DNA of 64,000 nt from Patescibacteria group bacterium (GTDB lineage Bacteria > Patescibacteriota > Kazan-3B-28). Made by a program: the position numbers and the translations under genes. Below the pieces are notes generated by a model. It did not search any database. It saw nothing but the letters and a program-made list of their open reading frames with translations, and was not told where the DNA came from. Positions 1-64,000 of the stretch are shown here, one piece after another (position 1 is the stretch's first letter; the number at the start of each line of letters is the position of its first letter). The stretch lies in assembly GCA_041389145.1 (NCBI GenBank), contig JAWKSK010000002.1, positions 3,311-67,310 on the forward strand, given 5' to 3'.

Positions 1-53
1 TACAACTGTGAGCCCTCCAATTCCGGAATCAAATATTCCTAACATATGATTAA

Positions 54-130
54 TGGTGTCAGGGGTGGGAATCGAACCCACGACCCCAGGCTTATGAGTC
101 CTGTGCTCTAACCATCTGAGCTACCCTGAC
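54..130 (-). tRNA. tRNA with CAT anticodon (elongator Met or lysidine-modified Ile2), CCA encoded
   Basis: Reverse complement folds as a cloverleaf: acceptor GTCAGGG/CCCTGAC, D arm GCTC..GAGC, anticodon loop CTCATAA, T arm GTGGG TTCGATT CCCAC, 3' ACCA. Lacks the initiator 3xGC anticodon stem. Confidence 0.75.
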
Positions 131-187
131 AGATTACCAATTTGGTATGTGACTAATAGATACGTTTAGTATAGTAGATAGGTAGCC

Positions 188-1159
188 ATGAAAAAGCAAG
201 AGATTCTCAATCTAGTAAAGGATAAACTTAGTGACTTCGGAGCCATTAATTTGCCGATTGTGGTGGCGGTTTCCGGTGGGGTGGATTCAATGGTTTTATT
301 GGATGCGATTAGACGCGTAATGTTTGAGAAAAATATCACGGTAGTACATGTTAATCACAATTTGAGAAAGAACTCCGCAAAGGATGCAAAGCTGGTAGAG
401 CAATATTGCGAAAATTTTGGTTTGGATTTTAAATTGGTTGAACTTTCTATCCCAAAACCTAAATCTAAAAAAGTAACCCTGGAAGAAAAAGCTAGGGAAT
501 TAAGGTACAAAGCGCTTAGACAAGAAGCCCAAAAGGCCGGTGCTGTTTACATTGTGCTGGCCCATCATGCTAATGATCAGGTGGAAACAGCTTTGTTTAA
601 TATGGTACGTGGCTCAAGCCTGAGAGGGATGGGCGGAATGAAAGAGTGGGCAGGGGATTTGTTAAGACCCTTATTGGGTGTCTGGAAAACAGATTTAGAA
701 AAATATGCAAAGACATATAAGATTAAATACGCGGTTGACGAAACCAACAAAAATATAGATATTACCCGTAACTTTATCAGAAATAAGGTGATTGTTGATT
801 TTGAAAAAATTAATCCTAAGTTTTTAGAGCAAATGCTCAAGACCACGAGCGTGATTCAGTCTGCGGAACAGGCGGTAAGGGATATGGCTCGTTTGCATGT
901 AGCTGCTATGGCGGTGGCTAGTCCTGCTAAGTTAGAGTTTCCAATCTCAAAAATCAGCGAACTTACTCCATTTATGAGAGCCGAGGTGGTAAAGTATGCA
1001 GCAGAGCTGTTAGGGGTGCTAGATGTTGAATGGTCGGCTCGGTTGTTTGAACAAATTGATAAAATGGTTTTTGGGAAAGCAGCTACTAGTAATAAGTCGA
1101 TTGGAAGCAGATTGTTGGTGGCCAAGGCATATGATAAGATATCAATTAGTCTGAAATAA
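188..1159 (+). CDS. tilS: tRNA(Ile)-lysidine synthetase TilS
   Basis: N-terminal PP-loop ATPase motif [13 protein letters not shown]; about 320 aa is typical TilS size. Confidence 0.8.
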
Positions 1160-1162
1160 TTC

Positions 1163-2950
1163 ATGAAATCAAGTTTTTCAAAGGTAATGGGATATGTGCT
1201 GGCGATTTTTATCGTTGGGGCTTTGGTGTATAGCTTGTTTGGATATGACTCTAATACACCAGTAGAAATCCCACTTTCTGATGTCATCGCGCAGGTTGAA
1301 TCTGGAAAGGTGGATAAGATTGTAGTTAGTGGTGATGCATTAGAAATCACAACCACTGATGGTAAAGAGTATAAGTCTCGGAAAGAGACTGGTGTTTCTT
1401 TGAACGAAAGTGGGGTTGATACCTCACGGGTTGAAATCCAAGTATTGGATGCCCAATCTGGATATATCTGGGTTAACCTGCTGGGTAGTCTGATTCCATT
1501 CCTACTTATTATTGGATTCCTGTGGTTTATGTTTAGACAAGCACAGGGAACTGGTAACCAAGCAATGTCATTTGGAAGATCTAAGGCTCGTGTGCTGATG
1601 GGCGGAAAGAACCGGGTTACCTTTAAAGATGTTGCTGGTGCCAAGGAGGCAAAACAGGAGTTGGTGGAGGTGGTTGAATTCTTGAAGTATCCAACTAAAT
1701 TCACAGCCCTAGGTGCAAAGATCCCTAAGGGTGTATTGCTCGTGGGTCCTCCAGGAACTGGTAAAACGTTGTTAGCTAAAGCTGTTGCTGGTGAAGCAGG
1801 GGTACCATTCTTTAACATTTCTGGTTCTGAATTCGTTGAAATGTTTGTGGGTGTAGGTGCTTCACGTGTTCGTGATTTATTTGCTCAAGCAAAAAAGAAT
1901 GCTCCGGCAATTGTGTTTGTGGATGAAATTGATGCTGTAGGACGTCAACGTGGTGCAGGGCTTGGCGGTGGACATGATGAAAGAGAACAAACCCTAAACC
2001 AGATTTTGGTTGAGATGGATGGTTTTGAAACTAGTACCAACGTGATTGTGATAGCTGCAACTAACAGGCCAGATGTATTGGATCCTGCCTTGTTGCGCCC
2101 AGGTCGTTTTGACAGACGGGTAGTATTGGACCGTCCTGATATTAAGGACCGTCAGGAAATATTGATGGTACATACCCGGAACAAGCCATTGGATAACTCT
2201 GTTGATTTAGCGAAGATTGCAGCTCAAACTCCAGGTTTTGCCGGTGCTGATTTACAGAACTTAGTTAATGAAGCAGCAATCCTAGCTGCTAGACGAGATC
2301 GTAAAACCATTGGTGCTCAGGAATTTGATGAAGCAATTGAAAAGGTGCTGCTTGGTCCAGAAAGAAAGAATAAGATTTTGTCTGCTAAAGAGCGTGAGAT
2401 TACTGCATATCATGAAGCAGGTCATGCAGTTGTATCACATGTGTTACCTCATGGTGATCCAGTTCATAAGGTCTCGATTATTAGTAGAGGAATGGCACTG
2501 GGATACACATGGAATTTGCCATTAGAAGATAAGCACTTACATTCTAAAGATCAGTTCATCGATACCTTGGCCGGAATGTTGGGAGGAAGAGTGGCTGAGA
2601 AACTTATCTTTAAACACATTACAACCGGTGCTTCTAATGACCTTCAGAAGGTTACAAGATTGGCACGTCAGATGGTAATGAAATATGGAATGAGCGAAAA
2701 GATTGGACCAATTAGTTTGGGTTCAGATCAAGATATGGTATTCCTGGGCAGAGAACTGCATGAGAATAGAGATTATAGTGAGAAGGTGGCGGCTGAGGTT
2801 GATGCTGAAGTGTATGCCATCATTGATGAAGCAGAAAAGTTGGCAGAGAAGGTACTCAAAGAAAACTTAGCTGAATTGAAATCTGTTTCTCATGAGTTGT
2901 TGAAGAAGGAAACTCTGACCCAAGAAGAGTTCGAACACTTCTTTGCCTAG
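1163..2950 (+). CDS. ftsH: ATP-dependent zinc metalloprotease FtsH
   Basis: N-terminal TM segments, Walker [12 protein letters not shown] region, zinc motif HEAGHA; 595 aa. Confidence 0.95.
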
Positions 2951-2994
2951 AGTTTAGGCGCCACAATGTAAGGGGAACATTAGTGTGAATCATT

Positions 2995-4569
2995 ATGCTT
3001 AAAAAGCTAATCAATAGAACTTCTACTTTAAAAGAGGCAGCTGCTGTACTAGCAGTTGCTTCTTTGGTTAGTCGTTTGTTTGGAGTGGTAAGGGATAGCG
3101 TAATTGCATCCCATTATGCTGGAGATATATCAGATGCATATTTAGCTGCATTTGTTATCCCAGACTTCATCTTTAATCTTTTGATATTAGGGGCACTGTC
3201 TTCCGCTTTCATTCCAATCTTTACTGGTTATTTGAAGAGGAATGGAGAAGGTAATGATGAAGCTTGGGCACTGGTGAATACGTTGGTAAATGTCGGGGTG
3301 GTAGGTTTGGCCGTGGTGTTACTGGGTGGTGTGATGGCAGCACCGGTTTTAGTAAAGTTTGTTGCTCCGGGATTTGATCCAGGAAAACAAGAAATGGTGA
3401 TTATGATGATGAGAATAATGTTCTTATCTCCATTGTTCTTTGGTTTGAGTAACCTGGCTGGTGGAATCTTAAACTCATTTAAAAACTTCTTAGCTTACTC
3501 GTTAGCCCCAATTTTGTATAACGTGGGTATTATTGTGGGAGCTATCTACTTGGTTCCAATGATGGGATATATTGGTTTGGCATATGGTGTTGTGTTGGGT
3601 GCGTTGATGCATATGTTAATCCAACTGCCAGGAGTATTTAGTTTGGGGTATAAGTATCGGATGCATATAGATTTTAGACATCCGGCATTGAAACGGATGG
3701 CGGTGCTAATGATCCCAAGAACATTAGGGGTAGGGGTGGTGCAGGTAAATACAATTATTAACACGGCAATTGCATCTACATTGGCAGGTGGTGCGGTTTC
3801 GGTATTTAAATGGGCAGATAATCTGCAGAGCGTACCAATTGGAATTTTTGGTGTGTCATTTGCAGTGGCAGTGTTCCCAACCTTAGCGGAAAAATATAGC
3901 TTGCAAAAAATAGGGGAGTTTAGAGAAGACGTGGTGGCAGTTTTGCGGCAGATCTCATTCTTTGTGATTCCTTCGATGATGTTGTATTGGATATTACGTG
4001 CTCAGATTGTGAGACTGGTGTTGGGGTACGGTGCTTTTGACTGGGAGTTTACTAGGTTTACGGTATCAACACTGGCATTCTTCACCTTCGGTATGCTGGC
4101 TCAGTCGGTAATCCATTTATTGGCAAGATCGTTCTATGCATTGCATGACACCAAAACTCCACTGCTTGTTAGTTTGGGTGTGGTGTTAATTAATGCTGGG
4201 TTAGCATGGGAGTTATCACGATACTGGGGAGTTATTGGATTGGCAGGAGCAATTTCGATATCTGCCACAATTAATGCCGTGGTATTGTTTGGATTGTTGG
4301 CAAAAAGGTTAGGGGGTATGCCATGGTCTGAAATATTTGGATATTTAGGCAGAGTGATTTTGGCTAGCTTGGGAATGGGTGCAGTTGCTTACACGATGTT
4401 GAGGGTAGTTGATTTGATAGTGGTAACCCATACGTTTGTAGGTATTTTAAGTCAGACATTAATTACAGTATTGGTTGCAATCTTTGCCTACTTGGCGATG
4501 GCCAAACTATTAGCACTACCAGAAATGCAAATGATTGTGGGTCCGATTAGACGGATGGTTAGGAAATAA
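2995..4569 (+). CDS. murJ: Lipid II flippase MurJ (MviN)
   Basis: 524-aa polytopic membrane protein with MurJ-like N-terminus (AAAVLAVASLVSRLFGVVRD...AFIPIFT). Confidence 0.85.
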   Translation: MLKKLINRTSTLKEAAAVLAVASLVSRLFGVVRDSVIASHYAGDISDAYLAAFVIPDFIFNLLILGALSSAFIPIFTGYLKRNGEGNDEAWALVNTLVNVGVVGLAVVLLGGVMAAPVLVKFVAPGFDPGKQEMVIMMMRIMFLSPLFFGLSNLAGGILNSFKNFLAYSLAPILYNVGIIVGAIYLVPMMGYIGLAYGVVLGALMHMLIQLPGVFSLGYKYRMHIDFRHPALKRMAVLMIPRTLGVGVVQVNTIINTAIASTLAGGAVSVFKWADNLQSVPIGIFGVSFAVAVFPTLAEKYSLQKIGEFREDVVAVLRQISFFVIPSMMLYWILRAQIVRLVLGYGAFDWEFTRFTVSTLAFFTFGMLAQSVIHLLARSFYALHDTKTPLLVSLGVVLINAGLAWELSRYWGVIGLAGAISISATINAVVLFGLLAKRLGGMPWSEIFGYLGRVILASLGMGAVAYTMLRVVDLIVVTHTFVGILSQTLITVLVAIFAYLAMAKLLALPEMQMIVGPIRRMVRK

Positions 4570-4601
4570 AAAAACCTTCCTCGATGGGGCTTCGAGGAAG
4601 G
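4568..4601. terminator. Hairpin between convergent genes; the T-run is on the minus strand (terminator for 4628-5161, possibly bidirectional)
   Basis: aaaaaa ccttcctcga tggggc tcgaggaagg: perfect 10-bp stem flanked by an A-run on plus (U-run on minus). Confidence 0.5.
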
Positions 4602-4627
4602 CGGTCAACTGATCCATTGACCAGTGG

Positions 4628-5161
4628 TCACTCATCGTTGGCCTGTGGAATGGTACAGGTCATCGTGAGTAGTTGGTTGGGGTATCCTTTGTCATAGGCA
4701 ACAGCATGTTTTAATGCTGTGTTGAGCATGGCACCATCACCCCTGGGAAGAATTAGGATCATCTCTATCCACCTGCTGGTTTCTTCTTCCCATGAATGCC
4801 ATTGCTTGATAGCAAGGTATCCAGTGTTACCGTCGTATTTCTGGATGGTGATGCCACCCTTTGTACAGCGGTAGGTTTTGGGGTCACCGAAGATTGATAC
4901 TTTGACGTACTTGCCGTCGTAAGTCATCTGTTCGATTGCCCCATGGACTACAGGTGTCCAGAAATTTCTCTCGGGCAACTGCGCGCTGCCTTTGCCATCC
5001 AGGAAGTCCTGGAGGATGGAGGTTTCGGCTGGGTCGGTGTTGTACTCTTCCCAGGCGACATTGATTCTTCTGCCATAGGCAGAAGCAGCAATAAGGATCA
5101 CAATGAAGATGATCCACTTGATTGTTCTGCTCTTGGGTCTTCTGACCTTTGAACCTCTCAT
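4628..5161 (-). CDS. Hypothetical membrane-anchored/secreted protein
   Basis: Start trimmed to MRGSKVRRPK because of an AAGGGG RBS about 8 nt upstream. Basic N-tail then TM (WIIFIVILIAASAYG). Visibly higher G+C than neighbours. No recognisable family. Confidence 0.45.
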   Translation of the reverse strand: MRGSKVRRPKSRTIKWIIFIVILIAASAYGRRINVAWEEYNTDPAETSILQDFLDGKGSAQLPERNFWTPVVHGAIEQMTYDGKYVKVSIFGDPKTYRCTKGGITIQKYDGNTGYLAIKQWHSWEEETSRWIEMILILPRGDGAMLNTALKHAVAYDKGYPNQLLTMTCTIPQANDE

Positions 5162-5331
5162 TAGATTTCCCCTTTGCTTCCACCCAGTTCCTGGGTAGGG
5201 AAGCGATAATCTCAACCCTTTTGAAAGTTCATTGGTAGTGCTAGAATTGCATTACCAATCTCGCTTTGATTATACACTAATTATTGGTTCTTGTCAATGA
5301 AAATCCGCTCTGGTACACTGTTTTTAAGGAT

Positions 5332-7104
5332 ATGAAAGACATTAGAAATTTCTGTATTATTGCCCATATTGACCACGGTAAATCTACCTTGGCAGATAGA
5401 CTATTGGAAAAGACCGAAACAGTAACTGCTCGAGAAATGAAAGAGCAGCTTTTGGATACTATGGATTTGGAGCGGGAAAGAGGGATTACTATCAAGCTTC
5501 AGCCTGTAAGGATGAAGTATAAAGGGTATACCTTGAATTTGATTGATACCCCTGGTCACGTAGATTTTACATATGAGGTTTCAAGGTCTTTGGCCGCTGT
5601 TGAAGGCGCAATTTTGCTAGTAGATGCAACCCAAGGAATTGAAGCTCAAACCTTAGCAAACTTGAACTTGGCTTTAGAGCATGATTTAGAAATTATTCCA
5701 GCAATTAATAAGATTGATTTACCGGCAGCTGATCCGGAAAGAATCATCAATGAACTTGAATCTGTGATTGGAATTAAGAGAGAGGAAGTACTGTTGGTTT
5801 CTGGTAAGACTGGGGATGGGGTAATGGAGCTTTTGGATGCGGTGGTAGAAAGAGTTCCTGAACCAAAGGGGAATGAAAGTGCTGAACTGAGAGGATTGGT
5901 ATTTGATTCATACTTTGATCCATTCCGTGGAGTAGTAGCATATGTGCGCATTATGGATGGTGAGATTAAGTCTGGCCAGAAGATTAGAATGATGGCATCT
6001 GGAGCAGAAGCAGAGGTAATGGAAACAGGATTCTTCATGCCAAAGTTAACCAAACAAAATGAACTTGAAACAGGTCAGATTGGGTATGTGGCAACTGGAT
6101 TAAAAGAGGTAAGTAAGGTGCGCGTTGGTGATACTATCACTGGTGTTGCAGAAAACCCTAGTCCATTGCCCGGATACAAGCCGGCCGCTCCATTTGTATA
6201 TGCTGGGTTGTTTACAGTTGATAATGCAGACTTTCCTCAATTGCGTGAGGCATTGGATAAGTTGCAGTTGAGTGATTCTGCTCTGGTATTTGAACCGGAA
6301 AGTTCTCCAGCATTAGGGTTTGGATTCCGGTGTGGATTTTTGGGCTTGTTGCACATGGAGATTGTGCAAGAAAGATTGGAGCGTGAATTTAATTTAGACT
6401 TAGTAACAACAACTCCAAGTGTAAGTTACAAAATTGTGACTGCACGTGGGCATGAAGAAAAAACAATTCATAATCCTACTGAACTACCTGAGTCTAACTT
6501 TTATATTTCCATCTCAGAACCTTGGATTAAGTTAGAGATTGTGACACCTAATAGTTATCTTGGTGGAGTGATGCAGTTAATCCAGGGAAGACGTGGGGTG
6601 CAGGTCGATATTAAGTATTTAGATGCAGATCGAGTACTGGCTATCTATGAGATTCCATTAGCATCCGTTATCACCGATTTTTATGATCAGTTAAAAAGTA
6701 TTAGCTCCGGGTATGCTTCTTTGACCTATGAAATGATTGGGTTTAGAGAAGGGGATTTGGTAAAGGTGGATGTGCTATTAAATGGTGATGTAGTAGATAC
6801 CTTGTCAGTGATTGTGCACAAGAGTGAAGTGCAAAGGATTGGCAACCAGGTAACTACTAAGTTGAAAGAACTGTTGCCCAAGCAGAGCTTTAAGATTGTG
6901 ATTCAAGCAGCTATTGGTGGCAGAATTATTTCGAGATCAGAAATTGCCCCGTTTAGAAAAGATGTAACAGCTAAACTGTATGGGGGAGATGTAACCCGTA
7001 AAAATAAACTGTTAGACAAACAGAAGAAGGGTAAAAAGCGGATGAAAATGGTGGGTAAGGTGGAAATCCCTCAGGCAGCATTCATGAAAATGCTTGAGAA
7101 GTAG
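5332..7104 (+). CDS. lepA: Elongation factor 4 (LepA)
   Basis: Start at MKDIRNF (in-frame upstream extension in the ORF track rejected). GTPase motifs AHIDHGKST, DTPGH, NKID; conserved LepA C-terminal domain. Confidence 0.95.
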   Translation: MKDIRNFCIIAHIDHGKSTLADRLLEKTETVTAREMKEQLLDTMDLERERGITIKLQPVRMKYKGYTLNLIDTPGHVDFTYEVSRSLAAVEGAILLVDATQGIEAQTLANLNLALEHDLEIIPAINKIDLPAADPERIINELESVIGIKREEVLLVSGKTGDGVMELLDAVVERVPEPKGNESAELRGLVFDSYFDPFRGVVAYVRIMDGEIKSGQKIRMMASGAEAEVMETGFFMPKLTKQNELETGQIGYVATGLKEVSKVRVGDTITGVAENPSPLPGYKPAAPFVYAGLFTVDNADFPQLREALDKLQLSDSALVFEPESSPALGFGFRCGFLGLLHMEIVQERLEREFNLDLVTTTPSVSYKIVTARGHEEKTIHNPTELPESNFYISISEPWIKLEIVTPNSYLGGVMQLIQGRRGVQVDIKYLDADRVLAIYEIPLASVITDFYDQLKSISSGYASLTYEMIGFREGDLVKVDVLLNGDVVDTLSVIVHKSEVQRIGNQVTTKLKELLPKQSFKIVIQAAIGGRIISRSEIAPFRKDVTAKLYGGDVTRKNKLLDKQKKGKKRMKMVGKVEIPQAAFMKMLEK

Positions 7105-7172
7105 GCTCTAGCATTGATTTTTTATCCAATTTTTGTATAGTACAGTTAGCATATCTATAGTAGAGGTGGTTC

Positions 7173-7478
7173 ATGGATATGGTGTTCTTTCACAGTTCAA
7201 TAATGATAGCGGTTGTAGTTGCTATCCTTGCGTACAGATTTGCAGATGATGTTGTGAGACAGGGATCTGCAAATGCAACTCCTGGGATTAGCACAGGAAG
7301 CGTTTACGGTACCATTGTCTTAACAGTTGTACTTCACTGTTTCATACAGCTCATTCTTTGCATTACTGCAAGAGTAGATCTCACCGGGTACCTGATGATG
7401 GTGCTTCCAGTGATTTCCTTTGTCGCCGGCCTGTGTGTGAAGGGGGTCTTGTATCGCAGAATCAAGATCTCATCGTAA
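7173..7478 (+). CDS. Small hypothetical membrane protein
   Basis: 101 aa, 2-3 predicted TM helices, no recognisable family. Confidence 0.35.
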   Translation: MDMVFFHSSIMIAVVVAILAYRFADDVVRQGSANATPGISTGSVYGTIVLTVVLHCFIQLILCITARVDLTGYLMMVLPVISFVAGLCVKGVLYRRIKISS

Positions 7479-7501
7479 TCTGCAATCATTAGGAGGTTGA
7501 G

Positions 7502-7750
7502 ATGGTTTTTGCAGAGCAGGTTATTGCTGTAGTGATTCTCATCTTCACAGGATGGATAGGAAAACGTTACAGGGATTCAAATGCAGGGTGGACCGAGATA
7601 GTGATATTAACTCTTGGTCTCATGATTATGGTCTCTGTCGGTATCGTAATCTCGGGAATTTCCTGGATTTGGTACTTTGCATCAGCAATTCCAGTCATTT
7701 CCATCGCGGTAATGGATTGGTTGGGGTCACGCACTGTTGTCGGTAAATAA
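7502..7750 (+). CDS. Small hypothetical membrane protein
   Basis: 82 aa, hydrophobic, follows a GGAGG-like RBS (aggaggttgagATG). Confidence 0.35.
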   Translation: MVFAEQVIAVVILIFTGWIGKRYRDSNAGWTEIVILTLGLMIMVSVGIVISGISWIWYFASAIPVISIAVMDWLGSRTVVGK

Positions 7751-7779
7751 AAGCCGACTTCATTATTTGTTCTTCAAAT

Positions 7780-7804
7780 CTAGGGCTTCGGCCCTAGTTT
7801 TTTA
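7780..7804 (+). terminator. Rho-independent terminator
   Basis: ctagggc ttcg gccctag followed by tttttta. Confidence 0.6.
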
Positions 7805-7844
7805 TTAGCAATATATTGACAAGAGTGCTAACCAGCGTTAAATT
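7805..7844 (+). promoter_or_regulatory. CIRCE-like HrcA operator overlapping a sigma-70-like promoter upstream of hrcA-grpE-dnaK
   Basis: TTAGCAATA-N9-GAGTGCTAA (7805-7831) vs consensus TTAGCACTC-N9-GAGTGCTAA. Right arm 9/9, left arm 6/9. Embedded TTGACA (7816-7821), 17-nt spacer, TAAATT. Confidence 0.45.
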
Positions 7845-7881
7845 ATGAAAGCTATACAACTTTTTTGATGTTAGTTTTTCA

Positions 7882-8586
7882 ATGAACGAACGCCAAAAAC
7901 AAGTACTAAAAGTAATCGTTGAGGAGTTTGTAAAACTCCATGAACCAATTGGTTCAAGCCACGTAGTGGAAATGTTGCCGTTGTCGGTTAGTTCGGCAAC
8001 TATTCGTAATGATATGGCATTGTTGACTGAGGCTGGTTATCTTTCACAGCCACATACTTCTGCTGGAAGGGTTCCTACAGAAGATGGGTATCGGGAATAC
8101 ATTGCCTACACAATGCAGGAGCAAAAAGAGTTATCCCGCAGACAGCAGGAAATTCTGTCTAATCATTTTAAGAAGTTAAGAACGTTACAGGAGAAGTTTA
8201 AAGAAGCTGCAAAGATGCTTTCGGAACTATCCGGTAGCGTTAGTTTGCTAGTGGATGAAACAGATCAGGTGTATATGTCCGGTTTGTCAAAACTCCCGCA
8301 ACTACCAGAGTTTAGGGATAGTGATTTTGGAGAAGAGTTCATGAGTCTGTTAGAGGATCCAGCGACCAGAATGAAAGGATTGGTGGAGGCAGATATGGAA
8401 AATGCCCATCCTCGAATCTTGTTGGGTTCAGATAACCCGGTGAATGGAAAAACTTCAATTGTGATTACTAGATTTGGTCCAAATGGTAAGAAGGTAATCT
8501 CAGTAGTTGGGCCGGTACGAATGCATTATGGGAAAACAATACCGGCATTGGAATATATAAAGAAGATATTGGATGAGGAGGTGTAA
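7882..8586 (+). CDS. hrcA: Heat-inducible transcription repressor HrcA (short form)
   Basis: N-terminal winged-helix region KQVLKVIVEEF...PIGS typical of HrcA. Sits upstream of grpE-dnaK with the CIRCE-like element upstream. Confidence 0.8.
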   Translation: MNERQKQVLKVIVEEFVKLHEPIGSSHVVEMLPLSVSSATIRNDMALLTEAGYLSQPHTSAGRVPTEDGYREYIAYTMQEQKELSRRQQEILSNHFKKLRTLQEKFKEAAKMLSELSGSVSLLVDETDQVYMSGLSKLPQLPEFRDSDFGEEFMSLLEDPATRMKGLVEADMENAHPRILLGSDNPVNGKTSIVITRFGPNGKKVISVVGPVRMHYGKTIPALEYIKKILDEEV

Positions 8587-9050
8587 TGGATCAAGATAAT
8601 TTGCAACCAGAAGAAAATCAGGAACAGCCACAAGCAGAAAAGCAGATTGATTGGGAAGACGTTGCCAAAAGAGCCTTAGCCGATTTGGATAACTATAAGA
8701 AAGAAGCTGAACTACGTAATGCTGATATGGTGGAATTTCTAAAGGCAGGAACAGTCGTAAAATTTATGGATATCTATGACGACTTAAAGCGAGCAACGGA
8801 ATTTGTATCTGACGAACAAGCAAAAGCAGGTCTAATAGAAGTAGCGAAGAAATTTAAAGGTATTTTGCATTCGGATGGGTTGGAAGAGATAGATGTAGCA
8901 GTCGGTGAGTTGTTTGATCCAAACCTGGCAGAGGCAATCTCTCATGAAGAACATGAAGTGGGAGAAGGGAAGGTTATAGAAACAGTAGAAGTTGGTTTAA
9001 AGGTTGGAGGACGGGTGATAAAGCCAGCAAAAGTAAGAGTAGGTAAATAA
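8586..9050 (+). CDS. grpE: Nucleotide exchange factor GrpE
   Basis: Coiled-coil N-terminus plus a GrpE-like C-terminal beta domain; start overlaps the hrcA stop (ATGA); immediately upstream of dnaK. Confidence 0.8.
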   Translation: MDQDNLQPEENQEQPQAEKQIDWEDVAKRALADLDNYKKEAELRNADMVEFLKAGTVVKFMDIYDDLKRATEFVSDEQAKAGLIEVAKKFKGILHSDGLEEIDVAVGELFDPNLAEAISHEEHEVGEGKVIETVEVGLKVGGRVIKPAKVRVGK

Positions 9051-9062
9051 AGGAGAATCAAT

Positions 9063-11000
9063 ATGGGAAAAATAATTGGAATTGACTTAGGAACTACAAA
9101 CTCAGCTGTTGCTGTGATGCGTGGTGGTAAAGCAGAAATTATTCCATCATCAGAAGGTGGAAGAACTGTACCATCAATTGTAGCTATGAATAAGAATGGT
9201 GAGGTATTGGTTGGTCAGGTGGCAAAGCGCCAGGCGGTAACCAATGCTGAGAACACTATCTTTTCGGCTAAGAGGTTTATCGGAAGACGATTCTCAGATC
9301 CAGAGGTACAAAAGGATGTGAAGCTAATGCCATATACCCTAAAAGAGGGTCCAGGTGATTCGGTGATGATTAAGATGGGTGATAAGGATTATCGTCCAGC
9401 AGAAATCTCCGCCAAGGTACTTATGAAGATTAAGGCAGATGCAGAATCGTTCTTGGGTGAACCAGTGACCGAGGCTGTAATCACAGTGCCTGCTTACTTT
9501 GATGACTCTCAGCGTCAGGCTACTAAGGATGCAGGTAAGATCGCTGGCTTAGAGGTAAAAAGAATTATCAACGAACCGACTGCTGCCACTTTGGCATATG
9601 GTTTGGAGAGCAAGAAGAATGAAAAGGTGGTCATTTATGACCTTGGTGGTGGAACCTTCGATGTCTCGGTCTTAGAGATTGGTGATACCGATGGTGAATC
9701 AGTGTTCGAAGTAAAAGCTACCAATGGTGATACTCACTTAGGAGGTGATGACTTCGATCAGAAGATCATTGACTGGATTATCGATGAGTTCAAAAAGTCA
9801 GAAGGTGTTGATTTGCGTGAGGATAAGTTGGCATTACAACGCTTGAAGGAGGCTGGAGAAAAAGCAAAACAAGAACTCTCCAGTTCTAGTGAAACAGAAA
9901 TTAACATTCCGTTTGTGACAGCTGATGCATCGGGACCAAAGCACTTAAACATGAAGTTGACTCGTTCCCAGTTGGAACAGTTAGTTGGCGATTTAATTGA
10001 TAGAACTATCGAACCTATTAAGAAAGCTTTGGATGATGCTGGTCTACAAAAGGGTGATATCAACGAAATCATCTTGGTGGGTGGTATGACAAGAATGCCT
10101 GCAGTACAAGAAGCTGTGAAGAACTTCTTTGGAAAAGAACCAAATAAGAGCGTAAACCCAGATGAGGCAGTAGCAATCGGGGCTGCTATTCAGGGTGGTG
10201 TGTTGCAGGGCGATGTAAAAGATGTGTTGTTGTTGGATGTGACTCCATTATCCTTGGGACTGGAAACTATGGGTGGGGTAGCTACCAAGTTAATTACTCG
10301 TAACACCACAATTCCAACCAGTAAGTCACAGATTTTCTCGACTGCTGCAGATAACCAACCATCAGTAGAAATTCATGTGGTTCAGGGTGAGCGTGAAATG
10401 GCAGCTGATAACAAATCATTAGGTAGATTTGTATTGGATGGTATTCCACCAGCACCTCGTGGTGTTCCACAAGTTGAAGTTACCTTTGATATTGATGCCA
10501 ATGGTATCTTGAACGTAAAGGCGGTGGATAAAGGAACTGGAAAGGAACAGAAGATTACTATCACTGGTTCTTCTGGACTGTCTGCCGATGAGGTGGAAAG
10601 AATGGCAAAAGAAGCTGAAGCACATGCCGAGGAAGATAAGAAACGCAAAGAAGCAGTTGATGCTAGAAATAATGCAGACAGTTTGGTCTACACAGCTGAA
10701 AAAGCACTCAAGGATGCAGGAGATAAAGTAGATGCTGCAACAAGAGAACAGATTGAAGGCAAGGTTTCTGCGGTTAAATCTTTACTAGACGAAGAGAACC
10801 CAGATACCGAGGCTCTAAAGAAAGCAACAGAAGAGTTGTCTGCCGAAATACAAAAAGTTGGACAGGCGATGTATAGCCAAGATCAGGCTGGTGCTGCAGA
10901 GCAGGGACCTGAAGCTGGAGCTAAAGACGCCGATATCGAACAAGAACCTTCACAAGACGATACCAGTTCCACAGATGAGACTGGTGATGAATCGAAATAA
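9063..11000 (+). CDS. dnaK: Chaperone DnaK (Hsp70)
   Basis: [18 protein letters not shown], acidic C-terminal tail; 645 aa. Confidence 0.97.
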
Positions 11001-11022
11001 ATAATACACTGGGTAAGTAAAT

Positions 11023-11778
11023 ATGGGGGAACCCGGTATGACAAGAAATCGATCAACACTAGTACTATTGGGATTATTGGTAACGGTTGGGTTAACTGCT
11101 GCAGCATGCGGACGGGGACCTGGTCTTGCCAATGACAATCAAGATAATCAACAACAGGATACAGGCTCAACCACTCAAACTCCGGATGGAGTTGATTTGA
11201 GCCTTCCTGATTTAGGAACCGGAAATAGTAATGTTGGTACACCTCCGCAAAGCGGGTTGGGATTACCAGACTCAGTAGCAAGTCAGCCAATACTAGATGC
11301 TGAAGTGCAAAGAGCAACCGCAGCAGTTGCCGAACTGGAAGAAGATGTTGTATTGAAGTTGGTGTCGATGAAGTACATCAATTCATACTCTGATCAAACA
11401 GGGCTATCTACCAACTACTATATATTTGCATCACCTTCTAATCCGCAGTATTACTACTTGGTAAATGTGCCACGTAATGGGGATAGGTTGAAGAGGTTTA
11501 TCATGCCGGTAGACGACTTGGAATTGCAGTTTGATTTATTAGACATGCCGTTCCAATTCTGGAAGCTGTCATATATTGATGCAATCAAGGCAGCTGAAGG
11601 AGTGGGAGCCAAAGAATTTACCACTCAACACTCTAAATTTGATTTGTCTTTAATCTTGGCACAGCCCGCTGGTCAGTATCTGAATTGGTTTTTGACCTAT
11701 AGAGCAACTGACGGTTCTGGTGCAGTGCTGAAGATTGCGGTGGATAGTTACGGTGGTACTGCAAGTATCGTAAGGTAG
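11023..11778 (+). CDS. Hypothetical lipoprotein
   Basis: Signal peptide with lipobox LTAAAC, Gln/Asp-rich linker, no recognisable family; inserted between dnaK and dnaJ. Confidence 0.5.
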   Translation: MGEPGMTRNRSTLVLLGLLVTVGLTAAACGRGPGLANDNQDNQQQDTGSTTQTPDGVDLSLPDLGTGNSNVGTPPQSGLGLPDSVASQPILDAEVQRATAAVAELEEDVVLKLVSMKYINSYSDQTGLSTNYYIFASPSNPQYYYLVNVPRNGDRLKRFIMPVDDLELQFDLLDMPFQFWKLSYIDAIKAAEGVGAKEFTTQHSKFDLSLILAQPAGQYLNWFLTYRATDGSGAVLKIAVDSYGGTASIVR

Positions 11779-11834
11779 CAGGTATGAACTGCTTAGAATA
11801 ATGATGCTGAATTAGATTCAGTTGAGAATTAAAT

Positions 11835-12902
11835 ATGGCAAAGGACTACTATCAAATACTTGGCGTTGATAAAAACGCATCAGAAGAAGAAATAAAAAAG
11901 GCTTATAGAAAGCTGGCTTTAAAATATCATCCGGATAAGGGTGGTGGAGCAGATGCGGAAGCAAAGTTTAAAGAAGCTAGTGAAGCATATGCAGTACTTT
12001 CTGATAAACAAAAGCGAAGCCAGTATGACCAATTTGGTAGTAGTGCTTTCAATGGAGCTGGTGGATTTAATGGTGGTGGATTTGATTTTAACTCGGCAGA
12101 CTTTTCTGGATTTGAAGATATTTTTGAAAGCTTCTTTGGCGGTGGGTTTGGTGGCAGAACTGCACCACGTCGGGATGTAACAAAAGGCAAGGATATAGAA
12201 GTGGTAATGGAGATTGCCTTTGAGGAAGCGGCAAGTGGAGTAGAGAAAGAGATTCAGATTAATTCAGAGGCAAAGTGTGAGGTATGTGAAGGAACTGGAT
12301 CAACTAATAGACAGGTGAAAAAATGTACCAAGTGTGGTGGTGGTGGTCAGGTTACAGTAACGCGTAACACGATGTTTGGAGCAATTAGGCAAACTGCAAC
12401 CTGTGATGAATGTATGGGTGGAGGTGAAGTACCAGAACAGGTTTGTCGTAATTGTAGGGGCCAGGGAAGAGTACAGGCTCCACATAAAGTTAATGTGAAA
12501 ATACCGGCTGGTATTGATAATGGGCAGACTATTAGAATTCCTGGTCAGGGTGGAGCAGGGATAAGAGGCGCCAAGTCAGGGGATTTATATATTGTGGTAA
12601 AAGTAATGCCAAGTCGTGAATTCAGACGACAGGGTGCTAATTTGTATAAGAGTATTGAAGTTCCATATTCTAAGTTGGTGTTGGGTGGAATGGTGATGGT
12701 AAATACACTTCAAGGTGAGGTGAAGTTAAAGATACCTGCAGCTACCCAAGTTGGTGAGAACTTTAGAATTAAGAATCACGGAATGCCAATATTAGAAGGT
12801 AGAGGTAAAGGTGATTTATATGTACAGGTGGGAATTATGATTCCAAGTCGTCTGACTTTGCAACAAAGAAGACTGATTGAAGAACTGGATAACGAGCAGT
12901 AA
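11835..12902 (+). CDS. dnaJ: Chaperone DnaJ
   Basis: J domain with HPD (KYHPDKGGG), G/F-rich region, four CxxCxGxG zinc-finger repeats. Confidence 0.95.
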
Positions 12903-12925
12903 AAAGCCACCCGGGGGTGGCTGTA
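12903..12925. terminator. Hairpin between convergent dnaJ and 12936-13169
   Basis: aaaaa gccacccgggggtggc; the A-run on plus gives a U-run for the minus-strand transcript. Confidence 0.45.
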
Positions 12926-12935
12926 GTGAATCCAG

Positions 12936-13169
12936 TTATGACAGAGTTGGAAGCTTACTCGTAAGTTCATGAAGCACTGTAGAGGTGTCCTTATTTATCC
13001 ATTCCCAGTTGGCGGGATTATTGAATGTTTCAAGGACAACCTCTAGATAGTAGCTTCTTACTTCAGGGTTTACCCAACGGGCAAGTTGTCTGAGAGCTGC
13101 GTCCTTTACATTGGGGTCCTCGGTACTGGATTTGATGATGGTGCACAGGCGGTCATGGTCCAAACCCAT
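12936..13169 (-). CDS. Hypothetical small protein
   Basis: 77-aa ORF, no motif recognised. Confidence 0.3.
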   Translation of the reverse strand: MGLDHDRLCTIIKSSTEDPNVKDAALRQLARWVNPEVRSYYLEVVLETFNNPANWEWINKDTSTVLHELTSKLPTLS

Positions 13170-13290
13170 ACCGACTCCTTTGGTTTAAACTGGCTTCATT
13201 AAAGATTTATTGGAAGCGATTGTCAACTTTACTTTTTACTGGTTTGGGGCTACATTTAATGAGGTAATTTAAGACTAACGAAAGTGCATT

Positions 13291-13806
13291 ATGATCCCGA
13301 ATTGGGATGTTGTATTTCTGGCATTTGGGGGCGTAAGTCTTGTATATGGCTTGATGCTCCGCGAACGTATCGTAGTTACATTACTAGGTGCGTATGCAGC
13401 AATGATAGTCGCTGATAGATGGGGCGAAGCTCTTTATAATGTAGTAACGGAACAGGGTAGCCAGATCTTAAATCAAGCATTGATTAACGGAAATGTGTCT
13501 GTGTTTACTGTTCAGTTGGTGCTGTTCTCAATTGTAATGCTGATTATTGCACTAAGAGGTGGAGTATTTATTCATCACGAAGCAATGGGAGCGGGTATCA
13601 TGGCTCATATTGTGCAAATGATTTATGGATTACTGATTGCAGCAATGATTGCTTCTGTAATCCTAGGATTCTTACCTGCAGATCAGCTGCAAGTCATTTA
13701 TGAGAATTCAGAGTTTGCTAAACCACTTGTTGATTATCAGGCATGGTTACTGATAGCTCCTTTGATTCTGATGTTCTTTGCAGGTTGGGGACGGAGGTTT
13801 GATTAG
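13291..13806 (+). CDS. Hypothetical polytopic membrane protein
   Basis: 171 aa, about 5 TM helices; directly upstream of the GT2 gene. Confidence 0.4.
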   Translation: MIPNWDVVFLAFGGVSLVYGLMLRERIVVTLLGAYAAMIVADRWGEALYNVVTEQGSQILNQALINGNVSVFTVQLVLFSIVMLIIALRGGVFIHHEAMGAGIMAHIVQMIYGLLIAAMIASVILGFLPADQLQVIYENSEFAKPLVDYQAWLLIAPLILMFFAGWGRRFD

Positions 13807-13814
13807 AGTTAGTT

Positions 13815-14210
13815 ATGAGAATAAGATCGCTCACAGTAGGTGGGGAAAACGTAGAATGGCTCCAATGGAGTCGTTTTAAACGTAGGGAAAAAAGTGTCAC
13901 CATGTTTGTGGGAATTGCAGTATTATTGCATCTAATCTTTTGGGTAATATGGCATTTTTTCATTGCTCCGTATCCGATCGCATTAACTTTGCCAGTGGTA
14001 TTGGATCTTCCTGAAAATTTGCTCTGGGTCACTGATTACTTGTGGCCATTGGCTAATACTGTTATTCTGGCGTTTAACATTTGGTTGATCTACAGAGTGT
14101 ATAAAAAAGATATATTTGCTAGCTGGTTATTGATTGGAGGAACATTGTTCTTACAATTGGTGGTTTTGTCGGTAACTTTCTATCTAGCTTCATTCATTAG
14201 TCCGTTATAA
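13815..14210 (+). CDS. Hypothetical membrane protein
   Basis: 131 aa, 3-4 TM helices; 3-nt gap to the GT2 gene. Confidence 0.4.
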   Translation: MRIRSLTVGGENVEWLQWSRFKRREKSVTMFVGIAVLLHLIFWVIWHFFIAPYPIALTLPVVLDLPENLLWVTDYLWPLANTVILAFNIWLIYRVYKKDIFASWLLIGGTLFLQLVVLSVTFYLASFISPL

Positions 14211-14212
14211 AG

Positions 14213-15865
14213 ATGTTTAGTCGTTCAGCACAGAGATTTTGGGAAATTTTACCAGGTTTAACTACCTGGTCGATTTTAATATTGCCAGTTATTCTATCGA
14301 TTTTTTTTCCGGAAGGATTGGCATATTTCATTATTGTTTTTGATGTTTACTGGTTAACTAACGCCTTAATATTTGGAGGTCATCTGTGGTCTGGATTTAT
14401 TCATATGAAGCGAGCCATGAAAATAGATTGGCTGGAACGGTTGCATAAGACAGATAACTTGCAGGCTTGGTCTGATGAACTTAAGGCTAAGTTATTAGGT
14501 TTACGGGGTTTTGAAGCACGTAAGGTACATGAGGAATGGGAAGAGGTAGAAGCAATATTGAGACTTCCTGAAACCCAGAAGTCATGGCGGGAAGTGGTGC
14601 ATTCCGTAATTTATGCAATATATAAAGAGAGCTACGAAGTGGTAACTGCTTCGGTGCAGGCATGTTTAGCTACTAATTATCCAAAGGATAGGATAATGCT
14701 GGTATTGGCATTAGAAGAGAGGGCAGGTGAGGAGGCAGTGAAGATGGCGAATCGAATAAAAGAAGAATACGGAGATCAATTCTTTGATGTCTTGATTACT
14801 GTTCATCCAGATGGAATCGTAGGCGAAATTAAAGCCAAGGGAGCTAATGTATATCACGCAGGTCAGGAGTTAAAGAAGTATGTAGATGAGCATCAAATGG
14901 ATTATGAGGATGTGATGGTGTCTTGTTTTGACGCAGATACACTGCCAAGTCGTCAGTACTTTGCCAATCTGACTTATAAATATGTAATTAATCCGGAAAG
15001 AACCTATCGGAGTTATCAGCCAATCCCATTATTTAATAACAACATGTGGGATGTTCCAATGATGAATAGGCTAGTAGCTTTTGGTTCTTCCTATTGGCAG
15101 ATTATTGAGTCTACTCGTCCGTATCGACTTGTTAATTTCTCTTCACAAGCAATGAGTTTGAAGACCTTGGTAGAGATTGATTTTTGGGACAAGAGTGTGG
15201 TATCAGAGGATTCAAAGCAGTATTACCGGGCATATTATCACTATCATGGTAACCACAAAGTTGTTCCAATCTTTGCACCAGTATCAATGGATGCAGTGAT
15301 GGGTAAAAACTATTGGGACACAATGAAGGCCCAGTATATCCAAAAGCGGAGATGGGCATGGGGGATTGAGCATCTTCCATATGTAATGGAGAAGTTCTTC
15401 TCAAAGAGGGGAATCATGACTTTTTATGAAAGAGCTATTCACCCGTATAGAATATATGTAGGACATGTAGCATGGGCTACATCGTCACTGTTGATTGCAT
15501 TGGGTGCATGGATGCCAGTGTGGTTGAATGCGGACTTTAGAAGCTCAATCCTGGCATATCATCTACCAGTTCTTGCCCGTGATTTATTAAGTATTACCTG
15601 GGTAGGTATTGCTCTTCAGGCAATTATTGCAATGCAATTGTTGCCACCAAGACCAGACCATCATGGGATTGGTAAGAATATTGAGATGATTTTGATGTGG
15701 ATTCTAATGCCAATATCTGGAATATTGTTTGGATCATTGGCAGCAATTGATGCTGAAACGAGATTGATGTTTGGAAGATATCTGGGTTTTCATGTAACTG
15801 CAAAAGAGCGTAAAAGTACGATTGATCACCATCGGGTGGATATTACTTCGGTTAAGAACTCTTAA
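14213..15865 (+). CDS. Membrane-embedded family-2 glycosyltransferase (cellulose/chitin/hyaluronan-synthase-like processive GT)
   Basis: DxD motif CFDADTL and Q(R/Q)xRW motif QKRRWAWG, flanked by multiple TM helices. Confidence 0.75.
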   Translation: MFSRSAQRFWEILPGLTTWSILILPVILSIFFPEGLAYFIIVFDVYWLTNALIFGGHLWSGFIHMKRAMKIDWLERLHKTDNLQAWSDELKAKLLGLRGFEARKVHEEWEEVEAILRLPETQKSWREVVHSVIYAIYKESYEVVTASVQACLATNYPKDRIMLVLALEERAGEEAVKMANRIKEEYGDQFFDVLITVHPDGIVGEIKAKGANVYHAGQELKKYVDEHQMDYEDVMVSCFDADTLPSRQYFANLTYKYVINPERTYRSYQPIPLFNNNMWDVPMMNRLVAFGSSYWQIIESTRPYRLVNFSSQAMSLKTLVEIDFWDKSVVSEDSKQYYRAYYHYHGNHKVVPIFAPVSMDAVMGKNYWDTMKAQYIQKRRWAWGIEHLPYVMEKFFSKRGIMTFYERAIHPYRIYVGHVAWATSSLLIALGAWMPVWLNADFRSSILAYHLPVLARDLLSITWVGIALQAIIAMQLLPPRPDHHGIGKNIEMILMWILMPISGILFGSLAAIDAETRLMFGRYLGFHVTAKERKSTIDHHRVDITSVKNS

Positions 15866-16493
15866 TCGTTTTCTCGATAAAGAAGTGTGATTTTGAATTG
15901 GCTAGTTTAAGTAGTTCTAAGTTGGCTGGTAAAACTTCTTTTGGGCTGTAATCACTAAGGTTTCCCCAGAAGGAATTTTTTAGTTTGCCAGTTGGGTGAT
16001 GCCCAACGAAAACGTGGGCTAACATTTGGCTAACTAATTCGTCCTGTTCGTAAACGGTAATGTAGGAATCACCGATGTGATTTAAATCGGCTTTAATGCC
16101 GGTTTTTTCTTTTAGTTCTCGATTGGCAGCTGTAAGGATGGATTCACCTAAATGAATTTTACCGTACGGAAAACCTATTAAATCGATAAAGGGTTGTTTT
16201 TGGCGTTGGTATAAGAGCTGTTGCCCGTCTTCGTTAAAAACGATGATAAGGGTAACGATTTTAGGTTGGATTCTGGGTTGAAAACTTTTAAGGCTTAATT
16301 TATCAGCGAATGCCTTGCCGGTAGGGGTGAGGTGGTAGTGGTCATTGGTTTTGGTAACTAAGTTTTTTGAAATTAGTTTTTTGAGGTAATACATAAAATG
16401 ATTACCTTCTACAGTAAGGGGTTTGATGTCCCTGTATCTGGCTTTGTTTTTGTGGACGAGAATACTTAAGATGTGGTTTTCGATTTTGTGCAT
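15852..16493 (-). CDS. Nudix hydrolase with N-terminal winged-helix domain (NrtR-like architecture, reversed domain order)
   Basis: Nudix box GKIHLGESILTAANRELKEKTGI. N-terminal 65 aa look like a winged helix (ILSILVHKNKARYRDIKPLT...YYLKKLISKNLV). Confidence 0.7.
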   Translation of the reverse strand: MHKIENHILSILVHKNKARYRDIKPLTVEGNHFMYYLKKLISKNLVTKTNDHYHLTPTGKAFADKLSLKSFQPRIQPKIVTLIIVFNEDGQQLLYQRQKQPFIDLIGFPYGKIHLGESILTAANRELKEKTGIKADLNHIGDSYITVYEQDELVSQMLAHVFVGHHPTGKLKNSFWGNLSDYSPKEVLPANLELLKLANSKSHFFIEKTIKSS

Positions 16494-16681
16494 GTGAATA
16501 TTATATATGAATTTGACTCAAAATGTTTTGACTAGAGAGTAAGTTTTATCGTAGATATTATTAGGTTGGTTTTGAACCTTACATTGTGGCGAGGATGACA
16601 TGGATAAGCAGAAGCTTGTCGGAATAGGTGGTCCAATTCCTGCCGAACTATTATCTGAACTTCACAAGTTAGAGGAGGAGT

Positions 16682-17806
16682 ATGAAGACGAACGTGGAGA
16701 GGGAGAACAGGTGGATGGTTCTCGAATGGGATCAGCAAACTGTGTTGGGCTCATGTGAACCGGTCACTATCGTACAAGGCTTTCTTCCTGGGCATGAATA
16801 TGTTCGGGTTCGTCTTGTCTTTGACGTGAATAACAAATTCGTGAAGGCATCTCTGGACCGAAAGTCTGGATGGGGTCATGATCGCAAGGAGGCTACTTGT
16901 CCCTTGGGGGAACAGGAGGCGTCTGTATTACTACGGAGCTGCGGTCATCGTGTGATCAACAAGCTACGTTACACACTTAACCAAGACAATGGTGTAGAAG
17001 AGAGCTTGGACATCTACGATGGTGTGCTGGTTCCCTTTGGCCTGGTCAAGTTTGAACGAGAAGGTAGTCTTGATGAAAGTCTTCCTCTCGGGATACACGA
17101 TGCAGTCAAGGTTACCAACACCGTTTCAGACCAACAGCTGGCTGAGCTCTGTGAAGAGATTCAGCTTGGGATGTGGGAAGGAGTTGGTCCTGAAGTTCTT
17201 ATGGAGCAAATCCTGGATCCGATCAGGACAACAGTGATAACCGGTCCACCTGGATCGGGAAAAACTTCGGTGCTCAAGGTGCTAAAGACAGCAATGGGGC
17301 ATCAGATTCATTTCCTGGATGAGGTTGCCAGAATGGTGATCACTGGCTGTAACTGTCCTGTCCCGATTGATTTTCCAAGCGAGATGAAACGATTTGAGCG
17401 GTTGGTGATGTCAACTCAACAAACGGTTCACAAGTTTGGCTTGCAGAGGGCGAGGCTGGCTGGGAAAAAGATTCTGGTTTCTGACCGGTTTCTGGACCCT
17501 GTGGCATATCTAGGACCAGGTCTGAATCGTGGGCAGAAAGAGACCATCTTACGGGTGAATATTGGGTATGAACTGTCCAAGATTTACCAGGTTATTGTTC
17601 TGTTGCTGCCAGACAGAGAGACCTATGAGAGATATCAGTCTCAGGATGATGCACGGTCTGAGTCTTATGATGAGGCTCTATTGATCCAGGAATGGATTCT
17701 GGATGTCTACTCATCCCATCCCAATCTACTGACTGTCAATCCGGTCGCTGAAGGTCAACTTGATGCCAAGTTTGATCTCGTACGCAGGGCTATTGTTGGA
17801 GAGTAG
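16682..17806 (+). CDS. CYTH-like (triphosphate tunnel) domain fused to an AAA_28/NadR-type P-loop kinase domain
   Basis: Strong RBS gaggaggagtATG. N-terminus shows the CYTH pattern (VERENRW..., YVRVRL, INKLRY, LVKFERE). C-terminus has Walker A GPPGSGKTS plus DRFLDPVAY and YQVIVLLLPD signatures of NadR ribosylnicotinamide-kinase-like AAA_28. Higher G+C than flanks. Confidence 0.6.
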   Translation: MKTNVERENRWMVLEWDQQTVLGSCEPVTIVQGFLPGHEYVRVRLVFDVNNKFVKASLDRKSGWGHDRKEATCPLGEQEASVLLRSCGHRVINKLRYTLNQDNGVEESLDIYDGVLVPFGLVKFEREGSLDESLPLGIHDAVKVTNTVSDQQLAELCEEIQLGMWEGVGPEVLMEQILDPIRTTVITGPPGSGKTSVLKVLKTAMGHQIHFLDEVARMVITGCNCPVPIDFPSEMKRFERLVMSTQQTVHKFGLQRARLAGKKILVSDRFLDPVAYLGPGLNRGQKETILRVNIGYELSKIYQVIVLLLPDRETYERYQSQDDARSESYDEALLIQEWILDVYSSHPNLLTVNPVAEGQLDAKFDLVRRAIVGE

Positions 17807-17821
17807 AAAATGGTCATAATT

Positions 17822-17849
17822 ACCGCCCCCTCGGGGGCGGCTTTTTTTA
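17822..17849 (+). terminator. Rho-independent terminator
   Basis: ccgccccc tc gggggcgg followed by cttttttta. Confidence 0.7.
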
Positions 17850-17863
17850 TCTGAAAATAGGTG

Positions 17864-17892
17864 TTGACATAGGATGTAGGGGTCTGTATTCT
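17864..17892 (+). promoter_or_regulatory. Probable rRNA promoter
   Basis: TTGACA-17 nt-TATTCT about 240 nt upstream of the mature 16S 5' end. Confidence 0.55.
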
Positions 17893-18129
17893 AGTACTTG
17901 CAAAATTAATCTTTTAAAACGAGGTGAATTTGGAGCGAAAGCTTCATAGACGGGTGCAAAATATTGCAGCTGTTTTTACATCATTCTAGCGATTGATTTT
18001 ACGCCCTTTTCCAATCAGTAAGTACTTAGATATCCTTTAGAGTTAATTATTTTTGGGCTTACTTATTAAGTAAGCTAACAGTTGGAATCATCCGGACGCC
18101 TATTTATAGGTGTCACGGTTTCAACTTTT

Positions 18130-19594
<1,465 letters not shown>

Positions 19595-19744
19595 AGGGAG
19601 AAAGATTGATAGTAGGTAACCTTGACCTTGTGTCGGTTATACAACTATCTATCTCTAGATGTAGTCGATGCGCTTTGTAAACGGCTTGTGAACAAAGCGT
19701 AGGGGATATCTAAGTACTTATTGGTTAGAAGAGGATATACGATT

Positions 19745-19776
19745 AACGGCTCACGAAAGTGAGCCGTTAATTTATG
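19745..19776. terminator. Stem-loop downstream of 16S and downstream of the convergent minus ORF 19791-20201
   Basis: aacggctcac gaaa gtgagccgtt followed by aatttat. Confidence 0.4.
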
Positions 19777-19790
19777 TACTAATTGGTGGT

Positions 19791-20201
19791 TTAGCGCCAG
19801 TAGCCGATAATGGCTGCCATGGCGATGAGGGAAACCAACCAGTATCCTGCGTTTATGAACCAATATGTCCAAGGTTTTTGTTCCCAAGTGACTGCACCCA
19901 TGGTGATAGGCACAAAGAAGCCTAACCATGCCCAGAATGCGGTTGAGATGGCGCTCTGGACAGTGATTTCAATCCCGAAGCCTTGGGCTGCGAGATAAAT
20001 GAAGTGGGAGAGGATGTAGGCCATTAGGAAGCCTGTGATGATCATAAGAACCCAGCTGATAACTGGTGTGTTCTTCATATTCACATTGGCAATCTTGGAC
20101 CAGTAATCACCAAAAACTTTAGGAGAATACCAAATAGATCCAATGACCATATTAGAAACCACGGCTGCTAGAATTGCTAGATAGTTTACAGGAATATCCA
20201 T
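19791..20201 (-). CDS. Small polytopic membrane protein (DUF1761-like)
   Basis: 136 aa, four TM helices, motif IGSIWYSPKVFGDYW resembles DUF1761 proteins. Confidence 0.45.
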   Translation of the reverse strand: MDIPVNYLAILAAVVSNMVIGSIWYSPKVFGDYWSKIANVNMKNTPVISWVLMIITGFLMAYILSHFIYLAAQGFGIEITVQSAISTAFWAWLGFFVPITMGAVTWEQKPWTYWFINAGYWLVSLIAMAAIIGYWR

Positions 20202-20279
20202 ATTGAGGATGGAGTAAATATTATTGATTACATTATAGGATAAAAACTAAAAAACATCCGTTGTGGATGTTTTTAGCAT

Positions 20280-20356
20280 TGGTGGACCTGCGGGGATTCG
20301 AACCCCGGACCCCCTGCTTGCAAAGCAGGTGCTCTAGCCAACTGAGCTACAGGCCC
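20280..20356 (-). tRNA. tRNA-Ala(TGC)
   Basis: GGGCCTGTAGCTCAGTTGGCTAGAGCACCTGCTTTGCAAGCAGGGGGTCCGGGGTTCGAATCCCCGCAGGTCCACCA with a G3-U70 pair. Confidence 0.9.
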
Positions 20357-20396
20357 AATGTGTTAATAAACGAGCTTTTGCAAGCTCATATGGATT

Positions 20397-20612
20397 TTAT
20401 ATACCTAAGAAGCCTAAGTCAATAAAGTTAAGCATAATTAGGAGCCCAAGAAGGATTCCAATAATGCCAAATAGGAAGTAGGCGTAGTAGGTACTACCCA
20501 GATATCTTTCTGCCCAAGCTATCTGTAATCCGACTACTTCAGTGACTTTCTTGTAGTTGATTGCCAATAAGAGGCCGAGTACAAACAAAACGATCCCAAT
20601 AAAAAATTTCAT
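20397..20612 (-). CDS. Hypothetical small membrane protein
   Basis: 71 aa, two hydrophobic helices. Confidence 0.3.
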   Translation of the reverse strand: MKFFIGIVLFVLGLLLAINYKKVTEVVGLQIAWAERYLGSTYYAYFLFGIIGILLGLLIMLNFIDLGFLGI

Positions 20613-20696
20613 AACTAGATTATATCAGGTTGGAATTGTATTGATAGGTACTGGATTTTTTGCTATTTTAACTGTATTCTAAAACACGTTAGAGAA

Positions 20697-20773
20697 GGGC
20701 ATATAGCTCAGCTGGTTAGAGCGCAGTCCTGATAAGACTGAGGTCCCTGGTTCGAATCCAGGTATGCCCACCA
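20697..20773 (+). tRNA. tRNA-Ile(GAT)
   Basis: GGGCATATAGCTCAGCTGGTTAGAGCGCAGTCCTGATAAGACTGAGGTCCCTGGTTCGAATCCAGGTATGCCCACCA. Confidence 0.9.
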
Positions 20774-20783
20774 CAATCTAAAT

Positions 20784-20815
20784 AAAAAACAGAGCTTCTT
20801 CGCTCTGTTTTTTAA
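20784..20815. terminator. Bidirectional rho-independent terminator
   Basis: aaaaaac agagc ttcttc gctct gttttttaa: A-run and U-run on both sides. Confidence 0.65.
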
Positions 20816-21381
20816 TCCCAATGATCTTCCTCTAGATTTGCAAACTGGAGTTCTTTTCTTTCTAGGACTTGAAGTAGATGGGTTAGGTGAGAAAGGAAAT
20901 CACTAATCACTGAATAGTTGGAATCTTGAGCTGCTAGTTCTTTAATTTCTGCTAGTACCTGTTGAGATTCAAGGATGGCTGCCCGCATTAAGCTACTGGC
21001 TTTGTTTTGACCGGGTACAAGCTGTTTAAGAGTGGGAGAAATTCCGACGTTAAAATAGGCGATACAGTTCATAAGACCTTGGACATCTGATGCATTGATG
21101 GCACCTAAGGCGGCGATGGTGGAGGGATCGATTTTGTTTTGAAGCATGAACTTTAAACCAAATAACTTATGCTGAATTTTTTGAATAAGCTTTTTAACAT
21201 CTGGTATATTTGAAAAAGCTCTGGCTACCCCCAGAGCAACGATAAGTTTTTCAATATCTTGATGCGTGTTAGTCGATGGAGTTGGTTTGGCAAAGATATC
21301 TGCTAAATTACCCATCGGTCTATCGTTGGGGGAATTCGGCTGATTTGTGCTTCTAGAATAAGTTTTTACCATACAGGACAT
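20812..21381 (-). CDS. Hypothetical protein
   Basis: 189 aa, no motif recognised; divergent from recO. Confidence 0.4.
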   Translation of the reverse strand: MSCMVKTYSRSTNQPNSPNDRPMGNLADIFAKPTPSTNTHQDIEKLIVALGVARAFSNIPDVKKLIQKIQHKLFGLKFMLQNKIDPSTIAALGAINASDVQGLMNCIAYFNVGISPTLKQLVPGQNKASSLMRAAILESQQVLAEIKELAAQDSNYSVISDFLSHLTHLLQVLERKELQFANLEEDHWD

Positions 21382-21414
21382 AGTAGCACAAGTTGGTTTA
21401 GGTACAATATAGCT

Positions 21415-22164
21415 ATGGCAGAAATCAAAACTACAGGAATTGTTATCAAAAAGACAGATCTGGGAGAAGCGGATAGATTATTAACTGTCCTATCTTCAGA
21501 TTTAGGTAAGGTGAAGGTAGTGGGTAAAGGGATTAGAAGACCCAAAGCAAAGCTGTCTGCTTGGTTAGATATGTTTAGATACAATCATCTAACCCTGGCT
21601 AAGGGTAAGACATTTTATATTGCTACAGGCGCTCAGACCGAGGAGCTGCTACTCAAGGAAGGAATGGATTGGGATCGCTTAGCGGTTGGTTATTACCTGT
21701 GTGAATTGCTGGATAAGAACGTAGAGGAACATCAGGAGCTTCCGGGCTTATTTGAATTGTTAAGAGAATCACTAATGGATTTAGGTCAAGGAGAGGTATC
21801 TGAGCTGCTGATTAGAGCGAGCTTTGAATTAAAGTTTTTAGAATTGTTAGGGGTTAGTCCAGAACTTGAAAGGTGTGTGGTGACTGAAGCGGAGCTGAAT
21901 GTAGAACAGCAATACTTCTTTAGTATGCGAATGGGTGGAGTGGTAAGCCAGGAGGGTATACACCGGGATGATTTCGCCAGACAGGTGGGTGTGAATGAAA
22001 TAAAGATGATGCGAGTGTTGCGTCAGTATCCAGTTACAGCAGTGGCCAAGATTAAGGTAGAGAGTGAGGTAATAGAAAAAACAGCCCTATGTATATCGGA
22101 CTTTGTGGCACACGTTCTAGAGGCAAGAACTAAATCAATGAAGGTTAGCGAAGCAATAGCTTAG
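21415..22164 (+). CDS. recO: DNA repair protein RecO
   Basis: N-terminal OB-fold signature GIVIKKTDLGEADRLLTVLS...G; about 250 aa. Confidence 0.7.
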   Translation: MAEIKTTGIVIKKTDLGEADRLLTVLSSDLGKVKVVGKGIRRPKAKLSAWLDMFRYNHLTLAKGKTFYIATGAQTEELLLKEGMDWDRLAVGYYLCELLDKNVEEHQELPGLFELLRESLMDLGQGEVSELLIRASFELKFLELLGVSPELERCVVTEAELNVEQQYFFSMRMGGVVSQEGIHRDDFARQVGVNEIKMMRVLRQYPVTAVAKIKVESEVIEKTALCISDFVAHVLEARTKSMKVSEAIA

Positions 22165-23081
22165 CGTTTACGACGGCCATGAAAAGCCGTGTGGACTTCT
22201 TTGAGTTGCTTGTTGGTGATATGGGTGTAGACCTGGGTAGTGGTTATCGAGGAGTGTCCCAGGAGGGACTGTACCGATCTAATATCGGCTCCATTAATGA
22301 GCAAGTCGGTAGCATATGAGTGTCTAAGTGTGTGAGGGGTAACCTGTTTTACAATGCCTGCCAGAGTGGCATATTTTTGAATAATACGCTGAACGGTTCG
22401 AGGTGTAATTGGCTTATATGTTTCTGTGGTTCCGTGGGAGATGAATACGTGTTCATTGTCATCTCTGCGTTTATTTAGATAGTTGGCCAAATGGAGTTTG
22501 GCATCATTGGAAAGGAAGACAATTCTAGGTTTTTGACCCTTACCTCTAACAGAAAACTCACCTCGTTTGAGATTGATTTTTTCTTTGGTGAGATTAACTA
22601 GTTCAGATACACGCAGGCCAGTTGAATAGAGGGTGTGAAGGATTGCGGTATCACGGAGGTCTTGGAGGGTGTTGGTTTGGGGTACGGCATTGAATAAATC
22701 ATGAACCTCATTGGCTTCAAGGTAATCGACAATGCGTTGGGGAGTTTTAGCTAGTTCGACTTTCTCAGGAGCTAGGCTCTTGATATCATCCTTAGCTAGG
22801 AATTTTAAGAATGCACGGAGAGCGATGATATGGTAGTTCTGAGTAACTGGTTTTAACTCATTGCCATGTTCGTCGACATAGCGGTTTAAGAATTTGCGAT
22901 ACTTATGAACAAGTGGGAGATCGATTTGGATAGGGGTGAGGCCAGAGTGTCCTTCTTCAATTGCAAATTCTAAAAAGCGACTTAGGTAATGGTTGTAGTT
23001 CTCTAAGGTTTTATTACTCCGGTTACGTTCAATCTCAAGATAATCTAGGAAATCTTGGATGTGGGTTTTTACGGTTGCCAT
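22161..23081 (-). CDS. Tyrosine site-specific recombinase, XerC/XerD family
   Basis: Catalytic signature R...HTLRHSYATDLLINGADIRSVQSLLGHSSITTTQVYTH; about 300 aa. XerC and XerD are indistinguishable by eye. Confidence 0.85.
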   Translation of the reverse strand: MATVKTHIQDFLDYLEIERNRSNKTLENYNHYLSRFLEFAIEEGHSGLTPIQIDLPLVHKYRKFLNRYVDEHGNELKPVTQNYHIIALRAFLKFLAKDDIKSLAPEKVELAKTPQRIVDYLEANEVHDLFNAVPQTNTLQDLRDTAILHTLYSTGLRVSELVNLTKEKINLKRGEFSVRGKGQKPRIVFLSNDAKLHLANYLNKRRDDNEHVFISHGTTETYKPITPRTVQRIIQKYATLAGIVKQVTPHTLRHSYATDLLINGADIRSVQSLLGHSSITTTQVYTHITNKQLKEVHTAFHGRRKR

Positions 23082-23398
23082 ACATTAATTGTGCGACAAG
23101 TTGGGTTGGAATGCAAAAAGAAATGGCCTCCCCGTGGGAAGGCCGTGATAATACTGTGATACAGATCTGTTAAGGTCTGTGTGGCGGAGTGCGTTGAGGC
23201 AGGGATAAATAAAAGGGTGGATTCATTGGCGCTCCTTGTGTATCTGTAATGTGCGATTGCCGATTAAGGCAATGATGTTGGAGGGTGAACAACGACTAAC
23301 CCGGTCGTTTAAGGGTAGATTGGAACACCTCCTTAGTGATCATGCACCGAATGGATTGTTGAAAGGTGCGTGATATTTTTATTTAAACAGAAACTAAT

Positions 23399-24559
23399 TT
23401 ATTTAGGAAGGTAGTTGAGTGGATTAAGTGGTTTGTCGTTGAACCGGATCTCAAAGTGAAGGTGAGGTCCGGTAGAGCGACCGGTGGAACCCATAATACC
23501 AATGAGCTGTCCTTGTTGGACGTATTCACCGTTTTTAATTTTGAATTCGCTTAAGTGAGCATAACGGGTAACCCAGCCACCTCCATGGTTGATGTCGATA
23601 TGGTTACCATATCCATAACGGCCTGGGATGACAGTTGCTACACCAGAAGCAGAGGCATAGATACCCCAACCGTTGAGACGGTTTAAGTCTAGAGCTTGGT
23701 GGTAGCTCTTGTAGCCTTGGGAAATGAAGTGGGTAGCAGACTGAAGTGGCCAAATGAACTGACCCTGCCCGTCTGCAATGATGGAACTGGCCACTCCACT
23801 AGGAGTGATGGTTGCAGAACTACCAGTGCTGGTTTGGTTTGCGGTTGGAGCTTTTGGAGCAACCACACCGGGGATTAAGATTTCTTGTCCGGCAAAAATG
23901 GGCTGGCTGGTATCTAGGTTGTTGAATCTGGATATTTCATCAACATCCACTTTATATTTCCTAGAAATTGAGCTTAAAGTGTCGTTTCTGGCAACCGAAA
24001 CGTAGATACCATCAATTGGTGGAATCTTTAATTGTTGGCCAACGGTTAAGTTGTTACTGGAAAGCTTGTTGGCATATTTAAGTGTATCTGGGGAAATACC
24101 AAAATCTCTGGCAACAGATGCTACAGACTCACCAGCTCTGACATCGTAAACAATAGTAGTGGTACGGTTGTTGCGAGTGATGATGGTTTCGGTAGCACCA
24201 GTTTTAAAGATAAAGTCACTGTTTTCACCGACTGTCACAATAACTTCGTCATAGAGTGCTGATTCGTGGAAATAGTTTGCTGATGCAAGTTCAATCACAG
24301 TTCTAGATCTTGCAGGAGAGGATGGGGAAGAGAAGGTTTGTTCTGGAGTTACTCCTGAGATGATGACGATTAAGGCAAGTACGGCGATGCCCCAGTGGCC
24401 AGTAAAGGCGTTTAAGGAACGACCAAAATGCTTTTTGGAGATCAGTTTTTTATACTTGCCGAAATAACCACCGGTGTTGAATCCGAGGCGTTTAAGAGAA
24501 CGTTTGCGAGTAAGTTTGACTGGCTCTTCTACAACTTCTGGTTGCTTCTTAGGGGCCAC
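23399..24559 (-). CDS. M23 family metallopeptidase with two LysM domains
   Basis: N-terminal TM anchor; LysM-like repeats (YDVRAGESVASVARDFGIS..., YVSVARNDTLSSISRKYKV...); M23 motifs HIDINHGGGWVTRYAHL and GSTGRSTGPHLHFEI. Confidence 0.85.
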   Translation of the reverse strand: MAPKKQPEVVEEPVKLTRKRSLKRLGFNTGGYFGKYKKLISKKHFGRSLNAFTGHWGIAVLALIVIISGVTPEQTFSSPSSPARSRTVIELASANYFHESALYDEVIVTVGENSDFIFKTGATETIITRNNRTTTIVYDVRAGESVASVARDFGISPDTLKYANKLSSNNLTVGQQLKIPPIDGIYVSVARNDTLSSISRKYKVDVDEISRFNNLDTSQPIFAGQEILIPGVVAPKAPTANQTSTGSSATITPSGVASSIIADGQGQFIWPLQSATHFISQGYKSYHQALDLNRLNGWGIYASASGVATVIPGRYGYGNHIDINHGGGWVTRYAHLSEFKIKNGEYVQQGQLIGIMGSTGRSTGPHLHFEIRFNDKPLNPLNYLPK

Positions 24560-24703
24560 CTTTTTGGGCTGTTTCTTTGCTGCTAACTTGTCGCTTAATC
24601 TGGGTTTTTTCGGTTTACTAATTGCTAATGAATTAGTGGATATAAATGTTACCTGGGTAACAGATGCATTATACTATGCCACAAATAAGGATAATGTCAA
24701 TCG

Positions 24704-25702
24704 TTAGTTATGGTCGACAACAGTGATCTGAATGGCACCGTCAAAGCGGGTAACGGCATTGGCGGCATCTATTAAAAGTAGGTTGGCGCTATAGCTTCCT
24801 GGGTTGAGTGGGGCTGGTAAGGTTTTGCTATAGATACTGGAGCCGTTGAAGTCTGTAAGCTGATAGGTGGTGTTTTCAAATTCAATTTGAACCTGCTCCG
24901 TATTTAAGGAAACTGGAATAAAGATACCAAAGCTCTGATTGGCAACAACTGGGGTTGGAGAAACTCTAATGTTATTGCGGTCATAGGTTAAGGGTTCTGT
25001 TTTAATGCTTATGGTAACGGAATTACTATTAGGGCTTCCAATGTCTAAATCATTAATGGCAACTGCGGTCAGGGTTTGTTCACCATCGGTAAGAGCTCGT
25101 TCTAAGCGAACTTTGTATGCACCTTTTGAGTCAGTGGTGGTTGAGGTGTTTGGTTGGCCATTATTGGAGATAATAATTCTGGTATTGGCAGGTCCGGTTC
25201 CAATGATTTCAGGTTTTAGGATGTTGGTGGAAGTGCCAGCAGTTGGGCTCAAGATTTGGGGAGCAGCAGGAGCGGTTGGATCATGAAGTTCGAGGTATAG
25301 TTTTTCGGTAATGGTGCTGGCCTTAAAAGTAATTTCAACAGAACCAGGAGTGGTGCCTGAGGTGTAGATAAAGATAGCTGCAGATTCAACCTGGTTTTGC
25401 TTTTGAATGGTTCCAGATCCGCTGGTGATTTCTGCAGTAATGTCACCGATTGTTTTTGGATACTGTGCGGTAATCTTGGTTTGGCTGGTTCCGTTGGCGG
25501 CTAATCTGGTCTTATCTGTTTTGATTACCAGATTGGTTTCAGTAAGGGTGTTGAGCCCTTCGTTTATTTTATCAGTGACATTAGTCCAGTTGGTGCCACC
25601 AGTAAGGGCCCAAACACCGCTGGCTACAAGGATGAGTAGCGCCAGCGAAAGACTGACGATAAAGATTTTACTTTGTGGTTTTGTTGCTTTAGTGCGTTTC
25701 AT
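24704..25702 (-). CDS. Secreted/cell-surface protein with Ig-like beta-rich domains
   Basis: Signal anchor LSLALLILVASGVWA; Thr/Ser/Gly-rich beta-strand repeats; no enzymatic motif. Confidence 0.45.
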   Translation of the reverse strand: MKRTKATKPQSKIFIVSLSLALLILVASGVWALTGGTNWTNVTDKINEGLNTLTETNLVIKTDKTRLAANGTSQTKITAQYPKTIGDITAEITSGSGTIQKQNQVESAAIFIYTSGTTPGSVEITFKASTITEKLYLELHDPTAPAAPQILSPTAGTSTNILKPEIIGTGPANTRIIISNNGQPNTSTTTDSKGAYKVRLERALTDGEQTLTAVAINDLDIGSPNSNSVTISIKTEPLTYDRNNIRVSPTPVVANQSFGIFIPVSLNTEQVQIEFENTTYQLTDFNGSSIYSKTLPAPLNPGSYSANLLLIDAANAVTRFDGAIQITVVDHN

Positions 25703-25807
25703 GAGTGCTTATATATTGTAGGCTGGAATGTCGTGGTCTGGCAATTTAGTAGCAGAATGCTATATTATGGTGGCATAAGTCATAACTGTTTTTGGTTTAA
25801 ATACAAC

Positions 25808-27223
25808 ATGGTAAGAAGGAAAAACGAAAGCGAACCAGCTCCTAAAAAGAGCCCAATGAAATCAACCGCAAAGAAGATCCGGAAGGAGGTTTCGGTTGAT
25901 GAACCGATGCAGGCAGCAATGCCAAAAATGAAGAAAGCAAGAAAAGGAGGCGGTAGATTGGCGGTTGCGCTAATTATGGTTGCTGTGTTGTTAGGGGTGG
26001 GTTGGTTTGCAACCCAATGGTTATTAACTGGCACCAATGGAAACGTGCTTGCCGGATTATTTAACAATCAAACCAAATTAATTGGTGAGGAAGAGGGAAG
26101 AGTTAACTTTATGTTGCTCGGTAACCCAGGCCAAGAAGATTATGATGGCACCAGGTTAACGGACACCATTATGGTGGCAAGTTATGATGTGGAAAACGAT
26201 TCTTTGAATCTATTCTCAGTTCCACGTGATTTATATGTACCAGTTCCAACTGGTGGTTTTGCTAAAGCAAATGCAGTATATGAGATTGGAGAAGATAAGA
26301 ATAACGACGGAGCAGGTGCAGTAAGAGATATGTTAGAGGAGATTTTAGAGATAAAAATTCCTTACTACATGCGTATTGATTTTGATGGCTTCACCAAGGT
26401 GATAGATGAGTTGGGTGGGGTTACTGTAAATGTTGAAAAGGCATTGAGCGATCCGTTCTATCCAGGTCCAAACTTTGGTTATCAGTTAGTTGAATTCAGC
26501 CAAGGAACATACACCATGGATGGTGAAACTGCTCTGAAATATGCAAGGTCACGTCAAACTACATCTGATTTTGATCGGGCTAGAAGACAACAGCAAATTA
26601 TCTTGGCTCTAAGAGATAAGGCAATGGATTTGGAATTGTTAACTGCTCCAACCAAAGCATTTGAAATCTTAGATGTCTTGAGCAACCACTTTGCTACTAA
26701 CTTAAATCGTTCTGAGTTTGAAAGACTGATGAGGTTGGTTGTTGATTTTGATTCAAATAATGTTGTGAGTAAGGTGTTTGATGATAGTCCTGCAGGATTG
26801 TTGTATGGAACTCGGGTGGATAATATCTATGTCTTAAAGCCGGTAAACGATGATTACACAAAGCTTGCTGATTTCGTAAACAATGCGCTAACCAAACCAG
26901 CAGACGACAATACTTTACCTGAAGTAGTTGAAGAACCGCTCAAGATTGAAGTCATGAATGGTACCAATGTTACCGGGCTAGCTGGCAAGGTGGCTGATAA
27001 GTTATCTGGATTTGACTTTGACATCGTTAGAGTTGCAAACAATGCAACAAGGGGATTCGAAAATCCAGTTATCTACGACAACACAGATGGTAAGAAGTTT
27101 TCTAGCCTTAAGCGGTTAGCAGAAATTCTGGGAGCAACGATTAGCACTGAGAAAATTACCCTTCCTGCTAATGTAGAGGCTCGGGTAGTGGTAGGTTCAA
27201 GTTCAGAAGGATTTGCTAACTAG
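25808..27223 (+). CDS. LytR-CpsA-Psr (LCP) family cell-wall glycopolymer transferase
   Basis: Start trimmed to MVRRKNESEP. Basic cytoplasmic tail, single TM, LCP core (NFMLLGNPGQEDYDGTRLTDTIMVASYD...SVPRDLYV...RSRQ), C-terminal LytR_C-like domain. Confidence 0.8.
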   Translation: MVRRKNESEPAPKKSPMKSTAKKIRKEVSVDEPMQAAMPKMKKARKGGGRLAVALIMVAVLLGVGWFATQWLLTGTNGNVLAGLFNNQTKLIGEEEGRVNFMLLGNPGQEDYDGTRLTDTIMVASYDVENDSLNLFSVPRDLYVPVPTGGFAKANAVYEIGEDKNNDGAGAVRDMLEEILEIKIPYYMRIDFDGFTKVIDELGGVTVNVEKALSDPFYPGPNFGYQLVEFSQGTYTMDGETALKYARSRQTTSDFDRARRQQQIILALRDKAMDLELLTAPTKAFEILDVLSNHFATNLNRSEFERLMRLVVDFDSNNVVSKVFDDSPAGLLYGTRVDNIYVLKPVNDDYTKLADFVNNALTKPADDNTLPEVVEEPLKIEVMNGTNVTGLAGKVADKLSGFDFDIVRVANNATRGFENPVIYDNTDGKKFSSLKRLAEILGATISTEKITLPANVEARVVVGSSSEGFAN

Positions 27224-27229
27224 TACGTT

Positions 27230-28024
27230 ATGCCAAATTTAAAGAGAGTAGCCCGTTGGTTATGGGGCAATCGCAAGGCCTTGATTAGTTCAGGTCTTGC
27301 TTTGGCAATACTGTGGACTATTTTCTTCAATACTTCTTGGCTGGGCTGGGGACTGATTGGGCTTGGAGTGGTGCTATTCGTGGCAGTGTGGTGGGCTACC
27401 AATTTCTCATTCAAAGAGAAAAGCTTTTGGTTATTAGTGGCACACATGTTTTGGATCTCTGGTGGGGTTATTGGTTTTGTACTGTTTAATATTGTGGTTC
27501 TGTGGCACTTCTATCTAATTGCGGGTTTGGTTGCAGTTTTGTGGTGGTGGCTACTGATGATGTATGAATCATTTGCTGCCAGTGGAACTTGGCCAGTGAG
27601 AGTAAGGCCGGTATTGGACTTCTTTGATCTAGTGGCATATTTCTTTATTGGATCTACTTTATTGTTAGCTGCAGATTTCTATGGGTTAACTGCTGGATGG
27701 TTGGTTGTTGCAGTGGCGCTCCAGACAGTTCTGGCATTGTATCTGAGGTTCTGGAGAGAAGAGATTAAGGGTCTTAGAAGATGGTTGTATGTGGTATTAA
27801 TAACCTTGCTTACTCAGGAAGTAATGTGGGTGATTAGCTTCTGGCATAGAGGGGTTTATTTAAAGTCCTTTATGCTCGCAATTTTGTTTTATCTGATGGT
27901 TGAATCTGTGGTTCACTATGCCCAGAATAAGTTGACGGTGCGAGTTGCGCTGGAGTACATTGGTCTTGTTGTGGCAGCACTCGTGGGAGTGCTAATTGTC
28001 GACGGATTTCTAGTATTAAGGTAA
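27230..28024 (+). CDS. Hypothetical polytopic membrane protein
   Basis: 264 aa, about 8 TM helices, Trp-rich. Confidence 0.4.
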   Translation: MPNLKRVARWLWGNRKALISSGLALAILWTIFFNTSWLGWGLIGLGVVLFVAVWWATNFSFKEKSFWLLVAHMFWISGGVIGFVLFNIVVLWHFYLIAGLVAVLWWWLLMMYESFAASGTWPVRVRPVLDFFDLVAYFFIGSTLLLAADFYGLTAGWLVVAVALQTVLALYLRFWREEIKGLRRWLYVVLITLLTQEVMWVISFWHRGVYLKSFMLAILFYLMVESVVHYAQNKLTVRVALEYIGLVVAALVGVLIVDGFLVLR

Positions 28025-28030
28025 ACCAAG

Positions 28031-29131
28031 ATGGAAATTAAGAACGAATTACGAAAGTGGAGCGGCTTTATATTGTCAGGGGTAGTCGGTGCGTTGGTGA
28101 CTGCTATGATATTGGTTCCGCTAATTAATAATGCAATTAGAACTGGTAGTTTGCAGCCAATTGCGGTTGAAGAAGAATCTGCAACTATTGATGCCGTGAA
28201 TAAGATACTGCCCTCTACAGTGGCAATTATTAGTAGTCAGAACGTTAGAAGCGTATTTGGGGGAGTGTTCGAACAACGTGGCGGCGGTACTGGGTTTGTA
28301 ATCAGTGCAGATGGATTAATTGCAACCAACAGGCACGTGGTGGACTCTGAATCTGCTTCATATTCGGTGGTGACATCTGACGGTAAGTCATATGATGCAG
28401 AGGTGGTTGCCAGAGATGCTTTGGCAGATTTGGCAGTAATTAAAATAGACGCTATCGGACTTCAAGTAGCAGAGCTGGGTGATTCAGAAAATATTGTATT
28501 AGGTCAGAAGGTGATTGCAGTGGGCAATGCGTTAGGGGAATATCAGAACTCTGTAACTACCGGGGTGGTAAGTGGTATTGGTAGGGTAATTACGGCTGGT
28601 GATGGATCTGGTAGTAGTGAAAGGCTTGAAGGAGTGATTCAGACAGATGCAGCTATTAATCCAGGCAACTCAGGAGGACCGTTACTGAACCTTTCTGGTC
28701 AGGTGATTGGAATTAATACAGCAATAGATCAGCAGGGTCAGTCAGTGGGATTTGCAATCCCAATTAATAGTGTTAAATCTGCACTGAATTCCGTAATTGC
28801 AGATGGCGAGATTGTTAGACCAAGACTGGGGGTAAGATATCTGCAAATCACCAAAGAATTTGCTGAGCTTAACAAACTAGATATTACTGAAGGAGCCTTG
28901 GTAGCTCGGGGTGATACAGCCAGTGAAGTAGCCGTGATTCCAGGTGGACCTGCAGATATTGCTGGAATTGAAGAAGGAGATATTCTGGTATCGATTGATG
29001 ATGAAAAGATTACGGAAAAGAAAGGAATCCCTTCAATCTTACAGAACTACAAACCAGGTGATGTTATCGATATTGTTTTACTGAGGAATGGCAAAGAGCA
29101 GACAGTAAAGGTGACATTAGGTAAACTGTAG
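28031..29131 (+). CDS. HtrA/DegP-family serine protease with C-terminal PDZ domain
   Basis: Catalytic triad context (ATNRHVV; DLAVIK; GNSGGPLLN), PDZ-like C-terminus, N-terminal TM. Confidence 0.9.
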   Translation: MEIKNELRKWSGFILSGVVGALVTAMILVPLINNAIRTGSLQPIAVEEESATIDAVNKILPSTVAIISSQNVRSVFGGVFEQRGGGTGFVISADGLIATNRHVVDSESASYSVVTSDGKSYDAEVVARDALADLAVIKIDAIGLQVAELGDSENIVLGQKVIAVGNALGEYQNSVTTGVVSGIGRVITAGDGSGSSERLEGVIQTDAAINPGNSGGPLLNLSGQVIGINTAIDQQGQSVGFAIPINSVKSALNSVIADGEIVRPRLGVRYLQITKEFAELNKLDITEGALVARGDTASEVAVIPGGPADIAGIEEGDILVSIDDEKITEKKGIPSILQNYKPGDVIDIVLLRNGKEQTVKVTLGKL

Positions 29132-29133
29132 AT

Positions 29134-29349
29134 ATGGTAAAACTTGGTAGATATCGTCACTACAAAGGGGGAATCTATAACGTAATTGCTGTTGGGTTAT
29201 TGGAATCCAACCATGAACCAATGGTGGTTTATGTAAGCGAAGAGGAGTCCGGTGAGTTTCCGGCAGGTTCTACTTGGATTAGATCTGAGAAGGAGTTCAT
29301 GGCCACGATGGATGACGGGAGACCACGGTTCCAGTACTTACTAGCATAG
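29134..29349 (+). CDS. DUF1653-like small protein
   Basis: 71 aa; GRYRHYKGGIYNV matches the DUF1653 signature. Confidence 0.5.
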   Translation: MVKLGRYRHYKGGIYNVIAVGLLESNHEPMVVYVSEEESGEFPAGSTWIRSEKEFMATMDDGRPRFQYLLA

Positions 29350-29356
29350 ATATGAC

Positions 29357-29392
29357 AAAACCCGCCGGTAAAGGCGGGCTTTGTTTTTGTGT
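29357..29392. terminator. Bidirectional rho-independent terminator
   Basis: aaaa cccgcc ggtaaag gcggg ctttgtttttgt. Confidence 0.6.
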
Positions 29393-29405
29393 TCAAACAC
29401 AAACC

Positions 29406-30101
29406 TTACTTCTTGTGACCAAGGTCCTTGCGGACGTCGTCCAAGGCATCTGCTGCAGTCTTCTGACCACCAAGACCGAAGGCGAGACCTCCAGCCAAAG
29501 CGAACATGAAGAAGAGAGCAGTGAGGAAACGATCGATAATGATCGCAGCAATACCGAGCTGTTGCAATGCAACTGCAATGGTAAAGACGTAGATTGCCCA
29601 TTTGGTAACAGTAGCAAGAAGATTTGCACTGTGAATACGAGCTGCACCTACGGTTCCACGAACGATACCAGAGAAGAAGTGGGCTGCAAACAAACCAATT
29701 AACAAGATACCGATGGCTACAAACACGTTAGGAATGTAGGCAAGGATATTGTTTAAGAAGTCTGTAACTTTGGAAAGCTTGAGGACATCTGCTGCTGCCA
29801 AGAAGGCAATAAGCAAGATGGTCCAGCGAACCAACGCACCAACGAACTCTGATACTTCCATATCGAATCCAGATTTTTGGAAGATTGTCTTAGTTCCAAC
29901 TTTGTTTAGGGTTTGATCTAAGCGAATTTGCTTTAAGATTTGGGTTACCAAACGGTCAAGTCCGGCAGCAAAAATCCAACCAACCAACAAGATGACGATA
30001 GCGCCAACCAAGTTTGGTAGGAAGTATAAGAAACGTGCCCAGATGTCTTGCAGTGGGTTGAGGACTGCATCGCCCCATACGTTGAAGAGATTGTCTTGCA
30101 T
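29406..30101 (-). CDS. Membrane protein with repeated conserved TM-helix motifs (TM_helix-repeat / MscS-related small-channel-like)
   Basis: 231 aa; three internally similar segments each ending in a TM helix followed by a (Q/K)LG motif. Confidence 0.45.
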   Translation of the reverse strand: MQDNLFNVWGDAVLNPLQDIWARFLYFLPNLVGAIVILLVGWIFAAGLDRLVTQILKQIRLDQTLNKVGTKTIFQKSGFDMEVSEFVGALVRWTILLIAFLAAADVLKLSKVTDFLNNILAYIPNVFVAIGILLIGLFAAHFFSGIVRGTVGAARIHSANLLATVTKWAIYVFTIAVALQQLGIAAIIIDRFLTALFFMFALAGGLAFGLGGQKTAADALDDVRKDLGHKK

Positions 30102-30266
30102 CTCTAAATCCTTTGGTTATTAGTATTTCTAAGATAAAAACGTGATTACTTCGACCCCAATTAAAGGAACAAATATTACGACCTCATTATAGCAAAAACT
30201 GGCTTACTTATCATCTGGGGGTGGTTTTTTGATATGATATGAGGGATATGGGTAACTAATTTTGAT

Positions 30267-30725
30267 ATGAATAACAGAACATGGCTTTGGTTTGTAGTGG
30301 TTTTAGCGCTAGCAATGGCTAGTTACTTTATGTTTGGGTCTTTAGGTAAAGAACCGGTAGGTGACGATACTCAACAAGAGGTAGATACAAGTGAATCTCA
30401 GTCTACTGATTCAAGATTTATTAATTACACACCAGAAGCAGCAATGGCTGCCGCAGAAGAGGGTGATGCAGTATTATTCTTCCATGCTCCTTGGTGTCCA
30501 ACCTGCAGGGCATTAGAGGCAGATATTAACTCACATTTAGCTGACATTCCTGAGAATGTAACAATCTTAAAAACAGACTACGATACCTATCGGGCAATGG
30601 ATTTGGGTAAGAAGTTTGGAATTACCATTCAGCACACATTGGTTCAGGTTGATATTGATAATAATCAGATTAAGAAGTGGAGCGGAAGCCCAACATTAAG
30701 TAGTCTATTGGCTGAAATAGTTTAA
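30267..30725 (+). CDS. Membrane-anchored thioredoxin-fold protein
   Basis: N-terminal TM helix; active site WCPTC within FHAPWCPTCRAL. Confidence 0.7.
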   Translation: MNNRTWLWFVVVLALAMASYFMFGSLGKEPVGDDTQQEVDTSESQSTDSRFINYTPEAAMAAAEEGDAVLFFHAPWCPTCRALEADINSHLADIPENVTILKTDYDTYRAMDLGKKFGITIQHTLVQVDIDNNQIKKWSGSPTLSSLLAEIV

Positions 30726-31453
30726 TGGTATTACTGATTGTTTCCTTTTTGGCAGGGGTGCTAACCGTATTAGCACCTTGTACGTTGCCGGTGTTGCCGG
30801 TGATTTTTGCGAGTGCTGCTGGGTATGCTAACTGGCGAAAGACAATGGTGGTGATCCTATCACTTGCAGGATCGGTGTTGTTGTTTACATTATTGTTGAA
30901 AGCCAGCACCGTACTGATTGATATTCCGCCAACTTTCTGGCAGTGGTTTGCTGGCGTGATTTTGATAGTTATTGGGATTACTTATGTGTGGCCAAGCCTA
31001 TGGGCAAGGTTGGTTGGCGGAATCAATGGTGAGCAGGCAGCAAATAATCTACTAACCAAAGGATTTAGACAGGAAGGCTGGGCAGGCCCAGTATTAATGG
31101 GTGTGGCATTGGGTCCGGTATTTTCTAGTTGTAGTCCAACCTATGCAGTTATCTTGGCTACCGTATTGCCACAAAGCTGGGGATTGGGATTGGTTTATCT
31201 ACTAGCTTATATCTTCGGGTTTTCTTTATTATTGGTTCTGATTGCTTGGTTGGGACAAAGTTTGGTGTCCAAATTAACAGTGCTATCAGATCCAACAAAA
31301 TGGCCTAGAAAGGTGATTGGAATAGTATTGATTGTGCTTGGTTTGTCGATTGGTTTGGGATTAGAAAAAGACCTTGAGGCTAGTCTCATAGGCAATGGTA
31401 GTTTTGGGTTGTTGAACTTTGAGAATCAACTGCTTGAGTTGATTGATAACTAA
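30725..31453 (+). CDS. ccdA: CcdA/DsbD-family thiol-disulfide transporter
   Basis: Two conserved Cys in TM context (LAPCTLPVLP and SSCSPTY); about 6 TM helices; start overlaps the stop of the thioredoxin gene. Confidence 0.7.
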   Translation: MVLLIVSFLAGVLTVLAPCTLPVLPVIFASAAGYANWRKTMVVILSLAGSVLLFTLLLKASTVLIDIPPTFWQWFAGVILIVIGITYVWPSLWARLVGGINGEQAANNLLTKGFRQEGWAGPVLMGVALGPVFSSCSPTYAVILATVLPQSWGLGLVYLLAYIFGFSLLLVLIAWLGQSLVSKLTVLSDPTKWPRKVIGIVLIVLGLSIGLGLEKDLEASLIGNGSFGLLNFENQLLELIDN

Positions 31454-31454
31454 T

Positions 31455-31538
31455 TGGTGCTGGAGAGAGGACTCGAACCTCCACGCCTGACGGCACTGGT
31501 TCCTAAAACCAGCGTGTATACCATTTCACCACTCCAGC
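31455..31538 (-). tRNA. tRNA-Leu(TAG), class II with long variable arm
   Basis: GCTGGAGTGGTGAAATGGTATACACGCTGGTTTTAGGAACCAGTGCCGTCAGGCGTGGAGGTTCGAGTCCTCTCTCCAGCACCA. Confidence 0.85.
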
Positions 31539-31544
31539 TGGTAG

Positions 31545-32225
31545 TTATACTGTAATCATATCTTTGAGTTGGTCAAACTTTGCAGTGGAGATGCCGGTTA
31601 CATTTTGGATATCTTCAATAGATGAAAAATCACCGTTAAGGATACGGTGATCGATGATTCGTTGAGCGGTGACGGGTCCAATACCAGGAAGGATGTCTAG
31701 TTGAGATGCGGTGGCGGTATTGATGTTTATCTTGCTACTTGTTACTGGTGTGGATGGGGTAGTGGCCGAAGAAGAAATGGTTGGAGTGGTGGGTTGAAGT
31801 TTATCCCCGTATTGAGGGATGTAGATTTTGGTGTGGGATTCTAGCTGTTGGGCACGGTTGATGGTTTGAGCAATTGCTTTGATATCTGCTTGATTACTAA
31901 ATCCACCAGCAGCTTTAATACCGTCTTCTACGATACTGTTGCCGGTTAGGAAATAGACTCCAGGATTGGCAACACCACCTGCAATATCTACAACTATCTG
32001 ACTATCGGTTGAGGTGGTTGAGTTTTCTAATTCTGATTCAGTAATGATTGGGATTGCATCTGGATCGGATGCAAGGCTGACTGGGGCAGGGGCCACCATG
32101 AGGTAGACGCCAAGGGCAAGGGTAAGGGTGAGAAGACCAAAAAGCCAGAAGCGATATTTAAGAAAAATTGCTTCAGCTGGACTTGGCTTAGGCTCGAGTG
32201 AAGAAGGAGAGGACTGTGTCTCCAT
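31545..32225 (-). CDS. comEA: ComEA-like DNA-binding competence protein (SLBB + tandem helix-hairpin-helix)
   Basis: N-terminal TM; C-terminal HhH pair (ASQLDILPGIGPVTAQRIIDHR and SIEDIQNVTGISTAKFDQL). Confidence 0.75.
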   Translation of the reverse strand: METQSSPSSLEPKPSPAEAIFLKYRFWLFGLLTLTLALGVYLMVAPAPVSLASDPDAIPIITESELENSTTSTDSQIVVDIAGGVANPGVYFLTGNSIVEDGIKAAGGFSNQADIKAIAQTINRAQQLESHTKIYIPQYGDKLQPTTPTISSSATTPSTPVTSSKININTATASQLDILPGIGPVTAQRIIDHRILNGDFSSIEDIQNVTGISTAKFDQLKDMITV

Positions 32226-32721
32226 AGCGTTTACGGTTTAAGAGTTTGAAGGCATCGGGATATATTGGCTCGGTGTCGTTGCGATGTTCGATGATAATGA
32301 TTCCGTTATCAGCTAGTAGACTTGGATTGTCCCAGCCGGTAATATCTAAAGCCTCTTCATACCAAGGATCGGCAAAGATGAAGTCGTAGGGGAATTGATT
32401 GGCTTCTAGGAAAGAATCAACATTCATCATTCGAATAATCGATAAATCACTAACTCCCAAATCCTGGGCGTTTTGTTTAATCAGCTGATAGTGATTTCGG
32501 TCTTTGTCGATGAAAGTGGCTCGATTGGCGCCTCGACTTAAGGCTTCAAAACCAATTGCTCCAGAACCTGCAAACAAATCTAAAAACTGCTTGTTCTGAA
32601 CACTAGGACCAAGGATGTCGAATAAGGCCTTTCTAGCAATTTCTGGACTAGGCCTGAGACTGGGAATGGTCTTGATAAAGCGACCGCTTAAGTGTCCGCC
32701 TGTGATTCTGATTCTACTCAT
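32188..32721 (-). CDS. rsmD: 16S rRNA (guanine966-N2)-methyltransferase RsmD-like
   Basis: SAM-binding motif LDLFAGSGAIGFEALSRGA and DPPY-like motif FADPWY; 177 aa. Confidence 0.75.
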   Translation of the reverse strand: MSRIRITGGHLSGRFIKTIPSLRPSPEIARKALFDILGPSVQNKQFLDLFAGSGAIGFEALSRGANRATFIDKDRNHYQLIKQNAQDLGVSDLSIIRMMNVDSFLEANQFPYDFIFADPWYEEALDITGWDNPSLLADNGIIIIEHRNDTEPIYPDAFKLLNRKRYGDTVLSFFTRA

Positions 32722-34748
32722 TATTCTGCGTGGTAGTTAGGGGTAGCTATTTCTAATTGTTCCATAAGTTGGGGGTAAAGTTCTAGGGTAGGACTTAAGT
32801 GTAGTAGTTCTTTAGCAGCTGCTTGGGCGAATTCAATGCGGGCTGGGTCGGACCAGTCTGCAAGTCTGAACTTCACAAATCCAGCCTGAGAAATTCCAGT
32901 CAGACTGCCTGGACCTCTAAGTTCGAGGTCAAGTTCGGCAAGCTTGAATCCATCTGTAGTGGTGGCAAAGAGTTCCAGACGTTCCATGATATCAGTGTCT
33001 TCTTCGGTAGGGGTGACAAAACAATATGATTGGTGGTTAGAACGACCAACCCGACCTCTGAGCTGGTGTAGTTGGGAAAGACCAAAGCGTTCTGCCCCTT
33101 CGATTAGCATGACTGTCGCGTTGGGAACATCGATACCAACTTCGATAACAGTAGTGGTGACTATAATGTCTAGTTCATGGTTTTTGAACTGTTCCATAAC
33201 TTGAGCTTTAGTGCTGGAATCTAGTCGACCATGGAGAACTCCAACGCTGTGGTTAGGGAATAGTTTACGAATTGCATCCGCTTCTTTTTCTACAGATTTT
33301 GCGTTGAGTTTAAGGCTGGTTTCAATTAATGGAGTGACGATGAATGCTTGATGTCCAAGTTTGAGTTGGTTTTTGATTTGGGTGTAGGCAGCTTTACGTT
33401 GGGAGTTGGAAATAGCTTGGGAAATGATAGGTAAGCGATGGGCAGGTGGCTGGGGAATAATAGAAAGGTCTAAATCTCCAAAGAGGGTTAGTGCGAGAGA
33501 GCGAGGAATTGGAGTAGCGGTAAGGCTGACGAAGTGAGGGTAGATATGTTTTTGTTGGTTACTACCTGCAAGTTTTAAGGCTTCGCGTTGTTTGACCCCA
33601 AAGCGATGTTGTTCGTCGACGACAACAAGGTTTAGGTTATTAAACTCAACTGTTTTGTGGATTAGCTTGTGTGTGCCAATCACAATATCGGCATTTGTGT
33701 CACCGATGGTTTTGCTTTGGGTTTGTAAACTAATAGTGAAGTTAAACTGTTCGGCTAGGGGTTGAAGATTGTAGTAGTGCTGGTGGGCAAGAACTTCGGT
33801 AGGAACCATTAAGGCTGATTGGAAGTCAAAACGAGCAGCGTTAAACATGGCTAGAGTAGCCACGATGGTTTTACCAGACCCGACGTCTCCTTCGATAAGT
33901 CGGTTGGTAGGGGTGGGCTTGTCAGTGTCTTGTAATAGGTCCCAAAGTGCCCGTTTCTGGCCGTTGGTGAGAGTGAATGGCAGATTACTAATTACATCCT
34001 TGATGAATGCAAGGTCGGTAGGGATGGGCTTAGCTTTGGAGGTGGTGAGGAAGTTTTTTCCTGCTTGGACTTGAAGCTGAACTCCCAGAAGTTCATCAAA
34101 AGCTAGACGTTCTTTGGCAGCTTCAAGTTTGGCAGTGTCAGTAGGGAGGTGAAGTTGCCTAATGGCAGTATCTAAATCTAAGAGGTTCCATTTCTTAACC
34201 AGTTGGTTAGGAAGAGGATCGACAATAGTGTCCAAATTGGGGATGAGCCGCATGAAGATGCGACGTAGAATTTTGGTGGTAAGACCACCAATACTAGAAT
34301 AGGTAGGTACTATTCTTCCTGAATGGATTGGGGTTTTTTCGGCAATTTCGACACTTGGATTGGAGAACATTAGGCCTCGTTTGCCTTGGACAAGAGCACC
34401 GGTAAGGTAGTAGTAGGTTTCGGTTTTAAGGTTTTTTACCAGGTATGGTTGATTGAACCAGGTGATGTCTACTGAACCGGTGGCGTCATGGGCAGTGGCC
34501 TGTGTAAGCACCATTCTGCGCCTGGATGTCCTAAACATCTTGGGGTTTTCGAGGGTGGCTTTGATGGTGTATTTTTGCCCATTTGGTTGTAAATCTTGGA
34601 TCTGTTGAAGTTGGGTTAGATCATCCCAGGCCCGTGGAAGGATGCGTAAAAGGTCTTGTACGGTAAGGAGACCGAGGCTTACAAGCTTCTCAGTAGTTGC
34701 GGGTCCGATACCCGGAATCTTATCTAGTCTGGCATTGGGAGATATCAC
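32721..34748 (-). CDS. recG: ATP-dependent DNA helicase RecG
   Basis: N-terminal wedge domain; helicase motifs GDVGSGKT, VVVDEQHRFG, TATPIPR, QLHQLRGRVGR. Confidence 0.95.
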   Translation of the reverse strand: MISPNARLDKIPGIGPATTEKLVSLGLLTVQDLLRILPRAWDDLTQLQQIQDLQPNGQKYTIKATLENPKMFRTSRRRMVLTQATAHDATGSVDITWFNQPYLVKNLKTETYYYLTGALVQGKRGLMFSNPSVEIAEKTPIHSGRIVPTYSSIGGLTTKILRRIFMRLIPNLDTIVDPLPNQLVKKWNLLDLDTAIRQLHLPTDTAKLEAAKERLAFDELLGVQLQVQAGKNFLTTSKAKPIPTDLAFIKDVISNLPFTLTNGQKRALWDLLQDTDKPTPTNRLIEGDVGSGKTIVATLAMFNAARFDFQSALMVPTEVLAHQHYYNLQPLAEQFNFTISLQTQSKTIGDTNADIVIGTHKLIHKTVEFNNLNLVVVDEQHRFGVKQREALKLAGSNQQKHIYPHFVSLTATPIPRSLALTLFGDLDLSIIPQPPAHRLPIISQAISNSQRKAAYTQIKNQLKLGHQAFIVTPLIETSLKLNAKSVEKEADAIRKLFPNHSVGVLHGRLDSSTKAQVMEQFKNHELDIIVTTTVIEVGIDVPNATVMLIEGAERFGLSQLHQLRGRVGRSNHQSYCFVTPTEEDTDIMERLELFATTTDGFKLAELDLELRGPGSLTGISQAGFVKFRLADWSDPARIEFAQAAAKELLHLSPTLELYPQLMEQLEIATPNYHAE

Positions 34749-34790
34749 CTTAGAATTGCTTAAAAATACGCTTCCAGAGCTAAAAAACCA

Positions 34791-34819
34791 TTGACGAAAG
34801 GTGATATTTACGATATAAT
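34791..34819 (+). promoter_or_regulatory. Near-consensus sigma-70-like promoter
   Basis: TTGACG-17 nt-TATAAT; spacer and 5' UTR bracketed by a perfect 10-bp inverted repeat (aaggtgatat ... atatcacctt). Confidence 0.5.
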
Positions 34820-34885
34820 TTAGGTAAGAGCTTGTGAGCTGGGGACAGCTATATAAGCTATATCACCTTACAATTACAGCCTACC

Positions 34886-35056
34886 ATGAAGATGCACGCA
34901 TCGATTATAGACTTTAACGGAATGCAGTTTCGCTCAGAACGTTCTATAGATGAACGACTTAGAGCTAAAACTCGTGGAAAACTATCTACCCGCAGACGTA
35001 AAAACAATGTCGCTCGAAACGTTCGCGGAACATTAGATCAAATATTAGGTTGGTAA
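34886..35056 (+). CDS. 56-aa Arg/Lys-rich small protein (below the ORF-track size cutoff)
   Basis: Read by hand: MKMHASIIDFNGMQFRSERSIDERLRAKTRGKLSTRRRKNNVARNVRGTLDQILGW. Lies between a consensus promoter and a terminator. No confident match to a ribosomal protein. Confidence 0.3.
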   Translation: MKMHASIIDFNGMQFRSERSIDERLRAKTRGKLSTRRRKNNVARNVRGTLDQILGW

Positions 35057-35091
35057 TGTAAGTTAACTATATGAAAACAGAATAAAGCGAA

Positions 35092-35120
35092 AGAGCCTGC
35101 GTATATGCAGGCTCTTTTGA
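35092..35120. terminator. Rho-independent terminator (bidirectional)
   Basis: agagcctgc gtatat gcaggctct tttgaattt. Confidence 0.55.
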
Positions 35121-35135
35121 ATTTATGGTGAAGTC

Positions 35136-35369
35136 CTAGGATTGTGCACGAATGTACGCATCCCGAAAACCCATTCTCATGGAGGTTGATTCGATAATTG
35201 GTTGCGGATGGACATCGGAGCAGTGCTGACAAACAGGTGCTAATTGAATATTAGCAATCTGGTCATTTGTGTAACCTGCTTCGATAAACTGAAGATACAA
35301 CCAATCATTACCAAGAGTCTGGACTAGTTCGGCAGCGCGCCTCCGTTGAATGCTGTTTGGCATAACCAC
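35136..35369 (-). CDS. Hypothetical small protein
   Basis: 77-aa ORF with somewhat elevated G+C; no motif. Confidence 0.3.
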   Translation of the reverse strand: MVMPNSIQRRRAAELVQTLGNDWLYLQFIEAGYTNDQIANIQLAPVCQHCSDVHPQPIIESTSMRMGFRDAYIRAQS

Positions 35370-35423
35370 ACCTCAAGGTACTTATTCAGCTTTAATGTAC
35401 TTCTAGTTTTGAGGAGAGTCAAT

Positions 35424-36617
35424 TTAAATGAGCTTCAAGAACTTACGTTTACCAACTTGGATGATTGTCTTGGTTTCTTTTTCTAATTCGAAGGTTGGAT
35501 TGGTGATTGGTTGGGAATCTAGCTTGATTCCATTTTGATTCATGAGTCTGCGACCTTCTGATTTGGAAGCGATGATATTTTGGTTAACTAGGAGGTCTAG
35601 GAGTTCTGTAGTTTTGGTTAGTTTGTAAGTTAGGATGTCGGATGGAAGCTGACCTTTTTGGAATTGGTTGATGAATGCTTGTTGAGCAGTATCGGCAGCC
35701 TTCTTGCCGTCATACATTTCTACAATGGTATGAGCGAGTTTGAGTTTGAGGTCTCTTGGGTTTTGGGATTTGAGTTGAGACTTAATTATAGCCAGTTCCT
35801 TTAGAGAAATATGAGTGGCAAGACGGAAGTAATCATAGATTGCTTCATCGTTGATTGACATGGTTTTGCCAAACTTATCTTTAGGGGTATCTGTAAGCGA
35901 AATGTAGTTGCCGAGTGATTTGCTCATCTTTTGGACTCCATCGGTGCCAACTAGAATACTTGAAGTAATGATGGCTTGTGGTTTTTGGCCGAACTTTTCT
36001 TGGTAGGTACGACCCATCATTTCGTTGAAGAGTTGATCATTACCAACGATGGTAAGGTCTGATTTGAGCATGACAGAATCGTATCCCTGGATAATTGGGT
36101 AGATCATTTCGTGCATTCTAATTTCGCGACCTGATTTGATGCGGTCCTGAAACATATCACGTTCGATGAGTTGAGCATGAGTGATTTGGGACATTAGGCT
36201 GACAAATTCTGATGTCTTCATTTTGCCAAACCAATCGTTATTGTTTTCGATTTCAAAAACAGTTTTGTTGGGTTTAAGAATTTTATTTACCTGTTTGATG
36301 TAGGTATTGGCATTCTTTTTAATTTCGGCAGGAGTAATAACTTTTCTGGTTTCGGATTTGCCGGTCGGATCACCAATTTGGGTGGTGAAGCCACCGATTA
36401 AGAAGACTACTTTATGACCCCAGTCTTGGAGTTGTCTCATCATCCAGAGGTTTACTCCATGACCAATGTGAATATCTGGTGAGGTAACATCGACACCAAA
36501 TTTAATTGTTAGTTTTTTACCGGTTTGGAGAGCAACTTTGAGTTCTTTTTCTCCGACAATAGACTCGACGCGGCGAGTTAAAAATTCATTGAGTTCTGTA
36601 GGGGTAGGTTTATGCAT
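35424..36617 (-). CDS. tyrS: Tyrosyl-tRNA synthetase
   Basis: HIGH motif (DIHIGHG), GDPTGKS, KMSKS (KMSKSLGN), C-terminal S4-like domain. Confidence 0.9.
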   Translation of the reverse strand: MHKPTPTELNEFLTRRVESIVGEKELKVALQTGKKLTIKFGVDVTSPDIHIGHGVNLWMMRQLQDWGHKVVFLIGGFTTQIGDPTGKSETRKVITPAEIKKNANTYIKQVNKILKPNKTVFEIENNNDWFGKMKTSEFVSLMSQITHAQLIERDMFQDRIKSGREIRMHEMIYPIIQGYDSVMLKSDLTIVGNDQLFNEMMGRTYQEKFGQKPQAIITSSILVGTDGVQKMSKSLGNYISLTDTPKDKFGKTMSINDEAIYDYFRLATHISLKELAIIKSQLKSQNPRDLKLKLAHTIVEMYDGKKAADTAQQAFINQFQKGQLPSDILTYKLTKTTELLDLLVNQNIIASKSEGRRLMNQNGIKLDSQPITNPTFELEKETKTIIQVGKRKFLKLI

Positions 36618-36683
36618 GACTATATTGTAACTAATTTGTGTCAGATTCGGATATTTTGTATTGTACCCAGAGCTGTAATCAGT

Positions 36684-36692
36684 TGGTATAAT
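36684..36692 (+). promoter_or_regulatory. Extended -10 promoter element upstream of the PBP1A gene
   Basis: TGGTATAAT (TGn + TATAAT). Confidence 0.4.
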
Positions 36693-36737
36693 AGGTAAGT
36701 TAATCAGAAATTAGTGGGGGTTGGGGGATATTCCCAT

Positions 36738-39257
36738 ATGAGTGAATTAATGCCATTTAGGCCAAATTATAGTCGAATTAGAAAACAGATGCGTGGGCGT
36801 CGGATTTTGCGTAGAACCCAAAAGCAGGCCTTTTCTTTATTAGGCAGATTGGGGATTAATACCTGGCCAAAGCTAGGATTGGCTGTATTTGCAGTCCTGT
36901 TTTTGGCGGTTAGTTTCTTTACAGCAGTAGCTTCAATTGGATTGCCAAACCCAGCAAGATTGGTTATTTATTCTGCTTCAGATTCTACCAAGGTGTTGGA
37001 TCGGAATGGGGTAGTGCTGTACGACATCTTTAATGAAAAGCGGAGAACTACTATTACATTGGAGGAAATTCCAGATGTATTAAAACAGGCAACAATTGCA
37101 ATTGAGGATAAAGATTTCTATCACCACAATGGTTTTGATATTAGAGGTTTCTTGCGTGGGGTTGTGTTGGCTCCGTTATCTGGAAAAGGATTCCAGGGAG
37201 GTTCAACCATTACACAGCAGTTTGTGAAGAATGCAATTATTGGGGATAGCAGAACAGTTACCCGTAAGGCAAAAGAATTAATCCTAGCCTTCCAGCTAGA
37301 ACAGATTTATTCCAAGGATAAGTTGTTGGAATTGTATTTGAATGAAATTCCATACGGTAACAGTGCCTATGGAGTAGAGGCAGCATCTCTTACCTACTTT
37401 AATAAACATGCAAAAGATTTATCTTTGCCAGAAGCGGCTGCATTAGCTGCGTTACCACAGGCACCATCCAGATATTCTCCTTGGGGTTCTCGTTCTGATC
37501 TGTGGTTAGGAAGAAAAGACACAGTATTGAATAACATGTATGACCAAGGTTACATCACCAAAGAAGAAAGAGATGAAGCTAAGGTGGCTGAGATTAAGGT
37601 ACAGCCACGTAAGGATTCGGTGAAGGCTCCTCACTTTGTGCAGTATGTACGTGAATTGTTAGCTGATAAGTATGGAGAAAAAGTATTAGAAGAAGGTGGT
37701 TTGCAAATTACCACCACTTTGGATTGGGATAAACAAAAAGCTGCTGAAGATTCCATTTCAGCAAGAGCAGAGTTCAACTTGTCTAACTACAATGCGGGCA
37801 ATGCAGCATTGGTATCGATTGATCCAAATACTGGTGAGATTCTAGCAATGGTAGGAAGCAAGGATTACTTTGATCAGGATATTGATGGATATGTAAACGT
37901 AGCGGTGGCAGAAAGACAGCCAGGTTCTTCTATCAAGCCAGTGGTATATGCAGCGGCATTCAAGAAGGGATATGGTCCGGCTACGATGCTAATGGATGTG
38001 CAGACAGATTTTGGCAATGGGTATACACCACGTAACTACGATGGTGGATTTAGAGGTCCAATTTCTATTCGGTCTGCATTGGCTAACTCCCAAAACATTC
38101 CAGCAGTTAAAGCATTGGCATATGCAGGGGTTAGAGAAACTACTGACTTAGCTCAAGATATGGGATTGTCCACTTTGGATGATCCGGAAAGATATGGATT
38201 GTCGTTAACCTTGGGTGGAGGAGAAGTGACTTTGTTAGAACTCACATCTGCCTATGGTGTGTTTGCAACTGGAGGGTTAAGAACTGAACCAGTAGCTGTG
38301 TTGAAGGTTCAAGACAAGAGAGGCAGAGTGTTAGAAGAATATCAGCCAAGTAAACCAAAGCGTGTATTGGATGCAGAGGTGGCTTACTTAATCAGCAATA
38401 TTCTTTCAGATGATCCAGCACGTGCTCAGGTGTTTGGAACTGGTGGTCCGTTAACTTTGCCTGGAAGAGTCGTGGCTGCTAAGACTGGTACCACTAACGA
38501 CTTTAAAGATGGTTGGACAGTTGGATTTACCCCAGACTTAGTAACTGGTGTATGGGCAGGTAACAATCGAAATGAATCAATGTCTGCATCGTCTGGATTG
38601 GTGGCAGCTCCAATGTGGAACTCATATATGAGAAGTGCTTTATCTGGGGTTCCAAACAAACCATTCTCAAGACCAGCTGGAATTCGTGATATTGAGGTCG
38701 ATAAGTTATCTGGATTATTGCCAAGTGATGCTACTCCAGAAACAAAGACTGAAATTTTTGCTAGCTTTGCAGTCCCTACCAAGACAGATGATGTGCATAA
38801 GAAGATTAAGGTAGCAAAAGCAGATCCAACCAAGTTGGCACCGGCTGGATTCCCACCAGATCAAATTGAGGAACGAGTATTTGTAGAACTACATTCTGAA
38901 AGACCAAATAATGCAGCTTGGGAAAACCCAGTAAAGAAATGGGCAGAAGATAATGGGTTTACCATACCAACAGAAATCTATACAGGTGGATTTGCTGACC
39001 CAGATATCACCATCCAAAGTCCATCTAATGGAGCGACTGTAAATGGACCATTTACAGTGGTGGCTAAGATCCGCGATGGAGTAGAAGTTGATAAGGTTGA
39101 ATTCGTGTTGGATGGTGAGGTGAAAGGAAGTAAGACAAGTGGACCATATCAATTAGAACTTTCTCCACCGATTGATGATTCTACTCACACAGTGCTTGTG
39201 AGATTGATAACAAAGAGTAATCAGGTGTCTACTACCGAGATACAGGTAAAAACCTAG
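36738..39257 (+). CDS. Class A penicillin-binding protein (PBP1A: glycosyltransferase + transpeptidase) with C-terminal Ig-like domain
   Basis: GT51 motifs (EDKDFYHHNG, GGSTITQQ) and transpeptidase motifs SSIKP, SxN, KTGT. Start placed at the ATG (MSELMPF); an in-frame GTG at 36714 is possible. Confidence 0.9.
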   Translation: MSELMPFRPNYSRIRKQMRGRRILRRTQKQAFSLLGRLGINTWPKLGLAVFAVLFLAVSFFTAVASIGLPNPARLVIYSASDSTKVLDRNGVVLYDIFNEKRRTTITLEEIPDVLKQATIAIEDKDFYHHNGFDIRGFLRGVVLAPLSGKGFQGGSTITQQFVKNAIIGDSRTVTRKAKELILAFQLEQIYSKDKLLELYLNEIPYGNSAYGVEAASLTYFNKHAKDLSLPEAAALAALPQAPSRYSPWGSRSDLWLGRKDTVLNNMYDQGYITKEERDEAKVAEIKVQPRKDSVKAPHFVQYVRELLADKYGEKVLEEGGLQITTTLDWDKQKAAEDSISARAEFNLSNYNAGNAALVSIDPNTGEILAMVGSKDYFDQDIDGYVNVAVAERQPGSSIKPVVYAAAFKKGYGPATMLMDVQTDFGNGYTPRNYDGGFRGPISIRSALANSQNIPAVKALAYAGVRETTDLAQDMGLSTLDDPERYGLSLTLGGGEVTLLELTSAYGVFATGGLRTEPVAVLKVQDKRGRVLEEYQPSKPKRVLDAEVAYLISNILSDDPARAQVFGTGGPLTLPGRVVAAKTGTTNDFKDGWTVGFTPDLVTGVWAGNNRNESMSASSGLVAAPMWNSYMRSALSGVPNKPFSRPAGIRDIEVDKLSGLLPSDATPETKTEIFASFAVPTKTDDVHKKIKVAKADPTKLAPAGFPPDQIEERVFVELHSERPNNAAWENPVKKWAEDNGFTIPTEIYTGGFADPDITIQSPSNGATVNGPFTVVAKIRDGVEVDKVEFVLDGEVKGSKTSGPYQLELSPPIDDSTHTVLVRLITKSNQVSTTEIQVKT

Positions 39258-39360
39258 TTTGGACATTGGTTTATACGAAATATCGTGATATGTTTGGGGC
39301 GCAACAAGTTAGTTGGGGTCGAATTAGTTATACCAGGTAACCTCATGGAGGATTACTATT

Positions 39361-39582
39361 ATGGACGAAAACATGAACAATGATGCTATGCCTCAGAATG
39401 ATGAAGGCATGATGAACAACGATGGTGACATGAACAACAACGATTCTATGCCTAACGAAGGTGACAACACCGAAATGGGTGGCGAAGGCGAAGCAAAGCC
39501 AGAAATGCCAGCTGAAGGCGAAGAAGAAGGTGGTGACATGAACACCGGTGGGGATGACATGGGTATGGATAACGCTGCTTAA
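39361..39582 (+). CDS. Highly acidic Met/Asn/Asp/Gly-rich 73-aa protein
   Basis: GGAGG RBS 10 nt upstream; own terminator downstream; repeated M-x-x-(D/N) and MxM spacing. Confidence 0.4.
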   Translation: MDENMNNDAMPQNDEGMMNNDGDMNNNDSMPNEGDNTEMGGEGEAKPEMPAEGEEEGGDMNTGGDDMGMDNAA

Positions 39583-39616
39583 GGCGCCAACTAAGTTAGA
39601 CTCAAATTATAGATAT

Positions 39617-39654
39617 AGCTGACCTCATTTACGGGGTCAGCTATATTTTGTTTG
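39617..39654 (+). terminator. Rho-independent terminator
   Basis: agctgacc tcatttacg gggtcagct atattttgtttg. Confidence 0.65.
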
Positions 39655-39713
39655 ACATAAGATATGAGATAACTAGTATATATAGAGCAAATTAGTTAAG
39701 AAAAAGGAGAAAG

Positions 39714-40994
39714 ATGCAAGTTTCTCGAGAAAATGTTTCTGGTAATAAGGTAAAGCTCACCATTACAACTGAAATGGGTGAGTGGAATGAACTATTAGAT
39801 AGTGCTGCTGCTTCATTGGGAAAGTCTGTAAAGATTGAAGGATTCCGTGAAGGCAAGGCCCCAAGAAGTGTAGTTATTAATAAAGTGGGTGAAGCCCGTG
39901 TGTTGTCGGCTGCATCTGAATTAGCAATTGAAAAGTTTTATCCACAAGCAGTTAGGGATGAAAAGTTACGTCCAATTAACTTCCCATCAGTAACTGTGGA
40001 TCAGGTAGGGTTAGATGCTCCAGTAGTATTTAGCGCCGAAGTGGCAGTAATGCCAGAAGTTACCCTTGGTGACTACACCAAGATCCGGGTAAAGAGAGAG
40101 GTTCCAGAAGTTAGTGACCAGATGGTAACTGATACTTTGGAAAGCATGCGCAAAAAGATGGCCGAATACAACGAAGTCGATCGGGAGGCCAAAGAAGGTG
40201 ACTGGACTGAAATTGATTTCACTGGCTATGTAGATGACAAAGAGTTTCCAGGTGGAGCATCTAAGAACCATCCATTGGTGATTGGGGAGAAGATGTTTAT
40301 CCCAGGTTTTGAAGAGGGACTGGTAGGAATGAAGGCTGGGGATGAAAAAGAAATTGAAGTTACCTTCCCAACTGAATACCATGCAGCAGAACTAGCAGGT
40401 AAGCCGGCTAAGTTTAAGGTGAAGTTGCACAAGGTAAAGGAAATGAGCTTACCTGAACAAGACGATGCTTTTGCTAAAAAGGCTTCTAAGTTTGAATCTT
40501 TAGATGAACTAAAGGCAGATATTCGTAAGTTCATGGAAGAGGATGCTAATAGAAGAGCAGACGAACAGGTAAGAGAAGAAGCAATTAAAGAACTAGTTAA
40601 GGTAGTGAAGTTGGAAGTTCCAGAAGAATTAGTGGAACAAGAACTAACCGCCATGCTTAACGATCTAAAAGGTAAGGTGGCAAATGCCCACATGACCTTT
40701 GAAGATTATTTGGGTAAGGCTGGTACTAATGAAGCAGGCCTTAAATCTCAGTGGAGAGAACAAGCTGTGGATAGAGTAAAGGCTGGCCTTGCCTTAGATG
40801 CATTGGCCACTAAAGAAGATATCCAAGTAACTCATGATGAAGTTCATGTAGAGTTGGATAAGTTAAAGGCCCAGTATCCAGACCAAGCTGAAGAAATTGA
40901 AAAACACTATGGTGGACATAATCATGGCCACTTGGAAAGTCAGCTAAGAACTAGAAAGGTAGTAGATAGGCTGATTGAGATAGCTGGACAGTGA
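39714..40994 (+). CDS. tig: Trigger factor
   Basis: N-terminal ribosome-binding domain, central FKBP-type PPIase domain (FTGYVDDKEFPGG...IPGFEEGLVGMKAGDEK), C-terminal helical domain. Confidence 0.9.
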   Translation: MQVSRENVSGNKVKLTITTEMGEWNELLDSAAASLGKSVKIEGFREGKAPRSVVINKVGEARVLSAASELAIEKFYPQAVRDEKLRPINFPSVTVDQVGLDAPVVFSAEVAVMPEVTLGDYTKIRVKREVPEVSDQMVTDTLESMRKKMAEYNEVDREAKEGDWTEIDFTGYVDDKEFPGGASKNHPLVIGEKMFIPGFEEGLVGMKAGDEKEIEVTFPTEYHAAELAGKPAKFKVKLHKVKEMSLPEQDDAFAKKASKFESLDELKADIRKFMEEDANRRADEQVREEAIKELVKVVKLEVPEELVEQELTAMLNDLKGKVANAHMTFEDYLGKAGTNEAGLKSQWREQAVDRVKAGLALDALATKEDIQVTHDEVHVELDKLKAQYPDQAEEIEKHYGGHNHGHLESQLRTRKVVDRLIEIAGQ

Positions 40995-40995
40995 T

Positions 40996-42540
40996 ATGTT
41001 GTTACGAATTAAGAATTATAGAGCATTCAGTGGTGATGACGGCTTTGAATTAAATTTATCTGATGGATTCGTAATCTCTCTACTTGGCCCTAATAATGCT
41101 GGGAAGAGCTCGGTTCTCAGATTGCTTTACGATTTAAAGGATTTGTTTTCAAGATTAGTAAGGCTTCATGGATTCGGAATTGGAAATCCAAGGTTTGAGT
41201 TTAACTACGTCTACTCACACCCTACTGAAATTGTTCCTCGAACCAGTGCTGATGGTGATTTTGAAATTACATTAAAAGACAACATTTCGAATCGCATAGT
41301 GTCTATTGTTTTAGTCGTCTCTGGAACTTCTGTAGAAAGTATAAACCTGCTGGTTGATGGAGAGCGCTTTTCTAATTTGGGGTATCAAATTAATAACGAC
41401 GTCCTTGTTTCTACCCGGGGGGAAGAGAATATTTCTTTGATTTCATTCAGGAAGGTGTTCAATGCTTTGTCTGACACATTTTATGTACCAGCATTTCGCA
41501 ATGCAATTAATCTCGGTTCGAATGAAAACTATATGGGTCTCAAAACAGGGACTTCCTTTATAAGATTGGTTGACGAACAAATTAGTTCTGATAATGCTAC
41601 GACTAGAATTGAAGCAGAGAAAATTACATCTGATATAAGAAGAATTCTGGATATGCCAGACTTTAGAATTTGGACTTCTCAAAATGGTAAATTGATGGTT
41701 CAGACTTCTACGGGGACATCTAGGCTTGAGGATTTGGGATCAGGTGTATCCCAACTTGTCATTGTTTTGTTAAATCTGGCAGTAGCAAAGCCAAGTATTA
41801 TTTTGATTGATGAACCAGAATTGGGACTGCATCCAGCTTTGCAAATCGCTTTTATTAATACTTTATTATCCTATTCAAAATATGGGGTAGCGTTTGCAAC
41901 GCATAGTATTGGACTTGCGAGGGCGACATCTGATCATGTTTATTGGATAGAACAAACTCGTGAGGGTAAATCTACACTTTCAAGTTTTGAGACTGACGGG
42001 AGAGTGAGCTATGAAGAATTTTTGGGCGAGGTAGGATTTGAGAGTATTGCAAAGTTGGACTATGAGACCTTGCTTCTTGTAGAGGGCAAGAATGATATTA
42101 AAGTGTTTCACCAATTACTAAGAAACTATTCAAAGCTCGATAGGGTTTTGATTTTACCTCTTGGAGGCGGGAATTTGATTAGGGGCGGTGTTGAGCTTGA
42201 AATGTCTCATTTTGCCCGAATTGCTGCTAGCTCAAAGTTGGCATGGATTGATAGTGATCGAACTGTTCCTGATGAAGATTTAGATCAGCATATCGTTGAT
42301 TTTGTTGACTTGTGTGCAATACCTCCAATATCTATTGATGTTAGTGTTTCTGATCGAAGAGAACTGGAAAATTATTTTCCTCATGAGTATATTTTAAATG
42401 TTATTCCTGGTTATCAAGATATTGGTTCTTTTGGTGAAGCAACGAGGGATTTAAAAAGATTAGGGTGGCAGGTTGCCAAGCGTATTAATCCTAGTGACTT
42501 AGAAGGAACTGATTTAGGAGTTTTTTTGAATGGGTTATAA
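40996..42540 (+). CDS. OLD-family-like ATP-dependent nuclease: N-terminal ABC/AAA_15-21 ATPase + C-terminal TOPRIM-like (DUF4435-like) domain
   Basis: IKNYRAFSG...LLGPNNAGKSSVLRLL (Walker A); IILIDEPELGLHPALQ (Walker B/D-loop); C-terminal LLLVEGKNDIKVFHQLL, LPLGGGN and acidic cluster WIDSDRTVPDEDLD. ATG is 1 nt after the tig TGA. Confidence 0.65.
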   Translation: MLLRIKNYRAFSGDDGFELNLSDGFVISLLGPNNAGKSSVLRLLYDLKDLFSRLVRLHGFGIGNPRFEFNYVYSHPTEIVPRTSADGDFEITLKDNISNRIVSIVLVVSGTSVESINLLVDGERFSNLGYQINNDVLVSTRGEENISLISFRKVFNALSDTFYVPAFRNAINLGSNENYMGLKTGTSFIRLVDEQISSDNATTRIEAEKITSDIRRILDMPDFRIWTSQNGKLMVQTSTGTSRLEDLGSGVSQLVIVLLNLAVAKPSIILIDEPELGLHPALQIAFINTLLSYSKYGVAFATHSIGLARATSDHVYWIEQTREGKSTLSSFETDGRVSYEEFLGEVGFESIAKLDYETLLLVEGKNDIKVFHQLLRNYSKLDRVLILPLGGGNLIRGGVELEMSHFARIAASSKLAWIDSDRTVPDEDLDQHIVDFVDLCAIPPISIDVSVSDRRELENYFPHEYILNVIPGYQDIGSFGEATRDLKRLGWQVAKRINPSDLEGTDLGVFLNGL

Positions 42541-42583
42541 TACTATTGAATGATATAGCATCAGCAAATAATCAAAACCAGCT

Positions 42584-43156
42584 ATGAGTCTTGTTCCAAT
42601 GGTTATCGATAAGTCCCCGGCAGGTGAGCGGGCTTTCGACATTTATTCCAGATTGCTTAAGGACAGAATTGTATTCTTAAGTGGTCCGGTAGAGAGCGAT
42701 AGTGCTAATACAGTTATTGCTCAGCTTTTGTTTTTAGCAGCAGAAGATCCTAAGAAGGATATCTTCTTATACATCAATAGTCCTGGAGGGTCAGTTACAG
42801 ATGGAATGGCTATCTATGACACGATGCAACACATCAAACCAGATGTGGTGACTATTTGTGTAGGAATGGCAGCTTCTATGGGAGCAGTTCTATTAGCTGG
42901 TGGAGCCAAGGGTAAGCGTCATGCATTACCTAACTCACGAGTAATGATTCACCAGGTATTGGGTGGAGCACAAGGACAGGCAAGTGATATTGAAATTCAT
43001 GCCAAGGAAATCTTGAGATGGAAATCTAAATTAAATGAAGTATTGGCAAAGCATACCAAGCAGAAGTTAGAGAAGATTGAACGAGATACTGATCGTGATA
43101 ACTTCATGGATGCTAGTGAAGCCAAGGCATATGGATTAATTGATGAGGTATTTTAA
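42584..43156 (+). CDS. clpP: ATP-dependent Clp protease proteolytic subunit ClpP
   Basis: GMAASMGA active-site Ser context, catalytic His in MIHQVLGG, 190 aa. Confidence 0.95.
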
Positions 43157-43159
43157 ACA

Positions 43160-43612
43160 ATGTTGAACGAACAAGAATTACAGAATGCTATTGAAGAAGC
43201 ATTAAGACAGTCTGGAGATGTAGATTTGTCTGCAACTACTGGGATAACTGATACTTATAGTTGGTTGGGTGGTTACGGAAGCGGATTAGCTACAACTTGG
43301 AGTTGGATTTTAACTTTAGTAATCGTTGCAGCTCAATGGGCAATTTTCGAAAAAGCAAAGCAACCTGGATGGGCTGCAATTATTCCTATTTATGGAACTC
43401 TCATTTTCCTAAAGATTGCCAATCGTCCATGGTGGTGGATTTTCTTGTTCCTGATTCCAATCGTAGGATTGGTATATGGAATTATGGCATCTCATCAGAT
43501 ATCTAAGGCATTCGGTAAAGGAACAGGATTTACAGTTGGTTTGGTATTGTTGCCATTTGTGTTCTATCCAATCTTGGCCTTTAGTTCAGACAAATATCAG
43601 AAGCCAGCCTAG
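43160..43612 (+). CDS. Hypothetical membrane protein
   Basis: 150 aa; soluble N-terminus then 3 TM helices with Trp-rich stretch NRPWWWIF; occupies the position usually held by clpX. Confidence 0.4.
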   Translation: MLNEQELQNAIEEALRQSGDVDLSATTGITDTYSWLGGYGSGLATTWSWILTLVIVAAQWAIFEKAKQPGWAAIIPIYGTLIFLKIANRPWWWIFLFLIPIVGLVYGIMASHQISKAFGKGTGFTVGLVLLPFVFYPILAFSSDKYQKPA

Positions 43613-43652
43613 TTTTAACGGCTCATAATAATGAGCCATTGAAGAATCAAAG

Positions 43653-44507
43653 ATGAGCATATTTAAGGAACTGGTTGGACAAGAAGCAGTAAAGCGGACG
43701 CTGGAGCGTCACATTCAGAGGGGGAATTTGCCTCAGGCTTTAATCTTTGCTGGTCCAGCTGGGGTAGGTAGAACAACAGCTGCTAAGATTTTGGCAAAGA
43801 CATTGCATGGAAATCAGTCGGATACTCATCCGGATACCTTTTGGTTTGCGGAAAGAGTATTGGATAAGCGGGACCGGAAAATTGCCTCACCGATAAAAGA
43901 AACAGCGGATGAGATGGTGAAGTTTTTGTCATTAACTCCAATGGTGTCTAAACACAAGATTGCAATTGTAGACATGGGTGACGATTTAAGTACTGAAGCC
44001 CAAAATACTTTACTTAAAACCTTAGAAGAACCAAGAGCTAATAGTTTGATGATACTAGTGGTTAGTGATGAACACAGATTATTGCCTACAATTGTTTCAA
44101 GAGCTCAGGTAATGAGGTTCGTACCACTTAATAATAGTGAGATTAAAACCATAGTTCCGGCTGCTAGTGATGAGATGGTGAGGTATGCAGGAGGAAGTAT
44201 CAGACGGATTATGCAATTGACTCAAGGCCAGGAAGAGTTTGAAAAAGCTCGGAATGTGTATGAGTTCTGGATGAACTTGGATGAACAGAGTACAGAAAAC
44301 AGATTGAGGATTGCAGAAGAGCTGAAAGATAGGGAAGAGGCCATTGCATTCTTAGAAGCAGGGATACGAGTGTGTAGAACTCAACTGTTAGAAGAGGATG
44401 GAATTGAGATGACAGAAAAGATAGAACAGTTGGAATTGGCGATCGAAAAGATTAATGCCAATGCCAATTTGAGATTGGCTCTGGATGCAGTTTTGCTTGT
44501 GATATAA
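43653..44507 (+). CDS. holB: DNA polymerase III delta-prime subunit (HolB)-like clamp-loader subunit
   Basis: LIFAGPAGVGRTTAAKILAKTLH P-loop-like box, SRC-type region VSRAQVMRF, about 285 aa. Confidence 0.75.
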   Translation: MSIFKELVGQEAVKRTLERHIQRGNLPQALIFAGPAGVGRTTAAKILAKTLHGNQSDTHPDTFWFAERVLDKRDRKIASPIKETADEMVKFLSLTPMVSKHKIAIVDMGDDLSTEAQNTLLKTLEEPRANSLMILVVSDEHRLLPTIVSRAQVMRFVPLNNSEIKTIVPAASDEMVRYAGGSIRRIMQLTQGQEEFEKARNVYEFWMNLDEQSTENRLRIAEELKDREEAIAFLEAGIRVCRTQLLEEDGIEMTEKIEQLELAIEKINANANLRLALDAVLLVI

Positions 44508-44536
44508 GGGTAAATTTGCTAGAGTAGCCGTATCAT

Positions 44537-45118
44537 TTGAAGAGTAGTGCTATGTGGGAAATTATTATTTTTCTAGCCACAATTTTGTTGGCCATCATGA
44601 TTGTTAGAAAGCTACCAGTAGATGTGGTAGCCGATGATAATGGTGAAGAGTTGGATTCGGATGAGAAGAGTCCAATGGAACAGGCTGACGATTATATCGA
44701 AGCAGGTCATTACCGTAGGGCTGAGAATTTGTTGTTGAAGGTAATCTCTCAGGATCCAGACGATGCAGCTGCATACAACAAGTTGGGAATGGTGTATTTA
44801 CGGGAAAAGAACTACAAGGATGCTAGAGCTTCCTTGAATCAGGCTTTGAAGTTAGAGCCAGAAAATGACACCTTCCATAACAACTTGGGTTTGGTTTATT
44901 ACCAAAAAGGTGAATACGATGATGCAATTGAGGCATATGAAAGATCTGTTGAGATTGATAACAAGATTCCATCTCGTTTGGTAAACTTAGGTCTGGCTTA
45001 CTTCATGGTTAAGAAATACAGAAGAGCAGCTGACCAATTTGAAAAAGCTTTAATCTTAGACCCAAGAAATGAAAGTTATAAGGATCTGTTAAAGCAAGCA
45101 GAAGAGAAAATGGATTAA
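44537..45118 (+). CDS. TPR-repeat protein, membrane-anchored
   Basis: N-terminal TM; four TPR-like repeats (AAYNKLGMVY..., ARASLNQALKLEP..., FHNNLGLVYYQKGEYDDAIEAYERS...). Confidence 0.7.
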   Translation: MKSSAMWEIIIFLATILLAIMIVRKLPVDVVADDNGEELDSDEKSPMEQADDYIEAGHYRRAENLLLKVISQDPDDAAAYNKLGMVYLREKNYKDARASLNQALKLEPENDTFHNNLGLVYYQKGEYDDAIEAYERSVEIDNKIPSRLVNLGLAYFMVKKYRRAADQFEKALILDPRNESYKDLLKQAEEKMD

Positions 45119-45199
45119 TTCCTAATTCTGCTATTGAAAAACTAATTGTTATCTTATAGATTGGTTTAGTCTGTTAAGGACTACATCTTTCTAAAAGAT

Positions 45200-45274
45200 G
45201 CCCAAGTAGCTCAGGGGTAGAGCACTCCCATGGTAAGGGAGGGGTCACGAGTTCAAATCTCGTCTTGGGCTCCA
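45200..45274 (+). tRNA. tRNA-Thr(GGT)
   Basis: GCCCAAGTAGCTCAGGGGTAGAGCACTCCCATGGTAAGGGAGGGGTCACGAGTTCAAATCTCGTCTTGGGCTCCA. Confidence 0.9.
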
Positions 45275-45279
45275 TGTAA

Positions 45280-45364
45280 GCCGAGGTACCGAAGCGGTCA
45301 AACGGGACTGACTGTAAATCAGTTGGCTATGCCTTCCTAGGTTCGAATCCTAGCCTCGGCACCA
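45280..45364 (+). tRNA. tRNA-Tyr(GTA), long variable arm
   Basis: GCCGAGGTACCGAAGCGGTCAAACGGGACTGACTGTAAATCAGTTGGCTATGCCTTCCTAGGTTCGAATCCTAGCCTCGGCACCA. Confidence 0.9.
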
Positions 45365-45366
45365 TT

Positions 45367-45441
45367 GCCGGCTTAGCTCAGTGGTAGAGCAATCGCTTTG
45401 TAAGCGAAAGGTCATCGGTTCAAGTCCGATAGCCGGCTCCA
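45367..45441 (+). tRNA. tRNA-Thr(TGT)
   Basis: GCCGGCTTAGCTCAGTGGTAGAGCAATCGCTTTGTAAGCGAAAGGTCATCGGTTCAAGTCCGATAGCCGGCTCCA. Confidence 0.9.
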
Positions 45442-45460
45442 CTAAATTTAAATAGAAAGA

Positions 45461-45491
45461 AAGCGCGCTTCCCGTAGGTTGCGCGCTTTTT
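45461..45491 (+). terminator. Rho-independent terminator after the tRNA cluster
   Basis: aaagcgcgc ttcccgtaggtt gcgcgctttttcc. Confidence 0.7.
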
Positions 45492-45511
45492 CCAAATTGA
45501 GGGGCAGCTGG

Positions 45512-45919
45512 TTAGGCTGCTTTCTTCTCATGAACGAGGATGTCGTCGGGATGGATATGGAGAGGGTATCGGCCATTCCTTAAACCCTCCTTCTCGGTTC
45601 TCGACTTATCATCCTGAGGGGTGGCCGGCATGCCGACCTTTCTCATGACCAGTTCGTGGACGTTCTTGTCGAGCTGCGTACGAGTGAGCTCGGCAATGTC
45701 ATACCGGATTTGCGAGAAATCATCCCAACGGTTGCTGTTCTCGGCAATCACTTGGCGAATAGATTGAGCGACCGCATTCTGGATGCCGGTATTCTTGAGA
45801 ACATGATAGGTGACGCAGACAACAGCTGTATCACCATTCGAGATCGCTACTTCAAGCTCTATGCTGAACGCAGAGAACTCATCAAGGATAGGGTCAGCTA
45901 TCCGAAAACTGCTACTCAT
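45512..45919 (-). CDS. Hypothetical protein, visibly GC-rich relative to neighbours
   Basis: 135-aa ORF with no motif; about 50% or more G+C by eye against an about 40% background. Confidence 0.4.
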   Translation of the reverse strand: MSSSFRIADPILDEFSAFSIELEVAISNGDTAVVCVTYHVLKNTGIQNAVAQSIRQVIAENSNRWDDFSQIRYDIAELTRTQLDKNVHELVMRKVGMPATPQDDKSRTEKEGLRNGRYPLHIHPDDILVHEKKAA

Positions 45920-46041
45920 TTTCCCTCCGACGGAATGTGCAAATTTGATTTACCTGTTTATAGGTTCGTTTATAATATGTAATTAACAGCTTTAGGTCAA
46001 GGATTTTATGGTTTGGGGCTGGATTATTTCAGAATTAGCTG

Positions 46042-46070
46042 TTGACATCTATAGGAGATGGGGGCATAAT
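46042..46070 (+). promoter_or_regulatory. Sigma-70-like promoter upstream of rplK
   Basis: TTGACA-17 nt-CATAAT, 34 nt upstream of the rplK GTG start. Confidence 0.5.
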
Positions 46071-46103
46071 TTCCTAAGTAAAAAAGAATAAGCAAATAAT
46101 CTC

Positions 46104-46529
46104 GTGGCAAAGAAAGTTAAATCAGTTATTAAATTGCAGTGCGAGGCTGGTAAAGCAACTCCAGCTCCACCTGTTGGAACCGTTTTGGGTCCTACTGGTA
46201 TTGCAATGCAAGATTTCTGTCAGCAGTTTAATGACAGAACCAAAGATCAGATGGGATCTATTATCCCAGCTGTAATTACTATCTACGAAGACAGATCTTT
46301 TGATTTCATCACTAAGCAACCTCCAGCAGCTGAGCTAATCAAGCACGCCTTGAAGTTAAGCAAGGGTTCTGGTGTTCCTAACAAGGAAAAGGTGGCTAAG
46401 ATGACTCAGGCACAGCTTCAAGAAGTGGCTGAAAGAAAGATGCCTGACTTAAACGCAATTGATATTGAGGCAGCAAAGAAGATTATCGCCGGTACTGCCA
46501 GAAATATGGGTGTGGAAATAGTAGATTAA
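46104..46529 (+). CDS. rplK: 50S ribosomal protein L11
   Basis: [12 protein letters not shown]...[14 protein letters not shown]...; 141 aa; GTG start. Confidence 0.95.
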
Positions 46530-46547
46530 TAATGAAAGGGGGACATC

Positions 46548-46877
46548 ATGGCTCAAAACCACGGTATCGTTAGAACAATTTATCTGTATCTGTTCGCGTT
46601 AGTTGGTTTGTTCCTGTTCGTGTTTAGTACTGTGAGTTTGGTGAGTACAACCTTAAATCGGTATGTGTTCCCAACAGAGTACGTTAGATATGACATTTCT
46701 AAACCAGTAGATGGTGAAGAAAATGTGATATCTGAAGAAGAACAAGAAGCAAACTTTATCAAGCAACAGGATAATGACTTCAAGCGAGGAGTTAACGGTT
46801 CTGTACCAGGTGTCATTATTGGTTACTTGTTGTGGATGTTCCACTGGAAGGTAATCACCAAAGATCACAAAAGTTAG
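46548..46877 (+). CDS. Hypothetical two-TM membrane protein inserted between rplK and rplA
   Basis: 109 aa; two hydrophobic helices flank an acidic loop; RBS-like aaagggggacatcATG. Confidence 0.4.
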   Translation: MAQNHGIVRTIYLYLFALVGLFLFVFSTVSLVSTTLNRYVFPTEYVRYDISKPVDGEENVISEEEQEANFIKQQDNDFKRGVNGSVPGVIIGYLLWMFHWKVITKDHKS

Positions 46878-46944
46878 ACAATATATTATTCGAGGTGGGA
46901 GCTTAGCAGTCGGCTAAGTGCTTGACCACGCAGGAGATAAAGAA

Positions 46945-47691
46945 ATGGCAGAAGCCAAGAAAGCAAAGAAGACCGAATCTAAGAAGGATAAAGTCCAGAA
47001 GTTTGGTCATGGTAAGAAGTACAACGAGCTTGTACAAAAAGTAGATAAGGAGAAGTTGTATGACTTGTCCGAAGCTTTGGATTTAGTGAAGGAAACTTCA
47101 CCAACCAAGTTTGATGCAACTGTTGAGTTGCACATGCAAATGGGATTGGATCCAAAGACTCCAGAACAAAACATTAGAGGTACAGTCACTCTTCCAGCAG
47201 GAAGTGGTAAGGTGCCAAAGATTTTGGTACTGGCTGAAGAAGCTGACGCTGAAAAAGCAAAGAAGGCAGGTGCTGACTTTGCAGGGTTAGACGACATGAT
47301 TGAGAAGATTGGTACTGGTTGGTTAGATTTTGATTTAGTAATTGCTACACCTGCAGCTATGCCTAAGGTGGGTAAGATGGGTCAAACTCTTGGTACCAAG
47401 GGATTGATGCCTAACCCAAAGTCAGGAACTGTATCTGCAGACCCAGCTAAGGCGGTAGAGGAGTTTAAGAAGGGTAAGGTAGAATACCGCTTAGATAAGG
47501 ATGCAATTGTGCACATGGGTATTGGTAAGGTTTCTTTCTCAGCAGATGACTTGAAGAAGAACTTTATGGCCGTGTTTGCTGCAATTAGATCTGCTAAGCC
47601 ATCTAGTGCTAAGGGAACCTACATGAAGAGATTGAGCTTATCCTCTTCTATGGGTCCTGGTATTAAGGTAGATATCAACACAGTCGTCTAA
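46945..47691 (+). CDS. rplA: 50S ribosomal protein L1
   Basis: Start at the ATG after a CAGGAG RBS (8-nt spacing); the ORF-track GTG extension was rejected. L1 fold signature (GTVTLPAGSGK...GKMGQTLGTKGLMPNPKSGTV). Confidence 0.95.
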   Translation: MAEAKKAKKTESKKDKVQKFGHGKKYNELVQKVDKEKLYDLSEALDLVKETSPTKFDATVELHMQMGLDPKTPEQNIRGTVTLPAGSGKVPKILVLAEEADAEKAKKAGADFAGLDDMIEKIGTGWLDFDLVIATPAAMPKVGKMGQTLGTKGLMPNPKSGTVSADPAKAVEEFKKGKVEYRLDKDAIVHMGIGKVSFSADDLKKNFMAVFAAIRSAKPSSAKGTYMKRLSLSSSMGPGIKVDINTVV

Positions 47692-47709
47692 GATTGGTTC
47701 AAAGTTTTA

Positions 47710-47745
47710 AAAAGGAGCTGGCTAGTTGCCAGCTCCTTTGTTATG
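47710..47745. terminator. Bidirectional terminator after rplA and after the minus-strand ORF 47756-48181
   Basis: aaaa ggagctggc tagtt gccagctcc tttgttatg. Confidence 0.6.
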
Positions 47746-47755
47746 AACAGTGAAC

Positions 47756-48181
47756 TCAGGTGCAAACCGTTTTACGTTCTGCCTTGAAGGTAAGGTCGAT
47801 TACCAGTTCACGGTTCATTTGCTCAACCCACTCAGTTCGTTGCCGTTGTCTTTGAATGACTAGATCTGGGCTGTACGGTAGCTCGCTAGTTTCAAGGACT
47901 TCAGCAGGGAGTGAACCGTTAATAAACCGTTCAGCGATAACCCTCTTGCAACACTCCCAGACCAGAACCTGTCCATCTGTGAGTTTAATTGCATGAAGGT
48001 AGTAGTGATCAGGATGGTGGTCACATTCACCAATATTTGCCCCGCCACCATCAAAGATGTAAGGGTAGTGATCTGTCCCACATGAACATCTGATCCTTTG
48101 TCCGACTATCATAACAAAGGCAATCTTCTCAAAGAAAATTTGAGCAAGAGGGTCGGTCTTGGTCATATCTAGGTGCATCAT
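47756..48181 (-). CDS. Hypothetical Cys/His-rich protein (possible zinc binder), GC-rich
   Basis: 141 aa with clustered C/H (RCSCGTDH...ECDHHPDHYYLH...WECCKR). Weak resemblance to deaminase-type zinc sites but no HAE/PCxxC. Confidence 0.35.
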   Translation of the reverse strand: MMHLDMTKTDPLAQIFFEKIAFVMIVGQRIRCSCGTDHYPYIFDGGGANIGECDHHPDHYYLHAIKLTDGQVLVWECCKRVIAERFINGSLPAEVLETSELPYSPDLVIQRQRQRTEWVEQMNRELVIDLTFKAERKTVCT

Positions 48182-48253
48182 TTCCTCCTGTACTGGATTG
48201 GGGTTAGTATCAAATATATTGATATCTATGTCAATTTGTTACAATTGACTGTC

Positions 48254-48685
48254 ATGAAGGTAAAAGTATCCAGAATAGATGTAAATCTGCCGATGCCGAT
48301 GTATCAGACCAAGGGGTCTGCCGGGTTTGATATATATGCTCGTGAAGAGGTAACCATCATGCCTGGAGAGCTGGTTAGAATTCCAACCAATCTGATAGTG
48401 GATACTCCAGTGGGATATTTCTTGATGCTGTCTTTAAGATCTTCTACCCCTAAAAAGAAACCAGGATTAGTGGTGCCACATGGAGTTGGAGTAGTGGATT
48501 CGGATTACAATGGACCAGATGATGAGGTATTGATGCAGGTGTTAAATACTGGAGATATTGCAGTAACGATAGAAAAGGGTGAACGGTTTGCTCAGGGGGC
48601 ATTTGTGAAAATAGATATGGCAACATTTATAGATACACCAAGACCAGTAGGGATGAGTCGAGGTGGATTTGGAAGTACAGGATAA
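48254..48685 (+). CDS. dut: dUTP diphosphatase (trimeric dUTPase)
   Basis: Start trimmed to MKVKVS. dUTPase motifs GSAGFDI, RSS, GVVDSDYNG. Putative TTGATA-15 nt-TACAAT promoter immediately upstream suggests a leaderless or short-leader mRNA. Confidence 0.85.
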   Translation: MKVKVSRIDVNLPMPMYQTKGSAGFDIYAREEVTIMPGELVRIPTNLIVDTPVGYFLMLSLRSSTPKKKPGLVVPHGVGVVDSDYNGPDDEVLMQVLNTGDIAVTIEKGERFAQGAFVKIDMATFIDTPRPVGMSRGGFGSTG

Positions 48686-48710
48686 TCTGGGGGAGAAAGG
48701 GAAGCCAAAA

Positions 48711-49388
48711 GTGAAGATTGATTTAAATGAAGAGCAGTTACAAAGATTTATTGTATTTGAAGGGGTAGATGGGAGTGGCCAGGATACTCAAGCACAGATA
48801 TTTGCAGATCATTTAAAAAAGCAGGGGTATAAAGTGTGGTTAACATCAGAACCTAGTAAGGACTTGGCATCTTTGGGTGTAACGGTTAGATATATTCTCA
48901 CCAACCAACCAGATTTTCCAGCTCATAGCTTACAGTTGCTGATGGTTGCAGATAGAGCAATGCATGTGGAGCAGATTAAGAAGTACCTGTCAGATGGATA
49001 TGTAGTGATTTGTGTTAGGTATATGTATTCCACATTGGCTTTTGGATTTGCTGATGGAATCGATATTAATTGGCTAGTGGAACTGAATAGATATTTTCCA
49101 CGTCCAGCAGCTGTTGCATATTTAGATTTAGCAGCCGAAAGTTCAATGCAGAGAGTAGAGAAGAGATCGCGAGAAAAAGGCCAGCCATTGGATCGGTTTG
49201 AAACAGTAGCTAACCTGGAAAAGGTGAGAAATGCATATTTAGACTTACAAAAGCTATGTCCTGAGATAAGGGTGGTGGATGCCTTTGGAACAATTGAAGA
49301 AGTAGCAACTAGAGTGCGTGAAACTATTGGTGAGACTATTGGACTCGAGAGTAAAGAACAGAAACCGTTGGATTTGCAGATGAGTTAG
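48711..49388 (+). CDS. Thymidylate-kinase-like protein with non-canonical P-loop
   Basis: FIVFEGVDGSGQDTQ aligns to the Tmk motif IV(F/I)EG(I/L)DG(A/S)GK(S/T)T but with Lys to Gln and Ser/Thr to Asp. The DR(Y/H)-like LLMVADRAMH and lid region are present. GTG start after a GGAGAAAGGG RBS; the ORF-track start at 48663 overlaps dut. Confidence 0.6.
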   Translation: MKIDLNEEQLQRFIVFEGVDGSGQDTQAQIFADHLKKQGYKVWLTSEPSKDLASLGVTVRYILTNQPDFPAHSLQLLMVADRAMHVEQIKKYLSDGYVVICVRYMYSTLAFGFADGIDINWLVELNRYFPRPAAVAYLDLAAESSMQRVEKRSREKGQPLDRFETVANLEKVRNAYLDLQKLCPEIRVVDAFGTIEEVATRVRETIGETIGLESKEQKPLDLQMS

Positions 49389-49503
49389 TTGGTTTTTCTG
49401 TGGAGCTGTGGTTAACTGTTTGGGTTAAGGAAATTATTATTGGGGGTGTACCTTGGCTAACAAGGGAAGTCCACAGCGTCCATTCTGTGCCAAGCTTGAT
49501 GCA

Positions 49504-50391
49504 ATGATTGGCAAGAAGATCCAGGTCTTAGACCATGGATACATTCGGCTTGTTGACTACATGGGTGTACAGGCCAGCGTAGCTCAAGCTGCCAGGGTTT
49601 CCTATCAGAAGGGAACCAGAAGGACTAGCGAGGATGTTGGTCTGGTTCGTAGGTTATATCGTGATCGTCACACGAGTCCATTGGAACAGCTTGTGATTAC
49701 GTTTGATCTGCGGATGCCAATCTTCGTGATGAGACAGTGGGTTCGACATCGAACTGCTCGTCTGAACGAAGAATCTGCTCGGTATTCTGAACTGGAGTCC
49801 ATTTTCTATCTCCCCAAGAGAGAGAGGATGGTGAGTCAGTCCAAGAAGAACAAGCAGGGAGGAGGTAAACTGCTCGATGATGCAGTTGCCGATCATATTG
49901 CTCAGCTGTTGCTGGGTGGGCAGGATGCGGCAGCTCGTGATTATGCAGAAATGATTAGGGCAGATTACGCCAGGGAGTTGGCACGGATCAACTTGCCACT
50001 CTCAATCTACACGAGAGTGAGGTGGCAGATTGATCTGCACAACCTTCTTCACTTCCTGTCACTGAGAAATGATCCTCATGCCCAGTATGAAATCAGGGTC
50101 TACGCCGAGCTCATTTACGAGAAGTATCTGAAGATCTGGGTGCCTGACATCTGTAGGGCATTTGAGGACCACACGCTCAAGTCTCTCCGCTATTCATTCA
50201 TTGACCAGCAAGTCGTGGAATGGGCAAGGAAGGAGTATTCTGGTGGAAACTGGGTTGATTCTCTGAGGCTGGTGCTGGCAGCCAATCCCAAGGATGAGGA
50301 TTCTCAGTTGTTCAGGCTGGCTAAGCAGTTCAATGTCAGTCCTGGTGAGATTAGCGAGCTGTTATCGAAGCTTGTCTTTCTCGAGAGTTAG
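49504..50391 (+). CDS. thyX: Flavin-dependent thymidylate synthase ThyX
   Basis: ThyX signature RHRTARLNEESARY (RHR-x7-S-x-RY); N-terminus MIGKKIQVLDHGYIRLVDYMG matches ThyX starts. In-frame TTG at 49453 is possible. GC-rich. Confidence 0.85.
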   Translation: MIGKKIQVLDHGYIRLVDYMGVQASVAQAARVSYQKGTRRTSEDVGLVRRLYRDRHTSPLEQLVITFDLRMPIFVMRQWVRHRTARLNEESARYSELESIFYLPKRERMVSQSKKNKQGGGKLLDDAVADHIAQLLLGGQDAAARDYAEMIRADYARELARINLPLSIYTRVRWQIDLHNLLHFLSLRNDPHAQYEIRVYAELIYEKYLKIWVPDICRAFEDHTLKSLRYSFIDQQVVEWARKEYSGGNWVDSLRLVLAANPKDEDSQLFRLAKQFNVSPGEISELLSKLVFLES

Positions 50392-50410
50392 TCTATCGGT
50401 TCGGAGTTGG

Positions 50411-50448
50411 TGTCTTAGGATGCCAGCTCCGATTTTTTTGTTGACACA
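50411..50448 (+). terminator. Rho-independent terminator after thyX
   Basis: cggagttgg tgtcttaggatg ccagctccg atttttttg (one G-U pair in the stem). Confidence 0.6.
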
Positions 50449-50449
50449 G

Positions 50450-50478
50450 ATTGGGTTTTTGCATAAGATGGTCGCAGT
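50450..50478 (+). promoter_or_regulatory. Sigma-70-like promoter for rplJL
   Basis: TTGACA-17 nt-TAAGAT. Confidence 0.5.
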
Positions 50479-50633
50479 CTCCTTTATAGACAGTGGGCAC
50501 AAAAGATAAGCCCCACCGAGAAGGACATAATTAAGCCTTGGGCCAGATTTTGGTCAGATGAGGATTTAATCGTGTTCTGCTCGGTGAGCAGAATTTTTTG
50601 TTGCTCGATATATCAGCTTTAAAAGTTGCAGGT
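50479..50633 (+). promoter_or_regulatory. rplJ 5' leader with attenuator-like hairpin (L10 autoregulatory leader candidate)
   Basis: 155-nt structured leader; hairpin ttctgctc ggtg agcagaa followed by ttttttg at 50575-50600, just upstream of the rplJ ATG. Confidence 0.4.
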
Positions 50634-51164
50634 ATGCCAAAAACACGCCAACAGAAGGCAGAGGTCATTGACTCTCTCACTTCGGCGCTAAAGGCTACTA
50701 CCCACGGGGTGCTGACTGACTTTGATAAGTTGACGATGGCTGACCTTGATGCCTTTAGAGCAACTGCTCGTGAAAAGGGTGTGAAGTATACAGTGGTCAA
50801 ACCAACCTTGGTCCAGATTGCTGCTGAAAATGCAGGAATCACTGGTCTCGACATTGCCAAAACCGGTAAAAGCTACGGCTTAGCCTGGGGTGAAGGTATT
50901 GATGAGGTCGGAATCTCCAAGTTGGTAAATGACTTTGCCAAGAAAAGTGATGATCGGGTGCATATTGCTCTCGGTATCATTGATGGCAAGATCGTTGACG
51001 CCGAGACAGTAAAGCAACTTGCCAGCTTGCCATCTTACGAAGAGTTGATGGCTCGTGTAGTGGGCAGTATGAATGCGCCAATCGGAAACTTTGTCTATTC
51101 CTTGAACTGGAATACTCAGAGCTTCTACAACGTTATAAAAGCAATTCAAGCAAGCAAAGCTTAG
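50634..51164 (+). CDS. rplJ: 50S ribosomal protein L10
   Basis: Start at MPKTRQQKAEVID; the ORF-track TTG extension was rejected. About 176 aa, upstream of rplL. Confidence 0.9.
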   Translation: MPKTRQQKAEVIDSLTSALKATTHGVLTDFDKLTMADLDAFRATAREKGVKYTVVKPTLVQIAAENAGITGLDIAKTGKSYGLAWGEGIDEVGISKLVNDFAKKSDDRVHIALGIIDGKIVDAETVKQLASLPSYEELMARVVGSMNAPIGNFVYSLNWNTQSFYNVIKAIQASKA

Positions 51165-51190
51165 TCTTGAATCTAATCTAGATAATTACT

Positions 51191-51697
51191 ATGGAAGAAA
51201 ACACAACTCCAGAAGAGCAGACTACTCCTGAGGTAGCTGCTGAAGAAACCACTGCTGAAGCTACTGTAGCTGAAGCTCCAGCTGCTGAAGAGAAGAAAGA
51301 AGTAGATACTTCTAACCTCTCTAAGAAAGCTATGGAAGTACTTGATACCGTTTCTGAGATGACCGTTTTGGAACTCGCAGAATTGGTAAAGGTAATGGAA
51401 GATAAGTTTGGTGTATCCGCAGCTCCTGCAGCAGTTGCAGTTGCTGGTGGTGCCGTAGCTGGTGGCGGTGAAGCCGCTGAAGAAAAGGATGAATTCACTG
51501 TTAAGATCACCGATGCTGGTGCTAACAAGATTGCAGTTATTAAGGCTGTACGTGAAGTCACCGAACTCGGTTTGAAGGAAGCTAAGGATCTTGTAGATGC
51601 AGCTCCTGCAACCGTAAAGGAAAACGTTAAGAAGGATGCCGCTAACGAAATGAAGGCAAAGCTTGAAGAAGCTGGTGCCAAGGTAGAACTTGCTTAA
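51191..51697 (+). CDS. rplL: 50S ribosomal protein L7/L12
   Basis: Ala/Glu-rich hinge and conserved C-terminal domain ([38 protein letters not shown]...[11 protein letters not shown]). Confidence 0.95.
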
Positions 51698-51710
51698 TTA
51701 AGCTGATAAT

Positions 51711-51740
51711 CATAAAGCCCCTCAACTGAGGGGTTTTATG
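51711..51740. terminator. Rho-independent terminator after rplL (shared with the convergent minus ORF)
   Basis: aaagcccctc aact gaggggtttt atgatgc. Confidence 0.6.
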
Positions 51741-52158
51741 ATGCTTTATTGCTAAGTTGGATCACCCAGTATTCTTGAACCTCTTTTCTTCTAAGAGCTT
51801 CACAACGGTGATTGCCGTCGGTAATATCGCTTGGGTTTCCCCAGAAATCAGTGGTGATAATGGGTGGAGGAACCCATCCTTCATCAATAAGTCTTATGAA
51901 TTTGGAAATATTGTATTCCCAATCATTATCCGTCCATTTACGATTACTGCCTGGCGGTCCGACTTGAATATTTAGAGAGTCTAGGGGTTCGAGTGTTAGA
52001 GACTGAACTAAAACTTTGTTTTCTAGGTTCTCAAGAACTTCTGCGAGCTTGAGGTTGTTACCTTCATGTTTGAGATAATCAACGCACCATTCTTGTAGAC
52101 GATTTTCTTGATAGGCCTGAGTGGCTGATTCGATATTCCATTGATGGTGGTTAATCAT
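51736..52158 (-). CDS. Small protein with C-terminal ParB/sulfiredoxin-like (DGxHR) domain
   Basis: C-terminal GWVPPPIITTDFWGNPSDITDGNHRCEALRRKEVQEYWVI matches the ParB N-terminal domain/Srx pattern. Start set at MINHHQW to avoid overlap with tgt; the ORF track extends to 52266. Confidence 0.45.
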   Translation of the reverse strand: MINHHQWNIESATQAYQENRLQEWCVDYLKHEGNNLKLAEVLENLENKVLVQSLTLEPLDSLNIQVGPPGSNRKWTDNDWEYNISKFIRLIDEGWVPPPIITTDFWGNPSDITDGNHRCEALRRKEVQEYWVIQLSNKAS

Positions 52159-52191
52159 AGGGTTATTGTATACGAAATGTGTTAATGTGTT

Positions 52192-53298
52192 TTGGATATG
52201 GCAATAGAATTTGATATTAAACACAGGCAAAAAAGAGCCAGGTTGGGTGTCGTTCACACTGACCATGGTAGTTTTACAACTCCCACGGTAACCACTAACT
52301 TTACACCAGCATTGCTGAGAACTGGATTAACTCCAGATGAAGTAGCAGAGCTGGGAGTTGAGTTGTTGTTGGTCAATACATTGCATGCAGAACTAGCAGG
52401 GGTAGATGACGTGCATCGGTTTTTGAATTGGAATGGTCCAGTAATTGCTGATTCGGGTGGGTATCAGATGATTAGTTTGGCGCAGAAGTTAAAGATCCAA
52501 AACGATGGAGTCGAATTTGAAATGGATGGGAAGCAGATTAAGATGACTCCAGAAAAAGTTTTAGAGATACAGAGAAGAATTGGGATCGATATGATGATGC
52601 CCTTAGATTTTGTAGTAGATGTGAGACGGCATAATGTCTGGACTTTTGTAAGTGCGGTATTAAAAACAGAGGCTTGGTTTAAGCAAGCATACAAAACTGG
52701 TTCAGAAAATTTGTACTACATAGTACAGGGTGGAACTAGTAGTTTGGCTCGGAGTATTAGTTTAAGGTTTGCAAATAAATGGTTTAGTAGGGGAGTGCAG
52801 CTAATGGCACTGGGAGGAATTTCTTTAGGTGAATCATCTAATGCAATTCATCAGACAGTGGAATATTGTTGTGCAAGATTACCAGAAAAAGCTCCACGGC
52901 ATTTATTGGGAGTGGGGAGGCCAGTTGATTTAGTAAAGGGTGTGATGGCAGGTATTGATACTTTTGATTGCGTTGCCATTACCAGAGAAGCTAGACATGG
53001 AAGATTATGGGTAGATGGGGGAATGGTGAGATTGACCCAGGGTGGATATGTAGATGATAATCGGGTAATTGAAGATGGATGTGATTGTCCAACATGTATG
53101 GGTGGGGTTACCAGAGCAAGTTTGCGAGCTGGTCTTAAATCTAAAGATGCAAGATTGAAGAACAAGACTCAAATACTGCTGATGAAACATAATATTAGGT
53201 ATGTAATGAGGCTAGTGGAGCAACTGAGGGAAGAGATCAAAAATGGAGACCTAGAGCGGTTTTATTCTGAATGGGTAAAGCGTAATGTGGTTGACTAA
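52192..53298 (+). CDS. tgt: Queuine/preQ1 tRNA-ribosyltransferase (tRNA-guanine transglycosylase)
   Basis: Aligns by eye along its length with bacterial Tgt: ARLGVVHTDHGSFTTP; ADSGGYQ (DSGGFQ); LGVGRPVDLVKGVMAGIDTFDCV; zinc site CDCPTC...H. Confidence 0.85.
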   Translation: MDMAIEFDIKHRQKRARLGVVHTDHGSFTTPTVTTNFTPALLRTGLTPDEVAELGVELLLVNTLHAELAGVDDVHRFLNWNGPVIADSGGYQMISLAQKLKIQNDGVEFEMDGKQIKMTPEKVLEIQRRIGIDMMMPLDFVVDVRRHNVWTFVSAVLKTEAWFKQAYKTGSENLYYIVQGGTSSLARSISLRFANKWFSRGVQLMALGGISLGESSNAIHQTVEYCCARLPEKAPRHLLGVGRPVDLVKGVMAGIDTFDCVAITREARHGRLWVDGGMVRLTQGGYVDDNRVIEDGCDCPTCMGGVTRASLRAGLKSKDARLKNKTQILLMKHNIRYVMRLVEQLREEIKNGDLERFYSEWVKRNVVD

Positions 53299-53399
53299 TT
53301 TTAGTTTTTATGGTGTACTTTGGGTAACTTGATCTTATGACAAGACTAGATGAATAAATTGCAGTTACAAACTGTGATTCAGCGCTTCTGTAATAGGAA

Positions 53400-54083
53400 G
53401 TGAGTAATAAGGAGAAGGCTGTGTTTTCTAACATGTTGTATGAACTCAGGTACTTCCTGGGCAAGAACTGGCCGATTGTCAGCGTGATTGCTCTTGGGGT
53501 GATCCTGTTCTTCACCCAGAGCACGTGGATGCCGATGGTGGAAATGATGTCAAAGCCGACCGCGGCACATGCTCAGGCCAGCGTTGACACTGGAGCTCAG
53601 AGTCTGATGGCCGAGATGGCTGCAAACCCGGATGACCCCAACTTCGGCGGAGGTGCTGTGAGTAGCCCTGATGATTCAAGCGTGCCAGCCAAGGGTGGAC
53701 GGGTGAATGCTTCTGACCTGACACCATGTCGCAATCAGCCAGTTATGGGTTCAGAGCTGGGTCCTGCCTATCTTGGTGCCAACGTTCAACTTCCAGCTAC
53801 CATTAACCGTATCAGTTCCGATACTATCTTCTTCAAGTGTAGCGGTGATATAGCCAGCAAGGTTGAATACGATGGTTTGTACTATGTGCAAATCATGGAC
53901 GAACCGGTGAAGTGGGCGGGGTCCAGTTCCTATGGTTCGGCGGCAGTGGCTCGGCCATGTGAAGTGAAGAAGGTGCGGGGTGGCGTTGAATGTACTCTGG
54001 TTGGAATGGAGCGAGGCAAGTCCTACCTGATACCAGATGCGGCATCTAACACCAGCTCAAGAGCCTACCTGGTTCGCAAGTAG
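53400..54083 (+). CDS. Hypothetical secreted/membrane-anchored protein, strongly GC-rich
   Basis: 227 aa; N-terminal TM/signal anchor (WPIVSVIALGVILFF); four Cys; G+C clearly above all surrounding genes (about 55-58% by eye). Confidence 0.45.
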   Translation: MSNKEKAVFSNMLYELRYFLGKNWPIVSVIALGVILFFTQSTWMPMVEMMSKPTAAHAQASVDTGAQSLMAEMAANPDDPNFGGGAVSSPDDSSVPAKGGRVNASDLTPCRNQPVMGSELGPAYLGANVQLPATINRISSDTIFFKCSGDIASKVEYDGLYYVQIMDEPVKWAGSSSYGSAAVARPCEVKKVRGGVECTLVGMERGKSYLIPDAASNTSSRAYLVRK

Positions 54084-54104
54084 GAAGAACATCTAGTCAC
54101 AACG

Positions 54105-54140
54105 AAAAGGTGAGTCGCATGGAAGCGGCCCACCTTTTTT
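54105..54140. terminator. Hairpin between convergent genes
   Basis: aaaaggtg ...18-nt loop... cacctttttt. Confidence 0.4.
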
Positions 54141-54155
54141 CAATACCAGTATTGT

Positions 54156-55139
54156 TTAGAAGAGGCTATTAAAGAAGTTAACGATGCCGGTTACCGCATT
54201 GTTAATTACAGTTTGGAGCTGCTGAGAAAGTGTAGGTGAAGTTGGTTCTTGGGTAACAGGATCTGGTTCAGAAGTGGTTGCAGGTGGGGTGATTGTAGTT
54301 CCGGTTCCTGTTGTGAGGTTTGGATTGGTCACCACCACTCTAGCCGATGCGGATAGATTTCCATATGAAGCGGTAATCTGTACGTCGCCAGTAGCAATTC
54401 CGGTAACGGTGCCATCGTTTGCTACGGTGGCAATATTTGAGTTGCTGGTTCTCCAGGAGACAGCACCAGAAATATTTACATTGTTGTTTTTGTCATCTAA
54501 TGCGAGGACTAGGAATTTACGGGTAGAGCCAATGTTTAACTCTGTGGAGGTTGGAGCAATGTAGATAGCTTTAACGGTGGTGGTAGGAATGAGTGGGGTG
54601 GTACCAGGTGCGGTTTTGCTAAGTGATCTGAGGCTAACGCTTCCGTCTGTAATGATTTGAAGATTTTTAGTTCCTGATAAATCTAATGGTTGGGAACGAG
54701 AGGTTACAAGTTGATCGTTTACTAAAATCTGAGCATCTCTTCCGTCTCCACTAAAGTCGAGATACCAAGGGGTGGAGTTGAGGCTGTCGTCTAGAGCAAG
54801 GTTTAGCTGGTAGCGGTCGTTAGGATTAATGAGTTCAACACTCTGGTCGGTAAAGTACTGGGAACCACCTTCTAGGTGATTGATGTAAAGGTAACCGGCA
54901 ATTTTCTGGCCAAAAGCAATTCCAGTGTAGCTAGTACCTTGATATCTAATTTGATTGGCTCCAGAAATTGGGGTTTGGGAAATTGTAATAACTTCTGAAT
55001 TATTGCCCTGTGGTTCATGGGTGATTTTGTAGGCATAGGCTGAACCTACAATAAATGCCAATAAAGCAAATATGGCGAGAGCAATTTCTAGCTCACCATG
55101 AATGAATTCTAGTTTTTTATGAGAACGTGGTTTTTTCAT
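54156..55139 (-). CDS. Cell-surface protein with bacterial Ig-like (Big_2-type) domain
   Basis: N-terminal signal anchor; Big_2-like segment SNIATVANDGTVTGIATGDVQITASYGNLSASARVVV; Thr/Pro-rich C-terminal linker. Confidence 0.55.
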   Translation of the reverse strand: MKKPRSHKKLEFIHGELEIALAIFALLAFIVGSAYAYKITHEPQGNNSEVITISQTPISGANQIRYQGTSYTGIAFGQKIAGYLYINHLEGGSQYFTDQSVELINPNDRYQLNLALDDSLNSTPWYLDFSGDGRDAQILVNDQLVTSRSQPLDLSGTKNLQIITDGSVSLRSLSKTAPGTTPLIPTTTVKAIYIAPTSTELNIGSTRKFLVLALDDKNNNVNISGAVSWRTSNSNIATVANDGTVTGIATGDVQITASYGNLSASARVVVTNPNLTTGTGTTITPPATTSEPDPVTQEPTSPTLSQQLQTVINNAVTGIVNFFNSLF

Positions 55140-55249
55140 TTAAGTGGCTTTATTGTATCAGAAATAAAGAGTCCTTCTAAGGTGTAGAAGGCTTGAGAAA
55201 TTGAGTATTTTCTGGTAATTTACTAGTTGTCATTTTCTCGGAGGATAAT

Positions 55250-55471
55250 ATGGTTATTTCTGTGGGTGATGGCAATCCAAGTGCATTGTTTCATATTTAT
55301 TCTAAAGTAAGGGATGGGAAGGAGCTGTCTCCTGAAGAGAAGGAGCTACTTACCATTATCGATCCCAAAACTTATAGAAAGCGAATGCTTTCAGCTGATG
55401 AGCTTTATAGCATGCTAATGTCCGATAGTGGCATTGGGGCCTACAACCCAAGATATGATGGGATGAGATAA
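55250..55471 (+). CDS. Hypothetical small protein
   Basis: 73-aa ORF with a GGAGGA RBS about 8 nt upstream. Confidence 0.3.
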   Translation: MVISVGDGNPSALFHIYSKVRDGKELSPEEKELLTIIDPKTYRKRMLSADELYSMLMSDSGIGAYNPRYDGMR

Positions 55472-55540
55472 AGCACTGCTGTACCAAACAGGGATCTGCT
55501 TCGGCGGATCCCTTCATTCTTTTTATGCTAATATAGCTAT

Positions 55541-56626
55541 ATGCTTTACGCAGTTATTATTGCTGGTGGACAGGGAACAAGGTTGTGGCCAGCAAGTCGA
55601 AAAAACAGTCCAAAACAGTTAAAGCCCTTTGCAGGGGGCGAGTCTTTGTTGCAAAGAACTTACAAGCGAGTAGCTAAGATTGTTCCACATGAAAGAATTT
55701 ACGTGGAAACCAATGCAGATTATGCAGAGGAGTTTTTGGCACAGATTCCAGAACTGACAAGTGATCGGATGATATTAGAGCCAGAAGGAAAGAACACTGC
55801 ACCAGCAGTGGGATTAGCAGCTGCAGTTTTGCACGAGATTGATCCAGAGGCCACGATGATAAATATCTGGTCTGATCATTTTTATGATGATGAAGCTGGT
55901 TATTTGCAGATGGTGGAGACTGTTCAGGCAGCGGTTGAGAAAAACCCAGATTATGTGGTGGGGATTCAAGCAATTCCAACATATCCTGCGACTGGATTTG
56001 GTTATCTTGAGGCAGGTGAGGTAATTGAAAAAACAGATGCATACACCTTGTATAAGTGTGAGCGATTTGTAGAGAAGCCTGATTTAGAAACTGCTAAGCA
56101 GTTCTTGGCTACTGGTAAGTATTACTGGAATACAGCAAACTTTATTTGGAAGGTAAAAACCTTACTTAATATGTATCAAGAGTATGCTCCCGAGGTTCAT
56201 GCTGGAATTATGAAGTCAGCTAGTGCATGGAATAGCGGTGAATGGAGCAAGGTGGTAGCTGAGGAATTTTCTAAAATGCCATCGATTGCAATTGATTATC
56301 TGATTTTTGAAAAAGCTAACAATATTGCCTTTATACCAGCTCGAATTGGTTGGAAGGATGTGGGTAGCTGGAAGGTGGTCTATGACGTCTTGTCACAGGC
56401 TGAGGGGAGCGGATTAGTCACTCGAGGCAAAGTAGTGACTATGGATGCGGAAAACTCTTTGATTTTTAACGAAAATCAGAGTAAGCTAGTGGCTGTCGCG
56501 GGGGTTGATGACCTGGTGGTAGTGGATACCCCTGATGCCTTGCTGGTGATGAAAAAAAGTAGGGATCAGGAGATTAAACAGGTAGTAGCTCAGATACGCG
56601 AAATGGGGGATGATCAGTACTTATAA
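55541..56626 (+). CDS. manC: Mannose-1-phosphate guanylyltransferase (GDP-mannose pyrophosphorylase)
   Basis: N-terminal nucleotidyltransferase motif IIAGGQGTRLWP...PKQ; about 360 aa without a PMI domain. Confidence 0.8.
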   Translation: MLYAVIIAGGQGTRLWPASRKNSPKQLKPFAGGESLLQRTYKRVAKIVPHERIYVETNADYAEEFLAQIPELTSDRMILEPEGKNTAPAVGLAAAVLHEIDPEATMINIWSDHFYDDEAGYLQMVETVQAAVEKNPDYVVGIQAIPTYPATGFGYLEAGEVIEKTDAYTLYKCERFVEKPDLETAKQFLATGKYYWNTANFIWKVKTLLNMYQEYAPEVHAGIMKSASAWNSGEWSKVVAEEFSKMPSIAIDYLIFEKANNIAFIPARIGWKDVGSWKVVYDVLSQAEGSGLVTRGKVVTMDAENSLIFNENQSKLVAVAGVDDLVVVDTPDALLVMKKSRDQEIKQVVAQIREMGDDQYL

Positions 56627-56641
56627 ATTGCTAGTAATTCA

Positions 56642-57973
56642 GTGCAAATGTTTAAGAAATATTTTACCTACGGATTAATCATTGTGGCCCTATTGGGTTC
56701 AATTGTGGTTGATTTTCCAGGGGTAGCTAACTTCCTAGGAATTGGTGGAAACTTTAAAGTACGCCAAGGCTTAGACTTACAAGGTGGTACCCAGCTGGTT
56801 TATCAGACCGATATTAGTAAAGTTCCTTTAGGGGAAGAGGATGATTCTGTAACTGGAGTTGTTGAGGTGATTAGAAATCGTGTCGACAGCTTGGGAGTTG
56901 CTGAACCAGTAATCCAAAAGACCAGTAATAATGATCGGGTAATCGTAGAATTACCTGGTATTTCTGATATCAATGAAGCGATTGATTTAATTGGGGCAAC
57001 CGCCCAGCTTGAGTTTAGAGAAGGAATTCTGGATAAGAGTATCGATGCTAATGGACAAATCTTATCTTCTAACTATGAGGATTGGGCAGACGTTGGTCTA
57101 ACTGGTGCAAACTTTGTTAAAGCCCAAGTGCAGTTTGATCAGAGTCAGAGTGCTGTGATTGCACGTCCCCAAATTGGAATTAGCTTTGATGCAGAAGGAA
57201 GAGATAAGTTTGCAGAAGTAACTGGTAGAAACATTGATAAGCCAATTGCTATCTTCTTGGATAACGAAATTTTATCTGCTCCAACCGTGCAGACTAAGAT
57301 TGATTCCGAGAGTGCTGTGATTAATGGAAACTTCGATATTGAAGAGGCTAAGCTTTTAGCAATTCAGTTGAATGCTGGTGCGTTGCCAGTTCCAATCACT
57401 TTAATTTCTCAGAACAACATCGGAGCAACACTAGGCAGTGAAGCAGTAGAGAAGAGCGTAGTTGCTGGAATTTTGGGTCTACTGTTAGTCATGTTATTCA
57501 TGATTCTTTACTATCGCTTACCAGGTATTTTGGCTGCCCTTGCCTTGGTGTTTTACACCTTGCTATCAATGGCTATCTTTATCTCAATTCCAGTAACCTT
57601 AACCATTGCTGGTATTGCTGGTTTCATTCTGTCTATTGGTATGGCAATTGATGCCAACATTCTGATTTTTGAAAGAATGAAAGAAGAATTACGCGAAGGT
57701 GCAAGCTTGTTAGTTGCAATTGAACAAGCCTTTAAGAGAGCTTGGAGTTCGATTAGAGATTCGAACTTCTCATCTTTGATTACTGCAGCCATTCTGTATG
57801 GATTTGGTTCAGGAACAATTAAAGGATTTGCTCTTACCTTAGGAATTGGTATTTTGGTCAGTATGTTTACTGCCATGACCGTAACCCAGGTAATGATGAA
57901 GTTAATGGCCAGTACAAGCTTGAAGAACAGAATGGGCTTGTGGATTAACGGATGGAATGGAGGAAAAGTATGA
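56642..57973 (+). CDS. secD: Protein translocase subunit SecD
   Basis: Large periplasmic domain then six TM helices with conserved SecD C-terminal region; followed by overlapping secF. Confidence 0.9.
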   Translation: MQMFKKYFTYGLIIVALLGSIVVDFPGVANFLGIGGNFKVRQGLDLQGGTQLVYQTDISKVPLGEEDDSVTGVVEVIRNRVDSLGVAEPVIQKTSNNDRVIVELPGISDINEAIDLIGATAQLEFREGILDKSIDANGQILSSNYEDWADVGLTGANFVKAQVQFDQSQSAVIARPQIGISFDAEGRDKFAEVTGRNIDKPIAIFLDNEILSAPTVQTKIDSESAVINGNFDIEEAKLLAIQLNAGALPVPITLISQNNIGATLGSEAVEKSVVAGILGLLLVMLFMILYYRLPGILAALALVFYTLLSMAIFISIPVTLTIAGIAGFILSIGMAIDANILIFERMKEELREGASLLVAIEQAFKRAWSSIRDSNFSSLITAAILYGFGSGTIKGFALTLGIGILVSMFTAMTVTQVMMKLMASTSLKNRMGLWINGWNGGKV

Positions 57974-58887
57974 ATATCGTAAAATACAGAGCTTGGTGGT
58001 TAGGTTTCTCAGGATTGTTAGTAGTTGCTAGTTTGGCTGCTATCTTTACCTATGGTTACCGCTTGGGCATTGATTTTGCTGGTGGAACTAACCTTGAGGT
58101 TCAATTGAGAGAGATTAATACTGAAGCCCTAGAAACTGGACTTGAAGAGTACTTGGTTACAACTTATAAGGATGTAACTGGGTTTGATACCGCAGCTCAG
58201 AGTACTGGTGAGGATCGGTACTTATTGAAGAGTCAGGTAATTGATAACGACACCAAGAATAACTGGATTACCACCATCTCCGCCAACATGGCTGTGGATG
58301 AATTGCGGTTTGAAACAGTGAGTCCAGTAATTGGTGGAGAGGCAGTGCGTAAGACCATCTTGGCAGTGTTGCTCGCAATTATTGTGATCTTGTTGTACTT
58401 GGCATATTCTTTCCGTAAAGTTCCAAAGCCAGCTAGTGCTTGGAGATTTGGAGTAGCTACCATTATTGCTTTGACTCATGACGTTATTATTCTGATGGGT
58501 ACCTATGCAATCTTGGGTCAGTTCTTTGGAGCGGAAGTGGATGCCATGTTTATGACGGCCATGTTGACTCTGCTTGGGTTCTCTGTACATGACACCATTG
58601 TTACTTTCGATAGGTTGCGTGAGAACTTGATTCGTCAGGGTGGTGATAACTTTGCTACTAAGGTAAACAACAGTATTATCGAAACAATTACACGTTCGAT
58701 TAACACTTCCTTCACCGTGGTTCTAGTATTGTTGGCAATGGTATTGATGGGTGGTGGTTCTATCTTCTTCTTCACTCTGTCATTGTTGATTGGAATCATT
58801 ATTGGTACTTACTCATCTATCTTTGTGGCCTCCATGGTATTGCTGTGGTGGCAGTCCAGAGCAGAGCGAGCTTTGTTGAAGCAGTAA
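57952..58887 (+). CDS. secF: Protein translocase subunit SecF
   Basis: Conserved SecF core (IALTHDVIILMGTYAILGQ...), six TM helices; overlaps the secD end. Confidence 0.9.
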   Translation: MEWRKSMNIVKYRAWWLGFSGLLVVASLAAIFTYGYRLGIDFAGGTNLEVQLREINTEALETGLEEYLVTTYKDVTGFDTAAQSTGEDRYLLKSQVIDNDTKNNWITTISANMAVDELRFETVSPVIGGEAVRKTILAVLLAIIVILLYLAYSFRKVPKPASAWRFGVATIIALTHDVIILMGTYAILGQFFGAEVDAMFMTAMLTLLGFSVHDTIVTFDRLRENLIRQGGDNFATKVNNSIIETITRSINTSFTVVLVLLAMVLMGGGSIFFFTLSLLIGIIIGTYSSIFVASMVLLWWQSRAERALLKQ

Positions 58888-58900
58888 CTAAGTGTGAAAT

Positions 58901-58943
58901 AAAAAGTGGGAGTACGCGAGTTGCGTACTCCCTTTTACTTTAC
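58901..58943 (+). terminator. Rho-independent terminator after secF
   Basis: gggagtacgc gagtt gcgtactccc ttttactttacc. Confidence 0.65.
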
Positions 58944-59406
58944 CGTATCAAGAAGTGATTAAGTGCTGCATGGGGATTCTCTCCTTGGCATGCACAACCG
59001 AGCCAGACCCCACAGATAGGGAATTCATGGGATATCCAGTAGCGGTGTGAGGGCTACTTACCACGGATACAGGAACCCATCCACATATTGTGGCTTTGCT
59101 CGTCCAGTCTAATGAACGTGTCTGTGTATTCAGATAATCTCGTTCTTGATTCACCCCTGGCAATATATGCCATGCGATTCGGGCTTCGGCTCCCAAAGCT
59201 CTGGTGGAGTTGTTTTTGAGATATGCCTGATTCTCTCAAATGTTGCCGTCTATTACAGTCGCATCTCCGGTATGTCAGCCGATGCGATGAGGGTGGAGGT
59301 AAAAATGAGGTGCCGTGAGTAATATGTAGTACTAGAGCGGATTTTTATAGTCAATAAGACATCTTGGATTGACTATGCGATATGATCAATCGACAATATA
59401 GGTGGT

Positions 59407-59841
59407 TTGCAACTTACGGCCAAAGGAGGTGATAGTAAGTTGAAGTACCTTGGTATCACAATTGCTAGTGATCTTAGGATTACACGTGTTGATGTTATGG
59501 ACGAGACGATACCGCACTTATTGAATACGGGAATGATTTGTTTGGTGCGGAAAGACCTACCGGATAAGGATCAGAACAAGATCCACTATGTGTTGATCGA
59601 TGAAAATCGATCGCAGATGGTGATTAGCCGGTATTTTGACGAAGAAGGAGTCGAGTTAATCGCTAAAATTGCAATAGCGGTAATGCGTGATGAAGAAGCA
59701 AAGTTTGAACTTTCTGACATCATTTATGCATTACTGCCAATTGGAAGCGAAGACTCAAGATACTTCTCAGACCATCTGAAACTAATCATGTCGTCTCTGG
59801 CTGACATGATTAAGCACTATAAGATAGAGGTGGGTGTGTGA
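59407..59841 (+). CDS. Hypothetical protein
   Basis: 144-aa ORF with a GGAGG RBS (aaaggaggtgatagtaagTTG/ATG region); no motif recognised. Confidence 0.35.
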   Translation: MQLTAKGGDSKLKYLGITIASDLRITRVDVMDETIPHLLNTGMICLVRKDLPDKDQNKIHYVLIDENRSQMVISRYFDEEGVELIAKIAIAVMRDEEAKFELSDIIYALLPIGSEDSRYFSDHLKLIMSSLADMIKHYKIEVGV

Positions 59842-59913
59842 CAATGTGGACACTGGCAAATTAGTGGGTTGGATTCCTAATAGGTTCCAGCCCACTTTTG
59901 CTAATATATAGTT

Positions 59914-61602
59914 ATGGTGACAATTGCTGTGAATAAGGCCAACTGGGAGGTGGCAAGGTTTGTAGATGTACCAGCTGAGTTGGTGGATTACAATTTTGTA
60001 ATTGCACAGTTGTTGTTAAAGCGAGGGATTGATTCAAAGCAAGCAGCAGAAAGATTCCTGTCCCCGGACCTTACGAAGTTAGCAGATCCAAAGTTAATCG
60101 CTGGCCTGATAGTAGCGGTGGAACGGATTAGAAAGGCAGTTGAGAACCAGGAGCAAGTGGTGGTGTATGGTGACTATGATGTAGATGGAGTGACTTCATC
60201 TACGGTGCTAATTGGGGTGTTAAAGGAGCTTGGTCTAAAAGCCCAAGTATATCTACCAGAACGACTAAGCGAAGGGTATGGGCTTAATGCCAAGGCCTTA
60301 GATAAGTTAAAGGCAGCGGGATGTGAGCTAGTGATTACGGTGGATAATGGGACAGTGGCGGTAGATGAGATTGCACATGCTAACAGTCTGGGGATGGAGG
60401 TAATTGTAATAGACCACCATGAACCACACGGTGAGATGCCAGATGCTGTAGCGATAGTAAATCCCAAGTTAAAGGATAGTAAGTATCCATTTAGAGAATG
60501 TGCAGCAGTTGGGGTGGTGTATCATCTGGCTCGAGAATTAGTGGGTGAGGATGAGGCACAAAAATATTTGGATCTTGTTGCGATTGGGACGATTGCAGAT
60601 GTGGTTGGGTTAGTGGAAGACAACAGAGTGTTTGCGGTAGAAGGTTTGCGTCGATTGAACTCGACTACCAGACCGGGCTTGCGGTCGCTAATGGCAGTTG
60701 CTGGCATCGGCGAAAAGGAAGTAGAAGCCTATCATATTGGGTTTCAGATTGGTCCAAGAATTAATGCTGCAGGCCGGATAGATCATGCACGATTAGCATT
60801 TGATGTATTGAATGCAGAAGATGATAAGCAGGCTATGTTGGTGGCAGAACAACTGAATAATTTAAATAGTTCAAGGCAGGAGCTGTCTTCTCAAATGCTA
60901 ATTGCAGCACAGGTTCAAGCCGAGACCAGTAACAAGAAGGTAATTGTGGTGGGGAGTGAGAGATGGTCAATTGGAGTAGCAGGAATTGTGGCAGGAAGGT
61001 TGGTGGAGCAGTTTGCAAAACCAGCATTGGTATTTGAATTTAGAGATGGGAAGGCAAAGGGATCTGCAAGAAGTGTAGATGGAGTGCACTTAGTGGAGCT
61101 AATTAGTGAAGTAGAAGAATTGGTAGAGCAGTTTGGTGGTCATGCTAAGGCGGCTGGGTTAGAAGTGGAATTGGATAGGTTTGAAGAATTTAGAGTTGCT
61201 TTAGAAAACAAAGCAGATCAGATTGCAGATGAACTATTGGTTTCTAAAGTTAGCTTGGAAATGTGGTTGGCTGCAGATCAGATAAATATGGAACTCGCAG
61301 ATAGGTTAGAGAAGTTGGCACCATATGGGTTCGGTAATCCTACTCCAACGTTTGGAGTAATGGGGATGAGTTATGTAAGCTGTCAGCCATTTGGAAACGA
61401 TAGGTTTGCTAAGTTTTTGTTTAAAGATGATGGTGGGAAATATTTGGAGTTGGTGCATTTTGGGGAATGGAAGGAATTAGCTTTGGAAATGGAGGTGGGT
61501 AAGCGGTATGATGTCGCCTTTAATATGGGGGTATCGATTTGGAGAGATAGAAAGTTTTTACAGCTTAAATTAGTAGCAATTCGGGACCAGGCTAGCAATT
61601 GA
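59914..61602 (+). CDS. recJ: Single-stranded-DNA-specific exonuclease RecJ
   Basis: DHH motifs (VYGDYDVDGVTS; VIVIDHHEP), DHHA1 region, C-terminal OB-like domain. Confidence 0.9.
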   Translation: MVTIAVNKANWEVARFVDVPAELVDYNFVIAQLLLKRGIDSKQAAERFLSPDLTKLADPKLIAGLIVAVERIRKAVENQEQVVVYGDYDVDGVTSSTVLIGVLKELGLKAQVYLPERLSEGYGLNAKALDKLKAAGCELVITVDNGTVAVDEIAHANSLGMEVIVIDHHEPHGEMPDAVAIVNPKLKDSKYPFRECAAVGVVYHLARELVGEDEAQKYLDLVAIGTIADVVGLVEDNRVFAVEGLRRLNSTTRPGLRSLMAVAGIGEKEVEAYHIGFQIGPRINAAGRIDHARLAFDVLNAEDDKQAMLVAEQLNNLNSSRQELSSQMLIAAQVQAETSNKKVIVVGSERWSIGVAGIVAGRLVEQFAKPALVFEFRDGKAKGSARSVDGVHLVELISEVEELVEQFGGHAKAAGLEVELDRFEEFRVALENKADQIADELLVSKVSLEMWLAADQINMELADRLEKLAPYGFGNPTPTFGVMGMSYVSCQPFGNDRFAKFLFKDDGGKYLELVHFGEWKELALEMEVGKRYDVAFNMGVSIWRDRKFLQLKLVAIRDQASN

Positions 61603-61631
61603 TGGAGCTATCACTATAATAGGAAGAGACT

Positions 61632-62906
61632 ATGGCAAAAATGTTTCAAAAACCCAGGGGGACTCAAGATATTCTGCCAACGGATCAGAAGTACTGGTTT
61701 TTTGTAGAGGATAACTTTCGTGATGCAATGTTGTCGGCAGGATTTGGTCGGATTATGCTTCCGACTTTTGAAGATGCCAACTTATTCATCCGTGGGGTAG
61801 GCCAAGAAACTGACATTGTCAGTAAAGAACTGTATGAATTCAAAGATAAGAGTGGAAATAGCTTAGCTCTTCGTCCAGAAGGAACAGCTGGAGCAGTACG
61901 TGCTTATATTGAGAACGGAATGCATAAAGAACCACAACCAATTAAGTGGTTCTACTTCGCGCCAATGTATCGTTATGACAGACCACAGGCGGGTAGATAC
62001 CGTGAGTTCTATCAAGCAGGTGCTGAGTTAATTGGTGAGTTGGATCCTGCAGTAGATGCTCAGATTATTGCCTTGGCATATAAGTTCTACCAAAAGATTG
62101 GAATTGGAGATGTGGTAGTAAAGATAAATAGCCTCGGTGACACCAAGTCCAGAACCAAGATGAAGAAGGCATTGGTAGATTTCTTATCAGCACATAGGAA
62201 AGATTTGTGTAAGGACTGTAAGCGGAGAATGGTGAAAAACCCACTCCGAGTTTTGGATTGTAAGGAAAAAAGTTGCCAACCAATTGCCGATGAAGCAGGA
62301 AGTGTGTTGTTGGATAATTTGAATAAAACATCTAAGGATTTCTTTACTAAAGTTTTGGAATACTTAGATGAAATGGGAGTAAAGTACGAACTAACCCCAA
62401 GACTAGTTAGAGGGTTGGATTATTACACTCATACTGCATTTGAATTCTTTGCTAAAGAATCTGGTTTGTCATTAGGTGGGGGTGGAAGATATGACGAACT
62501 GGTAAAAACCTTGGGTGGTTCTGATGCACCAGCTATTGGATTTGCCTTAGGGGTAGAGCGCATGATTGATGTGATTAAGCAGCGCAAAATTGAAGTACCA
62601 GAACCAGTGATTGCAGAGGTATTTGTGATTCAGTTAGGAGATGAGGCAAAGAAAAAGGCAGTGGGTGTAATTTCTAAGCTTTCAGATGCTGGGTATAAGG
62701 TGGCACATGCGCTGGGTAAGGGAAATATTTCAGCCCAGATGAAGGTGGCAGATAAGATGGGTACTAAGATTGGAGTGATTATTGGTGAACGAGAAGTACA
62801 TGACGGTAATGTCATCATTAGAAACCTAATTGATAGAACCCAGGAATCAGTAGCGGATCGGGACATGGTAAAAATGTTGGAACGTAAACTGAAGGAGGTA
62901 AAGTAA
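61632..62906 (+). CDS. hisS: Histidyl-tRNA synthetase
   Basis: Class II motifs: RPEGTAGAVR, motif 2 YRYDRPQAGRYREFYQ, motif 3 GGGRYD; C-terminal anticodon-binding domain. Confidence 0.95.
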   Translation: MAKMFQKPRGTQDILPTDQKYWFFVEDNFRDAMLSAGFGRIMLPTFEDANLFIRGVGQETDIVSKELYEFKDKSGNSLALRPEGTAGAVRAYIENGMHKEPQPIKWFYFAPMYRYDRPQAGRYREFYQAGAELIGELDPAVDAQIIALAYKFYQKIGIGDVVVKINSLGDTKSRTKMKKALVDFLSAHRKDLCKDCKRRMVKNPLRVLDCKEKSCQPIADEAGSVLLDNLNKTSKDFFTKVLEYLDEMGVKYELTPRLVRGLDYYTHTAFEFFAKESGLSLGGGGRYDELVKTLGGSDAPAIGFALGVERMIDVIKQRKIEVPEPVIAEVFVIQLGDEAKKKAVGVISKLSDAGYKVAHALGKGNISAQMKVADKMGTKIGVIIGEREVHDGNVIIRNLIDRTQESVADRDMVKMLERKLKEVK

Positions 62907-63220
62907 TGACAGATGCAAAATGGGCAGAAGTCTTGGATCAAGTATCTGAGAACTTTGATGTAGAAGATCAGGGTAAGTATGAATTAGAGGATGTTCCTGG
63001 GGGAATGGTGGAATATGTTGAATTCGAATCCCCAATGGGCAAGGTGAGATTAGAAAGAAGTTCAACTCCTAGAGTTGAAGGAACCAAAGCTACTGGAGGT
63101 AGTAAGTATGGTGCAGGTTCTTATGTAGAGAAGGTTTACTCTGATACCGACGTAGTACACACCTTTAGTGCATTCAAGGAAGTAGACGGGGAGTGGGAAG
63201 CGTTCGAGTATGCAGGATGA
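62906..63220 (+). CDS. Hypothetical acidic protein
   Basis: 104 aa; start overlaps the hisS stop; overlaps the following nuclease gene by 11 nt (possible operon). Confidence 0.35.
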   Translation: MTDAKWAEVLDQVSENFDVEDQGKYELEDVPGGMVEYVEFESPMGKVRLERSSTPRVEGTKATGGSKYGAGSYVEKVYSDTDVVHTFSAFKEVDGEWEAFEYAG

Positions 63221-63890
63221 GCTAATTAGTGTTGAACGTCAGGAGGTGATAAAACTATCACCTAGTACTTTAAATTTGTATTTAGAGTGTCCAAGGTGTC
63301 TGTGGCTCAGTTGGCATCGAAAGATTAAAAGACCATCTGGAATTTTTCCATCATTGCCTGGGGGAATGGATTTGGTATTAAAAGAATATTTTGACCATTA
63401 TCGGGGTGGGGATAGTTTGCCACCAATTGTAGCTGATAAATTACCAGGGAAGTTAATGAATCCGCTGCCAAAAACCTTGATGTATAAAGATAGTCAAAGG
63501 CGAGCTATTCTAATTGGAAAACTAGATGATGCATTAGAAATTGGCGAAGGACTGCATTCTGTGATGGATCATAAGACCAGGGGATTTCCACCGAAGGATG
63601 GGATATTGTTTCCGTATCAATTACAGATGGACGTCTATGATTTCTTGATGCAAGAAAGTGGATTTCCAACAGACCACAGGGCCTATTTAGTGTATTACTA
63701 TCCAACTCCTGGTCAGTTGCACAATGATTTTCCATTTGTAGTGGAGGTGAAAGACGTATTGGCTAATCCAACTCGAGCTAAACAGGTATTTGAAGATACA
63801 GTGAAGATGTTGAGGGATAAGATGCCAGCTGCTAGTGATAGGTGTATATACTGTAATTGGGCAGAGCAGATAAATAATTTGGAGGTATAA
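63210..63890 (+). CDS. PD-(D/E)XK nuclease-superfamily protein, Cas4/RecB-nuclease-like with Cys cluster
   Basis: N-terminal CPRC plus C-terminal CIYC (Cas4-like 4Cys arrangement); core ...D-x13-(D)HK (LDDALEIGEGLHSVMDHKTRG) and YxY region. Confidence 0.5.
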   Translation: MQDELISVERQEVIKLSPSTLNLYLECPRCLWLSWHRKIKRPSGIFPSLPGGMDLVLKEYFDHYRGGDSLPPIVADKLPGKLMNPLPKTLMYKDSQRRAILIGKLDDALEIGEGLHSVMDHKTRGFPPKDGILFPYQLQMDVYDFLMQESGFPTDHRAYLVYYYPTPGQLHNDFPFVVEVKDVLANPTRAKQVFEDTVKMLRDKMPAASDRCIYCNWAEQINNLEV

Positions 63891-63893
63891 AGA

Positions 63894-64000
63894 TGGGAGA
63901 TTCAATTTTTCATAAATTTGTCAGTGGGGAAGTGAAGCCAACAACAAAGGTGTATTTTAACGATGAAGATGCTTTGGCAATTGACTCAAATTCACCGCAG
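63894..64000 (+). CDS. HIT-family (histidine triad) protein, 5' partial, continues beyond the window
   Basis: MGDSIFHKFVSGEVKPTTKVYFNDEDALAIDSNSPQ resembles HINT N-termini (IFxKIxxGEIP...VYEDDxxLAFxDIxPQAP). Confidence 0.5.

Follow-up and report, generated by a model that had tools for sequence, protein, structure and literature searches.

Textbooks give the Walker-A lysine as the invariant residue of P-loop NTPases, and its mutation is the standard "dead" control. In the stretch of Patescibacteria DNA analysed here (the window, 64,000 nucleotides) a gene was found whose product resembles thymidylate kinase (Tmk) but carries glutamine at this position. The question raised by the locus is whether such a protein could still be the dTMP kinase of its lineage, whether it has become a pseudoenzyme, or whether it transfers phosphate by a different chemistry.

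Family membership and active-site residues

The tmk-like gene occupies an intact, full-length mechanical open reading frame (48663-49388, forward strand). The N-termini of homologues read M-x-I-D-L, which corresponds to a GTG codon at 48711, located 25 nt past the dut stop and preceded by a purine-rich stretch; the start proposed in the preliminary description agrees with this. Residues are counted from 48711. The features of the gene are the following.

48711..49388, forward strand: tmk-like gene, GTG start at 48711 placed by homologues, 225 aa
48762..48788, forward strand: P-loop/Walker A, G18-V-D-G-S-G-Q24-D25-T26, invariant in the 12-member clade
48780-48782, forward strand: CAG codon of Q24, which replaces the Walker-A Lys
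48783-48785, forward strand: GAT codon of D25, which replaces the Ser/Thr at K+1
48888..48956, forward strand: dTMP-binding segment, R60 ... M78-V-A-D81-R82, equivalent by alignment to E. coli R51, F74 and R78
49014..49022, forward strand: DRY/Walker-B motif, V102-R103-Y104, Asp lost and catalytic Arg kept
49152..49202, forward strand: LID, R148-V-E-K-R152-S-R-E-K-G-Q-P-L-D-R162-F-E, with a clade-specific four-residue insertion at 153-156
49356..49376, forward strand: C-terminal tail, E-Q-K218-P-L-D-L, clade-specific, with K, L, D and L invariant in the clade

Based on profile searches and predicted fold, the window protein is an unambiguous thymidylate kinase. It matched PF02223 with E=2e-33 (115.9 bits against a cut-off of 27) and scored 131 bits with TIGR00041 (cut-off 83.25). 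The AF2 model (mean pLDDT 85.9, pTM 0.82) had T. maritima Tmk 3hjn as its top Foldseek match (TM 0.90, rmsd 1.7 A), and the best 50 matches listed were thymidylate kinases without exception. The likeness to Tmk across the whole fold, claimed at the outset, was thus borne out, at a sequence identity to canonical Tmks of about 34%.

In phmmer alignments GVDGSGQDT paired column by column with GIDGSGKST/GKTT of the T. maritima, A. aeolicus and T. thermophilus enzymes, while in a MAFFT alignment Q24 and D25 fell opposite K16 and T17 of E. coli and K19 and S20 of human Tmk. The P-loop of relatives reads GxDGxGK(S/T)T. The replacement of Lys by Gln and of Ser/Thr by Asp, as first reported, was therefore confirmed; a third change had been missed. 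The LLMVADRAMH segment, previously taken for the DR-motif region, instead holds the thymine-binding Arg (R82, equivalent to E. coli R78). Since the true DRY motif reads V102-R103-Y104, the Walker-B Asp is also replaced in the window Tmk: V102 aligns with D99 of E. coli and D96 of human Tmk, and the clamp Arg R103, which is present here and 100% conserved in lysine-less relatives, with R100 and R97. Three coupled active-site changes were thereby confirmed, namely Lys to Gln, Ser/Thr to Asp and Walker-B Asp to Val.

The fold, the dTMP site (D20, R60, M/F78, R82, S107, F/Y111), all P-loop glycines, the DRY clamp Arg R103, R148 and R152 of the LID, and the adenine-loop region are intact. The dTMP-site residues D20, R60, M78 (mostly Phe in relatives), R82, S107 and F111 were identified by alignment; among lysine-less relatives R60 is conserved to 95% and R82 to 100%. 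We take E12, R51, F74, R78, S104 and Y108 to be the dTMP-binding residues of the E. coli enzyme, roles which reportedly go back to the E. coli Tmk structure work of Lavie in 1998. R148 and R152 correspond to the E. coli LID arginines R149 and R153 (class II type). Compared with P0017, the nearest lysine-bearing relative, the clade has gained the LID insertion at 153-156 and the invariant C-terminal tail QK218PLDL, the latter being absent from other Tmks and modelled with low pLDDT. Both gains are candidates for compensating the lost Lys.

The 11 close homologues (62-92% identity), which come from independent assemblies, all carry GSGQDT together with [V/I]RY, so that the GSGQDT motif is present in 12/12 clade members. 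Both Gln codons are used across relatives (CAA 45, CAG 34). The dN/dS of the window gene against its closest relative is 0.04, and the gene evolves under purifying selection. A sequencing error, which the preliminary description had held open as a source of the unusual P-loop, is excluded by the motifs shared among all 12 clade members, the use of both codons and the low dN/dS, and an assembly error or a decaying pseudogene is likewise refuted by the shared motif, the lack of the lysine in hundreds of relatives, the intact reading frame and the same ratio, leaving this explanation with next to no probability.

Relatives without the Walker-A lysine

One genome per GTDB species was scanned with the peptide patterns FEGxDGSGQ and G[FYH][KD]V[WLI]LT[SAY]EP, and 197 relatives were confirmed, nearly all of them labelled as CPR/Patescibacteria or DPANN archaea (Aenigmatarchaeota, Nanoarchaeia, Iainarchaeum). 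In the best 80 of the 197 the lysine position was occupied by Gln (75), Thr (4, Peribacteria) or Lys (1), a result that shows abundance and not frequency because the pattern FEGxDGSGQ selects for Gln. At E<=1e-30, 1236 proteins were recovered by a profile search among 1.84 billion representatives. From this search and the first homologue search an alignment set of 154 single-domain relatives (170-262 aa) was assembled with the lysine position unspecified, and 66 of these were without the lysine (Q 33, S 10, T 8, L 7, H 4, plus I, V and N). A word-index search seeded by a lysine-bearing relative gave 37 matches, 20 of them lysine-less, and added G and M; a scan of IMG/VR with VFEGxDGSG gave 67 proteins, of which 8 were lysine-less (T or H). 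The residues seen at the lysine position in the family are Q, T, S, L, H, G, M, I, V and N. They are chemically unrelated, so that no specific replacement chemistry is evident. A non-exhaustive literature search found no description of lysine-less Tmks in CPR or DPANN organisms, which is weak evidence of novelty.

When lysine-less and lysine-bearing relatives were compared column by column, the lysine column was the only strong discriminator. Conserved alike in both groups were G18, D20, G21, G23, T26, Q27, E47-P48, R60, D81-R82 and H85, as well as R103-Y104, S107, R148, R152 and F163-E164. Within the 66 lysine-less relatives R82, R103 and R148 are 100% conserved, D20, G18 and G23 are invariant, and no residue with a purely catalytic role has drifted. 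By contrast, a degenerate Tmk domain, the N-terminal half of the tandem protein P0055, is without both P-loop and DRY. A compensating Lys or Arg elsewhere, which the preliminary description had suggested looking for, did not emerge: a comparison of the two groups by K/R frequency and Jensen-Shannon divergence found no convincing column. Lys is enriched in two columns (in T-K-E-P and in the helix that follows the LID), but these are basic in canonical Tmks too or missing from the window clade.

In a neighbour-joining tree with Fitch parsimony the K and non-K states were interleaved, with no single clean split and about 27 switches, a number to be taken as several, possibly many, because a tree of 200 columns is noisy. 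Fusions were found as well, in which a lysine-less Tmk is joined with dCMP deaminase (P0144) or with a DeoC-like aldolase (L022).

The other two active-site changes covary. Among 234 aligned relatives, Asp or Asn at K+1 was accompanied by a non-acidic Walker-B residue in 32/33 proteins, against 18/201 otherwise (Fisher p=2e-25, a value which overstates independence as the sequences are related). Lysine-bearing GK[DN] proteins follow the same rule, 7/8 having a non-acidic Walker-B residue, and since the covariation includes these proteins it can be argued that the metal site is maintained. On the simplest reading of the alignment, Walker A would now provide the Mg-site carboxylate formerly provided by Walker B, a swap and not decay.

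Both P-loop changes had initially been regarded as crippling. For Lys to Gln in a canonical NMP kinase this judgement stands, as the same change in E. coli adenylate kinase (K13Q) indicates (PMC5028032). For Ser/Thr to Asp as a second defect it does not, since the change covaries with loss of the Walker-B Asp, looks compensatory, and affects a position at which Ser/Thr is dispensable (PMC9599734). NMP kinases in particular can do without the Ser/Thr at K+1 and without the hydrogen bond that it makes to the Walker-B Asp, since no deprotonation of the attacking phosphate is required; Gly stands at K+1 in adenylate kinases (PMC9599734), which, unlike the window Tmk, keep the lysine and the Walker-B Asp. 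The Walker-A Lys, however, is treated as strictly conserved in P-loop NTPases (PMC9599734), and Lys to Gln is for these reasons the genuinely unusual feature of the window Tmk.

Genomic neighbourhood and canonical copies

The tmk-like gene is embedded in a conserved cluster of ribosomal protein and deoxypyrimidine genes, made up as follows.

46104-46529, forward strand: L11, upstream flank of the conserved cluster
46548-46877, forward strand: DUF5671 protein, upstream flank
46918-47691, forward strand: L1, upstream flank
47756..48181, reverse strand: variable slot between L1 and dut, with an antisense 141-aa Cys/His-rich open reading frame that has no family match and may not be a gene
48251..48685, forward strand: dut (dUTPase), PF00692 3e-18, mechanical open reading frame from 48173, likely ATG at 48251, directly upstream of tmk
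49453..50391, forward strand: thyX (flavin-dependent thymidylate synthase), PF02511 7e-50, TIGR02170 180 bits against 88, directly downstream of tmk
50598-51164, forward strand: L10, downstream flank
51191-51697, forward strand: L7/L12, downstream flank

The local order is thus L11, DUF5671, L1, the 141-aa antisense open reading frame, dut, tmk, thyX, L10 and L12. The core L11-DUF5671-L1-[variable]-dut-tmkQ-[variable]-L10-L12 was kept in 8/8 clade loci, with dut and tmk adjacent in every one, and the L1-dut slot of relatives holds either a canonical tmk plus thyX cassette or unrelated open reading frames. The downstream flank of the window (L10, L7/L12) is 98-99% identical to that of locus L083. 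In L083 and in L004 thyX also follows tmk directly; L004, from candidate division Kazan, has the order dut-tmkQ-thyX-L10 and a Tmk that is 47% identical.

The window contains a 16S rRNA gene, seven tRNAs, holB, L11, L1, L10, L7/L12 and TGT, and its context is cellular, not phage. The suggestion in the preliminary description of a modified-dNMP kinase of the kind found in phages could not be upheld. The gene forms part of a ribosomal-protein cluster in a genome that is cellular and has a 16S rRNA gene, no base-modification genes are nearby, and the dTMP-binding residues are canonical; identities to the best phage and IMG/VR relatives, most of them lysine-bearing, are 24-41%, with phage Tmks reaching at most about 34%.

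P0017, which has GSGKDT plus VRY and is 43% identical to the window Tmk, occupies the same dut-tmk-L10 slot, its Dut and L10 being 61% and 73% identical to those of the window. The Gln form is for this reason a positional orthologue of the Lys form. P0017-type proteins share with the window Tmk the Asp at K+1, the hydrophobic Walker-B residue and the genomic slot, but they keep the Walker-A lysine and are without the LID insertion and the QKPLDL tail. As the lysine-bearing P0017 already has the Asp/Val swap, its sequence suggests that the swap came first and the change from K to Q second.

Outside the clade the association with thymidylate synthesis recurs. A deoxypyrimidine gene was located near the Tmk in 54/80 related loci and a thymidylate synthase in 45/80, where the count covers the entire fetched locus for Dut and window-type ThyX and 3 kb for the other families. 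Within 3 kb of the lysine-less Tmk the families encountered in the 80 loci, with assignments checked against Pfam, were GatB (47), L11 (32), dCMP deaminase (31), ThyX (29), NusG (25), DeoC (22), Dut (21), MiaA (18), ThyA (16), SHMT (8) and a DHFR-like protein (7). Judged by gene content, the lysine-less Tmk is the only kinase in a recurrent gene cluster for dCMP/dUTP -> dUMP -> dTMP -> dTDP.

Canonical Tmk copies were searched for within +/-10 kb of each related locus. A lysine-bearing Tmk was found within a few kb in three of them, L001 and L081 of this clade and L029. In L001 and L081 it belongs to a tmkK plus thyX cassette, which has a higher GC content, lies as an insertion in the L1-dut gap and encodes a Tmk 38-45% identical to the Gln-type proteins; in L029 an E. 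coli-like Tmk lies 3.3 kb upstream. Of the 8 clade loci 2 thus have the cassette and six do not, and it is also missing from the 64-kb window. Neither a motif scan nor phmmer searches with K-type, Q-type and E. coli queries found a second Tmk in the window, and tblastn found no remnant of a canonical tmk in its L1-dut gap.

Candidate functions of the lysine-less Tmk

With canonical dTMP kinase (Tmk, EC 2.7.4.9; T. maritima 3HJN, A. aeolicus 2PBR, T. thermophilus 5X7J, E. coli 4TMK) the window Tmk shares the fold, the dTMP-binding residues, the DRY Arg, LID arginines of the class-II type, Gly at K-3 and the pathway neighbours dut and thyX. It differs in having Gln for the Walker-A Lys, Asp at K+1, Val for the Walker-B Asp, the four-residue LID insertion and the conserved QKPLDL tail. 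We consider it moderately probable, judging from these sequence comparisons, that the protein is the housekeeping dTMP kinase of its lineage and works without the Walker-A lysine. The Tmk family and fold, the invariant catalytic residues, the conserved slot, the pathway neighbours and the dN/dS of 0.04 make an active enzyme the most likely interpretation. Counted against it are the behaviour of adenylate kinase K13Q, whose kcat is down about 5000-fold and which does not complement (PMC5028032), the lack of a compensating Lys/Arg column, the unrelated residues at the lysine position and the canonical Tmk in L001, L081 and L029.

Such an enzyme would be co-transcribed with dUTPase and ThyX and would convert dTMP to dTDP at an Mg-ATP site rearranged to operate without the Walker-A lysine. 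Its substrates would probably be bound as in canonical Tmk, since the dTMP site, the adenine-stacking R148 and the P-loop glycines are conserved. The ATP phosphates would be held by the backbone amides of the P-loop, by Mg2+ and by the LID and DRY arginines R103, R148 and R152, while Asp25 would take over metal coordination from the lost Walker-B Asp in the carboxylate swap; Gln24 could offer only hydrogen bonds to the beta and gamma phosphates. In an organism that grows slowly and replicates a small genome, flux would be low, and the missing positive charge may be dispensable. Alternatively, it could be supplied by a second or monovalent cation in place of the lysine ammonium, or by the clade-specific elements, that is, the longer LID or K218 of the tail. 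The enzyme is expected to be slow yet sufficient. By a rough calculation a genome of about 1 Mb needs about 6e5 dTTP per replication, or a few per second per cell at a doubling time of one day, and even a strongly slowed enzyme might therefore suffice; this could explain the repeated loss of the lysine in ultra-small, slow-growing lineages. The wider proposition is offered more tentatively, as a real possibility that falls somewhat short of probable: many CPR and DPANN Tmks may catalyse phosphoryl transfer without a Walker-A lysine, with LID/DRY arginines and Mg2+ (or an extra cation) holding the phosphates, and with Q, T, S, L, H, G and M having replaced the lysine repeatedly.

A less likely explanation, but one to be taken seriously, is an inactive or nearly inactive Tmk pseudoenzyme which has retained binding of dTMP and of an adenine nucleotide and serves as a subunit for regulation, sensing or scaffolding, for instance as heterodimer partner of a canonical Tmk or as a modulator of Dut or ThyX. 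The real dTMP kinase would then be encoded elsewhere, or dTDP/dTTP would come from the host; CPR and DPANN organisms are symbionts of reduced metabolism, which can be counted in its favour. So can the freedom of the lysine position to vary among many residue types and the canonical Tmk found in cis in three related loci. The dead regulatory or scaffold paralogue put forward in the preliminary description gains further from adenylate kinase, in which Lys to Gln is lethal to activity: E. coli K13Q has 0.0002 of the wild-type kcat and an approximately 20-fold higher Km(ATP), and fails to complement (PMC5028032). That protein has the identical substitution in a P-loop NMP kinase with a LID; it is, however, a laboratory mutant, folded and essentially dead (PMC5028032), whereas the change in the window arose in nature, is conserved and is maintained under purifying selection. 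PPK3 moreover provides an example of exapted Tmk paralogues of which one is a regulatory subunit without catalysis, rPPK3, which lacks the DRX Arg (PMC12995831). The lysine-less proteins depart from this precedent in that the catalysis-only residues R103, R148 and R152 are invariant, and R103, R148 and R82 are so in all 66 lysine-less relatives, which argues against a subunit of the rPPK3 kind. The Walker-A/Walker-B carboxylate swap implies a maintained metal site, the lysine-bearing P0017 sits in the same position, thymidylate-synthesis clusters recur across CPR, and the canonical copy belongs to an accessory, GC-richer cassette of 2/8 clade loci, whereas dut-tmkQ is part of the invariant core. 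Minimal genomes, furthermore, would rarely be expected to keep a dead enzyme so widely.

It is improbable that the protein is an active phosphotransferase of altered chemistry, using another donor (NTP, polyphosphate, acyl or enol phosphate) or another acceptor (dUMP or a modified dNMP), so that the lost lysine and added carboxylate would reflect a differently charged or metallated donor. The net charge of the donor site has changed by -2 (K to Q, S/T to D), proteins of the Tmk fold have been exapted to polyphosphate kinases (PMC12995831), and the preliminary description had suggested likewise. Against this, the dTMP-site residues are canonical, and the adenine-stacking R148 of the LID is conserved together with the adenine-loop region at the C-terminus. 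Genes for ppx, CHAD or base modification are absent from the vicinity in the window, and the neighbourhood is that of ordinary dTMP synthesis in a cellular, not a phage, context.

PPK3 (cPPK3/rPPK3, PDB 5H70/2PLR) is a precedent for Tmk paralogues taking on new catalytic or regulatory roles, having the Tmk fold and being called thymidylate kinase despite departing from the Tmk motifs. In Sulfolobus PPK3 the ATP-site residues are kept, the dTMP site is lost, and the genes lie in a ppx/CHAD operon (PMC12995831). The window Tmk reverses this pattern, keeping the dTMP site and losing the ATP-site Lys. In phmmer searches it matched the PPK3 structures with E=2.6e-12 and true Tmk with 5.7e-24, and membership in PPK3 was rejected, given the retained dTMP site and neighbours that are dut, thyX and ribosomal proteins, with no ppx, CHAD or second Tmk-like subunit. 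A Tmk-like protein of anti-phage defence (PADLOC PDC-M51B) was rejected as well, its match of 49.6 bits (E=9e-14) being far below the Tmk match and the context being housekeeping.

Whichever explanation applies, this is a natural lysine-less family that is widespread, under purifying selection and in a housekeeping position, with the other catalytic residues intact among lysine-less relatives. If active, it would establish what NMP kinases minimally require for phosphoryl transfer and show which substitutes for the lysine are adequate, i.e. LID arginines, a relocated carboxylate or an extra cation; recurrent loss of the lysine would then mark relaxed or altered kinetic demands in ultra-small symbionts. 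If inactive, many CPR and DPANN genomes scored as having tmk would be without a working dTMP kinase, reconstructions of dTTP supply for these symbionts would change, and the family would represent conserved pseudoenzymes of a new, nucleotide-binding class. In both cases automated annotation files lysine-less Tmks as ordinary dTMP kinase; in JGI they are named plainly "dTMP kinase", and the TIGR00041 cut-off is exceeded.

Clade-specific elements of the Tmk and divergence of the dut-tmk-thyX island

Two elements of the window Tmk, in which the Walker-A lysine is replaced by glutamine (GSGQDT), are specific to the Gln/Asp clade.

Clade-specific elements in the window tmk
49167-49178, LID insertion of 4 residues
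49356-49376, C-terminal tail E-Q-K-P-L-D-L

The C-terminal QKPLDL motif was invariant throughout the clade, and the tail was modelled by AF2 with low pLDDT. The QKPLDL tail and the LID insertion were found in no other Tmk examined, including P0017, the lysine-bearing positional orthologue.

The dut-tmk-thyX island (48492-50391) was far more diverged from its closest relative, the clade locus L083, than were its flanks. For tmk a dS of 1.17 and a nucleotide identity of 79% were obtained, and for thyX 68% in a partial alignment, whereas the flanking L10 and L12 genes gave dS values of only 0.07-0.10 and the stretch from L10 to TGT was 89% identical. Furthermore, the GC content of thyX was 0.495 versus 0.40-0.43 in the neighbouring genes. 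Based on this divergence between conserved flanks and the raised GC of thyX, the sequence comparison suggests that recombination or replacement took place inside the island.

The slot between L1 and dut

The slot upstream of dut was hypervariable in content across the relatives.

Features of the slot
47692-48250, L1-dut intergenic slot
47756-48181, - strand, ORF of 141 aa within the slot

In the window it is occupied by this antisense ORF, the putative product of which is Cys/His-rich and had no match in Pfam, PHROG or PADLOC. Two clade loci, L001 and L081, carry here a cassette of canonical tmk and thyX with higher GC, while a common CxxC-rich ORF of 162-164 aa (61% mutual identity) fills the slot in loci L086 and L154. 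An additional CxxC ORF, of 119 aa, is located between dut and the lysine-less tmk of L081.

Genomic setting and variants among the relatives

In the 80 GTDB loci (best 80 of 197 confirmed relatives), the 3 kb on either side of tmk revealed a cluster, recurrent in many CPR genomes, of translation genes (GatB, MiaA, NusG, L11) and a complete thymidylate module comprising dCMP deaminase, ThyX or ThyA, SHMT, a DHFR-like gene, DeoC, Dut and Tmk. Lysine-less Tmk domains were joined to dCMP deaminase in protein P0144 and to a DeoC-like aldolase in locus L022 (7140-8417). In P0055 such a domain follows a fully degenerate Tmk-like domain, with P-loop and DRY destroyed, and in P0119 it bears a Cys-rich C-terminal extension. 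A separate variant with Lys replaced by Thr, GSGT(S/T)T, is typical of Peribacteria (L035, L061, L063, L073) and was also present in the best-scoring, putatively viral IMG/VR contigs (L087, L088, L090, L091, L093, L120 and L122). Contig L040 (JAGGTM010000056.1) carries an identical tmk fragment at both ends in inverted orientation, with an in-frame stop directly after the P-loop; this arrangement is probably an assembly artefact.

Other genes of the window

Among the gene neighbours in the window, no tmk lies beside holB, the gene for DNA polymerase III delta'.

holB and RNA genes
43653-44507, + strand, holB, P-loop GPAGVGRTT
18128-19592, + strand, 16S rRNA gene, complete and isolated
20280-20356, - strand, tRNA-Ala
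20697-20773, + strand, tRNA-Ile

The Walker-A lysine of holB is replaced by arginine, as is usual in the non-catalytic delta' subunit. No 23S or 5S rRNA genes were found within the entire 64-kb window. Since the 16S rRNA gene is isolated and tRNA-Ala is encoded on the other strand, the rRNA genes of the source genome appear to be unlinked, an arrangement found in many reduced-genome or CPR organisms.
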